Source: Escherichia coli
GTDB taxonomy: Bacteria > Pseudomonadota > Gammaproteobacteria > Enterobacterales > Enterobacteriaceae
Length of the DNA: 64,000 nt
Strand: one strand, 5' to 3'
NCBI RefSeq assembly: GCF_003019035.1
Contig: NZ_CP027447.1
Under the pieces are notes generated by a model, which made no database searches, had not been told where the DNA came from, and was given only the letters and a program-made list of their open reading frames with translations. Each line of letters opens with the position of its first letter. Position 1 is the stretch's first letter. A program made the position numbers and the translations under genes. Shown piece after piece: positions 1-64,000 of this stretch.

Positions 1-123
1 CGTTAGACGTATTATTTTTCATTAAAAATGCTTAAGTATGCATTTCAATGCACCACGATAGTGCAACAAACCTGGCGTGCACCATGATGATCATTCCATC
101 AGGTACAGCTTCCCTGCGACGTA

Positions 124-906
124 TCAGTCACCGTAGACATTAAAGTCGAAATACTTTTTCGCCATCTTGTCGTAGGTGCCGTCCTGACGCAGCTCGTTAA
201 GCGCCTTATTGAAGGCCGCCGTCAGTTCAGCATCATCTTTACGCAGCCCTACACCGGTGCCGTCACCGAAGTATTTTTTGTCTTTCACTGATGGGCCTGC
301 AAAGGCGAAATCTTTACCGGCGGGTTGCTTAAGGAAACCTTCGCTGGCAGCAACTTCATCTTGTAACGCAGCATCCAGACGTCCTGCAGCCAGATCGGAA
401 TAGACTAAATCCTGGTTGGCATAGGCCACCACATCCACGCCTTTGCTACGCCAGGTCTCGTTAGCGTATGCTTCCTGGGTTGATCCCTGCAGCACACCAA
501 CATGTTTACCTTTCAGTGAATCCAGCGTTGGCTGAATCGGTGAACCTTTGGCGGCAATCAAACGAGAATCTGCGGCGTACAGCTTGTCGGAGAAAGCAAT
601 CTCCTGCTGACGTTTATCGGTAATGGAGAGCGACGAAATAATGGCGTCGATTTTTTTCGCTTTCAGTGAGGGGATCAGCGCGTCAAAGTCGCTGGCAACC
701 CAGGTACATTTCACCTGCATCCGTTTGCACATCTCGTTACCGAGATCGATATCAAAGCCAACAAAATCACCTTTAGCATCTTTCGACGAGAACGGCGCAT
801 AGGTGGTATCGGTTCCGATACGTACCGTCTCCGGTAGCGCCGCATAGCTGGAAGCCGCTGCGGAGAGACCGACTAACAAAGACAGAGCGAGAATCGACTT
901 CTTCAT
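124..906 (-). CDS. argT: Lysine/arginine/ornithine-binding periplasmic protein (ABC transporter substrate-binding)
   Basis: 260-aa ORF with signal peptide and periplasmic amino-acid-binding protein fold; matches remembered ArgT sequence; followed by ubiX-purF as in E. coli. Confidence 0.9.
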
Positions 907-974
907 ACATAACCCTCAAGTGAAAATGGCTTTTTTATGTTGTGTATTGTGTTGTGTGTTTGCAGGCTCTTTCA

Positions 975-990
975 TGCAGGTCTTATGCCA
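975..990 (-). promoter_or_regulatory. Candidate sigma54 -24/-12 promoter upstream of argT
   Basis: minus-strand TGGCAT-N5-CTGCA (GG-N10-GC spacing) about 60 nt upstream of argT start; argT is known to be nitrogen regulated. Confidence 0.45.
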
Positions 991-1171
991 TCTTGACGAC
1001 AGCAGTAACATTCAACGTTAAATATGTTAATAAGACGTTGCATTATTGTCCTGAAGTTGAAGATAGCAGGTATAGCGGTTGAATCGCAGCGTTTCGATTG
1101 AATGGCAGAAACAAAATGTCGAGGATTTGATCGCGGTTGCAAAATTGCCCTGAAACAGGGCAACAGCGGAG

Positions 1172-1741
1172 TTATGCGCCCTGCCAGCGGGCAAAGAGAT
1201 CTTCAGGAAGGGTTATTGCAAACTGGTCAAGAACACGATTAACCGTCTGATTTATCACATCATCAAGGGATTGCGGGCGATGATAAAACGCCGGAACGGG
1301 AGGCATAATCACCGCACCGATTTCTGCTGCCTGAGTCATTAAACGCAGATGGCCTAAGTGCAGTGGCGTTTCACGCACGCAGAGCACCAACGGGCGACGC
1401 TCTTTCAGCACAACATCTGCCGCACGGGTCAGTAAGCCATCAGTATAGCTATGGACAATGCCGGACAGGGTTTTGATTGAACAGGGTAAAATCACCATCC
1501 CCAGTGTCTGGAAAGAACCGGAAGAAATGCTGGCAGCAATATCGCGCGCATCGTGCGTCACATCGGCTAATGCCTGCACTTCGCGCAGGGAAAAATCCGT
1601 TTCGAGGGATAAGGTCTGGCGCGCTGCCTGGCTCATCACCAGATGCGTTTCGATATCTGTGACATCGCGCAGAACCTGTAATAAGCGCACGCCATAAATC
1701 GCACCGCTGGCACCGCTGATGCCTACAATGAGTCGTTTCAT
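1172..1741 (-). CDS. ubiX: Flavin prenyltransferase UbiX
   Basis: 189-aa ORF, N-terminal GISGASGA flavoprotein motif; position downstream of purF. Confidence 0.9.
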   Translation of the reverse strand: MKRLIVGISGASGAIYGVRLLQVLRDVTDIETHLVMSQAARQTLSLETDFSLREVQALADVTHDARDIAASISSGSFQTLGMVILPCSIKTLSGIVHSYTDGLLTRAADVVLKERRPLVLCVRETPLHLGHLRLMTQAAEIGAVIMPPVPAFYHRPQSLDDVINQTVNRVLDQFAITLPEDLFARWQGA

Positions 1742-1835
1742 AAATAGTTGCCCTGTCAGACTTGCAGGCAGACTTTGCAGGATTTCGGCGGGAGTTGCAA
1801 GTCAGGGTGCCAGAACGGCACCCTGAGCGAAGGCA

Positions 1836-3353
1836 TCATCCTTCGTTATGCATTTCGAGATTTTCCACTTCGTTCTGACGTTGCACTGCTTTGGCGTCGT
1901 CATTACGTAACGTATCGAGGAAATCGAGGTAGCCCTGATCAACATCTTTGGTGACGTAGACGCCGTTGAATACCGAGCATTCAAACTGCTGGATATCCGG
2001 GTTTTCAGCGCGAACGGCTTCGATCAGATCGTTCAGATCCTGGAAAATCAACCCGTCAGCACCGATGATCTGGCGAATTTCATCTACTTCGCGACCGTGA
2101 GCGATCAGTTCCGTGGCGCTCGGCATATCAATACCATAAACGTTCGGGAAGCGAATTTCCGGTGCCGCAGAAGCGAGGTACACTTTCTTCGCTCCGGCTT
2201 CGCGTGCCATCTCGATAATCTGCTCAGAAGTGGTGCCACGGACGATGGAGTCGTCGACCAGCAGGACGTTTTTATCGCGGAACTCGGCGCGGTTGGCGTT
2301 CAGTTTACGGCGCACGGACTTACGACGCAGCTGCTGACCCGGCATGATGAAGGTGCGGCCAACATAGCGGTTTTTAACGAAGCCCTGGCGGTACGGTTTG
2401 CCCAGAATACGCGCAATTTCCAGCGCGATATCACACGAGGTTTCCGGGATCGGGATCACCACGTCGATATCCAGATCTTCCCATTCGCGGGCAATTTTCT
2501 CGCCCAGTTTGGTGCCCATATTCACGCGCGCGCTGTAAACGGAAATTTTGTCGATGAACGAGTCCGGGCGAGCAAAGTATACATACTCAAACAGGCACGG
2601 ATTGCTGACCGGATTGTCAGCACATTGACGGGTAAACAACTGCCCTTCTTCAGTGATGTAAATCGCTTCGCCAGGCGCGACGTCACGCAGGAAATCAAAG
2701 CCCAGCGTATCGAGCGCAACGCTTTCGGAAGCGACCATATATTCTGTGCGGTTCTCGTCAATATCACGTTTTCCCAGTACCAGCGGACGAATCCCGTTAG
2801 GATCGCGGAAAGCAACCATACCGTGGCCGATAATCATCGCCACGCAGGCATACGCGCCGCGGATTAAGCGGTTTGTGGCAGCAATGGCAGCGAAAATATT
2901 GTCGGCTTCCAGCGGGTAGTGGCGGAAGTTGTCCAGCTCGCTGGCGAAGATATTAAGCAGAATCTCCGAGTCGGAAGTGGTGTTGATGTGGCGGCGTTTT
3001 TCTTCAAACAGTTTTTTACGCAACTCGTGAGCGTTGGTCAGATTGCCGTTGTGGGCAAGCGTAATGCCATACGGAGAGTTAACGTAAAACGGCTGCGCTT
3101 CAGAGGCGCTGGAGCTACCAGCCGTAGGGTAACGCACATGACCAATGCCCATATTGCCCTGCAAACGCTGCATATGGCGAGCTTCAAATACATCGCTCAC
3201 CAGCCCGTTCGCTTTACGCAAACGGAAGCAGTTATTGGCATCAATGGTGATGATGCCGGCGGCATCCTGACCGCGATGCTGAAGCACCGTTAAGGCATCA
3301 TAAATCGACTGGTTAACCGGCATAACACCGGCGATACCGACAATACCGCACAT
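1836..3353 (-). CDS. purF: Amidophosphoribosyltransferase
   Basis: 505-aa ORF starting MCGIVGI (N-terminal nucleophile Cys), PRTase motif. Confidence 0.95.
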
Positions 3354-3389
3354 ACGTCTTTTTCCTCGTTAAGCCACATCTCAGAGCAC

Positions 3390-3878
3390 TTACGCTCTGG
3401 GCAAGAAACTTGACGAGCTTTGCAGATAATCAAAAAACCATCTGATGATAAAACTGAACTGCGGGATCAGCTGTGATTTGCTCCAGTCTTCGCTTTTCGA
3501 CACCCCGGTAAAGGAGTCGAGAAAGAAGAGAATGGCAGCAACAATCAACACACCGCGCAACGCACCGAAACAGACGCCCAACACCCGATCGGTGCCTGAC
3601 AACCCCGTTTTCTCCACCAGCTGGCCTATCACGAAGTTCACGATAGCACCAACAATCAGGGTAGCGATAAACAGTACCGCGATGGCAATCCCATTTCGAA
3701 CCAGTTCGTCTTCAAAGCCCGTAAACCAGACTGACAGGTAAGTGTAGTAATGACTGGCAACAAAGAAAGCACAACCCCATGTCACCAGCGATAACGCTTC
3801 ACGAACAAAGCCGCGGATCAGGCTAACCAGAGAGGAAAAAGCAATCACCGCGATTATGGCGTAATCAATCCAGACCAT
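3390..3878 (-). CDS. cvpA: Colicin V production membrane protein
   Basis: 162-aa multi-TM ORF immediately upstream of purF. Confidence 0.9.
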   Translation of the reverse strand: MVWIDYAIIAVIAFSSLVSLIRGFVREALSLVTWGCAFFVASHYYTYLSVWFTGFEDELVRNGIAIAVLFIATLIVGAIVNFVIGQLVEKTGLSGTDRVLGVCFGALRGVLIVAAILFFLDSFTGVSKSEDWSKSQLIPQFSFIIRWFFDYLQSSSSFLPRA

Positions 3879-3934
3879 ATGTGTCCCACGATTTTACGCC
3901 CTGTCATCCTGTTCGGGGCGCATTCTAACAGAAA

Positions 3935-3950
3935 AAGAAAACGTTTGCGT
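3935..3950 (-). promoter_or_regulatory. PurR operator (pur box) of the cvpA-purF operon
   Basis: minus-strand reads ACGCAAACGTTTTCTT, a palindromic pur-box-like sequence about 60 nt upstream of cvpA. Confidence 0.6.
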
Positions 3951-4039
3951 AGGGATTTCCTTCCCACGCATCAATAAAAATGGCGCTGAAAAAATATTCA
4001 ACGCCATCGACTTTTTATGCCTTTGCGGCATCGTGCAAT

Positions 4040-4106
4040 GCGTGTCGGATGCGGCGTGAACGCCTTATCTGTACCAGATAAGACGCGTTAGTATCGCATC
4101 AGGCAA
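4040..4106. repeat. REP (repetitive extragenic palindromic) element cluster
   Basis: GTCGGATGCGGCGTGAACGCCTTATC ... AGATAAGACGCG...GCATCAGGC palindromic units between cvpA and dedD. Confidence 0.5.
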
Positions 4107-4113
4107 GACCGTA

Positions 4114-4776
4114 TTAATTCGGTGTATAACCCATTACCACGCCGCTTAAGCCAGAAAGTTGCTTCAACTCACCCAGCGAACCTTTCAGCTTATCTTTCGA
4201 GGCATCCGGCCCAACCAGAATACGGGTAATTTTACCCTGCACTGGCGTGGATGGCGACGTATAAACCCGATAACCGGCACCGCGCAGCTTACCGACAATC
4301 TCATTCACTTTATCGGCATTTTTCAGCGCCCCCAGTTGTACAACATAGGCTTTACCCGTTGGCGCTGCTTTTTCTTCCACGACCGGCTTCGGTTCTGGCT
4401 TCGGCGCAGGTGGTGCTTCAACCTTCGGTTTCGGCGGCTCCACCGGTTTCGGCTTCGGTGGGGCGACCGGTGCAGGTTCCGGTTCAAACTCGGTGTTATT
4501 GGCTGCAATAGTGGCCGGATCGAGCGACGGTGCTGCGGCATCACCTGCCCGCACCTCTTCCGCTGCGCCTTCCGGCGGCTGCGTCGGCAACGCCTGGGTG
4601 GCGGCTGGCATCATATCAGGCTCATCGCGATCGCCCGCTTTCGGCACCAGCGGGATAGCCGCGAACTCATCCTGATAATGTTTTTTCTGCCCGTCCAGCA
4701 GCCCTGGAAGTACTATCACCCCCAGCGCCACCAGCACGATCGTGCCCACTAACCGATTCTGAAACTTACTTGCCAC
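4114..4776 (-). CDS. dedD: Cell division protein DedD (SPOR domain)
   Basis: Pro/Glu/Lys-rich linker and C-terminal SPOR-like domain; start taken at internal MASKFQNRL. Confidence 0.85.
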   Translation of the reverse strand: MASKFQNRLVGTIVLVALGVIVLPGLLDGQKKHYQDEFAAIPLVPKAGDRDEPDMMPAATQALPTQPPEGAAEEVRAGDAAAPSLDPATIAANNTEFEPEPAPVAPPKPKPVEPPKPKVEAPPAPKPEPKPVVEEKAAPTGKAYVVQLGALKNADKVNEIVGKLRGAGYRVYTSPSTPVQGKITRILVGPDASKDKLKGSLGELKQLSGLSGVVMGYTPN

Positions 4777-6034
4777 CGCTTCTCCTCGCGTCAATCACTT
4801 CCATGACATGTGCGACCGTGTGGAACGAACCACACACCAGCACGGTATCTTCCGCTTTAGCGTCCGCCATTGCGGCATCCCATGCCTGCGCCACGCTATC
4901 AAATGATTTGCCGTTACCCAAATGCTCAAGCAGTTGTTCTGCCGTGGCACCGCGCGGCCCTTCCAGTGGCGCACAATACCAGTCATCAACCACGCTTTTC
5001 AACCAGGCCAGAGTTCCGGCAATATCTTTATCATGTAGCATACCGATAACCGCCAGCACGCGCCCGTTTTTCGGTAGCGCTTTCATACGCCCGGTGAGAT
5101 ATTCCGCCGCATGTGGATTATGCGCGACATCAAAAATAACGCGTGGCGACTCGCTCACAATCTGGAAACGTCCCGGCAAAATTGCGCTGGCAATCCCGTC
5201 GCGAACGGCATTTTCACTGACCTCCAGCCCGCTGGCACGCAGTGCCGCCAGCGCCGTTGCGGCATTCGGTTGCGGGACAAGCGGCAACGGCAGATTTTCC
5301 AGCGTGCCGTGAGCATCGCTAAACGTCCAGTCATGATCGGTGACGGAATAGTTCCACTCAACGCCCCGACGTTGTAACAGTGCACCTTTTTCCTGCGCCA
5401 CATCAGCAATGGTAGAAGGCATTTCCGGCTCACCGACAATTGCCGGTTTTTCGCTGCGGAAGATGCCTGCTTTCTCGCGACCAATACTTTCGCGATCTGG
5501 CCCCAGCCAGTCGGTATGATCCAGCGCAATGCTGGTTACTACCGCGACATCGGCATCGACAATATTGGTTGCGTCCAGACGACCGCCCAGCCCTACTTCC
5601 AGAATCACCACGTCAAGTTGTGCCTGTTTGAACAGCCACAACGCCGACAGCGTACCGTACTCGAAATAGGTCAGGGAAATATCACCGCGTGCCGATTCAA
5701 TCTCCGCAAAAGAGGCGGTGTGGGCCGATTCCGGCAATTCCTGGCCCTGCACACGAACGCGCTCGGTATAACGCACCAGATGCGGTGAACTGTAGACGCC
5801 CACTTTGTACCCTGCCGCCATCAGAATCGACTCCAGCGTACGGCAGGTGGTGCCTTTGCCATTCGTACCCGCAACGGTAAACACAAATGGCGCTGGTTTC
5901 AGAATGCCAAGACGCGCCGCGACCTGGCTCACGCGCTCAAGGCCGAGATCGATAGTTTTACTGTGCAGGTTTTCCAGATAAGAAAGCCACGAAGCCAGAG
6001 GCGACGCGGCTTGAGGAGTGCGTTTGATAATCAT
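4766..6034 (-). CDS. folC: Dihydrofolate synthase / folylpolyglutamate synthase
   Basis: 422-aa ORF, Mur ligase family P-loop (GTNGKGTT). Confidence 0.95.
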   Translation of the reverse strand: MIIKRTPQAASPLASWLSYLENLHSKTIDLGLERVSQVAARLGILKPAPFVFTVAGTNGKGTTCRTLESILMAAGYKVGVYSSPHLVRYTERVRVQGQELPESAHTASFAEIESARGDISLTYFEYGTLSALWLFKQAQLDVVILEVGLGGRLDATNIVDADVAVVTSIALDHTDWLGPDRESIGREKAGIFRSEKPAIVGEPEMPSTIADVAQEKGALLQRRGVEWNYSVTDHDWTFSDAHGTLENLPLPLVPQPNAATALAALRASGLEVSENAVRDGIASAILPGRFQIVSESPRVIFDVAHNPHAAEYLTGRMKALPKNGRVLAVIGMLHDKDIAGTLAWLKSVVDDWYCAPLEGPRGATAEQLLEHLGNGKSFDSVAQAWDAAMADAKAEDTVLVCGSFHTVAHVMEVIDARRSGGK

Positions 6035-6103
6035 GGTATCCGCTGATTCGTTACGGTGAGAATAGCAAAAGGGCAGAGCCAGTGGCCCTGCCCTTATCAG
6101 TTA

Positions 6104-7018
6104 TCAGGCCTCAGGTTCCTGATCTGGTACCGGTGGCACCACTACGCCTTCACGCGGCGCTTCAGGATTCGGCGCTGGCAGATTCATCAACTTCGCCAGA
6201 ATGCTCGCCAGTTTCAGGCGCATTTCCGGACGACGGACGATCATGTCGATCGCGCCTTTCTCGATCAGGAATTCACTGCGCTGGAATCCTGGCGGCAGTT
6301 TTTCGCGAACGGTCTGTTCGATAACACGCGGACCGGCAAAGCCGATTAACGCTTTCGGTTCAGCGATGTTGAGATCGCCCAGCATGGCGAAACTTGCAGA
6401 AACACCACCCATGGTCGGGTCGGTCAGCACGGAGATGTACGGCAAGCCGCGCTCCTGCATTTTTGCCAGCGCCGCAGAGGTTTTCGCCATCTGCATCAGC
6501 GACATCAGTGCTTCCTGCATACGTGCGCCACCAGAGGCGGAGAAGCAGATCAGTGGGCAGTTATCTTCCAGCGCCTGCTCAACGGCACGCACGAAACGTG
6601 CACCCACAACAGACCCCATTGAACCGCCCATAAAGGCGAACTCGAATGCCGCAGCGACAACCGGCATTCCATACAGAGTGCCTTTCATCACCACCAGCGC
6701 ATCTTTTTCGCCGGTTTCTTTCTGCGCAGATGCCAGACGGTCTTTATACTTCTTGGAGTCACGAAACTTCAGCACATCTTTCGGCTCAAGCTCGCTACCC
6801 AGCTCCACAAGGCTTCCTTCATCTAACAGGCTATGCAGGCGATTACGCGCTGTCATACGCATGTGATGGTCACACTTCGGACAGACCTCAAGATTACGTT
6901 CCAGCTCAGCGCGGTATAAAACCTGACCGCAGCTATCACACTTAGTCCACACCCCTTCAGGAATGCTCGCCTTGCGGGTGGGAGTAATGTTGCTTTTAAT
7001 TCGTTCAATCCAGCTCAT
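6104..7018 (-). CDS. accD: Acetyl-CoA carboxylase carboxyltransferase beta subunit
   Basis: N-terminal Cys4 zinc finger (CDSCGQ...CPKCDHH) and carboxyltransferase domain; start set at internal MSWIERIK rather than the extended ORF. Confidence 0.9.
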
Positions 7019-7173
7019 TAGGGACCTTTCTGTCTGAACCTGGTTCGATGCCAGTTTTATCTTTGGGGACGCATAATGCCATTTTTGCCCCCAACAGACC
7101 ATGAATGTTGCACATTAAAACATAACAGCCCGAAACTTTGGATAAAAAAGTGGTCGAACCGCGGAGTTACTTT

Positions 7174-7833
7174 TTATTTTGCGGCGCGTGCCGCAGCGCG
7201 TTTGTGGCGAATAAATTCGAAAACACCTGGCAATATTGAAACAAAAATAATGCCAACAATCATCAGTTTAAGGTTGCTCTGAATGAAGGGGAGCGTTCCG
7301 AAGAAATAACCCGCGTAGGTAAAAATCAGTACCCATAGCAACGCGCCGATGACGTTAAAAGCGGCGAAATGACGGTACGACATGTGGCCCATTCCCGCAA
7401 CAAACGGCGCGAACGTTCTGACGATCGGCACAAAACGGGCGAGAATAATCGTTTTGCCGCCATGTTTCTCATAAAACTGATGGGTTTTGTCGAGATAACT
7501 GCGACGAAAGATTTTCGAATCCGGATTACTGAACAGTTTGTCACCAAATAACCGTCCAATGGTGTAGTTCACCGCGTCACCCACAATCGCGGCGATCAGC
7601 ATCAGCACCACCATCATATGGACGTTGAGATCGTTGGTTTCCAGTGATGCCAACGCACCGGCAACAAACAGCAATGAATCACCCGGTAAAAACGGCGTTA
7701 CCACCAGACCGGTTTCACAGAACAAAATTAAGAACAAAATGGCATAAACCCAGACGCCATACTCCGCGACCAGTTCTGCCAGATGCACGTCAATGTGCAG
7801 GATAAAATCGATGAGGAAATAAATCAGGTCCAT
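7174..7833 (-). CDS. dedA: DedA family inner membrane protein
   Basis: 219-aa multi-TM ORF, conserved position between accD and truA. Confidence 0.9.
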
Positions 7834-7915
7834 ATTTGCCTATGCCTTGTACTCGTCATCTATCAGGCTGTAACTACGTTGGCTACAGCCTGAAATGTTC
7901 CGAGCATTATTCTCG

Positions 7916-8728
7916 TTAGTCCGCCAGAAATAGCGGGCCCATTGGCGGTTTTGGAAGATCATACCGGTCAGGGTAATCCACCGCGACCAGATACAGCCCT
8001 TCCGCTTTTGCCGTTGCTGCCGCCAGCGTTCTGTCCTTTGCCGCTAGCAACTCTGCTATCCAGCTCTCCGGCTGGTTGTGGGCACCGACTTCCATCAGGC
8101 TGCCGACAATATTCCTGACCATATGATGTACAAAGGCATTCGCTTTGATATCTACCACCACATAAGGACCGTGACGCGTGACATTAATATGCATAACGTT
8201 GCGCCACGGGGTCCGGGACTGACACTGCACCGCACGGAACGAGGTGAAATCATTCTCGCCCAGCAAGCATTGCGCAGCCCGATGCATCCGTTCAGCGTCC
8301 AGCGGTTCGTAAAAATGGGTTACCCCTTTACTCAGTACCGCCGGGCGCAGCCGATGATTGTAGATGATGTAGCGATAACGGCGAGCCGTGGCGCTAAATC
8401 GGGCATGAAAATCATCAGGTACAGCTTTAACCCAACGCACGGCGATGTCACCAGGTAAATTCGCATTTACGCCCAACGTCCACGCAGCGTCTTTGCGCTG
8501 CGCGGTCGTTTCGAAATGCACAACCTGCCCGGTGCCGTGTACACCTGCGTCAGTACGCCCGGCGCAGAAGACGGTGATGGGTTCGTTCGCCACCTGGGAG
8601 AGCGCCTTTTCCAGCTTCTCCTGCACACTGCGTACTTCATTCTGCCGTTGCCAGCCGTAATACTTACTGCCGTCGTACTCAATGCCCAGCGCAATTTTAT
8701 AAACTGGCGGTTGTTGCTGGTCGGACAT
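7916..8728 (-). CDS. truA: tRNA pseudouridine(38-40) synthase
   Basis: 270-aa ORF; RTDAGVH catalytic Asp motif. Confidence 0.95.
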
Positions 8729-9741
8729 TAGTACAGATACTCCTGCACCAGTTTCTCGGCGATTTTTACTGCCATCAGCGCGCCGCCAAAGCGAACGTTA
8801 TCGGCCACCGACCAGAACTGAACTTGCTCCGGCATACCGTAGTCATTACGTACGCAGCCAACGGAAAGATGCGGCGTACCAGAAGCATCCCCCACCTGAG
8901 TCGGGAATTCGTTCTCTTCAGAGAGCACAATATCTTCGCCCTGAGCAAACGCATCACGCGCTTCTTCTGCTGCCAGCGGACGCAGTGCTTCAAAGTTGAC
9001 CATCTGGGCATGACCGTAGAATACCGGTGCCTGGACGACGCTTGCCGAAATCATCAGCCCTTCGTCCTGCAGGATTTTGCGTACTTCGTCAACGATACGA
9101 CGTTCTTCACGCACGCTACCTTCGCTATCCGGCAGTAACGGCAGCATGTTGAACGCCAGCTGACGCCCGAAGAAATCTTCTTCATCAATCGGAATGCCGT
9201 TGAGCAATTTCGCACTCTGCCCCGCTAACGCATCGACCGCTTTTTTACCCTGGGCGGAGGCTGAAATCAGGCTGGTAACGCTGATACGTGATAAACCGCC
9301 CTGATCAATTAGCGGTTTCAGTGCCGCCAGCAGTTGGCTGGTCAGACTGTCCGGTACGGCGATGACATTCCGGTTGCGGTAATCGGTCAGTACAAACGGG
9401 TTTACTTCCGGCACCACCAGCGGTACGTCAGGTTCGAGAGCAAACAATCCGCTGCTATCGATCACCAGGCAACCTGAGTTGGTCGCTTCTTCAACCCAGG
9501 CAGCGGTAGCTTCTTTGCCTGCGACAAAAAATGCCAGCTGCGCCTGCGTCCAGTCGAATTCAGCGGCATCCTGCACGGTGATTGTCTTACCACCAAAGCG
9601 CAGTTGTTCGCCTGCGCTTTCGTTACGTGCCAGTGCATAAATTTCCCCAACCGGGAACTGACGTTCAGCCAGCGTTTCAAGCAGGGCTTCGCCCACAGCG
9701 CCAGTTGCGCCCAGGACGGCAATGTTCCAGCCTTCAGACAT
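8728..9741 (-). CDS. usg: USG-1 protein (aspartate-semialdehyde dehydrogenase homologue)
   Basis: 337-aa ORF with N-terminal Rossmann GATGAVG; translationally coupled to truA. Confidence 0.85.
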
Positions 9742-9806
9742 GGTGGTTTACTCCAGAAATAGCAAAGCTCCCTGCCAATATTACAGCAGAGAGCATGAAG
9801 AAGAGA

Positions 9807-10964
9807 TTAACGTGCCGGATGATGGACGGCGTTAAAACCCAGTTTACACAGCAATGATGCCGCACTGGCGTCATCACAAATTACATACAGAGATGACCAT
9901 TCACGGCGCTCAAGATAGTTTTTGCGCAGCTTATCGAACTCACCCGGTATTCCGGCGACTTTACGCAGCGGCGCGTCATCGCGGCGCACATCATACACCA
10001 AATGCACCAGCCTTTTCAGCGTCGGTTGATCGAGCGGGCCATGCAGCGTAATGCGACCAAACTCTGGCGCGGGCAGCAACGTATCCAGCGCAACGTGTTG
10101 TTCATGCCCAATAAACTTGCTATAAGCTTCAAACACTTGCGTAGTACCGCGTGCTTTACCTTCCAGGGTATAGCCTGCGATATGCGGCGTGCCGATATCC
10201 ACTTTTTTCAGCAATTCCACGTTAAGTTCCGGTTCGCCTTCCCAGACATCCAGCACTACGCTTAACTTCTGGCCTTCGTTCAGGCAGGTCAGCAGGGCGG
10301 TATTATCGACGACTGCGCCACGGCAGGCGTTAATCAGAATCGCTCCTGGTTTCAGGCTGCGGATCAGTTTTTCATCCGCCAGATGCAGCGTTTTGTACGG
10401 ACCATCTTTAAAGAGTGGCGTATGGAAAGTCAGAATATCCGCATGCTGAACTAATTCATCCAGCGAGCGGAAATCCCCCTCATCCCCACGGTCGGCGCGG
10501 GGCGGATCGCAAAGTAAGGTTTTGATCCCTAAAGCTTCCAGTCGCGCCTGTAAACGACGACCAACGTTACCAACGCCAACGATCCCCACGGTACGCTCGT
10601 GCAGTGAAAATCCATCGCGTTCGGCAAGCATCAGCAGGGAGGAGAAAACATATTCCACCACCGCAATCGCATTACAGCCAGGTGCCGCGGAAAAACCAAT
10701 TCCCGCCTGCTTTAACCACGCTTCATCGACATGGTCGGTCCCCGCGGTGGCAGTGCCAACAAATTTAATGGGTTTTCCTGCCAGCAAAGATTCATTCACT
10801 TTCGTGACCGAACGCACCATCAGCGCATCCGCGTCTGCCAGTTGAGCGACGGGGATTGGACGCCCGGGAACCGCGGTCACCTCACCCAAACGGCTAAATA
10901 AGTCGCGGGCATAAGGCATATTTTCATCAACAAGGATTTTTAACCCTTTTTCAGTCTCTGACAA
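9807..10964 (-). CDS. pdxB: Erythronate-4-phosphate dehydrogenase
   Basis: D-2-hydroxyacid dehydrogenase fold; matches remembered PdxB ([15 protein letters not shown]...). The codon at the canonical start position is TTA here, so the start is uncertain; the ORF track's TTG at 10964 is used. Confidence 0.9.
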
Positions 10965-11122
10965 TCTAAGGCTCCTTTATTAACAAACGCCCATTTGCAA
11001 ACTGCTGTTTAATCTGAAAAAACATTCATAATCATACAGATAACAACATAACCATTTAGACGGGCAATACTGAAAAATTGTTATTCAGTATCGCCCTTTA
11101 AGCCGTTTCAGGCTATATAAAA

Positions 11123-12142
11123 TTAATCCCCCGTGGACACTGCGTGGACACTCACGCCACCTTTCAGCGGATTAAGGGCCACCGCATCCTGCAGGTAATC
11201 CGGTGCAAAATGTGCATATGCCATTGTTTGCTGAATGGTTGCGTGGCCAAGAATCTTCTGAAGCGCAATAATGTTTCCTCCGTTCATCACAAAATGGCTG
11301 GCGAACGTATGCCGCAGCACATGTGCAGCTTGGCCTTTTGGCAAATCGGGCTTAACTCTTTTCAGCGCCAGGCAGAATTCCCGGTACTTCACCTCAAACA
11401 AGCCGCCTGTTTCTCTGGTTTTGATCGCCTCACAAACTGCCTGCGAAATTGGCACTGTTCTCTTTCGGCCATTTTTGGTTTCAAGAAACGTTACACGGTT
11501 ATGAACTATCTGTTCACCACGAAGCTTACAAGCTTCACTCCAGCGCGCCCCCGTGCTTAAACACAAAAGCGCAACACGCCAGTAATCGCCCTCCAGTGTA
11601 TCGAGCAATAGCGCCACTTCCTTCTGGGACAGGAAAGCCATTTCTCGTGGAGATACATAAAGAATAGAAATTCCCCTTACCGGATGTTCTGCATCCCAGA
11701 GGCCTATTTTCTTCAGTATGGTAAACATTCCGGATAACCGATTCATGTATCTGTTAGCAGATGACGGTTTCAATCCATCAGCTATCTTTTGAGAACGCCA
11801 CGCGATAATTTTTAGCTTATCAAGATCCACAGCCTGCATATCAGCGCCAAGCTCATTGATTATGTTGCGCAGTTGTTTTCGGTCTTCTTCCGCCTTACGC
11901 CTGTGCTGGCCGTGATACATCCACCACAACTCAAGCAAATCATTTAGCGTTCGACGATCACGGTAGCCCTGTATATATTCCCGCTTTTCAGCGTTCGCCA
12001 TGATGTAGCGTTCAGTGGCCACCGCTACCGATTTTTTGTCAAATACCTTACGCACGCGCTTTCCCTTGCGTCCGTTCGGCCTGATGTCCAGCAAATAACG
12101 ACCATCTTCGAGCTTCTTAATCGACATTGCGAAGCCCTCCAA
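11123..12142 (-). CDS. int: Phage integrase (tyrosine recombinase, P2 Int-like)
   Basis: 339 aa; C-terminal catalytic HxxR ... Y motif (HVLRHTFAS ... MAYAHF); adjacent to att core. Confidence 0.9.
   Translation of the reverse strand: MEGFAMSIKKLEDGRYLLDIRPNGRKGKRVRKVFDKKSVAVATERYIMANAEKREYIQGYRDRRTLNDLLELWWMYHGQHRRKAEEDRKQLRNIINELGADMQAVDLDKLKIIAWRSQKIADGLKPSSANRYMNRLSGMFTILKKIGLWDAEHPVRGISILYVSPREMAFLSQKEVALLLDTLEGDYWRVALLCLSTGARWSEACKLRGEQIVHNRVTFLETKNGRKRTVPISQAVCEAIKTRETGGLFEVKYREFCLALKRVKPDLPKGQAAHVLRHTFASHFVMNGGNIIALQKILGHATIQQTMAYAHFAPDYLQDAVALNPLKGGVSVHAVSTGD
11138..11150. repeat. attL core (CACTGCGTGGACA), inside the last codons of int
   Basis: exact 13-bp repeat (17/18 with flank) also at 46825-46837. 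Confidence 0.5.
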
Positions 12143-12223
12143 TGAACCGCTCTACAATTTCTCCAGCCTCTTTCCAGCAATAATCAGACCAGACAAAAAG
12201 CAGGTCTAACCAGTTTTCTGGCC

Positions 12224-12544
12224 TCAGCGGGATAATTTTTGGATTGTTTCGGTTGAAACACGATCTCCCTCCGAATTGCAGGAACCATCAAGAGAGAGAG
12301 CCGGAGAAATTTGCCCAACCTCCGGCATCGTTTCATCTGTTGATAACCAATAAGCATATTTCTTAAATTTAGGGTGTTTAGTAACCTTAAGTAAGGCACC
12401 CTCTGTTACTTGCTTCCCCCTCACCTCATAGTTAGTTACCGTCCCATAAGGCAGCCCAACACAATCCGCAAACTCCTGGCGGGTCATACCTTCTGCTTCA
12501 CGAATCAGGCGAAATTTTTCACCCATGCTTGACAAAGATGCCAT
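12224..12544 (-). CDS. P2 C-type immunity repressor (HTH)
   Basis: HTH MTRQEFADCVGLPYGTVTNYE and C-terminal KYAYWLSTDE...GQISPALS resemble P2 C; start taken at MASLSS (extended ORF runs to 12598). Confidence 0.8.
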   Translation of the reverse strand: MASLSSMGEKFRLIREAEGMTRQEFADCVGLPYGTVTNYEVRGKQVTEGALLKVTKHPKFKKYAYWLSTDETMPEVGQISPALSLDGSCNSEGDRVSTETIQKLSR

Positions 12545-12657
12545 ATCGGGCATATCCTCCATCGCAACATGCCACATCGGGCATAAACATAAAAACACTC
12601 AAATAAGCCGATATAAGCCATTTTGAGCCATTCGAACGAATTAGGGAGATTACCACA

Positions 12658-12945
12658 ATGAGCGAATCAGAGCTTGGGGGCTTCATTCAGGTAGCACCAT
12701 ATCCACTTGAAGCGGTGCCATATCAACTATTCGCCAAGATGATCGGCCGCAAGGAATCCACAGTCAGAACCATGATTGACGCAGCAAAGCTACCGACAAT
12801 TGACTTTGTGAAACCAGGTTCAGTAAAGACGCGTGCATCAGAAAACTGGGTATATCTGCCAGCATTTAACGAAGGCATGCGCAAAGCGTTTTTTGAGCAA
12901 CCGAAAGAACGCCGCGATGCATGGTTGTTGTGGCTGGGGCTTTAG
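12658..12945 (+). CDS. cox: Cox-like excisionase / transcriptional switch protein
   Basis: 95 aa, divergent from repressor; WVYLPAFN ... WLLWLGL resembles P2 Cox. Confidence 0.8.
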   Translation: MSESELGGFIQVAPYPLEAVPYQLFAKMIGRKESTVRTMIDAAKLPTIDFVKPGSVKTRASENWVYLPAFNEGMRKAFFEQPKERRDAWLLWLGL

Positions 12946-12951
12946 CCATAA

Positions 12952-13158
12952 ATGACCAGCCATATCATCAGCGCCATTCTGACCCTTGTTTTTATTGAGA
13001 CAGACGTAATAGCGATCTATTTGTTTCGTAAGTTAACGGGACATGAAGAACGCTTTATTGAACTCAGCATTAAATATATCGCCGCTTATACCAAAGGGCT
13101 TTTCCCGGCAGCTATTGGGGCGATGTTTATAGTGTTTGTTATCTGGTTTATCGGGTGA
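12952..13158 (+). CDS. Hypothetical small membrane protein (early region)
   Basis: 68-aa ORF with two hydrophobic segments; position after cox. Confidence 0.4.
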   Translation: MTSHIISAILTLVFIETDVIAIYLFRKLTGHEERFIELSIKYIAAYTKGLFPAAIGAMFIVFVIWFIG

Positions 13159-13410
13159 GAAACCTGATAAACCACAACTACTGCAATGAGGGTAATTATG
13201 TGTGGCATGGACAAATTGGACCTTATGTTAATTGTAATACTATCAATTAACTTCGGTTACCTCTTAAGCGGCGTAATTCTCATGTGCGGAGGCAAACGAA
13301 AATGAACCAGCAGTCCGCAAAACGTGAAAACAATGCGATGCGATTTAATCGCAAATATTTTGAGTTTGGCCGCTATGCCGGAATAATTAAATCTGTACAG
13401 AGTCTTTAAC

Positions 13411-13752
13411 ATGAAACAGCAACGTAATTCACGCTTTCGTAATGGTGCTGAACGTCACGCTAACCGTTTCGCTACCAGTGCATCACGCAACAACATTCGC
13501 TACAGCCTGAGTGATACACACGCAACGCCGGATGGCTACCCAGTAAAACAAATCGGCGAGCATGCCTGGCTAATTGAGAAAGCTGGAATCGTGGTCCACA
13601 AATGCCCACGCAATCCGTTTACTGGAAACCGCATTTTTGCTCTAAGCAGCGGCGACAATCAGTTCGGGCAGGATTTCACATTATACGAAGCACTACGCAC
13701 GGTTGATCGTCTGCTTCGCGGACAAAGTTTTATTAAACAGGCTGATTTATAA
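13411..13752 (+). CDS. Hypothetical protein (early region)
   Basis: 113-aa ORF in early operon, same strand. Confidence 0.45.
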   Translation: MKQQRNSRFRNGAERHANRFATSASRNNIRYSLSDTHATPDGYPVKQIGEHAWLIEKAGIVVHKCPRNPFTGNRIFALSSGDNQFGQDFTLYEALRTVDRLLRGQSFIKQADL

Positions 13753-13762
13753 CAGGTGCTTT

Positions 13763-14050
13763 ATGACCAAAGACCATGCACAAGGTGTATTTATCCGTTT
13801 TATTGATTTTCGCGGTGAACTGTTATTACGCGCATCCGCTATTGATGGAGTGGCTCCGGCGGGTAAAAACGGAGCCGACGAAGCCACTTACGTTTATCTG
13901 AACGGCACGCGACTGCTTGTGGAACTTCCGTACCAGACCGTACGAGAAATCATTAGCAAAGCTGAAAAAGCGCGCCAGGCTAATGGCAATGAACCCTATA
14001 TCGAAATTATTTGCATGGATTCAGAAGCTAAAATTCAGAAAGCAGATTAA
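13763..14050 (+). CDS. Hypothetical protein (early region)
   Basis: 95-aa ORF (MTKDHAQG...) with upstream AGGTG. Confidence 0.45.
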   Translation: MTKDHAQGVFIRFIDFRGELLLRASAIDGVAPAGKNGADEATYVYLNGTRLLVELPYQTVREIISKAEKARQANGNEPYIEIICMDSEAKIQKAD

Positions 14051-14061
14051 AGGGTGTTGCA

Positions 14062-14304
14062 ATGGACAAAGAATATAAAACACTCATCAACAAAGCACTT
14101 GAGCGTTTTTATTTTCGCTTAAGTGCATCAGGCGCTCATGCTGAACGTGCAGCCCGTGACTCATTGACCAGGGCAATCCGGAGTCTGTATGACGTGGCTT
14201 TTTACGCTGATGATCTGGATGCACTTAACGAACTTTCCGAGCTAATCTGTGCCGCAGAATGCGGGGAACATATTGAACCGTATAAGCTGGGGAATATCGC
14301 ATGA
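14062..14304 (+). CDS. Hypothetical protein (early region)
   Basis: 80-aa ORF, tight spacing with neighbours. Confidence 0.45.
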   Translation: MDKEYKTLINKALERFYFRLSASGAHAERAARDSLTRAIRSLYDVAFYADDLDALNELSELICAAECGEHIEPYKLGNIA

Positions 14305-14499
14305 GTATATTTATCTCATGGCTTGTTCTGATTATTTCTGTGGCCTGCGCCATTGGGATTATGCGAATTATTCATTCAGTAAAAAAGATTGAACGCTTTT
14401 CACTGGCGAATAACAGAGCAAATAAAACCACAGGTTAAATAAGAAAATGTAAAAACAATCCGCATTCGCGGAGGTATTCGCATACGCCAAGGAGGCGTA

Positions 14500-14703
14500 A
14501 TGGCAATTAAGCATTTTCCTGTCGTTCGTTTTACCTCCAGAGGACGTGAATACGAAGTCGACGAACGCCTGATTACCACAATCGACAAACACCGTTCAGA
14601 AAAGGATGCACATCACATCTATCTCACTGACGGCACTTACTTCTGCGCCACGAATGTGGTGCAGGTGAACCTTATCCGACAGGTACAGGAGTCACGCAGA
14701 TGA
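14500..14703 (+). CDS. Hypothetical protein (early region)
   Basis: 67-aa ORF with strong AGGAGG Shine-Dalgarno. Confidence 0.5.
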   Translation: MAIKHFPVVRFTSRGREYEVDERLITTIDKHRSEKDAHHIYLTDGTYFCATNVVQVNLIRQVQESRR

Positions 14704-14945
14704 CCATTCTGGATTATATCGCTGCCAATCCGGGGTGTAGCGGTGGAGAAATCGCCGCAGCACTGAATACCCCAACCACAGCCATTAATGCGGAGTTACG
14801 CCGACTCTGGCGCAGCGGTTCAGTCATAAGAAAAGAGCGCAAAACAGGCGGTCGCTTTTCTTACCAGATAAACCCGATGCCGTTCGGGTGCGGCAATCCA
14901 CTTACCAACATGTTTAACCAGCTACTGAAGGAAGCCAGAGCATGA
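14700..14945 (+). CDS. Hypothetical protein, possible winged-helix DNA-binding
   Basis: 81-aa ORF, start overlaps previous stop (ATGA); helix-turn-helix-like segment. Confidence 0.5.
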   Translation: MTILDYIAANPGCSGGEIAAALNTPTTAINAELRRLWRSGSVIRKERKTGGRFSYQINPMPFGCGNPLTNMFNQLLKEARA

Positions 14946-15241
14946 GCGCCATCAACCACCAGGAATTACGCGAACTGGCAACTGACCTTCAACGAATGGC
15001 AACGCATCAAAAATTACTGGCGTTTCGCGCAACGCTCTCGCCGTCTGCTGTGCTGGCACTGCTGGATGAGCTGGAGCACGCCAGAACCACGGCTCCTGCC
15101 ATTCGCCTGACACTCCATCATGAAATCGCCGATTTCTGCGCGACGTTGGAGGCACCAGGCGAACCGGAAACGCCGGAAGCAATACAGCAAGAGCTGCTGC
15201 AACGCATTGACAAGGTTTTTGATTTTTTTCTGAACCAGTAA
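14942..15241 (+). CDS. Hypothetical protein (early region)
   Basis: 99-aa ORF, start overlaps previous stop. Confidence 0.5.
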   Translation: MSAINHQELRELATDLQRMATHQKLLAFRATLSPSAVLALLDELEHARTTAPAIRLTLHHEIADFCATLEAPGEPETPEAIQQELLQRIDKVFDFFLNQ

Positions 15242-15563
15242 GAAACCAGAACATGCACACACAAAAAAACCGCTTGCCATGCCGCAATCAGTCAGGTTAC
15301 ATTTCCGCTGCACCTCACAAAACGGGTGCCGGGTTTCGCAGCCTGCTGACTACACAAGCGCACAACCGCGCCAGCGGTTTTTTTGTGCGTACTGTATTGC
15401 CACGTTTTTTTCGCGTCAGAATTATGGCGGGGCGTACGGGGCCGACTTCGGTCGGGCCGGGTTCTTGTGTAGCCGGTACTGCGAACCTCGTACGTCTCGC
15501 CACCCACAGTTTCGCAGCTCTGGATGGTGAGTTTTCACAACTTACTACACAAGGGGCCACACC

Positions 15564-15794
15564 ATGGCAAACCGCAAACCACACCGCGCTATCGCGGAGC
15601 GTCGTCACATCCAGACTGAAATCAACCGCAGACTTTCCCGCGCATCACGCGTCGCGCAAATCATGCACATCAATATGCTGCATGAGCGCAGCCACGCACT
15701 ATCAAACATTTATTCCGCCTCTGTTTTCAGCTATCTGGCGGATGATCTGCACGAGCTTCAACAGCTCATCCAGCAGCAAAACAAACTCCATTAA
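15564..15794 (+). CDS. Hypothetical protein (early region)
   Basis: 76-aa basic ORF. Confidence 0.4.
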   Translation: MANRKPHRAIAERRHIQTEINRRLSRASRVAQIMHINMLHERSHALSNIYSASVFSYLADDLHELQQLIQQQNKLH

Positions 15795-15866
15795 TTCCTG
15801 TTCCGGGCCTTTCCTGCACCTTGCGGCGGGAGGCCTTCGCACATCTGTAGTAAAGAGAATTGCAGC

Positions 15867-16256
15867 ATGATTGACGCTCATGACTTCACAAGATGGGTGC
15901 GCACACAGGACACCCGTCTGGCTCCCGTTCTTCAGGGATTATTTGATCTCTACATCCGTGGTCGTGACAACAGAGCACGCACCACAAAACCAGAGAATGC
16001 AGACACCCTTTATTTCACAGTAGACGACTGCTACCGCGTGGACTTCACACCACACGGGCTGGCGTTGCACTGCCTGACACCACACGGCGAATCACTACTG
16101 GCTTATTACGACTCCCCGGCCTCCGTATTTGCGGCAATGCTGGCGCATCGCACTGCTGGCGGGTGTGCCTCGCTGAGTGAATACACCGCTGAATTTAACC
16201 GCCTTTCCACCCTCTTCTCGCAGGAGTGGCAGCGCGTGACGGGATACCAGCCATGA
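15867..16256 (+). CDS. Hypothetical protein (early region)
   Basis: 129-aa ORF, stop overlaps gpA start. Confidence 0.5.
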   Translation: MIDAHDFTRWVRTQDTRLAPVLQGLFDLYIRGRDNRARTTKPENADTLYFTVDDCYRVDFTPHGLALHCLTPHGESLLAYYDSPASVFAAMLAHRTAGGCASLSEYTAEFNRLSTLFSQEWQRVTGYQP

Positions 16257-19093
16257 GTGAGTTTGCATGGAGCTGGAATGAACCACGGCCAGCCATTGAT
16301 CCAGCCAGATTTACGGAGCACAGGCAGGAAACTGAAACCGACCTGCAACGCGCCATCCGTTACTACCTTGAGGCGGACAAAAGGGCACAGAAAGAACAGG
16401 AAGCAAAGGAAGAAGCCTTTTTCGCACAATCCGCCATGGGTAAAAAACTCATGGCATCCCATGAGGAAGCCGGACAGCGTGAAAAGCTGGCACAGAGCAT
16501 CATCAGTAAGCGCCGGGCAACAGAACAAGACCCGGTAGCCCGTGCCTTTGCCACACTGAAGGCGCTTCCCGTTTATCTGCGAGAACCTCTGAGCCGCCAC
16601 CTCTCTTTCCTGCGCAAGAAGCAGGAAGCCGATCGTCAGAAAGGCAAAAAGAGCTGGCAGGCGGAACGCTATGCACGCGGAACCCTGCGCAAAATATTCG
16701 AACGTCTGGACCGCACCGACAGCCGCTGGCTGACACCGGGTTATCGCTCTCTTGCCGGACGCGAACGCCTGGACGATTTGCTTTACCTGCCGCAGCTCAA
16801 CAAACACCAGATACAGACGCTGGCCACCATGACGGCGGCGATGTTCAGCAGCACCTTCGAAAAACTCTGCGATGGCTTTGGCGCGACTGATGGCGAACTG
16901 ACCATGGATGTAACGCTGAAGGCGTATCAGATGCTGGCCCGCATGGCGTTACACCTGCACATCATGCCTCCACATTATGACGCACTGACAACAGATAAAG
17001 ACCGGAGGAACGAACCGGACACGGAGCTGCTGCCGGGCGCAATCCTTCGCCTGACCTGTGCGGAATGGTGGAAACGCAAACTGTGGCTGTTACGTTGCGA
17101 GTGGAGAGAAGAACAACTCCGCGCCGCCTGTCTGGTTTCCAGAAAAACATCACCCTATCTGAGCCAGGACGCGTTAAGCGAGTTTCGCGCACAGCGCGAG
17201 AAAACACGCGATTTCCTGAAAAGTTTCATGCTGGAAAATGAAGACGGGTTCACGATTGATCTCGAGACGGTGTATTACGCGGGAGTAAGTAACCCGGTTC
17301 ACCGTAAGGCAGAAATGATGGCCACCATGAAGGGACTGGAACTTCTGGCCGAAGCCCGTGGCGACAGAGCGGTGTTTCTGACTGTCACCTGCCCGTCAAA
17401 ATACCACGCAACAACGGAGAACGGTCATCCGAACCCCAAATGGAACGGGGCCACCATGCGCGACTCCAGCGATTACCTGGTTAACACGTTTTTTGCGGCG
17501 GTCCGCAAAAAACTGAACCGCGACGGCCTGCGCTGGTATGGCATCCGCACGGTGGAGCCTCACCATGACGGCACCGTGCACTGGCACATGATGGTCTTTG
17601 CTCATCCAGAAGAAATCGACAGCATCGTGGCCATCACCCGCGATATTGCCATTCAGGAAGACCGCCACGAGCTGGGCAATGATATTACTCCGCGCTTTAA
17701 GGTGGAGTATGTCGACGGCTCAAAAGGCACACCAACCAGCTACATCGCCACCTACATCGGAAAGAACCTGGACAGCCGCGCCGTGGATGGCATCGACCCG
17801 AAAACGGGCAAGCCACGCGTTGACCACGAAACCGGAAAATCAATGGCCGAGAGCGTGGAACGCGCCATCGGCTGGGCGCGCCTTCACCGGGTCCGCCAGT
17901 TCCAGTTCTTTGGTATCCCCTCCCGTCAGGTGTGGCGTGAACTGCGCCGCCTTGCCAGCCAGATGGCACGCAACCCGGAAGGCCCGCAACGGCTGAAGGA
18001 TGACGCAATGGACGCGGTACTCGCTGCCGCTGATGCCGGATGTTTTGCCACCTACATTGAGAAACAGGGTGGCGTACTTGTTCCACGCAAAGACTACCTG
18101 ATTCGCACCGCCTACGACCTCGCAGATGAGCTGAACGATTACGGCGAGCAGAGTGTACAGATTTACGGGATCTGGTCGCCGCTCATCGGGGAGTCTTCCC
18201 GCGTGTGCACGCACCCGGATAACTGGAAGCTGGTAAGACGTAAACCGGAAGCGGAAGACAGCGCCCGCGAAAATGGTTTTGACCTTCAGGGCGGCCCTGC
18301 CGCCCCTTGGACTCGTGGCAATAACTGTCCCCGTGTACAGGAAACGGACAACAACGGGACAGAACAGCCGGAAGAACGGCCAGCACCGTGGCCGCAGCTC
18401 CCTGACGGCGTTGAAGTGAACGAATGGATGCGCTCACTGAAACGGCACGAACGCCGGGCGCTGATGCGTTCGCTTCGTGACAAACAGGCAAAAAACAGCA
18501 GTGATGAAATGCAGAGCTGGACACAGAGCCGCAAACAGCAGCGGCCTTTGCCTGATAACCACGAATTACTCGCTAAAGAATGGCGGGAGTCTGCTGAATC
18601 TCTCGGCCTGCATATCGGTGAACAGCAGATGCAGCACCTGTTACGGGGCGGCAGTCTGTACGTTGACGGCAGCATCATTGCACCGCAGGGATTTGAAATT
18701 GTACGCAAACCGGATACCCGACCGGACAGCCGGATCACGCAGCTCTGGCAGCGCCTGAGCCGTAACCACGGCGTAAGCAGCACGGAGATCCGCCATAACC
18801 CGGTCGCCAGCTATCTGGAACAGCTGGCGGCATCAGACCCCGAAGCCGCCGCACGCCTGGCATCCACACTTCAGCAAGACCAGAACACCATGAAAACACC
18901 CGTTACCGTGCTTTCTGACATGCTGCGCGCCATCCGCGACGCAGAGCACGCACAGAGAATCAGTGAAACCACTGAACGCGCCCGCCGCAAAGCAGACCTG
19001 CTGCGGGGTGGCCTGACCATTGGAAACAAAAAACAGACAGAAACGGGATTCACAAATCCCGTAAATGAGCAAAAAACGCGCCGCGATATATGA
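16253..19093 (+). CDS. Replication initiation endonuclease (P2 gpA-like rolling-circle initiator)
   Basis: 946 aa from MSEFAWSW; conserved HHDGTVHWHMMVF region of the phage replication endonuclease family; longer than P2 gpA (C-terminal extension). Confidence 0.85.
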   Translation: MSEFAWSWNEPRPAIDPARFTEHRQETETDLQRAIRYYLEADKRAQKEQEAKEEAFFAQSAMGKKLMASHEEAGQREKLAQSIISKRRATEQDPVARAFATLKALPVYLREPLSRHLSFLRKKQEADRQKGKKSWQAERYARGTLRKIFERLDRTDSRWLTPGYRSLAGRERLDDLLYLPQLNKHQIQTLATMTAAMFSSTFEKLCDGFGATDGELTMDVTLKAYQMLARMALHLHIMPPHYDALTTDKDRRNEPDTELLPGAILRLTCAEWWKRKLWLLRCEWREEQLRAACLVSRKTSPYLSQDALSEFRAQREKTRDFLKSFMLENEDGFTIDLETVYYAGVSNPVHRKAEMMATMKGLELLAEARGDRAVFLTVTCPSKYHATTENGHPNPKWNGATMRDSSDYLVNTFFAAVRKKLNRDGLRWYGIRTVEPHHDGTVHWHMMVFAHPEEIDSIVAITRDIAIQEDRHELGNDITPRFKVEYVDGSKGTPTSYIATYIGKNLDSRAVDGIDPKTGKPRVDHETGKSMAESVERAIGWARLHRVRQFQFFGIPSRQVWRELRRLASQMARNPEGPQRLKDDAMDAVLAAADAGCFATYIEKQGGVLVPRKDYLIRTAYDLADELNDYGEQSVQIYGIWSPLIGESSRVCTHPDNWKLVRRKPEAEDSARENGFDLQGGPAAPWTRGNNCPRVQETDNNGTEQPEERPAPWPQLPDGVEVNEWMRSLKRHERRALMRSLRDKQAKNSSDEMQSWTQSRKQQRPLPDNHELLAKEWRESAESLGLHIGEQQMQHLLRGGSLYVDGSIIAPQGFEIVRKPDTRPDSRITQLWQRLSRNHGVSSTEIRHNPVASYLEQLAASDPEAAARLASTLQQDQNTMKTPVTVLSDMLRAIRDAEHAQRISETTERARRKADLLRGGLTIGNKKQTETGFTNPVNEQKTRRDI

Positions 19094-19138
19094 AGCGCGC
19101 ATAAAACAGGCAAAAACGGGATTTCAGAATCCCGTAAA
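19041..19138. repeat. Two copies of a 25-bp palindromic repeat (AAACGGGATTNNNNAATCCCGTAAA)
   Basis: copies at 19041-19065 (inside gpA 3' end) and 19114-19138 (just upstream of parM-like gene); each has a 7-bp perfect stem. Confidence 0.5.
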
Positions 19139-19169
19139 CGATTAATTAATCAACATAAGGAAAAGCGAC

Positions 19170-20129
19170 ATGAAAATTTGTATCGATGACGGCTCCACCA
19201 ACATCAAGCTGGCATGGACTGAGAACGGCGAACGCCGCAACGCCATCAGCCCGAACAGCTTCAAGTCGGAATGGTCTGCGCCGTTCGGTGGCACGCAGCC
19301 CGCGAACTACATGCTTGATGGCGTGCGCTATGGTTTTGATCCGGTCAGCGATCGCTTTGTCCAGACGACCGACACGCAATACCAGTACAGCGATGTGAAT
19401 GTCATTGCCATTCATCACGCGCTGGTCAAATCAGGCATCACACCACAGGAAGTGGATGTGGTTGTCACCCTGCCACTGAGCGAATATTTCGACACAAACG
19501 CACAGCCGGACATGGCCAACATCAACCGCAAAAAAGCAAACGTCATGCGCCCGGTGGCGTACCAGAACGGAAAAGCATTCACTATCCGTAACGTACGGGT
19601 TATGCCTGAATCCATTCCGGCTGGTTTTAAAGCACTGGCTGACATGAGTCCGTTTGAATCCCTGCTGATTGTGGATTTAGGCGGAACCACGCTGGATGTG
19701 GCAAAGGTTCAGGGACAACTGGCAGGTATCAGCCAGGTGTTTTGCGATCCACACGTAGGCGTTTCCCTGATGGCCGATGCCGTACTGTCGGTGATGGCCA
19801 CTAACGGTATGCGCACCAGTCACCACATCGCCAATACCATTATCGAACATCGCCATGATGAAGCCTGGCTGCGCCAGCACATCCACAATGACGCGCATTA
19901 CGCCAGCCTGATGGCGGTTATTCGTGAAAAGGAAGAAACACTGAAACAACGCGTGATCCGCGCGCTGGCGGTTTTTTCGGGTTACGGGCGGGTGATGGTT
20001 GTCGGTGGCGGGGCGGAGATTGTGGCACCCGCTATCCGCGAAGCCTGCGGAGTTAATGCGACTTTCATCGCGGACGGGGTGCCACAATTTGCTCTGGTTA
20101 ATGGGCTGTACGCAATGAACAAGGAGTAA
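19170..20129 (+). CDS. ParM/StbA-family actin-like segregation ATPase
   Basis: 319 aa; IDDGSTNIKL, ISPNSFK, YSDVNV.A.HHAL, VMPESIPAG, LIVDLGGTTLD, VMVVGGGAE closely parallel plasmid R1 ParM. Confidence 0.85.
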   Translation: MKICIDDGSTNIKLAWTENGERRNAISPNSFKSEWSAPFGGTQPANYMLDGVRYGFDPVSDRFVQTTDTQYQYSDVNVIAIHHALVKSGITPQEVDVVVTLPLSEYFDTNAQPDMANINRKKANVMRPVAYQNGKAFTIRNVRVMPESIPAGFKALADMSPFESLLIVDLGGTTLDVAKVQGQLAGISQVFCDPHVGVSLMADAVLSVMATNGMRTSHHIANTIIEHRHDEAWLRQHIHNDAHYASLMAVIREKEETLKQRVIRALAVFSGYGRVMVVGGGAEIVAPAIREACGVNATFIADGVPQFALVNGLYAMNKE

Positions 20130-20133
20130 ACCA

Positions 20134-20445
20134 ATGACGACACCAACCAGAAGAATAAGTTTCTATCTGAAGCCAGCTGCCGTCAAGAACGAAGGAGAAG
20201 CATGCGCCTGGCTGGACAGTCTTACACCAGAAGCCCGCAAAAGCGGCCAACGCGTGGCTTTTCTGGCCGGGCTGGCACTTCTGAAGACGAATCCGGCAGA
20301 GGCTTACCGACTGGCCGCATGGGCTGATGATGAGATGTTACCTGTGACACAAATCAGCTCAAAAAAGTTTGAAGCACAGTCTGCACCAGTGGCTAAGATA
20401 ACCAGCCAGATGGCTGGGAATATCCGGGCGTTATTTCCTGAGTAA
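20134..20445 (+). CDS. ParR/StbB-like small DNA-binding adaptor
   Basis: 103 aa directly downstream of the ParM-like gene; ISFYLKP and LDSLTPEARKSGQRVAFLAGLAL parallel R1 ParR N-terminus. Confidence 0.7.
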   Translation: MTTPTRRISFYLKPAAVKNEGEACAWLDSLTPEARKSGQRVAFLAGLALLKTNPAEAYRLAAWADDEMLPVTQISSKKFEAQSAPVAKITSQMAGNIRALFPE

Positions 20446-20573
20446 AAGCATCTGCGCGAAAAATGCTCACGTTTATAGAGACAGTATCATTCCATTTGGC
20501 ACACTTACTTCAATAATCGATCTGTTAAACAAATAGATTGTCTATTATCTATCGATTAAAACGATCAATTATC

Positions 20574-20601
20574 TTGACAGTAATGTGCCTTTTTGTAAGA
20601 T
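20574..20601 (+). promoter_or_regulatory. Sigma70-like promoter (TTGACA-16-TAAGAT) with GATC overlapping the -10
   Basis: near-consensus -35/-10; three GATC sites at 20519, 20563 and 20599. Confidence 0.45.
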
Positions 20602-20707
20602 CGTTCGCATTGTGAGCGACAAGATAATTGCGCGGCATTGTCCATGCAAAACGCCCCAATAGCAGCAACTATTGGGGCGTAAAACTCGGTCGGACTCACT
20701 TAACCTG

Positions 20708-20793
20708 ATATGCGTGCCTTCCGAAGTAAATCAAAATGTGCGTCGTATATTTTATTGCTTACACGCACCTCTGTAAAGGCACGCATATTTTTC
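20708..20793 (+). terminator. Long hairpin (13-bp perfect stem, nested 6-bp inner stem) followed by T-run; attenuator or terminator
   Basis: ATATGCGTGCCTT (20708-20720) pairs with AAGGCACGCATAT (20776-20788), then TTTTT; lies between the promoter and the GTG start at 20810. Confidence 0.4.
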
Positions 20794-20809
20794 CTATGAG
20801 GTAAATAAA

Positions 20810-21079
20810 GTGCGGGCTAAAACAGGTATTTGCAAGAACCCTCATCGTTATAATCCAACATTTCTGTCTCTCCCTGAATATCAAGGACAAGAAGGTCGGC
20901 ACAAATGCGCTGCCTGTGCTTTTGAGCTAGGCATAAAAGATGCGCTTGAAGGACGCGCTATGGCTCAGAATGATTTAGTTTTAGCTAACATTCCGTTTAG
21001 CCAGGCTGGAACTGTAAGGCACAGAGATGCCTATGAAGCATATGTTCGTGGTTGGCGATTAATACACAGCAACAATTGA
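20810..21079 (+). CDS. Hypothetical 89-aa Cys/His-containing protein (prophage cargo)
   Basis: GTG start with GAGG 8 nt upstream; CKNPHRY...HKCAACAF suggests metal binding; followed by a clean intrinsic terminator. Confidence 0.5.
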   Translation: MRAKTGICKNPHRYNPTFLSLPEYQGQEGRHKCAACAFELGIKDALEGRAMAQNDLVLANIPFSQAGTVRHRDAYEAYVRGWRLIHSNN

Positions 21080-21087
21080 TACTTTTG

Positions 21088-21112
21088 AAGCGCCGATAAG
21101 GCGCTTTTTTTG
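21088..21112 (+). terminator. Rho-independent terminator
   Basis: AAGCGCC-loop-GGCGCTT stem followed by TTTTTTT directly after stop at 21079. Confidence 0.6.
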
Positions 21113-21565
21113 TTTGCACGATAGTGCACAAGTTTGCACAATTTTTTTGAACGACTTTTTGTACTTCCGGCCCGCGTGGTGGCTGGATCCGTCAAGGATC
21201 CGTACGTGCACAAAAATACGCGTTTTTTCTGCGCGCAGGTGACGGGGGAACAGCCCGCGTTTCAGGGGGTAAATAGCATTCCCTTAACGATGTCGCAGCG
21301 ACATGACAGAATGGCCGTATTTCTCACGCTGAGCGTGAAAAATACGTGAGGGATTCTGCTTTGATGGGGTGAAAGGTAAGGCCGTCAAAATCGCACTGAG
21401 GCGGCGAGAACATGCAGTCAGCGCAGTGGGATTGCGTAAGAGTCTGACCGTCGATGATGGCAATAAGCAGGAAAGCGTCGTGAAATTATCTGACTGATAC
21501 AGGAGCTGGAGAGTCGGGGCATAAATTTTTTATGCCCCGGCGAAGCAGCAGACAAGCGAAGCGCG

Positions 21566-22612
21566 TCAGGATGTGGGCTGGGTATCTAACAGTGCGTAAG
21601 GGTTAAAGCGGATCACCTCTTCGCCAAGCCAGTCATTGATGTGCTTCATGGCCTCCATGACGGGCATCAGCTCGTTAATTGCGTAAACCCGCGCGGCCTT
21701 CTCCACATCACCAAACGCACTTTTTTCGCCCGGCATCGCCCCCATCAGTTGCGGCGGAACGCGGTGCGCAGCCAGCACATCATCACGGGATGCCGCCTTA
21801 ACATTCATGAACTCATCTTTTGCGGTGATCTGCTGGAACGGCAAAATTTGCACCCCCTCTTTGCCCCCGTTGGGCGCATGAATGAGCACGTTTTTAAACG
21901 CACCACCACCACGTGCCCCCTGTAGCGTTTCTTTCAGGGAGTCCATGCTTTCGCGGTTTACCTGCGCTGCACCGATGTAGATGATGCACCCGGCGTGGGA
22001 TCCGTTGTCGTAGTACAGTTTTCTGAACATGTCCGCTGAATGAGAAAGGCTGGCCGAGAGTAATGCGCCAAGATATTCCGGCATGCCGTAGATTTCCTGG
22101 TTAATATCCGGATTCATCAGGTGGCACACTTTGCCAGGACGAAACTGGAACGCGTCCTTGCCATCCTGCACATACCACCATGATTCAAGATCGCTTCCGC
22201 GTCGCATGTATTTCGCCAGGGCGTGCCGTAATTTAAGCGGTTCGCCGAGCATATTGCTTCGAAGCTCAAGGAATGCGTTACCGAACACAAACCAGTCCAG
22301 CGCCAGCGCCGAGAAATCCTGCCGGGAAAGCAGCGGGTGCGGGATGTAGCAACCGAGTAATACATTGCGCTTAAAGTAAAGCGCAGACTGATGCCAGGAC
22401 GTTTGCCGGGCAGCTCTTGCCAGACCGTACCAGTCCACCGGGGTTTCATACCACCGCCCGTTATCAGCACAGTACATATTGTCCAGCAGGTCATGCCCGG
22501 TCAGGCGATAAGGACCATCAAATGTGAATGCACTGAGCGATGATTCTTTCCTGAGCGCATCAGCGAGATCAATGCGTGAACTCATGCGCACTTTTTTATT
22601 TTTTCTGCTCAT
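21566..22612 (-). CDS. Portal protein (P2 gpQ-like)
   Basis: 348 aa; position and size as P2 Q, co-oriented and coupled with terminase gene. Confidence 0.9.
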   Translation of the reverse strand: MSRKNKKVRMSSRIDLADALRKESSLSAFTFDGPYRLTGHDLLDNMYCADNGRWYETPVDWYGLARAARQTSWHQSALYFKRNVLLGCYIPHPLLSRQDFSALALDWFVFGNAFLELRSNMLGEPLKLRHALAKYMRRGSDLESWWYVQDGKDAFQFRPGKVCHLMNPDINQEIYGMPEYLGALLSASLSHSADMFRKLYYDNGSHAGCIIYIGAAQVNRESMDSLKETLQGARGGGAFKNVLIHAPNGGKEGVQILPFQQITAKDEFMNVKAASRDDVLAAHRVPPQLMGAMPGEKSAFGDVEKAARVYAINELMPVMEAMKHINDWLGEEVIRFNPYALLDTQPTS

Positions 22613-24363
22613 CAGAACTCCATAACCGTGAAACGCTCGTTTTCTCCTTCGCCGCCAATCGGTTCGTTAATGACAGCAAGCATGGTTGCCCACGCAAGGT
22701 CGCCGTGGCTGATCCCCCTCGCTCGGTCCGTTTCGTAAGTGATAAAGCCGCCCGGTGTTTTCACCTTACGCACGGCGTTAAAGGCCGCGACCAGCTCGCG
22801 TTCGGCGCGATCGTATTCCCACCGCCCGGCACGCATTATTTGCAGCATTTTCAGTACCAGCGACCGTTTTGATGACAGCGTGAAGGTGTACGGAATAGCA
22901 GCAGGGAAAAACCGCTTCACTATCTGATAAACAGCCTCCCCGTTCCCGCCCGTCACATCAATGCCGATGTGTTCCACGTTGTAGCGATACGTGAACTCTT
23001 CAATGACTCTGGCCTGTTCTTCAAACTCCAGCCCCTGAACGCGTCGCGTCTCCACCGTTCGAAAACGGCCACCAGGAACAGCCGGAGGAACCACCACGGA
23101 CACAGCGCCGCTGTCGCCGTTGCCACTACTGCCGTTTGCGTCATACCCAATCCATACCGGACGATTCCCCATCGGGCGGGGAGCAAAAGGTTTCCAGTCT
23201 TTCCAGTCGTCGTATCCGTCAACACCACAGCCAATCAGGATATTCAGGTTAAATGCCGATTCCCCTTCGCGGACAAACTCACACATATAGAGATTGAGGA
23301 ACTCGTCTTCGGTGTTTTCATCACGAATTTCATCAATATCGGTGTGTTTCCAGCCGTGATTAACCACATCTTCCAGCGTGACAATTTGCCGCCACGTCCG
23401 GTCAGGGCAGATAAGCCCGTTATGCAGCGTTTTCCAGTCCACAGAAAAACGCTGGCGTTTATGCGTGGCCTTTTTCTCGTTCCAGCGGTCGCCGTTCCAG
23501 TAGGCGTATGCCTCGTGCGTTTCGGTGGATGGCGTGGAGAAGTAGGTGCGCCGCAGTCCGCTGAGGGTTGCCATAGCGCCAGCCACCTTGCGCAGTTCAG
23601 CAAAGCGACTGACCCAGAAAAATTCATCAAAATAAAAATTGCCCGTATAGGACTGTGCCGACGCAGCAGAAGTGCCGAGAAAATGCAGCTCTGCGCCGTT
23701 GGAGAGGATGATTTTATCACCCCCTTTCAGCTCCACATCAACTTCAGCCGCGGCCTTCTGAATAATGCTTTTAAACTGGAACGCCTGACGACGCGACGCA
23801 GACAAAAAAATCTGGTTACGCTGGTAAGGTTGCGCCACATCGTCACGCAGCGCCATCAGCAGCGCTTCCTGTGCAAAATACCAGGTCGCCCCAATCTGTC
23901 GGGATTTCAGGATCATCCTGTTACGTATCCCGGCTTCCCTGCAAAGGGTCAGGGAGTCAAACCAGCCCCGCTGATGCCACTCCAGCCTGCTGATGATTTT
24001 TTCCCGCAGTGCGGCAATCTGTTCCGGCGTGAAATGATTTTTGAGTTTTTTCGCCCGGCCTTTCTTTCCTGCGGCCATCACATCCGGCTGGCCATCATGC
24101 AGCTTTTTAAGCTGCCGGGTCAGCAGGTCTATTTCCTTAAAGTCACCGCCTGTTTTATTCTGTTTTTCAGTAAGCTGGATGAGGCGCGCATCGATGGACT
24201 GCGTGACACGCTGCACGGGTGGCGTTTCATCCCACTGGTCACGTTTTTTCCACGCATAAATCGTGTTCGGGTTTATTCCCATCAGACGTGATATTTCTGC
24301 GGGCGGATAACCCTGCCAGTAAAGTTGCCGCGCACGCTGGCGCACAAAAGCGTCCTGAATCAT
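22612..24363 (-). CDS. Terminase large (ATPase) subunit (P2 gpP-like)
   Basis: 583 aa; P-Q leftward operon divergent from capsid operon as in P2. Confidence 0.9.
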   Translation of the reverse strand: MIQDAFVRQRARQLYWQGYPPAEISRLMGINPNTIYAWKKRDQWDETPPVQRVTQSIDARLIQLTEKQNKTGGDFKEIDLLTRQLKKLHDGQPDVMAAGKKGRAKKLKNHFTPEQIAALREKIISRLEWHQRGWFDSLTLCREAGIRNRMILKSRQIGATWYFAQEALLMALRDDVAQPYQRNQIFLSASRRQAFQFKSIIQKAAAEVDVELKGGDKIILSNGAELHFLGTSAASAQSYTGNFYFDEFFWVSRFAELRKVAGAMATLSGLRRTYFSTPSTETHEAYAYWNGDRWNEKKATHKRQRFSVDWKTLHNGLICPDRTWRQIVTLEDVVNHGWKHTDIDEIRDENTEDEFLNLYMCEFVREGESAFNLNILIGCGVDGYDDWKDWKPFAPRPMGNRPVWIGYDANGSSGNGDSGAVSVVVPPAVPGGRFRTVETRRVQGLEFEEQARVIEEFTYRYNVEHIGIDVTGGNGEAVYQIVKRFFPAAIPYTFTLSSKRSLVLKMLQIMRAGRWEYDRAERELVAAFNAVRKVKTPGGFITYETDRARGISHGDLAWATMLAVINEPIGGEGENERFTVMEF

Positions 24364-24517
24364 TGCTCCCCCTGAGTAATTACAGGAAGATTACCCGCGC
24401 GCGAAACTGTTCTCCTTAACCCCCTGTTCTGGCCGTTTTCTTACAACAAAAGCCCTTTGTATCAGCCTGTTACGCTTTGCCATCATGACTGAAGAACCAG
24501 TCAGAGGGGCAAAAACT

Positions 24518-25354
24518 ATGGCTAATGAAAAAAAGACATCCCGCAAAAAGTTTCGCGTGGCTGTCTCCGGATCAACTGTTGATGGCCGTGAAATCAGTCC
24601 GGTGCATCTGCGTGAAGCCGCCGAGAACTTCAACCCGGATGTTTACGCTGCCCGCGTGAACGTTGAGCACTATCTCTCGCCATGCCCGTCAAGCGAATTT
24701 TCCGCAATGGGCGATGTCACCGCACTGAGTACGGAAGACATTACGGAAGGTCCGCTGGCCGGACGTACTGCGCTGTATGCAGAAATCGAACCGACCGAGC
24801 GCATGAAGCAGCTTGTCGCGGACGGCAAGAAAATCTATTCCAGTATCGAACTGCACCCGCAGTTCTCCGTTAACGGGCGCGCCTATCTGGTCGGGCTGGC
24901 GATGACCGACACCCCGGCAAGCCTGGGCACTGAGCGCCTGAAATTCACGGCACAGCAACGTCAGGCGGTAATGACGTTCAACAGTATCCAGGGTGAAGCG
25001 CCGCTTATTTCCGAAGCCATCGAGTCTGAAATCATCGAAATGGCAGAACAACGCCAGGAAGAAGGCACCCAGTGGTTTAACCGCGTAATGGGGATTATTG
25101 GCCGTGGCCGCAAAGCGGATGACGCCAGTTTTTCCCGTATTCAGGAAGCGGTGGAAGGCGTCGCAACGTCACAGGCCGACATTATCGACCGTTTTAATGT
25201 GCTGGAAACCCGCCATCAGCAGGACAGCCAGAAAATTACGTCACTGACCACAGAGCTGGCAGCACTGAAGGAAAAACTGCGCACGCAGGACGGCGATCCG
25301 CAGAACCGGTTCACCGCAACAGGTGCAGCCTCCGACCAGCTGGCTGACTTCTGA
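24518..25354 (+). CDS. Capsid scaffolding protein (P2 gpO-like)
   Basis: start at MANEKK with upstream GAGGGG; first gene of rightward capsid operon. Confidence 0.85.
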   Translation: MANEKKTSRKKFRVAVSGSTVDGREISPVHLREAAENFNPDVYAARVNVEHYLSPCPSSEFSAMGDVTALSTEDITEGPLAGRTALYAEIEPTERMKQLVADGKKIYSSIELHPQFSVNGRAYLVGLAMTDTPASLGTERLKFTAQQRQAVMTFNSIQGEAPLISEAIESEIIEMAEQRQEEGTQWFNRVMGIIGRGRKADDASFSRIQEAVEGVATSQADIIDRFNVLETRHQQDSQKITSLTTELAALKEKLRTQDGDPQNRFTATGAASDQLADF

Positions 25355-25377
25355 TAAGACAAAGGAGCAAATTTTTT

Positions 25378-26430
25378 ATGAATCTGGTGATGTCAGATAT
25401 TACCCGCAACAAGCTGGGTTGCTATATGGCGCAGCAGGCGTCGCTTAATAATATTCCGGTTTCCGCACTGGTATCGCGATTTACCGTGGAACCCTCGGTG
25501 CAGCAGCGTTTTGAAAACGCCTCAAAGGAAAGCACCGAATTTACAAAAAGAATTAACGTGATCGGCGTGACCGACCAGAAAGGCGAAAAAATCCTCCCGG
25601 ACACCACCGGGCCAATTGCACGCACGAATACCAGTTATGACGGCACAAAACGCCGTAACCCGAATAACGTGGTTGATCTGAAAAACCGCAAATACCAGTG
25701 CGAACAGGTGAACTACGACACGTTTATTTCATATCCGCAGCTTGATGCCTGGGCGGCACATCCTGATTTTCAGTCCCGCATCAGCGCACAGATTGCCCGA
25801 CAGGTGGCGCTTGACCGCATCATGATCGGTTTCAACGGCACGTCTCACGCGGATGAGTCCAACTTCAGCACCAACAAGCTGCTTCAGGACGTTAACGTGG
25901 GATGGCTGGAGCACATCAGAACCGACGCCAGCGAACGCGTTATGAATGACGTGACGCTGACCTCCCGCAACATGGACAACACCGTGGCGCACGCGGGTAA
26001 GTATGCGAACGCTGATGCACTGGTACAGGACGCGCGTTCATCCCTGCTGGATGAATGGCACAAGGAAGCTGACGACCTTGTGGTGATTATGGGGCGCAAC
26101 CTGTTTAACTCGCTGCGTCTGCCCGTGCTGAACAGCATCAGCGGCCAGAATCCCAATGCGGAATTACTTGCCGGGCAGCTCATCCTGTCATCGCGCACCA
26201 TTGGCGGGCTGGGCGTGTTCCTTGCGCCGTTCTTCCCGGATGCAACGATGCTGATCACCTCGTTCAACAACCTGTCGATTTACTGGCAGAAAGGTTCAAT
26301 GCGTCGCCTGATGAAAGACGAGCCGGAATACAACCGCATCGCCACCTACCAGTCCATCAATGACGCTAATGTCGTTGAAGACTATGGCAAGTGCGCGATG
26401 GTCACTGGCCTGAAGTTCGCCGACAGCTAA
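25378..26430 (+). CDS. Major capsid protein (P2 gpN-like)
   Basis: 350-aa ORF (true start may be an internal Met); RFTVEPSV...RINV motifs as in P2 N. Confidence 0.9.
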   Translation: MNLVMSDITRNKLGCYMAQQASLNNIPVSALVSRFTVEPSVQQRFENASKESTEFTKRINVIGVTDQKGEKILPDTTGPIARTNTSYDGTKRRNPNNVVDLKNRKYQCEQVNYDTFISYPQLDAWAAHPDFQSRISAQIARQVALDRIMIGFNGTSHADESNFSTNKLLQDVNVGWLEHIRTDASERVMNDVTLTSRNMDNTVAHAGKYANADALVQDARSSLLDEWHKEADDLVVIMGRNLFNSLRLPVLNSISGQNPNAELLAGQLILSSRTIGGLGVFLAPFFPDATMLITSFNNLSIYWQKGSMRRLMKDEPEYNRIATYQSINDANVVEDYGKCAMVTGLKFADS

Positions 26431-26475
26431 TCAACTCACGGCGGGCATCATGCCCGCCAGTAACGGAGAGAACAA

Positions 26476-27276
26476 ATGATTACTCCTGCACAGCAACACT
26501 GGCAGAACGTGATGGCACAGCGCGCAGGCCGGGCGAATGAAGGCGTGGACCACGCCGCGCGTACCGCGCATGAAGAGGTGCTGTATCGTCTGCGTCTGGC
26601 ACAGGCCCGGCTTAAGGGCGTACAGGCCAGAAGCGCGAAAGCCGCCATCAAAAAAGAGTTGTTGCCGGATTTTTCCGGCTGGATTGAGGGAACGCTGGAG
26701 GCTGACGGCGGGCAGCAGGATGAAGTGATTGCCACGCTGATGGTGTGGGCGATTGACTGTGGCGATCTTCCGCTTGCGCTGCGTATCGGCGCGTATGTGG
26801 TCCGTCACAACCTCATCATGCCGGATAACTTTGGCCGTACTGCTGCCACGGTACTGACCGAAGAAATCTGTAATCCGGTACTGACGCAGGCCGGGACGGA
26901 TGCCGACGCGGATTTGTCCGCCTTTATCGAACCACTGGACACCCTCCGGGAGATTGTCACCGACCAGGACATGCCGGACGAAGTGCGCGCCAAATTATGC
27001 AAAGCGTGCGCCTTTGCCCGCCGTGGCCTGAGTGATGCGGACAGCATGGCCCTGTCACTGAAGCTGCTGCGCGAAGCAATGCACCTGAACCCGAACGCAG
27101 GTGTGAAACGCGAGATTGCAACCCTTTCCCGCGCCCTGAAAAAAGCCGATTCCGCAGCCGCACCAGAAGACGCCAGCGCACAGCAGGCGCAGGACGAAAG
27201 CAGCAAAAGTAAAAAGACAACGCGGAAGCCTGCAACACGAAAAACCACCGCGACGCAGAAGGCGAAGCGCGGTTAA
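26476..27276 (+). CDS. Terminase endonuclease (small) subunit (P2 gpM-like)
   Basis: 266 aa; ELLP.F..W......L...GG.QD and DMPDEVRAKL resemble P2 M; basic C-terminal tail. Confidence 0.85.
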   Translation: MITPAQQHWQNVMAQRAGRANEGVDHAARTAHEEVLYRLRLAQARLKGVQARSAKAAIKKELLPDFSGWIEGTLEADGGQQDEVIATLMVWAIDCGDLPLALRIGAYVVRHNLIMPDNFGRTAATVLTEEICNPVLTQAGTDADADLSAFIEPLDTLREIVTDQDMPDEVRAKLCKACAFARRGLSDADSMALSLKLLREAMHLNPNAGVKREIATLSRALKKADSAAAPEDASAQQAQDESSKSKKTTRKPATRKTTATQKAKRG

Positions 27277-27368
27277 CGACTGACCCCGTCAGCGGGCGGC
27301 GTGCGCGGTGTTCCGGTTTGACTCCGTGACCGTTTACACCGCGCACCCACCGCCCGATTTTTTCAGGA

Positions 27369-27872
27369 GTGAACCCCATGAGTATGGTTGCCAGAACCAA
27401 CCCCGGACCCGCAGAGGACGACATCACCGATACCGATGATGGTGATACCCGTATTTCAGCGGGTGCATTCTGGCCGGATATTGTGCTGCGTGAACTGCGT
27501 CTGGCGGTACGACTGCCGGGGCGCGTGACCACCTCCCGCCTGCTGCATACCGCCACCGGAGCTGTGGCACACGTTACCCGCGAGCTGGAAGCATGGCAGC
27601 AGGAACAGCAGGCGGCTGGCCATCAGACGCTGGCCGATGTTCCGGCACCCGTAATTAACGGAGAAAGCGTCAATCTCTGGCACTGGCGCAATGCTGTTTA
27701 TACCGCCACACGCGCCCTGATTCTGGAGCGTTACCGCGATGCGGACACAACGGACAAGGGCGACCGCCGGGCGGACGCACTGGATATACAGACATCGGAT
27801 TTGTGGCGCGATGTGAGCTGGGCCATCTCTGACATTCTGTGCCGCCCGCGAATCTTTGCGGAGTTGTGCTGA
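27369..27872 (+). CDS. Head completion/stabilisation protein (P2 gpL-like)
   Basis: 167 aa, position after gpM. Confidence 0.8.
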   Translation: MNPMSMVARTNPGPAEDDITDTDDGDTRISAGAFWPDIVLRELRLAVRLPGRVTTSRLLHTATGAVAHVTRELEAWQQEQQAAGHQTLADVPAPVINGESVNLWHWRNAVYTATRALILERYRDADTTDKGDRRADALDIQTSDLWRDVSWAISDILCRPRIFAELC

Positions 27873-28072
27873 TGAAAGTGAAGGCACTGGAAGGCGACAC
27901 CGTGGATTCGCTCTGTTTCCGGTACTACGGCACGACGCAGGGCGTCACCGAAAAGGTGCTGGATGCCAACCCCGGACTCTGTCAGCAGGTATTTCTGGAC
28001 GCCGGGCAGGAAGTGGAGATGCCGGAGCCGGAGAAGAAGAAACGAGAAATGATTCAGTTGTGGGGGGAGTAG
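27872..28072 (+). CDS. Tail protein X (P2 gpX-like)
   Basis: 66 aa from MKVKALEGDTVDSLCFRYYG, resembles P2 X; ATG overlaps gpL stop. Confidence 0.7.
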   Translation: MKVKALEGDTVDSLCFRYYGTTQGVTEKVLDANPGLCQQVFLDAGQEVEMPEPEKKKREMIQLWGE

Positions 28073-28074
28073 CA

Positions 28075-28398
28075 GTGAGCACCATTCAAACAGGGATCAC
28101 AGAGCAGGTTATTGCGTGGCTCTTTGACCACCTGCCAACGGTGTATGCAGTAGGCGCGGCGGTCAGCATTTCCGCGCTGATGAGTCTTTATGACGGACGA
28201 ACACTGGTTCAGACCGTAACGGGATCGCTGGCGTGCGGCGTTCTTGCCATGGCCGTGGCCGGGTCGTTGCGCTTCTTCGGTTTTCCTGAAGATGCCGTGA
28301 CGTTTATTGGCGCATCAATCGGTTTTATGGGCGCAGAGAAAGCACGCGACAAGGTTATTGCAGCCTTTAATCGCAGGGTGAAGGAGAAGGACGAATGA
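28075..28398 (+). CDS. Holin (P2 gpY-like)
   Basis: about 107 aa from GTG, two or three TM segments, charged C-terminus; precedes endolysin. Confidence 0.55.
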   Translation: MSTIQTGITEQVIAWLFDHLPTVYAVGAAVSISALMSLYDGRTLVQTVTGSLACGVLAMAVAGSLRFFGFPEDAVTFIGASIGFMGAEKARDKVIAAFNRRVKEKDE

Positions 28399-28787
28399 GC
28401 AACACATTTAAATTCAGCAGCCGGAGCGAAAAGAATTTGCAGGGCGTAAATCCTGATCTGGTGAAAGTGACCCGACGGGCACTGGAAATTTCGGAAGTGG
28501 ATTTTGGTATCACCGAAGGGTTGCGCAGCCGTTACCGCCAGAAGCAACTTGTGGCCACAGGTAAGAGCCAGACCATGAACAGCCGCCACCTTACGGGGCA
28601 TGCCGTGGATGTTGTGGCTTATATCGGCAGCCAGGTGTCATGGGAATGGCCGCTGTACGAAAAAATCGCAGCAGCATTCAGACAGGCCAGCCGGGAGCTG
28701 AATATTCCGGTGGAATGGGGCGGCGACTGGAAGACCCTGAAAGACGGACCGCATTTTCAGTTGCCACACGGAGCCTATCCGGCATGA
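28395..28787 (+). CDS. Endolysin, peptidase M15-type (L-alanyl-D-glutamate peptidase-like)
   Basis: 130 aa with SRH...D...H zinc-peptidase arrangement; replaces the lysozyme K of P2. Confidence 0.8.
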   Translation: MSNTFKFSSRSEKNLQGVNPDLVKVTRRALEISEVDFGITEGLRSRYRQKQLVATGKSQTMNSRHLTGHAVDVVAYIGSQVSWEWPLYEKIAAAFRQASRELNIPVEWGGDWKTLKDGPHFQLPHGAYPA

Positions 28788-29311
28788 AGCTCTGGCCCAC
28801 GCTTGGCGTCGCTTTCCTTCTGATTGCCGGATGGGGAACATCCATGCGTCTGTCGTGGTCACTGGGCCGGGAGAACGCCAGAAACGAAGCGCAGGCCAGC
28901 GCCCTGAAAAGCACCGTCGACACCCTGAATATCATCAGCGCCGGGGTACAGGATATGCAGCAGGTGCTGGCGCAACTCCGCGTGGAAAATCAACAGAGAA
29001 ATCAGGACGGAGAGGCCAGACGTGAACAGCTACGCAACGATATTGCAAAAGATGAATGCGCCCACGCTTTGCCTGACGCTCGTTTTACTGACAGGTTGCG
29101 CAGGCACGCAGAACGCGCCACTGCCAGCGCCGTCAGTCCGGCTTATACCGCAGACGCTGACCATACCGGTAACGCCTCCCCCCCTTCCCTGACACTCCCA
29201 CATGGGGAAATCTCGGTATATGGGGCGACCGCCTTCTGGATGCACTGGAAACCTGTAACGCTGATAAACGGGCCATTGAATTACTGGAACAGCGCAGGCT
29301 GCAACGACTGA
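28784..29311 (+). CDS. Rz-like i-spanin
   Basis: start MKLWPTLGVAFLLIAG (N-terminal TM), coiled-coil-rich; ATG overlaps endolysin stop. Confidence 0.6.
   Translation: MKLWPTLGVAFLLIAGWGTSMRLSWSLGRENARNEAQASALKSTVDTLNIISAGVQDMQQVLAQLRVENQQRNQDGEARREQLRNDIAKDECAHALPDARFTDRLRRHAERATASAVSPAYTADADHTGNASPPSLTLPHGEISVYGATAFWMHWKPVTLINGPLNYWNSAGCND
29051..29191 (+). CDS. Rz1-like o-spanin lipoprotein, embedded in +1 frame of the i-spanin gene
   Basis: 46 aa, lipobox LLTGC, Pro-rich mature part; not in ORF track because under 60 aa. Confidence 0.45.
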
Positions 29312-29329
29312 ACAACGAGGATAACAACC

Positions 29330-29797
29330 ATGCTGAAAACTGATTCCCTGCGTGAAGCCATGACCCGTTCATGCCGATGGTGTCAGGCCAACCCGGAAAA
29401 ATTCACCATTTTCGTGGAGAGCGGCAACATTGAAACGACCGGAGAAACCCCATCGTTTGTTTACCACTATCAGATGGTGATGTTTGTCATGGATTACGCC
29501 GGAGAGCTGGACGACCTCACGCTGCCGCTGCTGGCGTGGTTATCCGAAAATCAGCCACAGTTGTTGCTCAATCCGGAGCGTAATCAGGACATCAAATTTT
29601 CTGCCGTTATCAATGACGATGACAGCGCCGATCTCCTGTTTACGCTCCCCCTGCGGGAACGCGTTCGCATCACGCGCAGCAGTCAGGGTACACCGCAGGC
29701 AGAACACCTGCCGGAGCCAAAACCCCGCCTGCCCTCTTCCGAAGGCGACTGGTCGCATGTATTCCAGGATGTGACGTGGAGTGAAAGCGATGGATAA
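29330..29797 (+). CDS. Tail completion protein R (P2 gpR-like)
   Basis: 155 aa, same length and position as P2 R. Confidence 0.8.
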   Translation: MLKTDSLREAMTRSCRWCQANPEKFTIFVESGNIETTGETPSFVYHYQMVMFVMDYAGELDDLTLPLLAWLSENQPQLLLNPERNQDIKFSAVINDDDSADLLFTLPLRERVRITRSSQGTPQAEHLPEPKPRLPSSEGDWSHVFQDVTWSESDG

Positions 29798-30425
29798 GGC
29801 ATTCATCCGCGTGGATAAAACCTTTGAGGCCATCCGCGACAGCCTGAATCAGCAGGCCATCAATAACATCGCCAGAAAGCTGGCACAGGATTTACGCCGC
29901 GCCCAGCAGGCGCGCATCCGGTCACAGAAAGCGCCAGACGGGACCGCATGGACACCACGCAGACGCCGCGCAACCCGGATACAGGAACGCATTCGCTTTA
30001 TCTGGAATAACGAAGCACGCACGCTGAAAAACTGGCATCACGACACGGGGAAATACGGGCGAACCATTACCGGGTGGGATGAGGATAAAAACAATATCCG
30101 CACGTTTTATCGGGATGACATCGACCGTTTTCTGGAAATACGCACCCGGCGCATCAACCAGGACAGCACAAAGCGCGTCCCCATGTTCGTAAAACTGCGC
30201 ACCGCCCGCTACCTGAAAGCCCGTGCAGATGCTTCCGGTGTGACGGTGGGTTACAGCGGCGTAGCCGCACGTATTGCCCGCGTTCATCAGTACGGTGAGC
30301 GCGATCAGGTTGCGCCGGGCATTTTCACCGATTACCCGGTACGTGAGCTGCTGGGTATCAGCCAGGCAGATGAGCGCCTGATTTATAACACGGTGCTGGG
30401 CCGGATTGCGGAGGCTGTACGGTGA
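29781..30425 (+). CDS. Tail completion / virion morphogenesis protein S (P2 gpS-like)
   Basis: position between R and V; basic N-terminal region. Confidence 0.75.
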   Translation: MKAMDKAFIRVDKTFEAIRDSLNQQAINNIARKLAQDLRRAQQARIRSQKAPDGTAWTPRRRRATRIQERIRFIWNNEARTLKNWHHDTGKYGRTITGWDEDKNNIRTFYRDDIDRFLEIRTRRINQDSTKRVPMFVKLRTARYLKARADASGVTVGYSGVAARIARVHQYGERDQVAPGIFTDYPVRELLGISQADERLIYNTVLGRIAEAVR

Positions 30426-31003
30426 GCGCAGAACTCATGCGACTGCTGAGCAATATCATCCGCACCGGGATCATCTCTGAAGTTGATGAGAAGTCCTGGC
30501 GCGTGCGCGTTCGCAGCGGCGAACTGGAAACAGGCTGGTTGCGCTGGAACACCACGCGCGCGGGAGCCTTCAATGTGTGGCTGCCGCCATCAGTGGGCGA
30601 ACAGGTGGTAATTGCCTGCATTGGCGGCAACCCGGAAACCGCCATGATAATTGGCAGCCTGTGGAGTGATGCCAATCCGGCCCCCGGCAAAAGCCTGAAA
30701 GAAATCGTGGTCAGCGCGCCGGATGGCGCGGTGTTCCGCTACGACGCGGACGCAGGCGCACTGAGCGCCAGCGGCATGAAAACGGCCACCCTGCAGGCAT
30801 CCGTCAGTGTGACACTGGACACACCTGTCGTGGAATGCACAGACCTTCTGAGAACAGCGACGCTTGACGTCACAAAAGGAGGAAAGATGAGCGGCAATAT
30901 CACGCACAGCGGCGGCAACTTCACCTCAAACGGCATTACCGTGCATACGCATAAACACGGTGGCGTGAAAGGCGGCAGCGATTCGACAGGAGGCCCGCAG
31001 TGA
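30422..31003 (+). CDS. Baseplate assembly protein V (spike)
   Basis: 193 aa; gpV-type OB-fold region; order V-W-J-I as in P2. Confidence 0.85.
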   Translation: MSAELMRLLSNIIRTGIISEVDEKSWRVRVRSGELETGWLRWNTTRAGAFNVWLPPSVGEQVVIACIGGNPETAMIIGSLWSDANPAPGKSLKEIVVSAPDGAVFRYDADAGALSASGMKTATLQASVSVTLDTPVVECTDLLRTATLDVTKGGKMSGNITHSGGNFTSNGITVHTHKHGGVKGGSDSTGGPQ

Positions 31004-31350
31004 CAACCCGCTACACAGGAATGAATCCGGACGGGACGGGAAACCTGAACGATATGGAGCACCTGAAACAGTCAGTCAGGGATATCCTGACCACCCCGCT
31101 GGCAAGCCGGGTTATGCGACGGGAATATGGCAGCCTTGTGCCTGATTTGATTGACGAACCCATGAATAACACCACGCGTCTGCAATGCATGAGTGCTGCC
31201 GTGATTGCGCTGACACGATGGGAACCCCGCATTGCCCTGGATGCCATCGACGTTGTCTGGAAAGCGGGAGGCCGCGCCGGGGTGACGCTGTCGGGCACTG
31301 TCATGCAGACCATGCAGAATGTTGAGTTAACCATCACGCTGAGGGAGTAA
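31000..31350 (+). CDS. Baseplate protein W (gpW/gp25 family)
   Basis: 116 aa, size and position match P2 W. Confidence 0.85.
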   Translation: MTTRYTGMNPDGTGNLNDMEHLKQSVRDILTTPLASRVMRREYGSLVPDLIDEPMNNTTRLQCMSAAVIALTRWEPRIALDAIDVVWKAGGRAGVTLSGTVMQTMQNVELTITLRE

Positions 31351-31353
31351 ATC

Positions 31354-32250
31354 ATGCCCGCCGTTGACCTTTCCCAGTTACCGGAACCCGCCATCATCGC
31401 GGAGCCTGACTTTGAGGCAATTCTGGCTGACACAAAGGCCATGATGATTGCGGCTTATCCCGCCGAACAGCGTGAAGCCGTCTCCGCCGCGCTGGAGCTG
31501 GAATCGGAACCCCTGAACGTTATCGCCCAGACAACAGCGTTTCGTGAAATGCTGTTACGCCAGCGGGTCAATGAGGGGGCACGCGCCTGCATGTTAAGCC
31601 ACAGCGCCGGGACAGACCTGGACAACCTCGCGGGCAATATGAACACAAAGCGCCTGACCATCACTCCGGCAACGGATACCACCGACGCAGTGATGGAAAG
31701 TGACACCTCGCTGAGACTGCGGGCGCAGCGGGCGTACGATGGCCTGAGTGTTGCTGGCCCGTCAGGTGCATACGAGTATTTTGCCCGCAGCGCCAGCGGT
31801 CTGGTGCGTGATGCGCGGGCTATCAGTCCGTCTCCGGCAAATGTGACGGTTTCCATCCTGTCCACTGAAGGCGACGGCACAGCAACGGAGGCGTTGCTTA
31901 ATACCGTTCGCGCCGTTCTGAATGCAGAGGATACCCGCCCGGTGGCCGACCGCCTTACTGTACAGAGCGCCAGCATCGTGACATGGCGGCTGAATGCAAA
32001 ACTGTACTTTTACCCCGGCCCGGAATCCGAACCTATTCTGGCCGCGGCTGAATCGTCGTTCAGGAAGTGGCTGGCTGAGCAGGGGCTTATCGGTCAGGAC
32101 GTGGCGTTGTCCGCCATTGCTGCCGCACTGCATGTGCACGGTGTGCAACGCGTGGAGATAATCGAACCCACACAGAATATGGCCATCAGCGACATACAGG
32201 CGGCGCGCTGTGAGTCATTCACCATCAGCGAAGGTGGGCGCAATGAGTAA
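31354..32250 (+). CDS. Baseplate protein J
   Basis: 298 aa, size and position match P2 J. Confidence 0.85.
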   Translation: MPAVDLSQLPEPAIIAEPDFEAILADTKAMMIAAYPAEQREAVSAALELESEPLNVIAQTTAFREMLLRQRVNEGARACMLSHSAGTDLDNLAGNMNTKRLTITPATDTTDAVMESDTSLRLRAQRAYDGLSVAGPSGAYEYFARSASGLVRDARAISPSPANVTVSILSTEGDGTATEALLNTVRAVLNAEDTRPVADRLTVQSASIVTWRLNAKLYFYPGPESEPILAAAESSFRKWLAEQGLIGQDVALSAIAAALHVHGVQRVEIIEPTQNMAISDIQAARCESFTISEGGRNE

Positions 32251-32851
32251 TTCGTTGTTACCACCATCAGCCAGCAATTTCATGCGTTGTGCCGAAGCCG
32301 TCGGAACACGCATTACAGACATTCCGGTAGACCTCAACACGCTGTGGTCGCCGGACACCTGCCCGGTGCATCTGCTGCCTTATCTCGCCTGGGCGTTTTC
32401 CGTTGACCGCTGGGATCGCAACTGGCCGGAAGAGACAAAGCGACAGGTGATTCGTGATGCATGGCTGATACACCGACACAAAGGGACCATCAGCGCACTG
32501 CGAAGAGCCGTGGAGCCTCTCGGCTACCTGATTGAAGTAAAGGAGTGGTGGCAACTCAACGAGGAGCCGGGAACATTTCGCATTGTTGTCGGAGTACTTG
32601 ATCAGGGCATCACCGATGAAATGTATCAGGAACTTGAGCGCCTTATTGCGGATGCAAAACCAGTAAGTCGCCATCTGACAGGGCTGGCGATCAGCCTGAG
32701 TGTGAACGGAAAGATTTTCGTTGGTACGGGATGCTATCACGGCGATGCCCTGACGGTTTATCCCTACACCCCGGAGTCCATTATTGTCGAAGGGGATTAT
32801 TTCCCTGCCCCGGCCATTCATTTAATTGATAATCTGAGAGTAAACGCATGA
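32243..32851 (+). CDS. Baseplate/tail protein I
   Basis: start at MSNSLLPP overlapping gpJ stop; position matches P2 I. Confidence 0.8.
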   Translation: MSNSLLPPSASNFMRCAEAVGTRITDIPVDLNTLWSPDTCPVHLLPYLAWAFSVDRWDRNWPEETKRQVIRDAWLIHRHKGTISALRRAVEPLGYLIEVKEWWQLNEEPGTFRIVVGVLDQGITDEMYQELERLIADAKPVSRHLTGLAISLSVNGKIFVGTGCYHGDALTVYPYTPESIIVEGDYFPAPAIHLIDNLRVNA

Positions 32852-34353
32852 CAGTGAAATACTACGCCATTCTGACTAATCAGGGCGCGGCACGACTGGC
32901 TAACGCGACGATGCTCGGCAGTAAGCTGAATCTGACGCAAATGGCCGTTGGTGATGCAAATGGTGTGTTACCAACACCAGACCCTGCACAAACAAAACTG
33001 ATTAACCAGAAACGCATTGCACCGCTGAATCTTCTGAGTGTTGACCCTAACAATCAGAGCCAGATTATTGCGGAACAAATCATCCCTGAAAACGAGGGAG
33101 GATTCTGGATCCGTGAGATTGGTCTTTATGATGATGAAGGCGTACTTATTGCGGTGGCAAACTGCCCGGAAACGTACAAACCGCAGTTGCAGGAAGGCAG
33201 TGGACGCACCCAGACTATCCGCATGATTCTGGTTGTCACGAACACCGAAGCCATCACGCTGAAAATCGACCCGTCAGTGGTTCTGGCAACCCGCAAATAT
33301 GTGGATGATAAAATCTCAGAGCACGAACAGTCACGACGTCACCCGGACGCCTCGCTGACCGTAAAAGGTTTTACTCAGTTAAGCAGTGCAATTAACAGTG
33401 AATCAGAAACACTGGCCGCAACACCGAAAGCGGTTAAGGCTGCATATGACCTGGCTAACAGGAAATATACCGCCCAGAACGCCACCACTACACAAAAAGG
33501 GATTGTTCAGCTCAGTAGCGCCACGAACAGCACGTCTGAAACGCTGGCAGCGACACCAAAAGCTGTTAAGGCGGTAATGGATGAAACGAACAAGAAAGCA
33601 CCATTAAACAGCCCGGCACTGACCGGAACGCCAACAACACCAACAGCGCCACAGGGGACTAATAATACCCAGATCGCAAGCACGGCTTTCGTTATGGCTG
33701 CGATTGCCGCACTTGTAGATTCGTCCCCTGATGCACTGAACACGCTGAACGAACTGGCTGCGGCGCTGGGCAATGACCCGAACTTTGCGACTACCATGAC
33801 TAACGCGCTTGCGGGTAAGCAATCGAAGGATGCCACCCTGACGGCGCTGGCGGAGCTTGCTACATCAGCAGATAAACTCCCATATTTTACAGGGGCAGAT
33901 CGTGCCGCGTTAACCGCGTTGACAAGTGTTGGACGTGCCATTCTTGGTAAAACCAGCACTCAGGGAGTTCTTGATTACCTTGGTTTGGGGGAAGGCTCTG
34001 CGCTGCCCGTTGGTGTACCTGTTCCATGGCCCTCAGCCACACCGCCAACGGGGTGGCTAAAATGTAACGGAGCAGCATTTTCTTCTGAAAAATACCCCAA
34101 ACTGGCAAAGGCTTACCCAACGTTAAAATTACCGGATTTACGGGGTGAGTTTATCCGTGGCTGGGATGATGGGCGCGGGATTGATGCGGGACGTACCCTG
34201 CTTTCTGGGCAGGATGGTACAAGTTTTTCTCATTACGGAGGTAATTTCGACATTGGGTCTGGTCATTCAATCAATAACTATGACCAAATTGTTTCTAACC
34301 AACCAGGCTTTTCCCGTTTTTCATTTGCGGGCCTTCACGAGGTGATGGGTTAA
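32848..34353 (+). CDS. Tail fibre protein H, constant region fused to a C-terminal cassette that carries a frameshift
   Basis: 501 aa; contains crossover site at 33968-33993 and the conserved GEGSALPVGVPVPWP...RGEFIRGWDDGRG block; ORF ends before the conserved cassette terminus, which is out of frame at 34364-34411. Confidence 0.85.
   Translation: MTVKYYAILTNQGAARLANATMLGSKLNLTQMAVGDANGVLPTPDPAQTKLINQKRIAPLNLLSVDPNNQSQIIAEQIIPENEGGFWIREIGLYDDEGVLIAVANCPETYKPQLQEGSGRTQTIRMILVVTNTEAITLKIDPSVVLATRKYVDDKISEHEQSRRHPDASLTVKGFTQLSSAINSESETLAATPKAVKAAYDLANRKYTAQNATTTQKGIVQLSSATNSTSETLAATPKAVKAVMDETNKKAPLNSPALTGTPTTPTAPQGTNNTQIASTAFVMAAIAALVDSSPDALNTLNELAAALGNDPNFATTMTNALAGKQSKDATLTALAELATSADKLPYFTGADRAALTALTSVGRAILGKTSTQGVLDYLGLGEGSALPVGVPVPWPSATPPTGWLKCNGAAFSSEKYPKLAKAYPTLKLPDLRGEFIRGWDDGRGIDAGRTLLSGQDGTSFSHYGGNFDIGSGHSINNYDQIVSNQPGFSRFSFAGLHEVMG
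33968..33993 (+). repeat. Invertase crossover site 1 (hix/gix-like 26 bp), inside H
   Basis: TTCTTGATTACC-TT-GGTTTGGGGGAA; left half resembles hix TTCTTGAAAACC; right half shared with five other sites. Confidence 0.7.
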
Positions 34354-34404
34354 TTATGTAACCATTCGTCCTCGTAATATTGCGTTTAATTACATCGTAA
34401 GGGC

Positions 34405-34430
34405 AGCATAAAAACGTTGGTTTGGGGAAG
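34405..34430 (+). repeat. Invertase crossover site 2
   Basis: AGCATAAAAACG-TT-GGTTTGGGGAAG, same orientation as site 1. Confidence 0.65.
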
Positions 34431-34897
34431 GCTCTGCGCTGCCCGTTGGTGTACCTGTTCCATGGCCCTTAGAAACACCGCCAACGGGGTGGCTAAAATG
34501 TAACGGAGCAGCATTTTCTTCTGAAAAGTACCCCAAGCTGGCAAAAGCCTACCCCACCAATAAATTACCGGATTTACGGGGTGAATTTATTCGTGGCTGG
34601 GATGATGGGCGAGGAATTGATGCAGCACGCGCTTTATTGAGCATTCAAACCGGGATGTTGGAAAAACACCGCCATATTGTTGTAGCTAACGATGGATATG
34701 ACACAAAGGATGAATGGGAGTTGGCCACGATTTTCAAAAAAACATATACACAAGGCAGGGGGCTTGATGCCACAAATACAGGAGGGAGTTTGATTCCATC
34801 ACCAACGCTTCATTCACGAGGAAGTATTGGTAACACAGGTGGTAGTGAAACCCGCCCCCGCAATATTGCATTTAACTATATCGTGAGGGCGGCTTAG
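34431..34897 (+). other. Promoterless alternative tail-fibre C-terminal cassette (cB)
   Basis: begins with conserved GEGSALPVGVPVPWP... block right after site 2, ends with conserved ...ETRPRNIAFNYIVRAA; no start codon of its own. Confidence 0.6.
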
Positions 34898-34903
34898 TTA
34901 TAT

Positions 34904-35515
34904 TCAACTGGCTGCTGCCAGTGGTATTTCCGGCCAGTTGATATCTGATGCCATGTTTATATCCATTGCGTTCAGTGCGTCTATATAATCCAGCACGGCG
35001 TTAAGCCGGGTGGTTTCTGCCTGCGTCAACTTCCGCCCGGCCCGCAACTTCAACTGAATCAGACTAATGGAAGCCATTGCAGTATCAATCAGCGACTGGC
35101 GCTGTGTTTCTGCCGCTTCTACTGCGGCGCTATGCTGTGCCTCGGTATCCGTCACCCATTTTTCACCATCCCATTTATCGTATGGTGTTAACGGGGCGAT
35201 AGTGGTTGTATTTTTCGGGTAGTCACCCAGCGTCGTGATTTCTTCGGTGTTTCCCGTATCAGTGCTATAGACGGTTTCACCACGATGATCTGGCGTATAC
35301 TCCCATGAATTTAAATTCTCCGAACGGCGGATAGCATAGCCCGCTTTATGTGCGCCCGGGGCATCTAAACAGGAATTTGCCGGAATACCGACACCCGCAG
35401 CAAGATATTCAGTTGATTCGGAAATATATTCCCGTGTCTCACCATCATAGTTATAAACGACGATGTTTCCTGCCTGTACGGCAATAAGGTCATCATTTAA
35501 TATCGCGTTATTCAT
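34904..35515 (-). CDS. Tail fibre assembly protein (Tfa; P2 gpG / Mu U family)
   Basis: 203 aa; typical Tfa size and composition; directly follows cassette c1 on the minus strand. Confidence 0.85.
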   Translation of the reverse strand: MNNAILNDDLIAVQAGNIVVYNYDGETREYISESTEYLAAGVGIPANSCLDAPGAHKAGYAIRRSENLNSWEYTPDHRGETVYSTDTGNTEEITTLGDYPKNTTTIAPLTPYDKWDGEKWVTDTEAQHSAAVEAAETQRQSLIDTAMASISLIQLKLRAGRKLTQAETTRLNAVLDYIDALNAMDINMASDINWPEIPLAAAS

Positions 35516-35964
35516 TATGCGGTTCTCACAATATAATTGAAGGCAATATTGCGTGGGCGGGTTTCATTCCCCTCTGAGGATTCCGTTCTGTATTGACTGG
35601 TAAATCTACCGTTAATTGCACCTTGCCGGACGGCGTTATCTGTCGACAACAGACTATCCCCTCCTTTGTCATTTGGCACCAGTACCGTGTTATCCCACGC
35701 ATCCCATGACCGAATATTATGATAATGACTTCCTGTTAACCACCCCTGCATGCTTAAGATGCCCCTTCCGGCATCCACCCCGCGCCCATCATCCCAGCCA
35801 CGAATAAATTCACCCCGTAAATCCGGTAATTTTAACGTTGGGTAAGCCTTTGCCAGTTTTGGATACTTTTCAGAAGAAAATGCTGCTCCGTTACATTTTA
35901 GCCACCCAGTTGGCGGCGTGGCTGAGGGCCATGGAACGGGCACACCAACGGGCAGCGCAGAGCC
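35515..35964 (-). other. Alternative tail-fibre C-terminal cassette c1 (minus strand)
   Basis: GEGSALPVGVPVPWP...RGEFIRGWDDGRGVDAGR..., variable middle, ends ...ETRPRNIAFNYIVRTA. Confidence 0.65.
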
Positions 35965-35990
35965 TTCCCCCAAACCAACGTTTTCATGCT
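35965..35990 (-). repeat. Invertase crossover site 3
   Basis: minus strand AGCATGAAAACG-TT-GGTTTGGGGGAA. Confidence 0.65.
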
Positions 35991-36442
35991 GCCCTTACGA
36001 TGTAATTAAACGCAATGTTATGGGGGCGTGTTTCAGATGCTGTGCGAACTGAGCGAGAGGCGTCGAATGTCCATACAGAAGCACCATATCCTTCAATGAT
36101 CTCAGTTGGTTGTAAGCCTACTGATAATATAGAGTCAGTTTGACTAAATGGTCCTGAATTAAACGCATCTTTAAAAAGCTGAGTACGCCCAAAAGTGCCA
36201 ACTATATTCTGAATAGCGTCAGACTGTGCAGACAGTAGGTTGCGCCCATTATCAACGCCCCGTCCGTCATCCCAGCCGCGAATAAATTCGCCCCGTAAAT
36301 CCGGTAATTTATTGGTGGAGTAGGCCTTTGCCAGATTGGGGTACATTTCAGAAGAAAATGCTGCGCCGTTACATTTCAGCCACCCCGTTGGCGGCGTGGC
36401 TGAGGGCCATGGAACGGGCACACCAACGGGCAGCGCAGAGCC
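35984..36442 (-). other. Alternative tail-fibre C-terminal cassette c2
   Basis: same conserved 5' block, distinct variable region, ends ...RPHNIAFNYIVRAA. Confidence 0.65.
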
Positions 36443-36468
36443 TTCCCCCAAACCAACGTTTTTATGCC
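36443..36468 (-). repeat. Invertase crossover site 4
   Basis: minus strand GGCATAAAAACG-TT-GGTTTGGGGGAA. Confidence 0.65.
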
Positions 36469-36881
36469 GCCCTTACGATGTAATTAAATGCGATATTTCG
36501 CGGCCTGACAGCAACAAAATTTATACCATCACCTACAGAGTTACTGGTGAAATTAAATCGTGAAAATCCTGGCTGATTTCCGACGATGCCATCATGAAAA
36601 TTAATTGCGTGCCCCGCACCATCACCTATATTTCCGGCACGCTGAGAAAAATTTGTAGCCTCTTGGCTGCTTAATAATGCTCGCCCATTGTCCACACCTC
36701 GTCCATCATCCCAACCTCGAATAAATTCGCCCCGTAGATCCGGCAATTTATTGGTGGGGTAAACCTTTGCCAGATTTGGGTACTTTTCAGAAGAAAATGC
36801 TGCTCCGTTACATTTCAGCCACCCCGTTGGCGGTGTGGCTGAGGGCCATGGAACAGGTACACCAACGGGCAGCGCAGAGCC
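36462..36881 (-). other. Alternative tail-fibre C-terminal cassette c3
   Basis: same conserved 5' block, distinct variable region, ends ...VRPRNIAFNYIVRAA; the cassette currently fused to H looks like a frameshifted relative of this one. Confidence 0.65.
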
Positions 36882-36907
36882 TTCCCCCAAACCAACGTTT
36901 TCATGCG
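36882..36907 (-). repeat. Invertase crossover site 5
   Basis: minus strand CGCATGAAAACG-TT-GGTTTGGGGGAA. Confidence 0.65.
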
Positions 36908-37398
36908 GCTCTTACGATGTAATTAAACGCAATGTTACGAGGACGGTTTTCGTTTGCAGTTGGAACAATTCTTGAAGCATCAAGGCCAATCACTTTTGGG
37001 TAAACAGCGCCATCTGTTCTTTCTGTCACCATACTTCTGACTAAGGAGAAATAACTATTGTTCGTTGAGGGGCTCAAAGGCACTACTGCCCCCTTAAACG
37101 AACCTACTGATTCCCATATTGAATAATTTTCGGTGTTTACAGTCTTGAACTCACCATAGATATTACGTATGGCATCGCCCTGAGCGGATAATATTGCCCT
37201 CCCCGTATCCATACCACGTCCGTCATCCCAGCCACGAATAAATTCACCCCGTAAATCCGGTAATTTTAACGTTGGGTAAGCCTTTGCCAGTTTTGGATAC
37301 TTTTCAGAAGAAAATGCTGCTCCGTTACATTTTAGCCACCCAGTTGGCGGCGTGGCTGAGGGCCACGGAACGGGCACACCAACGGGCAGTGCAGAGCC
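36901..37398 (-). other. Alternative tail-fibre C-terminal cassette c4
   Basis: same conserved 5' block, longest variable region, ends ...NRPRNIAFNYIVRAA. Confidence 0.65.
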
Positions 37399-37424
37399 TT
37401 CCCCCAAACCAACGTTTTCGTTTT
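37399..37424 (-). repeat. Invertase crossover site 6
   Basis: minus strand AAAACGAAAACG-TT-GGTTTGGGGGAA. Confidence 0.6.
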
Positions 37425-37478
37425 TATCCCTACCTATACCAACTATGTATTTTTCACGAAACAAAGAGGATGTTTTTT

Positions 37479-38078
37479 ATGCAAATTGGCTATATTCGTG
37501 TGTCAACAAATGACCAGAACACGGATTTACAACGCAATGCACTGAACTGCGCAGGATGTGAACTGATTTTTGAAGATAAAATCAGCGGAACGAAATCAGC
37601 CAGACCGGGATTGAAAAAACTGCTCAGAACGCTATCAGAAGGAGATACGCTGGTTGTCTGGAAGCTGGACAGACTGGGCAGAAGTATGAAACACCTGATT
37701 ACGCTTATTGAGGAATTGCGGGAAAAAGGTGTTAATTTCCGTAGTCTGACGGACAGCATTGACACATCAACACCCATGGGGCGTTTCTTTTTTCACGTCA
37801 TGGGGGCTTTAGCCGAAATGGAACGTGAATTAATTGTAGAGCGTACACTGGCCGGACTGGCAGCAGCACGCGCACAAGGACGCATTGGCGGACGTCGCCC
37901 GAAGTTGACAAAAGAACAACACGAGCAAATAGCGAGGCTGATTAAAAACGGTCATGACAGGAAACAACTGGCGATCATTTACGACATCGGCATATCGACG
38001 ATTTATCGTTATCACCCTGTAGGCGATATACAGGCTGAAGAAACAACCAGGCAGACTCAGGAAAATGAAAACCGCTAA
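37479..38078 (+). CDS. Serine DNA invertase (Hin/Gin/Cin/Pin family)
   Basis: 199 aa; N-terminal GYIRVSTNDQ catalytic Ser motif, resolvase core, C-terminal HTH; AGAGGA Shine-Dalgarno. Confidence 0.9.
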   Translation: MQIGYIRVSTNDQNTDLQRNALNCAGCELIFEDKISGTKSARPGLKKLLRTLSEGDTLVVWKLDRLGRSMKHLITLIEELREKGVNFRSLTDSIDTSTPMGRFFFHVMGALAEMERELIVERTLAGLAAARAQGRIGGRRPKLTKEQHEQIARLIKNGHDRKQLAIIYDIGISTIYRYHPVGDIQAEETTRQTQENENR

Positions 38079-38098
38079 TCTGACCATTAGCGGTTTTG
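38066..38098. terminator. Bidirectional hairpin terminator between convergent invertase and gpU genes
   Basis: AAACCGCTAAT-loop-ATTAGCGGTTT with flanking T/A runs. Confidence 0.5.
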
Positions 38099-38104
38099 CG
38101 TTAA

Positions 38105-38599
38105 TCAAAACAGCCCTTTAACGGAGCTGGCCGCGCTGTTAAGGGATGATGTGACCTTATCTTTGAAGCCGGACAGCATATCACTGAACGATGAGGATTG
38201 CAGGCGCTCCCGCAAATCCTCATCACAGCGTTCAAGAGTCAGTGAAAATTCTATCTTTTTCGCCTTACCGTAGCGATCAAACTCGGAGCGGGTCGTATTC
38301 GTTTCAGTCAGTACATACATGCCGTAAATCTGCCCGACACCATCAATCAGAGGCCAGGGGCGTCCTGTATATGCCTGCGTGGTCAGCAGCGAAAGCGACA
38401 CTTCGCCACCTGTAATTTCAGGATAAAGCACGCCAGAAAGCACGATGCGATCATCACCTGCACCGATATACTGCCAGCTTGCTGAGCGGTTTACGCGCTC
38501 ATTTTTCACATGCCGCCAGCTTTTGTTTTGCTGTAACTGCTGATGCGGCAGTGTGCGCAGCTCAAAAACAAACATGCCGTAGATCATCATCATGACCAT
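38105..38599 (-). CDS. Tail protein U (P2 gpU-like)
   Basis: 164 aa; FVFELRTLPHQQLQ N-terminus resembles P2 gpU. Confidence 0.8.
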   Translation of the reverse strand: MVMMMIYGMFVFELRTLPHQQLQQNKSWRHVKNERVNRSASWQYIGAGDDRIVLSGVLYPEITGGEVSLSLLTTQAYTGRPWPLIDGVGQIYGMYVLTETNTTRSEFDRYGKAKKIEFSLTLERCDEDLRERLQSSSFSDMLSGFKDKVTSSLNSAASSVKGLF

Positions 38600-38605
38600 G
38601 ACTCC

Positions 38606-49441: not shown

Positions 49442-50662
49442 TTAATCTTTCAGCTTACGCATTACCAGCGTGGCGTTGGTGCCGCCGAAGCCGAAGCTGT
49501 TAGACATAACGGTAGTCAGTTCGCGATCGGTCGTTTCGGTCACAATGTTCAGACCCGCAGCCTGCTCGTCCAGCTCTTCAATGTTGATGCTCGGTGCGAT
49601 AAAGCCGTGTTCCAGCATCAGCAGAGAGTAGATAGCTTCCTGTACGCCAGCAGCGCCCAGAGAGTGACCGGTCATTGCTTTGGTTGCAGAAATCGCCGGG
49701 CTCTTATCGCCGAACACTTCACGGATAGCCGCCAGCTCTTTCACGTCGCCAACCGGAGTCGAAGTACCGTGGGAGTTCAGGTAGTCGATTGGGGTATCAA
49801 CACCGTGCATCGCCATCTTCATGCAGCGCACTGCACCTTCGCCAGACGGAGCAACCATGTCTGCGCCATCAGAGGTTGCGCCGTAGCCAACGATTTCAGC
49901 ATAGATGTGAGCACCACGCGCCAGCGCGTGTTCCAGCTCTTCAACCACTACCATACCGCCACCGCCAGCGATAACGAAACCGTCACGGTGAGCGTCGTAA
50001 GTACGGGAGGCTTTTTCCGGGGTGTCGTTGTATTTAGTAGACAGCGCACCCATCGCGTCGAATTCACAAGCCATTTCCCAGCACAATTCTTCGCCGCCAC
50101 CAGCAAACACGATGTCCTGTTTGCCCAGTTGGATCTGCTCTACTGCGTTACCGATACAGTGTGCGGAAGTCGCACACGCGGAGCTGATGGAGTAGTTAAC
50201 GCCGTGAATTTTAAACGGCGTGGCGAGGCAGGCAGAAACGCCGGATGCCATCGCTTTGGTGACCACATACGGGCCAACCGCTTTCAGGCCGCGCGGGCCG
50301 CGCATTGCGTCAGCGCCGAAAACCTGGAAACGCGGGGAGCCGCCGCCGGAACCTGCAATCAGGCCAACGCGCGGGTTATTCTGGTAAGCTTCCGGGGAGA
50401 GGCCAGCATCTGCAATTGCCTGCTCCATAGAAAGGAATGCATAAATGGATGCGTCGCTCATAAAGCGCACAACTTTGCGGTCAATGAGGCCAGTGGTATC
50501 CAGTTTTACGTTGCCCCAGACGTGGCTACGCATGCCGGAATCCTTCAGCTCCTGAGAGAAAGTGATCCCTGAACGTCCTTCACGCAGAGATGCCAGGACT
50601 TCCTGCTGGTTATTACCGATGCTGGAAACAATGCCCAGGCCAGTAATCACTGCACGTTTCAT
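49442..50662 (-). CDS. fabB: 3-oxoacyl-ACP synthase I
   Basis: 406 aa, condensing-enzyme Cys-His-His architecture; matches remembered FabB. Confidence 0.95.
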
Positions 50663-50754
50663 TCAATACCTCTGTAAGTCGCACATAGAGTAAGTTTCGC
50701 ATGCACAATAGCGTACACTTGTACGCCGAACAAGTCCGATCAGCCAATTAATAG

Positions 50755-52827
<2,073 letters not shown>

Positions 52828-52845
52828 TCTGCTCTGGCATTGCTT

Positions 52846-52875
52846 GCCGGATATGGCGTGAACGCCGCATCCGGC
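52846..52875. repeat. REP-like palindrome
   Basis: GCCGGATATGGCGTGAACGCCGCATCCGGC. Confidence 0.4.
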
Positions 52876-52882
52876 ACATTAC

Positions 52883-53161
52883 TTACTGCTGTGACGCCTG
52901 CTGAAACAGGTGTTCCCACATATCGGTCACCAGCGCCTGGTCACGCGGCGACAATTCACCGGCACCAATGGCTTTTTCCAGACTCTGGCTAACGGTTGTA
53001 TGTACCGCCTGAGCGGAGTGGTCGTCACCACTTTCCAGTTCTGCGATGGCTAATGTCAGGTGGCCACGCAAATACCCACTGGCAAACAACTCATCATCAC
53101 TGGCATGGTCAACCATACCGTCGATTAATGCCAGAATGCGTGATTCAAACTCCGCGATCAT
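52883..53161 (-). CDS. yfcL: YfcL (DUF1493-type small protein)
   Basis: 92-aa ORF at conserved position. Confidence 0.8.
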
Positions 53162-53194
53162 CTTCTTTCCTCATTGTAAAACGTGGCGCTGGCT

Positions 53195-53743
53195 TCAGTT
53201 GAGCGCTTCCGGCCACGGGAACTGTTCCGCCGTAAGTTCCGGCGTGTGATAATAATTTTGTAGTGCTTTAATGAAGCGTGCCGGACGTTCGGGAATGCCG
53301 TTTGCCAGATAATCCATCACCTGCGCATGTACCCGCCGTTGAAATACCACGCGGTCCGGTTCGAAATCCCCTTCCAGATTGTCGCAGCTAACATTAAACG
53401 GATATCCCGCCGCCACGCAGAACAACCAGTCCAGCGCCTGCGGCTTCACTTCAACATCTTCAAACTGGCTTTGCGTTTGGGCATCGCGTCCGTCGGGACA
53501 ATACCAGTAGCCGAAATCAACCAGCTCACGGCGCGCTTTCCCGGCAATACACCAGTGCGAAATCTCATGAATTGCGCTGGCATAAAAGCCATGAGCAAAG
53601 ACGATTCGGTTATACGGTACTTCCGCATCAGCAGGAAGATAGATCGGTTCGTCGTCGCCTTTAATCAGACGGGTATTAAAATCATCGGCAAAGCAGCTAT
53701 TAAAAATTTCAATCAACTGCTCATAGTGGTGTGTACTGTTCAT
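53195..53743 (-). CDS. epmC: Elongation factor P hydroxylase
   Basis: 182-aa ORF with His-rich metal-binding motifs (HGFYASAIHEISHW); conserved position. Confidence 0.85.
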   Translation of the reverse strand: MNSTHHYEQLIEIFNSCFADDFNTRLIKGDDEPIYLPADAEVPYNRIVFAHGFYASAIHEISHWCIAGKARRELVDFGYWYCPDGRDAQTQSQFEDVEVKPQALDWLFCVAAGYPFNVSCDNLEGDFEPDRVVFQRRVHAQVMDYLANGIPERPARFIKALQNYYHTPELTAEQFPWPEALN

Positions 53744-54552
53744 TAGTTCATCCCCAACCAGTGGAGGATCTCCTGTCCATGGCTATCGTAAAGTAATTTG
53801 GCACTCATCACCGCCGAGACGATAACGATCATCGGGCGGATCAGCTTTTGTCCTTTGCTCAACACCAGTCTTGACCCCATGCGCGCGCCGAGGAACTGCC
53901 CCACCAGCATCACAAATCCTGTCGCCCAAATCACTTTGCCGCCGAGAATAAACAGCAGCAAACCACCGATGTTTGACGTTGCGTTGAGTAATTTGGCGTG
54001 GGCCGTGGCTTTGGCGAGGTTGAATCCGCACAGCGTAACAAAGGCCAGCGCGTAAAACGACCCAGCAGCCGGGCCAAAGAATCCATCGTAAAAACCGACG
54101 CAGCCCCCCGCCACCAGCGCAAATGGCAGTCCATACATCCGGCGCTGGCGATCTTCTTCTCCCAGTTTTGGCATCAGCAAAAAATAGAGGCCGATACAAA
54201 TCACCAGGATCGGTAAAATCTGCCGTAAGACATCGGCCTGAACATACTGCACCAACAGCGCGCCGCTCATTGAGCCGACAAAGGTCATGGCGATATTGAG
54301 TTTCTGATCGCTTAAGCTAACCACTTTGCGCCGAATAAAGTAGATAGTGGCGGAAATAGAGCCGCCGCAGGCTTGCAGTTTATTAGTTGCCAGCGCGTTA
54401 GCCGGAGACATCCCCGCCGCCATCAATGCCGGAATGGTGAGTAACCCACCGCCACCGGCAATCGAGTCGATAAATCCCGCCAGCATGGCGACAAAAAAGA
54501 GAACTCCCAGCAACAGCGGGGAAACCATAAACAGGCTATTAAACGTTTCCAT
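53743..54552 (-). CDS. yfcA: TauE/SafE-family membrane protein YfcA
   Basis: 269 aa, multi-TM, Gly-rich. Confidence 0.85.
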   Translation of the reverse strand: METFNSLFMVSPLLLGVLFFVAMLAGFIDSIAGGGGLLTIPALMAAGMSPANALATNKLQACGGSISATIYFIRRKVVSLSDQKLNIAMTFVGSMSGALLVQYVQADVLRQILPILVICIGLYFLLMPKLGEEDRQRRMYGLPFALVAGGCVGFYDGFFGPAAGSFYALAFVTLCGFNLAKATAHAKLLNATSNIGGLLLFILGGKVIWATGFVMLVGQFLGARMGSRLVLSKGQKLIRPMIVIVSAVMSAKLLYDSHGQEILHWLGMN

Positions 54553-55376
54553 TAGATCACGTGCTCATCCAGTAGCGCCTGGCAGGAAGGCGGCAACGGA
54601 GGCGGTGTCTTCTTCTCAGGCTTTGTTGTTCCCGGTTTTGGTGGTTCAAACCAGCTTTGCAGTTCTGCCCCGCAACCATCGCCTGGTGGTGGTAAAGGTT
54701 GATCTTCACACTCCAGACTATCGGCAGGACAACGTAATCGTACATGCATATGCGCGCGATGCTGGAACCAGGGTCGCACTTTACGTAACCAGTCGCGATC
54801 GGTGCCCGCATCAAGGCAAAGTTGTTGTTTAATCGCCGGATTAACAAAAATGCGCGTGACGTCTTTGTCCTGGGCGGCGAGTTTGATCAAGCTGAAAATT
54901 TCTGGCTTCCACAGCGCGGGGACAACGTGTTTACCGTCGCGGGATACTAAGTCCAGTGCTTGCGGGCGCAAGAGTTGCGCGGAGGTCCAGCGTGTTTTCG
55001 GCAGTTGCAGGAAGATATCGACATCCAGCCCGGTCTGGTGGCTGGCGTGACCGCCGTTGAAACGACCACCAGCGGGCATCCCCATATCGCCAATCAGCAC
55101 CGTACCCATGCCCAGATTGCCCACCTGGCGACTCAGACGCTGGATAAACATCACCAGATCCGGGTGCCCGAAATAGCGACGCTGATCGGTACGCATGACC
55201 TGATAATGCTCGGACTGTATCGGCAGCGTGTCAGCGCCGACGATACAACCATTGGAAAAGCTGCCTATCGATTGTGCGCTACCCGGCACAGGTTGGGTTA
55301 TTTTTTGCCACGGCGTCGCTGCCAGGCTGGCACTACTGGCAAGCAGGGCCAGCAGCGCAATCGCGGTTTTGTTCAT
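54552..55376 (-). CDS. mepA: Penicillin-insensitive murein DD-endopeptidase
   Basis: 274 aa, signal peptide, His/Asp zinc-peptidase motifs. Confidence 0.9.
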
Positions 55377-55379
55377 TTT

Positions 55380-56465
55380 TTACCAGCGTGGAATATCAGT
55401 CTTCACATCGGCATTTTGCGCCCGTTGCCGTAACAGGTGATCCATTAAAACGATCGCTAGCATCGCTTCCGCGATCGGCACCGCGCGGATCCCAACACAA
55501 GGATCGTGACGACCTTTGGTGATCATCTCAACTTCTTCGCCAAAGCGGTTAATGGTGCGCCCCGGCACGGTAATACTGGAGGTTGGCTTCAGCGCCATAT
55601 GGGCAATGATTTGCTGCCCGCTGCTGATACCGCCAAGAATGCCGCCCGCATGGTTGCTCTGGAATCCGTCTTTGGTGATTTCGTCGCGGTTCTGGCTGCC
55701 ACGCAGCGCTACCACGTCAAAACCATCACCAATTTCTACGCCTTTCACCGCGTTGATGCTCATCAGCGCATGGGCGATGTCGGCATCCAGGCGATCAAAG
55801 ACCGGCTCGCCAAGTCCGGCGGGGACGCCACTGGCAACAACGGTGACTTTCGCGCCGATGGAGTCGCCCTCTTTTTTCAGCGCGCGCATCAGTTCATCTA
55901 ACGCGTCGATTTTGTCCGGGTCCGGGCAGAAAAACGGATTTTGCTCGACCTGCGACCAGTCTTTGATTTCCAGCGGAATGTCACCCATCTGGGTCAGGCA
56001 GCCGCGGATTTCAATACCAAATTTCTCGGCGAGATATTTTTTGGCAATCGCCCCTGCCGCCACGCGCATGGCGGTTTCTCGGGCGGAAGAGCGCCCGCCG
56101 CCGCGATAATCGCGCAGGCCGTATTTTTGTTCGTAAGTGTAATCGGCATGACCTGGACGGAAAACGTCCTTAATCGCACTATAATCCTGAGAACGCTGGT
56201 CGGTATTTTCGATCAACAAACCGATGCTGGTGCCGGTAGTAACACCTTCAAAAACACCGGAGAGAATTTTGACCTGATCCGGCTCACGGCGCTGGGTGGT
56301 ATAGCGCGATGTCCCAGGGCGACGACGATCAAGGTCATGTTGCAGGTCCGCTTCCGTCAGCGGAATGCCTGGCGGAACACCATCGACGATGCAGCCGAGC
56401 GCCAGCCCGTGCGATTCGCCGAAGGTGGTTACGCGAAAGAGTTGTCCAATTGTGTTTCCAGCCAT
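55380..56465 (-). CDS. aroC: Chorismate synthase
   Basis: start [20 protein letters not shown], canonical chorismate synthase N-terminus. Confidence 0.95.
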
Positions 56466-56499
56466 CACGGCTCCGTTATTGTTGTGTTTGCGTGTTTAC

Positions 56500-57432
56500 T
56501 TAATCTTTATAAATCGCGAAATGTTCACGGGCCGCCAGCAGCTGCTCTTTGGTGAGCATAAACACACCATCGCCGCCGTTATCAAACTCCAGCCAGGTGA
56601 ACGGAACATTCGGATATTGTTCCATAAGATGTACCATGCTGTTGCCCACTTCACAAATCAGTACGCCGTCATCCGCAAGGTAATCAGCCGCATTACCGAG
56701 AATGCGACGCGTCAGTTTCAGGCCGTCGGTGCCAGACGCCAGACCCAGTTCCGGCTCGTGGCGGTATTCGTTTGGCAGGTCGGACATATCTTCCGCATCG
56801 ACATACGGCGGGTTAGTGACAATCAGGTCGTACTGCACTTTCGGCAAGTCGCGGAACAGATCGGACCGAATAGGAATGACGTTGTGGATCAGACCGTGTT
56901 CTTCGATATTCTGTTCGGCAACCGCCAGCGCGTCGGGAGAGATATCTACCGCGTCGACTTCTGCATCCGGGAAGGCATAAGCACAGGCAATCGCAATGCA
57001 GCCGCTACCGGTACACATATCTAAAATATGCTGCGGTTGCTTGCTGATGAGTCCGGCAAATTTATTGTTGATCAGTTCACCAATCGGCGAGCGCGGCACC
57101 AGCACGCGTTCATCGACGTAAAATTCATGGCCGCAGAACCAGGCTTTGTTGGTCAGGTAAGCCACCGGAATGCGTTCGTTGACGCGGCGGATCACGCGCT
57201 CAACAATACGGTGTTTTTCGCTGGAGGTCAGACGCGCGGTGCGCATGTCTTCTGGGATATCCAGCGGCAGGTAGAGCGAAGGCAACACCAGTTGCACGGC
57301 TTCATCCCACGGATTATCGGTGCCGTGACCATACCAGATATTTGCCGCGCTGAAGCGGCTCACCGACCAGCGCAACATGTCCTGAATGGTTTGCAGCTCA
57401 TTTACTGCTTCATCAACGAAAATTTTATCCAC
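56500..57432 (-). CDS. prmB: Ribosomal protein uL3 glutamine methyltransferase
   Basis: NPPY motif (VTNPPYV); GTG start at 57432 ([13 protein letters not shown]) rather than the extended ORF. Confidence 0.9.
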
Positions 57433-57597
57433 GTATTCCTCCAGGGCATGATCGCAATAATTTCGGCGGCTAGTTTGCCATGAAGATGACGATAAATCAG
57501 CATTCACACGCGGTGAGTGAGGAAAAATACGTTTTAAGCGATCGATTGTACGGTGAGTCGGGTAAACTGTAGGAAAATTAGAAATAGAGACAGTTAA

Positions 57598-58149
57598 ATG
57601 AAAAAGAAAACAACACTTAGCGAGGAGGACCAGGCGCTGTTTCGCCAGTTGATGGCGGGGACTCGCAAGATTAAGCAGGACACGATTGTCCACCGACCGC
57701 AGCGTAAAAAAATCAGCGAAGTGCCGGTCAAGCGGTTGATTCAGGAGCAGGCCGATGCCAGCCATTATTTCTCTGACGAGTTTCAACCATTATTAAATAC
57801 CGAAGGTCCGGTGAAATATGTTCGCCCGGATGTCAGCCATTTTGAAGCGAAGAAACTGCGGCGCGGTGATTATTCACCGGAGCTGTTTTTGGATTTGCAC
57901 GGTTTGACGCAGCTGCAAGCCAAGCAGGAGTTAGGCGCATTGATTGCCGCCTGCCGCCGCGAACATGTGTTTTGCGCCTGTGTGATGCATGGTCATGGTA
58001 AGCATATTTTGAAGCAGCAAACGCCGCTGTGGCTGGCGCAACATCCCCATGTAATGGCATTTCATCAGGCACCGAAAGAGTACGGTGGTGATGCGGCATT
58101 GCTGGTGTTGATTGAAGTGGATGAATGGCTGCCGCCGGAATTGCCCTGA
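57598..58149 (+). CDS. smrB: Ribosome rescue endonuclease SmrB (Smr domain)
   Basis: 183 aa, C-terminal Smr domain ([15 protein letters not shown]). Confidence 0.9.
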
Positions 58150-58234
58150 CATCATGACGGGCATACGCTTTCACTGACAGACGTCGACGGTTAAGTGTAA
58201 GATTATCCAAACAGAACTCAACGCAGGGCACTCA

Positions 58235-59593
58235 ATGATGAATATCCGCACGCTTAAGCTCACTAATCTGGGGCGGTTTGAAGAACTTGACGTTCATCTG
58301 GCTCCAGTGGAGGAGTTCAAGAGCAATGTGACCGTTTTTATTGGTAATAATGGTGCAGGTAAAACATCAATATTAAAATCGTTGGCAACCAGCCTGAGTT
58401 GGTTCGTTGCCCGAGTTCGTACTGAAAAAGGTAACGGTAGCCCTATTCCTGAAGACGCTATTCTGAACGGTAGGAGTTCGGCGACAATTGAACTTCAGGT
58501 ACTGAATACGCATCCAGCGACGGAGGTCGCTACGCCCTACCGTTGGTTGCTTGCCAGAACGGCCAGTGGGAAAAAATCGACCACCGCCTCCAGCCTGCAA
58601 GAGGCCAGCCAATTGGCTGCGTTTTATCGAGATCAATACACCCAGAATAGCGGGGCATCCTTCCCGCTTATCGCCTTCTATCCCGTAGAACGTGTCGTGC
58701 TGGATGTGCCGTTGAAAATAAAAGAACGTCATAATTTTTTGCAACTGGATGGCTACGATAACGCCCTGAATCAGGGTATTGATTTCCGCCGTTTCTTTGA
58801 GTGGTTTCGCAATCGCGAAGATGCAGAAAATGAATCGGGCTTACCGCAAGACGTTCTGGATAAGCTCAGTACCAGGATAGATCTCGATAACGCCGTCTTA
58901 AATGCATTAACGGCAATCATGGCCTCGTCCCGGGATCGCCAGTTGACCGCCGTCAGAACGGCCATTAGTCGCTTTATGCCAGGGTTCAGCAACTTACGCG
59001 TCAGGCGTAAACCTCGCCTGCATATGTCGATAGATAAAAATGGCCAGACACTGAATGTGCTGCAATTATCGCAGGGTGAAAAATCACTGATGGCGTTAGT
59101 CGGCGATATTGCTCGCCGCCTGGCAATGATGAACCCGATGTTAGAAAACCCGCTAAACGGCGAGGGAATTGTATTAATTGATGAAGTGGACATGCACCTG
59201 CATCCAACATGGCAGCGTACAATCATCCAGCGTCTGACGACAACATTCCCACATTGCCAGTTTGTCTTAACAACCCACTCTCCTTTAGTGATCAGTGATT
59301 GCAAAGATGTGCTGGTTTATTCTCTGGATGATGGCGAATTAACGCAGCTCCCGTCTCTGTATGGGCAAGATGCGAATACTGTGCTTTTGAATGTGATGGA
59401 TACGGATATTCGCAATGCGACAGTGGCAGAAAAACTTAACGATCTTTTGGATCTGATTCAGAAAAACGACTTTATCAACGCTAACGCTCTTCTGAATACG
59501 CTAAGCCTGGAACTTCCTGAAAACCATCTTGAACTGGTGAAAGCCAGAATGCTTCTGCGCAAACAGGAAATTAAACATGCGCGAAATAACTAA
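58235..59593 (+). CDS. ABC-type (AAA_15/21-like) ATPase, PtuA-like
   Basis: Walker A GNNGAGKTS near N-terminus; Walker B LIDEVDMHLHP and H-loop TTHSP near C-terminus. Confidence 0.7.
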   Translation: MMNIRTLKLTNLGRFEELDVHLAPVEEFKSNVTVFIGNNGAGKTSILKSLATSLSWFVARVRTEKGNGSPIPEDAILNGRSSATIELQVLNTHPATEVATPYRWLLARTASGKKSTTASSLQEASQLAAFYRDQYTQNSGASFPLIAFYPVERVVLDVPLKIKERHNFLQLDGYDNALNQGIDFRRFFEWFRNREDAENESGLPQDVLDKLSTRIDLDNAVLNALTAIMASSRDRQLTAVRTAISRFMPGFSNLRVRRKPRLHMSIDKNGQTLNVLQLSQGEKSLMALVGDIARRLAMMNPMLENPLNGEGIVLIDEVDMHLHPTWQRTIIQRLTTTFPHCQFVLTTHSPLVISDCKDVLVYSLDDGELTQLPSLYGQDANTVLLNVMDTDIRNATVAEKLNDLLDLIQKNDFINANALLNTLSLELPENHLELVKARMLLRKQEIKHARNN

Positions 59594-60236
59594 AGGGCAA
59601 CCGCCGGCCAGTTTGCAACAGTGGGTGAGAGCAAAACCACGGGATAAAAATGCCAATCAGTGGTTTCAGGAACTTTATGCGCAAAAAAAATGGGATATCG
59701 TTGGCGATCTCAGCCAGCAGTGCGCTCAGGAGCAATTTTATCTCTGTGCTTATTGCTGCGATCGCGTGACAGGTACAAACCGCGATACCGTTAATGAACA
59801 TGTCGAAGCCAGGGATTTAGCCCCTGCTCGCAGTCTGGAATTCACCAATATCGTTGCAAGCTGCAAAACAAAAGGCCAGTGTGACGACTCGCATAAGAAC
59901 CAGCCATTGCTGTTAACGCCGCTTATGCCGGAATGTGAAACCGAGTTTATCTTCAAGATCAGTGGTCGAATTGAAGGGACGACGCCGAAAGCTATCGATG
60001 CGATTAAGGTACTCAACCTTGGCGATAGTGAACGTAATAATCGGGCATTGATTGAAAAACGTAAGCAGCTTTCCGACAGCCTTCTGTGGGCTAATGGCAT
60101 TGACCCTTCAGAGGGGCTTGAGGATGACGACCTGCTGCAAGCGGTTATCGACGAATTACTCACCCCCGTCGACGGTTATCTGGCACCTTTCGCTCCCGTG
60201 GTGGCGAATATTCTAAAAAACTGGATGACCGCATGA
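59577..60236 (+). CDS. HNH-family nuclease, PtuB-like
   Basis: CAYCCDR ... NEHVEA ... ASCKTKGQCDDSHKN fits the HNH Cys/His/Asn signature; overlaps the ATPase gene by 17 nt. Confidence 0.7.
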   Translation: MREITKGQPPASLQQWVRAKPRDKNANQWFQELYAQKKWDIVGDLSQQCAQEQFYLCAYCCDRVTGTNRDTVNEHVEARDLAPARSLEFTNIVASCKTKGQCDDSHKNQPLLLTPLMPECETEFIFKISGRIEGTTPKAIDAIKVLNLGDSERNNRALIEKRKQLSDSLLWANGIDPSEGLEDDDLLQAVIDELLTPVDGYLAPFAPVVANILKNWMTA

Positions 60237-60247
60237 CATAACGGACA

Positions 60248-60265
60248 ACGGGGCCAGATGGCCCC
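60248..60265. terminator. Hairpin between convergent HNH gene and yfcO
   Basis: CGGGGCC-AGAT-GGCCCCG GC-rich stem. Confidence 0.45.
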
Positions 60266-60284
60266 GCGTCGTGTGGTGTATGCG

Positions 60285-61130
60285 CTACAGTTCGTTGAGC
60301 GTGTACTGGAAGCGGCAAGTAGAATCAATCGGCTGCCTGCTGCTGGTATCCACCTGCACCACCATGTCGTGCAGTTGTTTGTCCGTAATGGGGTGCCGGT
60401 TGGGCGTAACCGTAACGCTTGAACTGTCGCAGCCGGAGGTGGAGAACGTGATCATCTCTGCCACAAAGCGGCAGTACGCACCGCGTTCATCCATCTGGCT
60501 GCCGTCGCAAAGCCTGCCGTTTTCCATCAGGAAGGTCGGGAGCGTTTTCTCAATTATGCCGCCCGTCGACTGTAATGACAGCACCTTCGTATACGAAATG
60601 TAATCCTCACTCCACGAAATATCATAGGTGGCCACTGAGACCGGGCAGGTCGAGTTACGCGCCTGCGGGCCGATATAGGGGCCCATTGTTTTTTCTAACG
60701 GCGCAGAACTCTCATTATACGTTGTGACCAGCCATGGGCAGCCATGCACGTCGGCATCATAATAAACGTCGATAGGCATATCGTAACAATCCCACTTGGT
60801 TTTATCCGATTGTTGATCATACTCAGCAAGCCCAGGACAGTTTGACAACGATGTTAAAACAAAATAATTCGAATATAAACTGGGCGGGGTATCACTCCCT
60901 GTCCAGCTAATATTTTCCAGATAACCCACTTGCAACGTGGTGGTGGAGTTCTTATACACACCATGCATAACACCGTCGGGGGTAAGAATATCAAGGTGGT
61001 ATCTGATTTGCGTATTGTAACTGGAAATGCCCGAAATCGTATGCAACGTGGCAATCTTTTTCGCCGCCTGCGCGCCCTCCCCCGCAAACATCAGCAGTAA
61101 CAAACAGGTTATCAAACGGAATATTTTCAT
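60285..61130 (-). CDS. yfcO: YfcO (DUF2544 fimbrial-cluster protein)
   Basis: signal peptide; last gene of the yfc fimbrial operon; start taken at MKIFRL. Confidence 0.7.
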   Translation of the reverse strand: MKIFRLITCLLLLMFAGEGAQAAKKIATLHTISGISSYNTQIRYHLDILTPDGVMHGVYKNSTTTLQVGYLENISWTGSDTPPSLYSNYFVLTSLSNCPGLAEYDQQSDKTKWDCYDMPIDVYYDADVHGCPWLVTTYNESSAPLEKTMGPYIGPQARNSTCPVSVATYDISWSEDYISYTKVLSLQSTGGIIEKTLPTFLMENGRLCDGSQMDERGAYCRFVAEMITFSTSGCDSSSVTVTPNRHPITDKQLHDMVVQVDTSSRQPIDSTCRFQYTLNEL

Positions 61131-61131
61131 A

Positions 61132-61662
61132 TCAAAGGTACTCAAACGTTGCGGTTAAAGAAGCGGTAAACTCACCCATCGTCACTTCCCGGCCGCTTTT
61201 CGCCTGGAGCCAGGCATTAAAATTCAGATTGTTATCACCGTTACTCAGCACAAAGGTCGCGCCGCTGGTGTTGTTAATCGGCACCGCCGTTCCGTCGGTT
61301 TTTTCCATCCCAATCCCCACGCCCTGCGCCCCAGAGGAGGCATCCAGCGCCAGAAAACCGGGCTGCTCGCTGTCTTCCGTACCGGTCAGCGTCACCCGGA
61401 CCTGATACTCGGCTGGCCCTTTACAATCTTTCAGCTGAAACACCACCGGCACCCGCGCCGACTGCCCGGTCACCATCAGGTCTTTACGGCTGATGGTGGG
61501 GAAATGCACCTCCGCCAGCGTTTCGCCCTGAATCACCAGCGTGCAGGACTTACTGAGTAAATTGCCGTAGAAATGCAGGTTGTCAGCCGCCTGTGTCGTG
61601 CCGCCGTACGCCAGCAGCGCCGCCAGCGCCGCGTAGCGGTAATGTGTGCGAGTCAGATTCAT
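61132..61662 (-). CDS. yfcP: Fimbrial-like protein YfcP
   Basis: 176 aa, signal peptide, pilin-like size, C-terminal beta-strand ending in aromatic residue. Confidence 0.75.
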   Translation of the reverse strand: MNLTRTHYRYAALAALLAYGGTTQAADNLHFYGNLLSKSCTLVIQGETLAEVHFPTISRKDLMVTGQSARVPVVFQLKDCKGPAEYQVRVTLTGTEDSEQPGFLALDASSGAQGVGIGMEKTDGTAVPINNTSGATFVLSNGDNNLNFNAWLQAKSGREVTMGEFTASLTATFEYL

Positions 61663-62138
61663 TGGTAATCCACCGTTAAGGTTGCCCAGGCAGAGAAGTT
61701 CCCTTCACTGAGCGCCGCGTCGCTGGCTTTTACCGGCACCGCGGTCAGCGTCGGCGGGCTCGCCGGGTCTATTTTCAACTGTTCGCCCACTTTAAACGGC
61801 TGGCCGTTTTGCTGAAGCTCAATCCCCAGGCCAGCGACGTCGGTTTCAATGGCGGCGTCATCGTAACTGGTCTGGTGACCCGTCCAGGTCAGGCTCATCT
61901 CCCAGGCGTCGTCGCGCACATCAGGATCGCAGGTGATGGTGTAAGGCACGTCCTGGCGGAAGTTGTCGCCGTTGATGTTGTCGATGATCACGTTGCTGAA
62001 CGCCACTTCAATGCTCTTACCGTCGCTGATGGTACAGGCGGGCGGCGAAACCAGCGTGCCGTGAAAAGTAACGTCGTTAACCGCGGCCTGCGACAGGCCA
62101 GCAAAACCGTAAAGTAAGCACCACGCGAGTCGTTTCAT
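61659..62138 (-). CDS. yfcQ: Fimbrial-like protein YfcQ
   Basis: 159 aa pilin-like with signal peptide. Confidence 0.75.
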   Translation of the reverse strand: MKRLAWCLLYGFAGLSQAAVNDVTFHGTLVSPPACTISDGKSIEVAFSNVIIDNINGDNFRQDVPYTITCDPDVRDDAWEMSLTWTGHQTSYDDAAIETDVAGLGIELQQNGQPFKVGEQLKIDPASPPTLTAVPVKASDAALSEGNFSAWATLTVDYQ

Positions 62139-62638
62139 TGGTAGTCCACCACCATGGTCATGGTCGCGTTAAACTCCGATGCCATCAGTTCCACACCGCT
62201 CTGCTTCACCGGAACAGCTTCGAAGTCTGGCTGAGTACTGGTTTTGAACGGCAGCCAGCTGCTGTTGCCCACGGCCACCAGCGAATGGTCGGTGGCATTC
62301 TGAATGCGAATGCCGAAGCCATCGATCCCGGTACTCAGTACCGTTTCACCATTAATTGTGGTGGTGGTGGCCTGAAGCTGCATTCGCAGGTCGTCGCTGA
62401 CGCTGTTTGAACAGTTCATGGTGTAGCCCACCGGCTGACGGTAGTTAGTGCCATTAATGCCTTTAATGACCACACTGCCGAACTCCACCGCGCTTCCCTG
62501 TATCGAGCAGGGCGGTGGCCCATCCACCAGCACGCGCAGCGTCAGGTTGACGATTTTGCCGCCCGCCATTGCCGGGGAAACGGTCGCGCCACAGGCCAGC
62601 AGTAGCGCGGCAGACCCGGCCAGAAAGAACGCTTTCAT
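62135..62638 (-). CDS. yfcR: Fimbrial-like protein YfcR
   Basis: pilin-like; start taken at MKAFFLAGSAALL. Confidence 0.75.
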   Translation of the reverse strand: MKAFFLAGSAALLLACGATVSPAMAGGKIVNLTLRVLVDGPPPCSIQGSAVEFGSVVIKGINGTNYRQPVGYTMNCSNSVSDDLRMQLQATTTTINGETVLSTGIDGFGIRIQNATDHSLVAVGNSSWLPFKTSTQPDFEAVPVKQSGVELMASEFNATMTMVVDYQ

Positions 62639-62654
62639 GTTGCTTCTCCCGTTA

Positions 62655-63407
62655 TCAGCCTTTGCTGCTTTGATCTTCATCCACCTTGCAGGTGTCCCCT
62701 TCACAGCGGAAGATCAGCGGCAGGCGCGCGCCGTAGTCGTTGATGTAGGTCAGCACCGGGGCGCTGTCCATTTTTGCCTTTAACGGCTGTGACGTTTTCG
62801 GCGACATCACCAGCGGTTTAAACCCGGCGGCGGTCGGCCCTTTCTTCTGTGTGCTGGCATCGCTGATGATGACGTGGTATGGCGTCGGGTTATTGACGGT
62901 ATAGTCCTGGCCGCTGCGCGTGAGCGTCACCTTAAACTGCCACGGTTTTCTCATGTCGATCTTCTCCAGCGCCTTTGGTCGCCAGAACAGCTTGATGCGC
63001 GTTTGCAGGGCAATTTGCAGAGTGTTGGCTTTCCCGGTCTTTGGCGGGATCTCACGCACGTTGTAGTAGAACAGGCTTTCGCGGTCAGACGGCAGCGTGT
63101 GAATGTCCGGCAGCGCCTGAATCTTCACCTGGCCGTTCATCATGGCGTCAATACGCTGCACCGGCGGCAGTACCGCCAGCGGCGAGGTGATTTTGTTGCC
63201 CTTCTCGTCTTCCAGCCAGCTTTGCGCCAGGTAAGGCAGCTTTTCGTTGTTGTTACGCAACGTCACGCTGATCGATTTATCGCCTTCGTTAAACACCAGA
63301 CGGGTGCGGTCCGGGGTGACCGAGGCGTGCGCCGCCAGGCTGACGGTGGAAAGCAGTGCCGCCAGCGCCGTGCTGACGACCATTGAACTGGATAATTTAT
63401 AAGACAT
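62655..63407 (-). CDS. yfcS: Periplasmic pilus chaperone (PapD-like)
   Basis: 250 aa from MSYKLSSS; immunoglobulin-like chaperone fold signatures. Confidence 0.8.
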   Translation of the reverse strand: MSYKLSSSMVVSTALAALLSTVSLAAHASVTPDRTRLVFNEGDKSISVTLRNNNEKLPYLAQSWLEDEKGNKITSPLAVLPPVQRIDAMMNGQVKIQALPDIHTLPSDRESLFYYNVREIPPKTGKANTLQIALQTRIKLFWRPKALEKIDMRKPWQFKVTLTRSGQDYTVNNPTPYHVIISDASTQKKGPTAAGFKPLVMSPKTSQPLKAKMDSAPVLTYINDYGARLPLIFRCEGDTCKVDEDQSSKG

Positions 63408-63426
63408 TGATCGTTCCTTAATCAGA

Positions 63427-64000
63427 TTATTGAGTAGCTGAAATTGACGTCGGCGCTTCCGTTGGTGTGACTTGCCGCGTCTGGTCCTGAATAACAGGTT
63501 TAATTTCTGGCGCTGAAGAATCAGGGGCTGCCGTTCCCTTTTGTTCACACGGCAACAACAGGCCGCTGAACAGATCGGCAGGTAGCGGCTTCGGCAATAC
63601 GATCTCGCATTGTGCGCTGCCTTCCCAGAATACCGTCATATGCTCACCCGCATTGACTCCCGCCAGATAGACATTGCCTTCATCATCCACAATGCCAACC
63701 TGCTGCTGCTCGTCGTTTTTCACTTCCGCGCCAAACGGCGGGTAGCTGCCGTCACGCAACCGCAGTACCGCCATCGCTTTTTGCCCGCTGATCACTTTGA
63801 ATTTGCGATAGCCAATTGCACCTTCCGTCAGGGTTGCCTGTACCACCGACTGGGTGGCTTCCGCATCTTCCGGCAGGTTGTTTAAATCGATATACGCCTG
63901 ATTGCGATAGTAGTTGTTAATATCGGCGACCACCGCCTTGCCAAACATATTGGTGTACACCGGCGCGCCGTTGCTTTCGACCGGCACGTCAGCAATCCCG
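63427..64000 (-). CDS. yfcU: Fimbrial usher, C-terminal part (gene continues beyond window end)
   Basis: usher C-terminal domain directly upstream of the chaperone gene; truncated by the window. Confidence 0.7.
   Translation of the reverse strand, partial: GIADVPVESNGAPVYTNMFGKAVVADINNYYRNQAYIDLNNLPEDAEATQSVVQATLTEGAIGYRKFKVISGQKAMAVLRLRDGSYPPFGAEVKNDEQQQVGIVDDEGNVYLAGVNAGEHMTVFWEGSAQCEIVLPKPLPADLFSGLLLPCEQKGTAAPDSSAPEIKPVIQDQTRQVTPTEAPTSISATQ

What the first reader, a model, noticed from the sequence alone, without database searches (positions are those of the whole stretch)
58235..60284. Two-gene ABC-ATPase plus HNH nuclease island (Septu-like) between smrB and the yfc fimbrial operon
A 452-aa ATPase (Walker A GNNGAGKTS; Walker B LIDEVD; H-loop TTHSP) overlaps by 17 nt a 219-aa protein with an HNH-type Cys/His/Asn signature. 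This architecture matches the Septu (PtuA/PtuB) anti-phage system. As far as I recall smrB and yfcO are adjacent in E. coli K-12, so this looks like a strain-specific insertion without an integrase or flanking repeats that I can see. Subtype and activity are undetermined.
Basis: partly seen in the sequence, partly recalled or inferred. Interest (0 to 1): 0.65.

Follow-up and report, generated by a model that had tools for sequence, protein, structure and literature searches.

The report
Known Septu (PtuAB) anti-phage gene pair
This is a two-gene Septu anti-phage system (ATPase PtuA plus HNH nuclease PtuB) between smrB and yfcO; it was catalogued at this E. coli locus in 2023, and a 99%-identical allele was shown in 2026 to stop phages by cutting tyrosine tRNA, so it is real but already known.

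Summary
There is a 452-aa ABC-type ATPase (58235-59593) and a 219-aa HNH protein (59577-60236). They overlap by 17 nt and lie between smrB and yfcO, which are 70 bp apart in K-12.

The Septu interpretation is also correct. PADLOC PtuA1 and PtuB1 models match full-length (E=3.6e-168 and 2.2e-94). No reverse transcriptase or ncRNA is adjacent, and PtuA lacks the N-terminal extension of retron PtuA.

The system is not new:
- **Function.** The pair is an allele of "Septu EcB88" (Nat Commun 2026, PMC13096335). PtuA is identical at 396 of 399 compared residues and PtuB at 217 of 219, with the same smrB-flanking DNA. That paper showed defence against T5-like and T-even phages, loss of defence with K43A, D316A, H75A or N91A, and infection-dependent cleavage of the tRNA-Tyr variable loop.
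- **Locus.** A 2129-bp "yfcO-yfcN" Septu island with no mobile element is listed in Hochhauser et al. 2023.

Small additions from this work:
- 183 of 5,426 complete E. coli genomes carry the pair, always at this locus.
- 47 of those have a 198-bp microhomology deletion that removes the PtuA C-terminus.
- About 475 further genomes, including Nissle 1917, keep only a ptuB 3' remnant.

Novelty: already known. Interest is low.

The parts
58174..58203 (+). Sigma-70-like promoter candidate (CTGACA-18 nt-TAAGAT) in the 85-nt smrB-ptuA spacer
   Evidence: Consensus scan only; the number of such hits in the region is no higher than in shuffled sequence. Indirect support: the EcB88 clone with 300-bp native flanks defends from its own promoter (PMC13096335).
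58235..59593 (+). ptuA: 452-aa ABC-type (SMC/Rad50/OLD-like) ATPase. Walker A is at 58343-58366 (K43), signature LSQGE at 59066-59080, Walker B at 59168-59191 (D316/E317), H-loop at 59270-59284. The C-terminal about 55 residues (59427-59590) correspond to the PtuB-binding C-terminal extension.
   Evidence: PADLOC PtuA1 E=3.6e-168 over residues 2-450; Pfam AAA_21/AAA_23/SMC_N/AAA_15; PDB matches to retron Ec83 PtuA (216 bits), Ec78 PtuA (about 164) and stand-alone Septu PtuA 8EE4 (116); 396/399 identical to PtuA of Septu EcB88, WP_000981116.1.
59577..60236 (+). ptuB: 219-aa HNH nuclease. The HNH/zinc-finger core C57...H106 is at 59745-59894, with catalytic H75 and N91. It overlaps ptuA by 17 nt, and an AGGAAA Shine-Dalgarno-like sequence lies inside the end of ptuA.
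   Evidence: PADLOC PtuB1 E=2.2e-94 over residues 1-218; NCBIfam retron PtuB E=1.3e-26, below cutoff; no Pfam hit; 217/219 identical to PtuB of Septu EcB88, WP_016243072.1.
60244..60270 (.). GC-rich hairpin (core GGGGCCAGATGGCCCC) between the convergent ptuB and yfcO genes; probably a shared transcription stop
   Evidence: RNA fold of 60237-60290 gives -25.9 kcal/mol on the plus strand and -23.0 on the minus strand. A homologous hairpin sits at the same place in K-12, which lacks the pair. The simple terminator scan did not call it because there is no clean T-run.
59427..59613 (+). Segment lost (198 bp, between GCRACAGTGG microhomologies) in 47 of the 183 carrier genomes. The loss truncates PtuA after residue 397 and removes the first 12 residues of PtuB. 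The segment is intact in this window.
60012..60236 (+). 3' part of ptuB that survives as a non-coding remnant (94-96% identical) in about 475 genomes lacking the pair, such as Nissle 1917 and AF22

Best explanation
This is a stand-alone type I Septu anti-phage system, and an allele of the published Septu EcB88. PtuA (an ABC ATPase) and PtuB (an HNH nuclease) are made from one short operon, probably with translational coupling through the 17-nt overlap. They form a complex in which the C-terminal extensions of a PtuA dimer hold PtuB. In uninfected cells the complex is silent. On infection by T5-like or T-even phages it is activated by a trigger that has not been identified. [quoted passage not shown] Translation stalls, the infected cell stops growing, and phage yield collapses, which resembles abortive infection. 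Both the ATPase site (K43, D316) and the HNH site (H75, N91) are required. What is shown here: gene anatomy, family membership, near-identity to the tested allele, and absence of retron parts. What is taken from the literature on the 99%-identical allele: defence, mutant phenotypes and tRNA-Tyr cleavage. What is inferred from structures of homologues: the architecture of the complex.
For: ORFs and motifs. PADLOC PtuA1/PtuB1 match full-length. PDB relatives are PtuA proteins. Identity to Septu EcB88: PtuA differs at 3 of 399 stored residues (D19E, V98A, I228L) and PtuB at 2 of 219 (K138R, V198I). The cloned fragment starts inside smrB and aligns to window 57939-58337 with 7 mismatches in 399 nt. 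[quoted passage not shown] The role of the PtuA C-terminal extension in holding PtuB comes from PMC12819146. No RT or ncRNA is adjacent. The locus is listed as Septu, yfcO-yfcN, 2129 bp, no mobile element, in PMC10121019.
Against: Nothing was tested in the strain this window comes from, and five amino-acid substitutions separate it from the tested allele (none at a catalytic residue). The last 53 residues of EcB88 PtuA were cut from the stored supplement and could not be compared. Direct cleavage of tRNA by purified PtuAB of this clade has not been shown in the papers read. The related Ec78 PtuAB nicks supercoiled DNA in vitro, and the ATCC 25922 Septu is reported to act on DNA, so tRNA cleavage might be indirect. 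The trigger is unknown.
Confidence: 0.9

Rival explanations
1. It is Septu, but the primary biochemical activity is ATP-regulated nicking of DNA (phage or host), as reported for the stand-alone Septu of E. coli ATCC 25922. On this view tRNA-Tyr cleavage is a downstream or indirect consequence.
For: PMC12819146 reports that released Ec78 PtuAB nicks supercoiled plasmid in vitro and does not cut RNA oligonucleotides, that stand-alone PtuAB nicking is reduced by ATP, and suggests DNA damage might lead to tRNA fragmentation. PMC11555353 says the ATCC 25922 Septu targets DNA.
Against: For the near-identical EcB88 allele, cleavage is site-specific (C48/A49), and supplying extra tRNA-Tyr rescues the phage. 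That makes tRNA-Tyr loss the cause of defence. By score, the window PtuA is further from the ATCC 25922 PtuA (116 bits) than from the retron PtuAs (216 and 164 bits), and retron-Eco7 also targets tRNA-Tyr.
Confidence: 0.12
2. It is the effector half of a type I-A retron (like Ec78/Eco7 or Ec83) and depends on a reverse transcriptase and msDNA encoded elsewhere.
For: The best PDB matches are retron Ec83 and Ec78 PtuA. NCBIfam retron Ec78 PtuA and PtuB models hit (E=1.1e-104 and 1.3e-26). PADLOC ATPase_I-A scores 381 bits.
Against: Both NCBIfam scores fall below the curated cutoffs (351 vs 500; 94 vs 150). The matches start at residue about 60-73 of the retron proteins and at position 53 of the I-A profile, so the N-terminal extension that binds RT and ncRNA is missing, and about 25-30 residues are missing around residues 200-235 (PMC12819146). 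The neighbours are smrB and yfcO, with no RT ORF and no Rfam RNA. The EcB88 clone carrying only ptuAB and 300-bp flanks defends in DH10B.
Confidence: 0.02
3. The copy in this window is a decaying, non-functional relic of a Septu system.
For: The locus is clearly eroding across the species. 47 of 183 carriers have a 198-bp deletion that removes the PtuA C-terminal extension, and about 475 genomes keep only 225 nt of ptuB.
Against: Both ORFs are full-length here, all catalytic residues are intact, and the proteins are about 99% identical to an allele shown to be active.
Confidence: 0.05
4. It is an unrelated ABC/SMC-like ATPase-nuclease pair, such as a DNA-repair Rad50/RecF-like pair, OLD/Gabija or PARIS.
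For: There are weak hits to Rad50, RecF and DndD (N-terminal P-loop region only) and to AriA and an OLD-family protein in the PDB (E=1e-6 to 1e-4).
Against: Those hits score 15-36 bits and cover only the ATPase motifs, against 558 bits full-length for PtuA1. The partner is an HNH protein, not a TOPRIM protein.
Confidence: 0.01

Closest known systems
Septu EcB88 (PtuA WP_000981116.1, PtuB WP_016243072.1) of E. coli JBBDAGI-19-0041; Nat Commun 2026;17:3468 (PMC13096335)
   Same: Same locus: the cloned fragment starts in smrB. Same gene lengths (452 and 219 aa), same 17-nt overlap architecture and same catalytic residue numbering (K43, D316; H75, N91). PtuA is 396/399 identical and PtuB 217/219.
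   Different: Five conservative substitutions (PtuA D19E, V98A, I228L; PtuB K138R, V198I) and 7 of 399 nt differences in the left flank. The last 53 PtuA residues were not available for comparison.
Retron type I-A effectors PtuAB (retron Ec78/Eco7 and Ec83; PDB 9KJX, 9E8Z and others)
   Same: ABC ATPase plus HNH nuclease pair. These are the closest solved relatives of PtuA (216 and about 164 bits). The signature motif LSQGE is shared with Ec83. Retron-Eco7 has the same in vivo target, the tRNA-Tyr variable loop.
   Different: There is no RT, ncRNA or msDNA. PtuA lacks the N-terminal extension of about 60-66 residues and about 25-30 residues in the helical region, which PMC12819146 assigns to RT/ncRNA and msDNA binding. 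Scores fall below the NCBIfam equivalog cutoffs.
Stand-alone Septu of E. coli ATCC 25922 (PDB 8EE4/8EE7), the 'inflammasome-like' PtuAB oligomer
   Same: Two-gene stand-alone ptuA-ptuB system with no N-terminal extension; it blocks T5.
   Different: It is much more distant in sequence: PtuA 116 bits, and PtuB is only marginally detectable pairwise (E=0.22). It is reported to nick DNA, to be inhibited by ATP, to lack ATPase activity and to have Leu at the signature-motif position where this PtuA has Glu (E282). It lies at a different chromosomal location, in a roughly 20-kb island listed in PMC10121019.
yfcO-yfcN Septu island catalogued in Hochhauser et al. 2023, PLoS Genet (PMC10121019, supplementary table)
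   Same: Same flanking genes (yfcN is smrB). Same size (2129 bp listed; 2135 bp between smrB and yfcO here). Called Septu, with no mobile element, and not counted as a hotspot.
   Different: That entry is a catalogue line for E. coli ECONIH1 and other strains, with no functional or evolutionary analysis.

Membership tests
Septu type I (PtuA + PtuB) | PtuA: ABC-type ATPase (AAA_15/AAA_21) matched by PtuA profile models over its full length | tested here: met
   PADLOC PDLC00271 PtuA1 E=3.6e-168, residues 2-450 on profile 1-420/421; Pfam AAA_21, AAA_23, SMC_N, AAA_15.
Septu type I (PtuA + PtuB) | PtuB: HNH nuclease matched by PtuB profile models, with H-N-H and zinc-binding Cys residues | tested here: met
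   PADLOC PDLC00344 PtuB1 E=2.2e-94, residues 1-218 on profile 1-212/213. C57/C60, H75, N91, C96/C102 and H106 are present. Pfam HNH models do not hit, so the HNH assignment rests on the PtuB models, the motif, the partial alignment to the Ec83 HNH and published H75A/N91A data.
Septu type I (PtuA + PtuB) | The two genes are adjacent and co-oriented, with no obligatory third component | tested here: met
   17-nt overlap; the neighbours are smrB and yfcO. The same ptuA-ptuB overlap is seen in Sodalis and Aeromonas homologues.
Septu type I (PtuA + PtuB) | Confers phage resistance that depends on both the ATPase and nuclease sites | not testable with these tools
   Shown experimentally for the 99%-identical allele Septu EcB88 (PMC13096335), not for this strain.
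Retron type I-A (RT + ncRNA + PtuA + PtuB) | Reverse transcriptase gene and msr/msd ncRNA immediately upstream of ptuA | tested here: not met
   Upstream is smrB, then prmB, aroC and mepA. No RT is annotated in the identical region of SCU-301. Rfam finds no RNA in or near the island.
Retron type I-A (RT + ncRNA + PtuA + PtuB) | PtuA N-terminal extension (binds RT/ncRNA) and helical flap/m-loop (bind msDNA) | tested here: not met
   Alignments begin at residue 60-73 of the retron PtuAs and at position 53 of the PADLOC I-A profile. The retron proteins are 90-100 residues longer and have an extra block between window residues about 200 and 235. Roles of these elements are taken from PMC12819146.
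Retron type I-A (RT + ncRNA + PtuA + PtuB) | Score above the NCBIfam equivalog cutoffs NF041760 (PtuA) and NF041761 (PtuB) | tested here: not met
   351 bits against a cutoff of 500; 93.8 bits against a cutoff of 150.
OLD / Gabija GajA / PARIS AriAB (ABC ATPase + TOPRIM) | TOPRIM nuclease domain or partner | tested here: not met
   There is no TOPRIM hit. The partner is an HNH protein. AriA and OLD match only around the Walker B region, at E=1e-6 to 1e-4.

The most novel reading that the evidence does not exclude
The position of the pair, 85 nt downstream of smrB on the same strand, might be functional. Cutting tRNA-Tyr would stall ribosomes at Tyr codons and cause collisions, and SmrB is the nuclease that senses collided ribosomes, so Septu and SmrB might cooperate in shutting down translation during infection. 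A second, milder possibility is that this clade is the stand-alone lineage from which retron I-A effectors were recruited, because it shares their tRNA-Tyr target and is their closest stand-alone relative by score.
Probability: 0.05. Interest if true: 0.5.

Novelty: already known. Interest (0 to 1): 0.1.

Why it matters
It matters little as a discovery. The system type was defined in 2018. This island was catalogued at yfcO-yfcN in 2023, and a 99%-identical allele was dissected functionally in 2026. It is still useful for annotation: RefSeq labels the two genes only as 'AAA family ATPase' and 'hypothetical protein', although they form a tested tRNA-Tyr-cleaving Septu system. The population picture found here has modest interest for how small, non-mobile defence loci are gained and lost in E. 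coli. The pair is intact in 136 genomes, carries a likely inactivating deletion in 47, and is reduced to a remnant in about 475, always at one locus linked to divergent yfc fimbrial alleles.

Tried and rejected
- **Pfam on PtuB.** It gave no hit even at E<=10, so Pfam alone would leave PtuB 'hypothetical'. The PtuB-specific profiles were needed.
- **Pairwise PDB search with PtuB.** It gave only marginal hits (E=0.1-0.2 to the Ec83 HNH and to 8EE7 PtuB) and spurious VCP-like ATPase hits, which I discarded.
- **Flanking repeats as integration scars.** The only candidate spanning the island is a 12-nt exact repeat, CGTCGACGGTTA (58182-58193 and 60167-60178). By my own estimate about 0.3 such matches are expected by chance in 3.3 kb, and it does not coincide with any observed deletion boundary, so I treat it as chance.
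- **Mobile carriers.** tblastn against plasmids and phages found nothing above about 68% identity and no E. coli plasmid copy. Spread on a plasmid or phage is therefore rejected for this allele.
- **Adjacency to smrB in other genera.** The Sodalis and Aeromonas schubertii homologues sit in unrelated contexts, one of them next to a type I R-M system. The smrB linkage looks specific to E. coli.
- **SCU-301 as the source strain.** It is identical over the island but lacks the prophage present in the window, so the source strain remains unidentified.
- **Structure prediction.** I did not run it. Solved homologues and published mutagenesis already settle the fold and the active sites.

Full report
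**Observation**

The two ORFs exist exactly as described: 58235..59593 (+, 452 aa) and 59577..60236 (+, 219 aa), overlapping by 17 nt. The quoted motifs are present:
- PtuA has Walker A GNNGAGKTS (K43), signature LSQGE (278-282), Walker B LIDEVD (D316/E317) and H-loop TTHSP (346-350).
- PtuB has C57-x2-C60, E74-H75, N91 and C96-x5-C102-x3-H106, a typical zinc-binding HNH layout.

An AGGAAA Shine-Dalgarno-like sequence for the second gene lies inside the end of the first, which is consistent with translational coupling. The pair has lower GC (0.481; GC3 about 0.50) than the upstream core genes (0.551; GC3 0.59-0.61).

The flanks are smrB (57598..58149, +) and yfcO (60285..61145, -), the last gene of the yfc fimbrial operon. 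In K-12 MG1655 smrB and yfcO are 70 bp apart.

**Family assignment**

- PADLOC models give near full-length matches: PtuA1 PDLC00271 at E=3.6e-168 (residues 2-450) and PtuB1 PDLC00344 at E=2.2e-94 (residues 1-218).
- Pfam sees only generic ABC/SMC ATPase domains in PtuA (AAA_21, AAA_23, SMC_N, AAA_15) and nothing in PtuB.
- NCBIfam's retron-Ec78 PtuA and PtuB equivalog models hit but stay below their curated cutoffs (351 vs 500 bits; 94 vs 150 bits).
- Among solved structures the best matches are retron Ec83 PtuA (216 bits), retron Ec78/I-A PtuA (about 164 bits) and the stand-alone Septu PtuA 8EE4 (116 bits).

The alignments to the retron proteins start at their residue 60-73, and an extra block is present in them between window residues about 200 and 235. 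The PADLOC I-A ATPase profile is matched only from position 53. PMC12819146 assigns the N-terminal extension to RT/ncRNA binding and the helical flap and m-loop to msDNA binding, and states that these elements are absent from stand-alone PtuA.

No RT gene or Rfam RNA is near the pair. It is therefore a stand-alone type I Septu system, not a retron effector module.

**The system is already characterised**

A literature search led to Nat Commun 2026;17:3468 (PMC13096335), which studies 'Septu EcB88' from the clinical E. coli strain JBBDAGI-19-0041. Its mutants (PtuA K43A and D316A; PtuB H75A and N91A) carry exactly the residue numbers of the window proteins.

Supplementary Data 8 of that paper gives the cloned DNA and the protein sequences:
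- PtuA differs from the window protein at 3 of the 399 residues stored (D19E, V98A, I228L).
- PtuB differs at 2 of 219 (K138R, V198I).
- The first 399 nt of the cloned fragment begin inside smrB and align to window 57939-58337 with 7 mismatches.

So this is the same locus and the same system, as a slightly different allele.

The paper reports the following:
- The pair, with 300-bp flanks and its native promoter, protects DH10B against Demerecviridae (T5-like) phages and against T4 and, partially, T6, but not T2.
- Each of the four point mutants abolishes defence.
- Growth is retarded at high MOI and phage yield drops, which resembles abortive infection.
- E. coli tRNA-Tyr is cleaved at C48/A49 in the variable loop, and only after infection.
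- Extra tRNA-Tyr rescues the phage, and T6 escapes by SegB-driven amplification of its own tRNA-Tyr gene.
- The trigger was not found; the tail sheath was excluded.

The locus itself was catalogued earlier. The supplementary table of Hochhauser et al. 2023 (PMC10121019) lists a 'yfcO-yfcN' island (yfcN is smrB) of 2129 bp in E. coli ECONIH1, with mobile element 'None', not a hotspot, and system 'Septu'.

**Mechanism**

The most likely mechanism is the published one. A PtuA-PtuB complex stays silent until infection. An ATPase-dependent step then licenses the HNH nuclease, tRNA-Tyr is cut in the variable loop, translation stalls, and the infected cell does not yield phage.

The complex architecture (PtuB held by the C-terminal extensions of a PtuA dimer) is inferred from structures of homologues (PMC12819146).

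One uncertainty is real. Ec78 PtuAB nicks supercoiled DNA in vitro and did not cut RNA oligonucleotides, and the ATCC 25922 Septu is reported to act on DNA and to be inhibited by ATP. Direct tRNA cleavage by purified PtuAB of this clade is therefore still to be shown.

At the signature-motif position where Ec78 has Q361 and, according to PMC12819146, the ATPase-inactive ATCC 25922 PtuA has Leu, this PtuA has Glu (E282, LSQGE), as Ec83 does.

**Population and history of the locus (my additions)**

Of 5,426 complete E. coli genomes, 183 carry the pair. It is always single-copy, chromosomal and at this locus.
- 136 have an intact ptuA/ptuB junction.
- 47 have a 198-bp deletion between GCRACAGTGG microhomologies. 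It truncates PtuA after residue 397, removing the C-terminal extension that binds PtuB, and removes the first 12 residues of PtuB. This variant is predicted to be inactive, which is an inference.
- A further 475 or so genomes, including Nissle 1917, NU14 and AF22, keep only the last 225 nt of ptuB (94-96% identical). It is joined on the left to about 48 bp of sequence homologous to the intergenic sequence of genomes without Septu.

Other genomes have 70 bp (K-12) or about 170 bp containing REP-like sequence (XJ6-3, strain 142).

The window's core genes become steadily more divergent from K-12 towards the locus: mepA 96.8%, aroC 95.1%, prmB 95.9%, smrB 92.0% and the yfc operon about 70%. Most E. 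coli smrB genes are only 90-95% identical to this one. The pair is therefore embedded in a divergent smrB-yfc haplotype that probably moves by homologous recombination rather than on a mobile element.

No integrase and no convincing flanking repeats were found. No close copy exists on plasmids or phages.

Outside E. coli, PtuA homologues of 442-461 aa at 65-75% identity are common in Proteobacteria. Their ptuB overlaps in the same way but their contexts are unrelated, for example next to a type I R-M system in Aeromonas schubertii.

**Verdict**

The finding is a correct recognition of a system that is already catalogued and already characterised experimentally. Novelty is 'already known' and interest is low.

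Noticed in passing
window about 11100-46900: A roughly 36-kb P2-like prophage appears to sit between pdxB and flk. It has an integrase-sized ORF at 11123-12142 and portal/terminase-sized ORFs at 21566-24363. Strain SCU-301, which is identical over the Septu island, goes straight from pdxB to flk, so the window comes from another strain.
   Followed up: partly
window 15310-15507: Rfam finds isrK (15310-15384, 64 bits) and C4 antisense RNA (15420-15507, 83 bits) side by side on the + strand inside the prophage-like region.
   Followed up: no
window 45984-46775: A 263-aa ORF near the right end of the prophage-like region matches PADLOC type II DNA methyltransferase models (MTase_II, E=2.5e-63). 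No partner nuclease was looked for. Six other ORFs of the element, including the integrase-sized one and a 955-aa ORF at 16226-19093, had no PADLOC hit.
   Followed up: partly
window 57598-58149 (smrB) and 60285-63548 (yfcO to yfcS): The smrB allele is only about 92% identical to that of most E. coli (4,855 genomes fall at 90-95%). The yfc fimbrial operon is about 70% identical to K-12's and 85-95% to Nissle's. This is a highly divergent haplotype around the island, with divergence rising towards it.
   Followed up: partly
L002:3953-4271 (Nissle 1917) and L006:3553-3871 (AF22): The ptuB remnant in genomes without Septu is joined on its left to about 48 bp that resemble the 'empty-site' intergenic sequence of XJ6-3 and strain 142, not the window's smrB-ptuA spacer. 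The event that made this junction (deletion, or illegitimate recombination between occupied and empty alleles) is unresolved.
   Followed up: partly
window 58182-58193 and 60167-60178: A 12-nt exact direct repeat, CGTCGACGGTTA, occurs in the smrB-ptuA spacer and again near the 3' end of ptuB (1985 nt apart). It is probably chance and matches no observed deletion boundary.
   Followed up: partly
L007:3553-3719 and L008:3553-3722: In some E. coli the smrB-yfcO spacer holds REP/BIME-like palindromic sequence (GCCGGATGCGGCG...) instead of the Septu pair.
   Followed up: no
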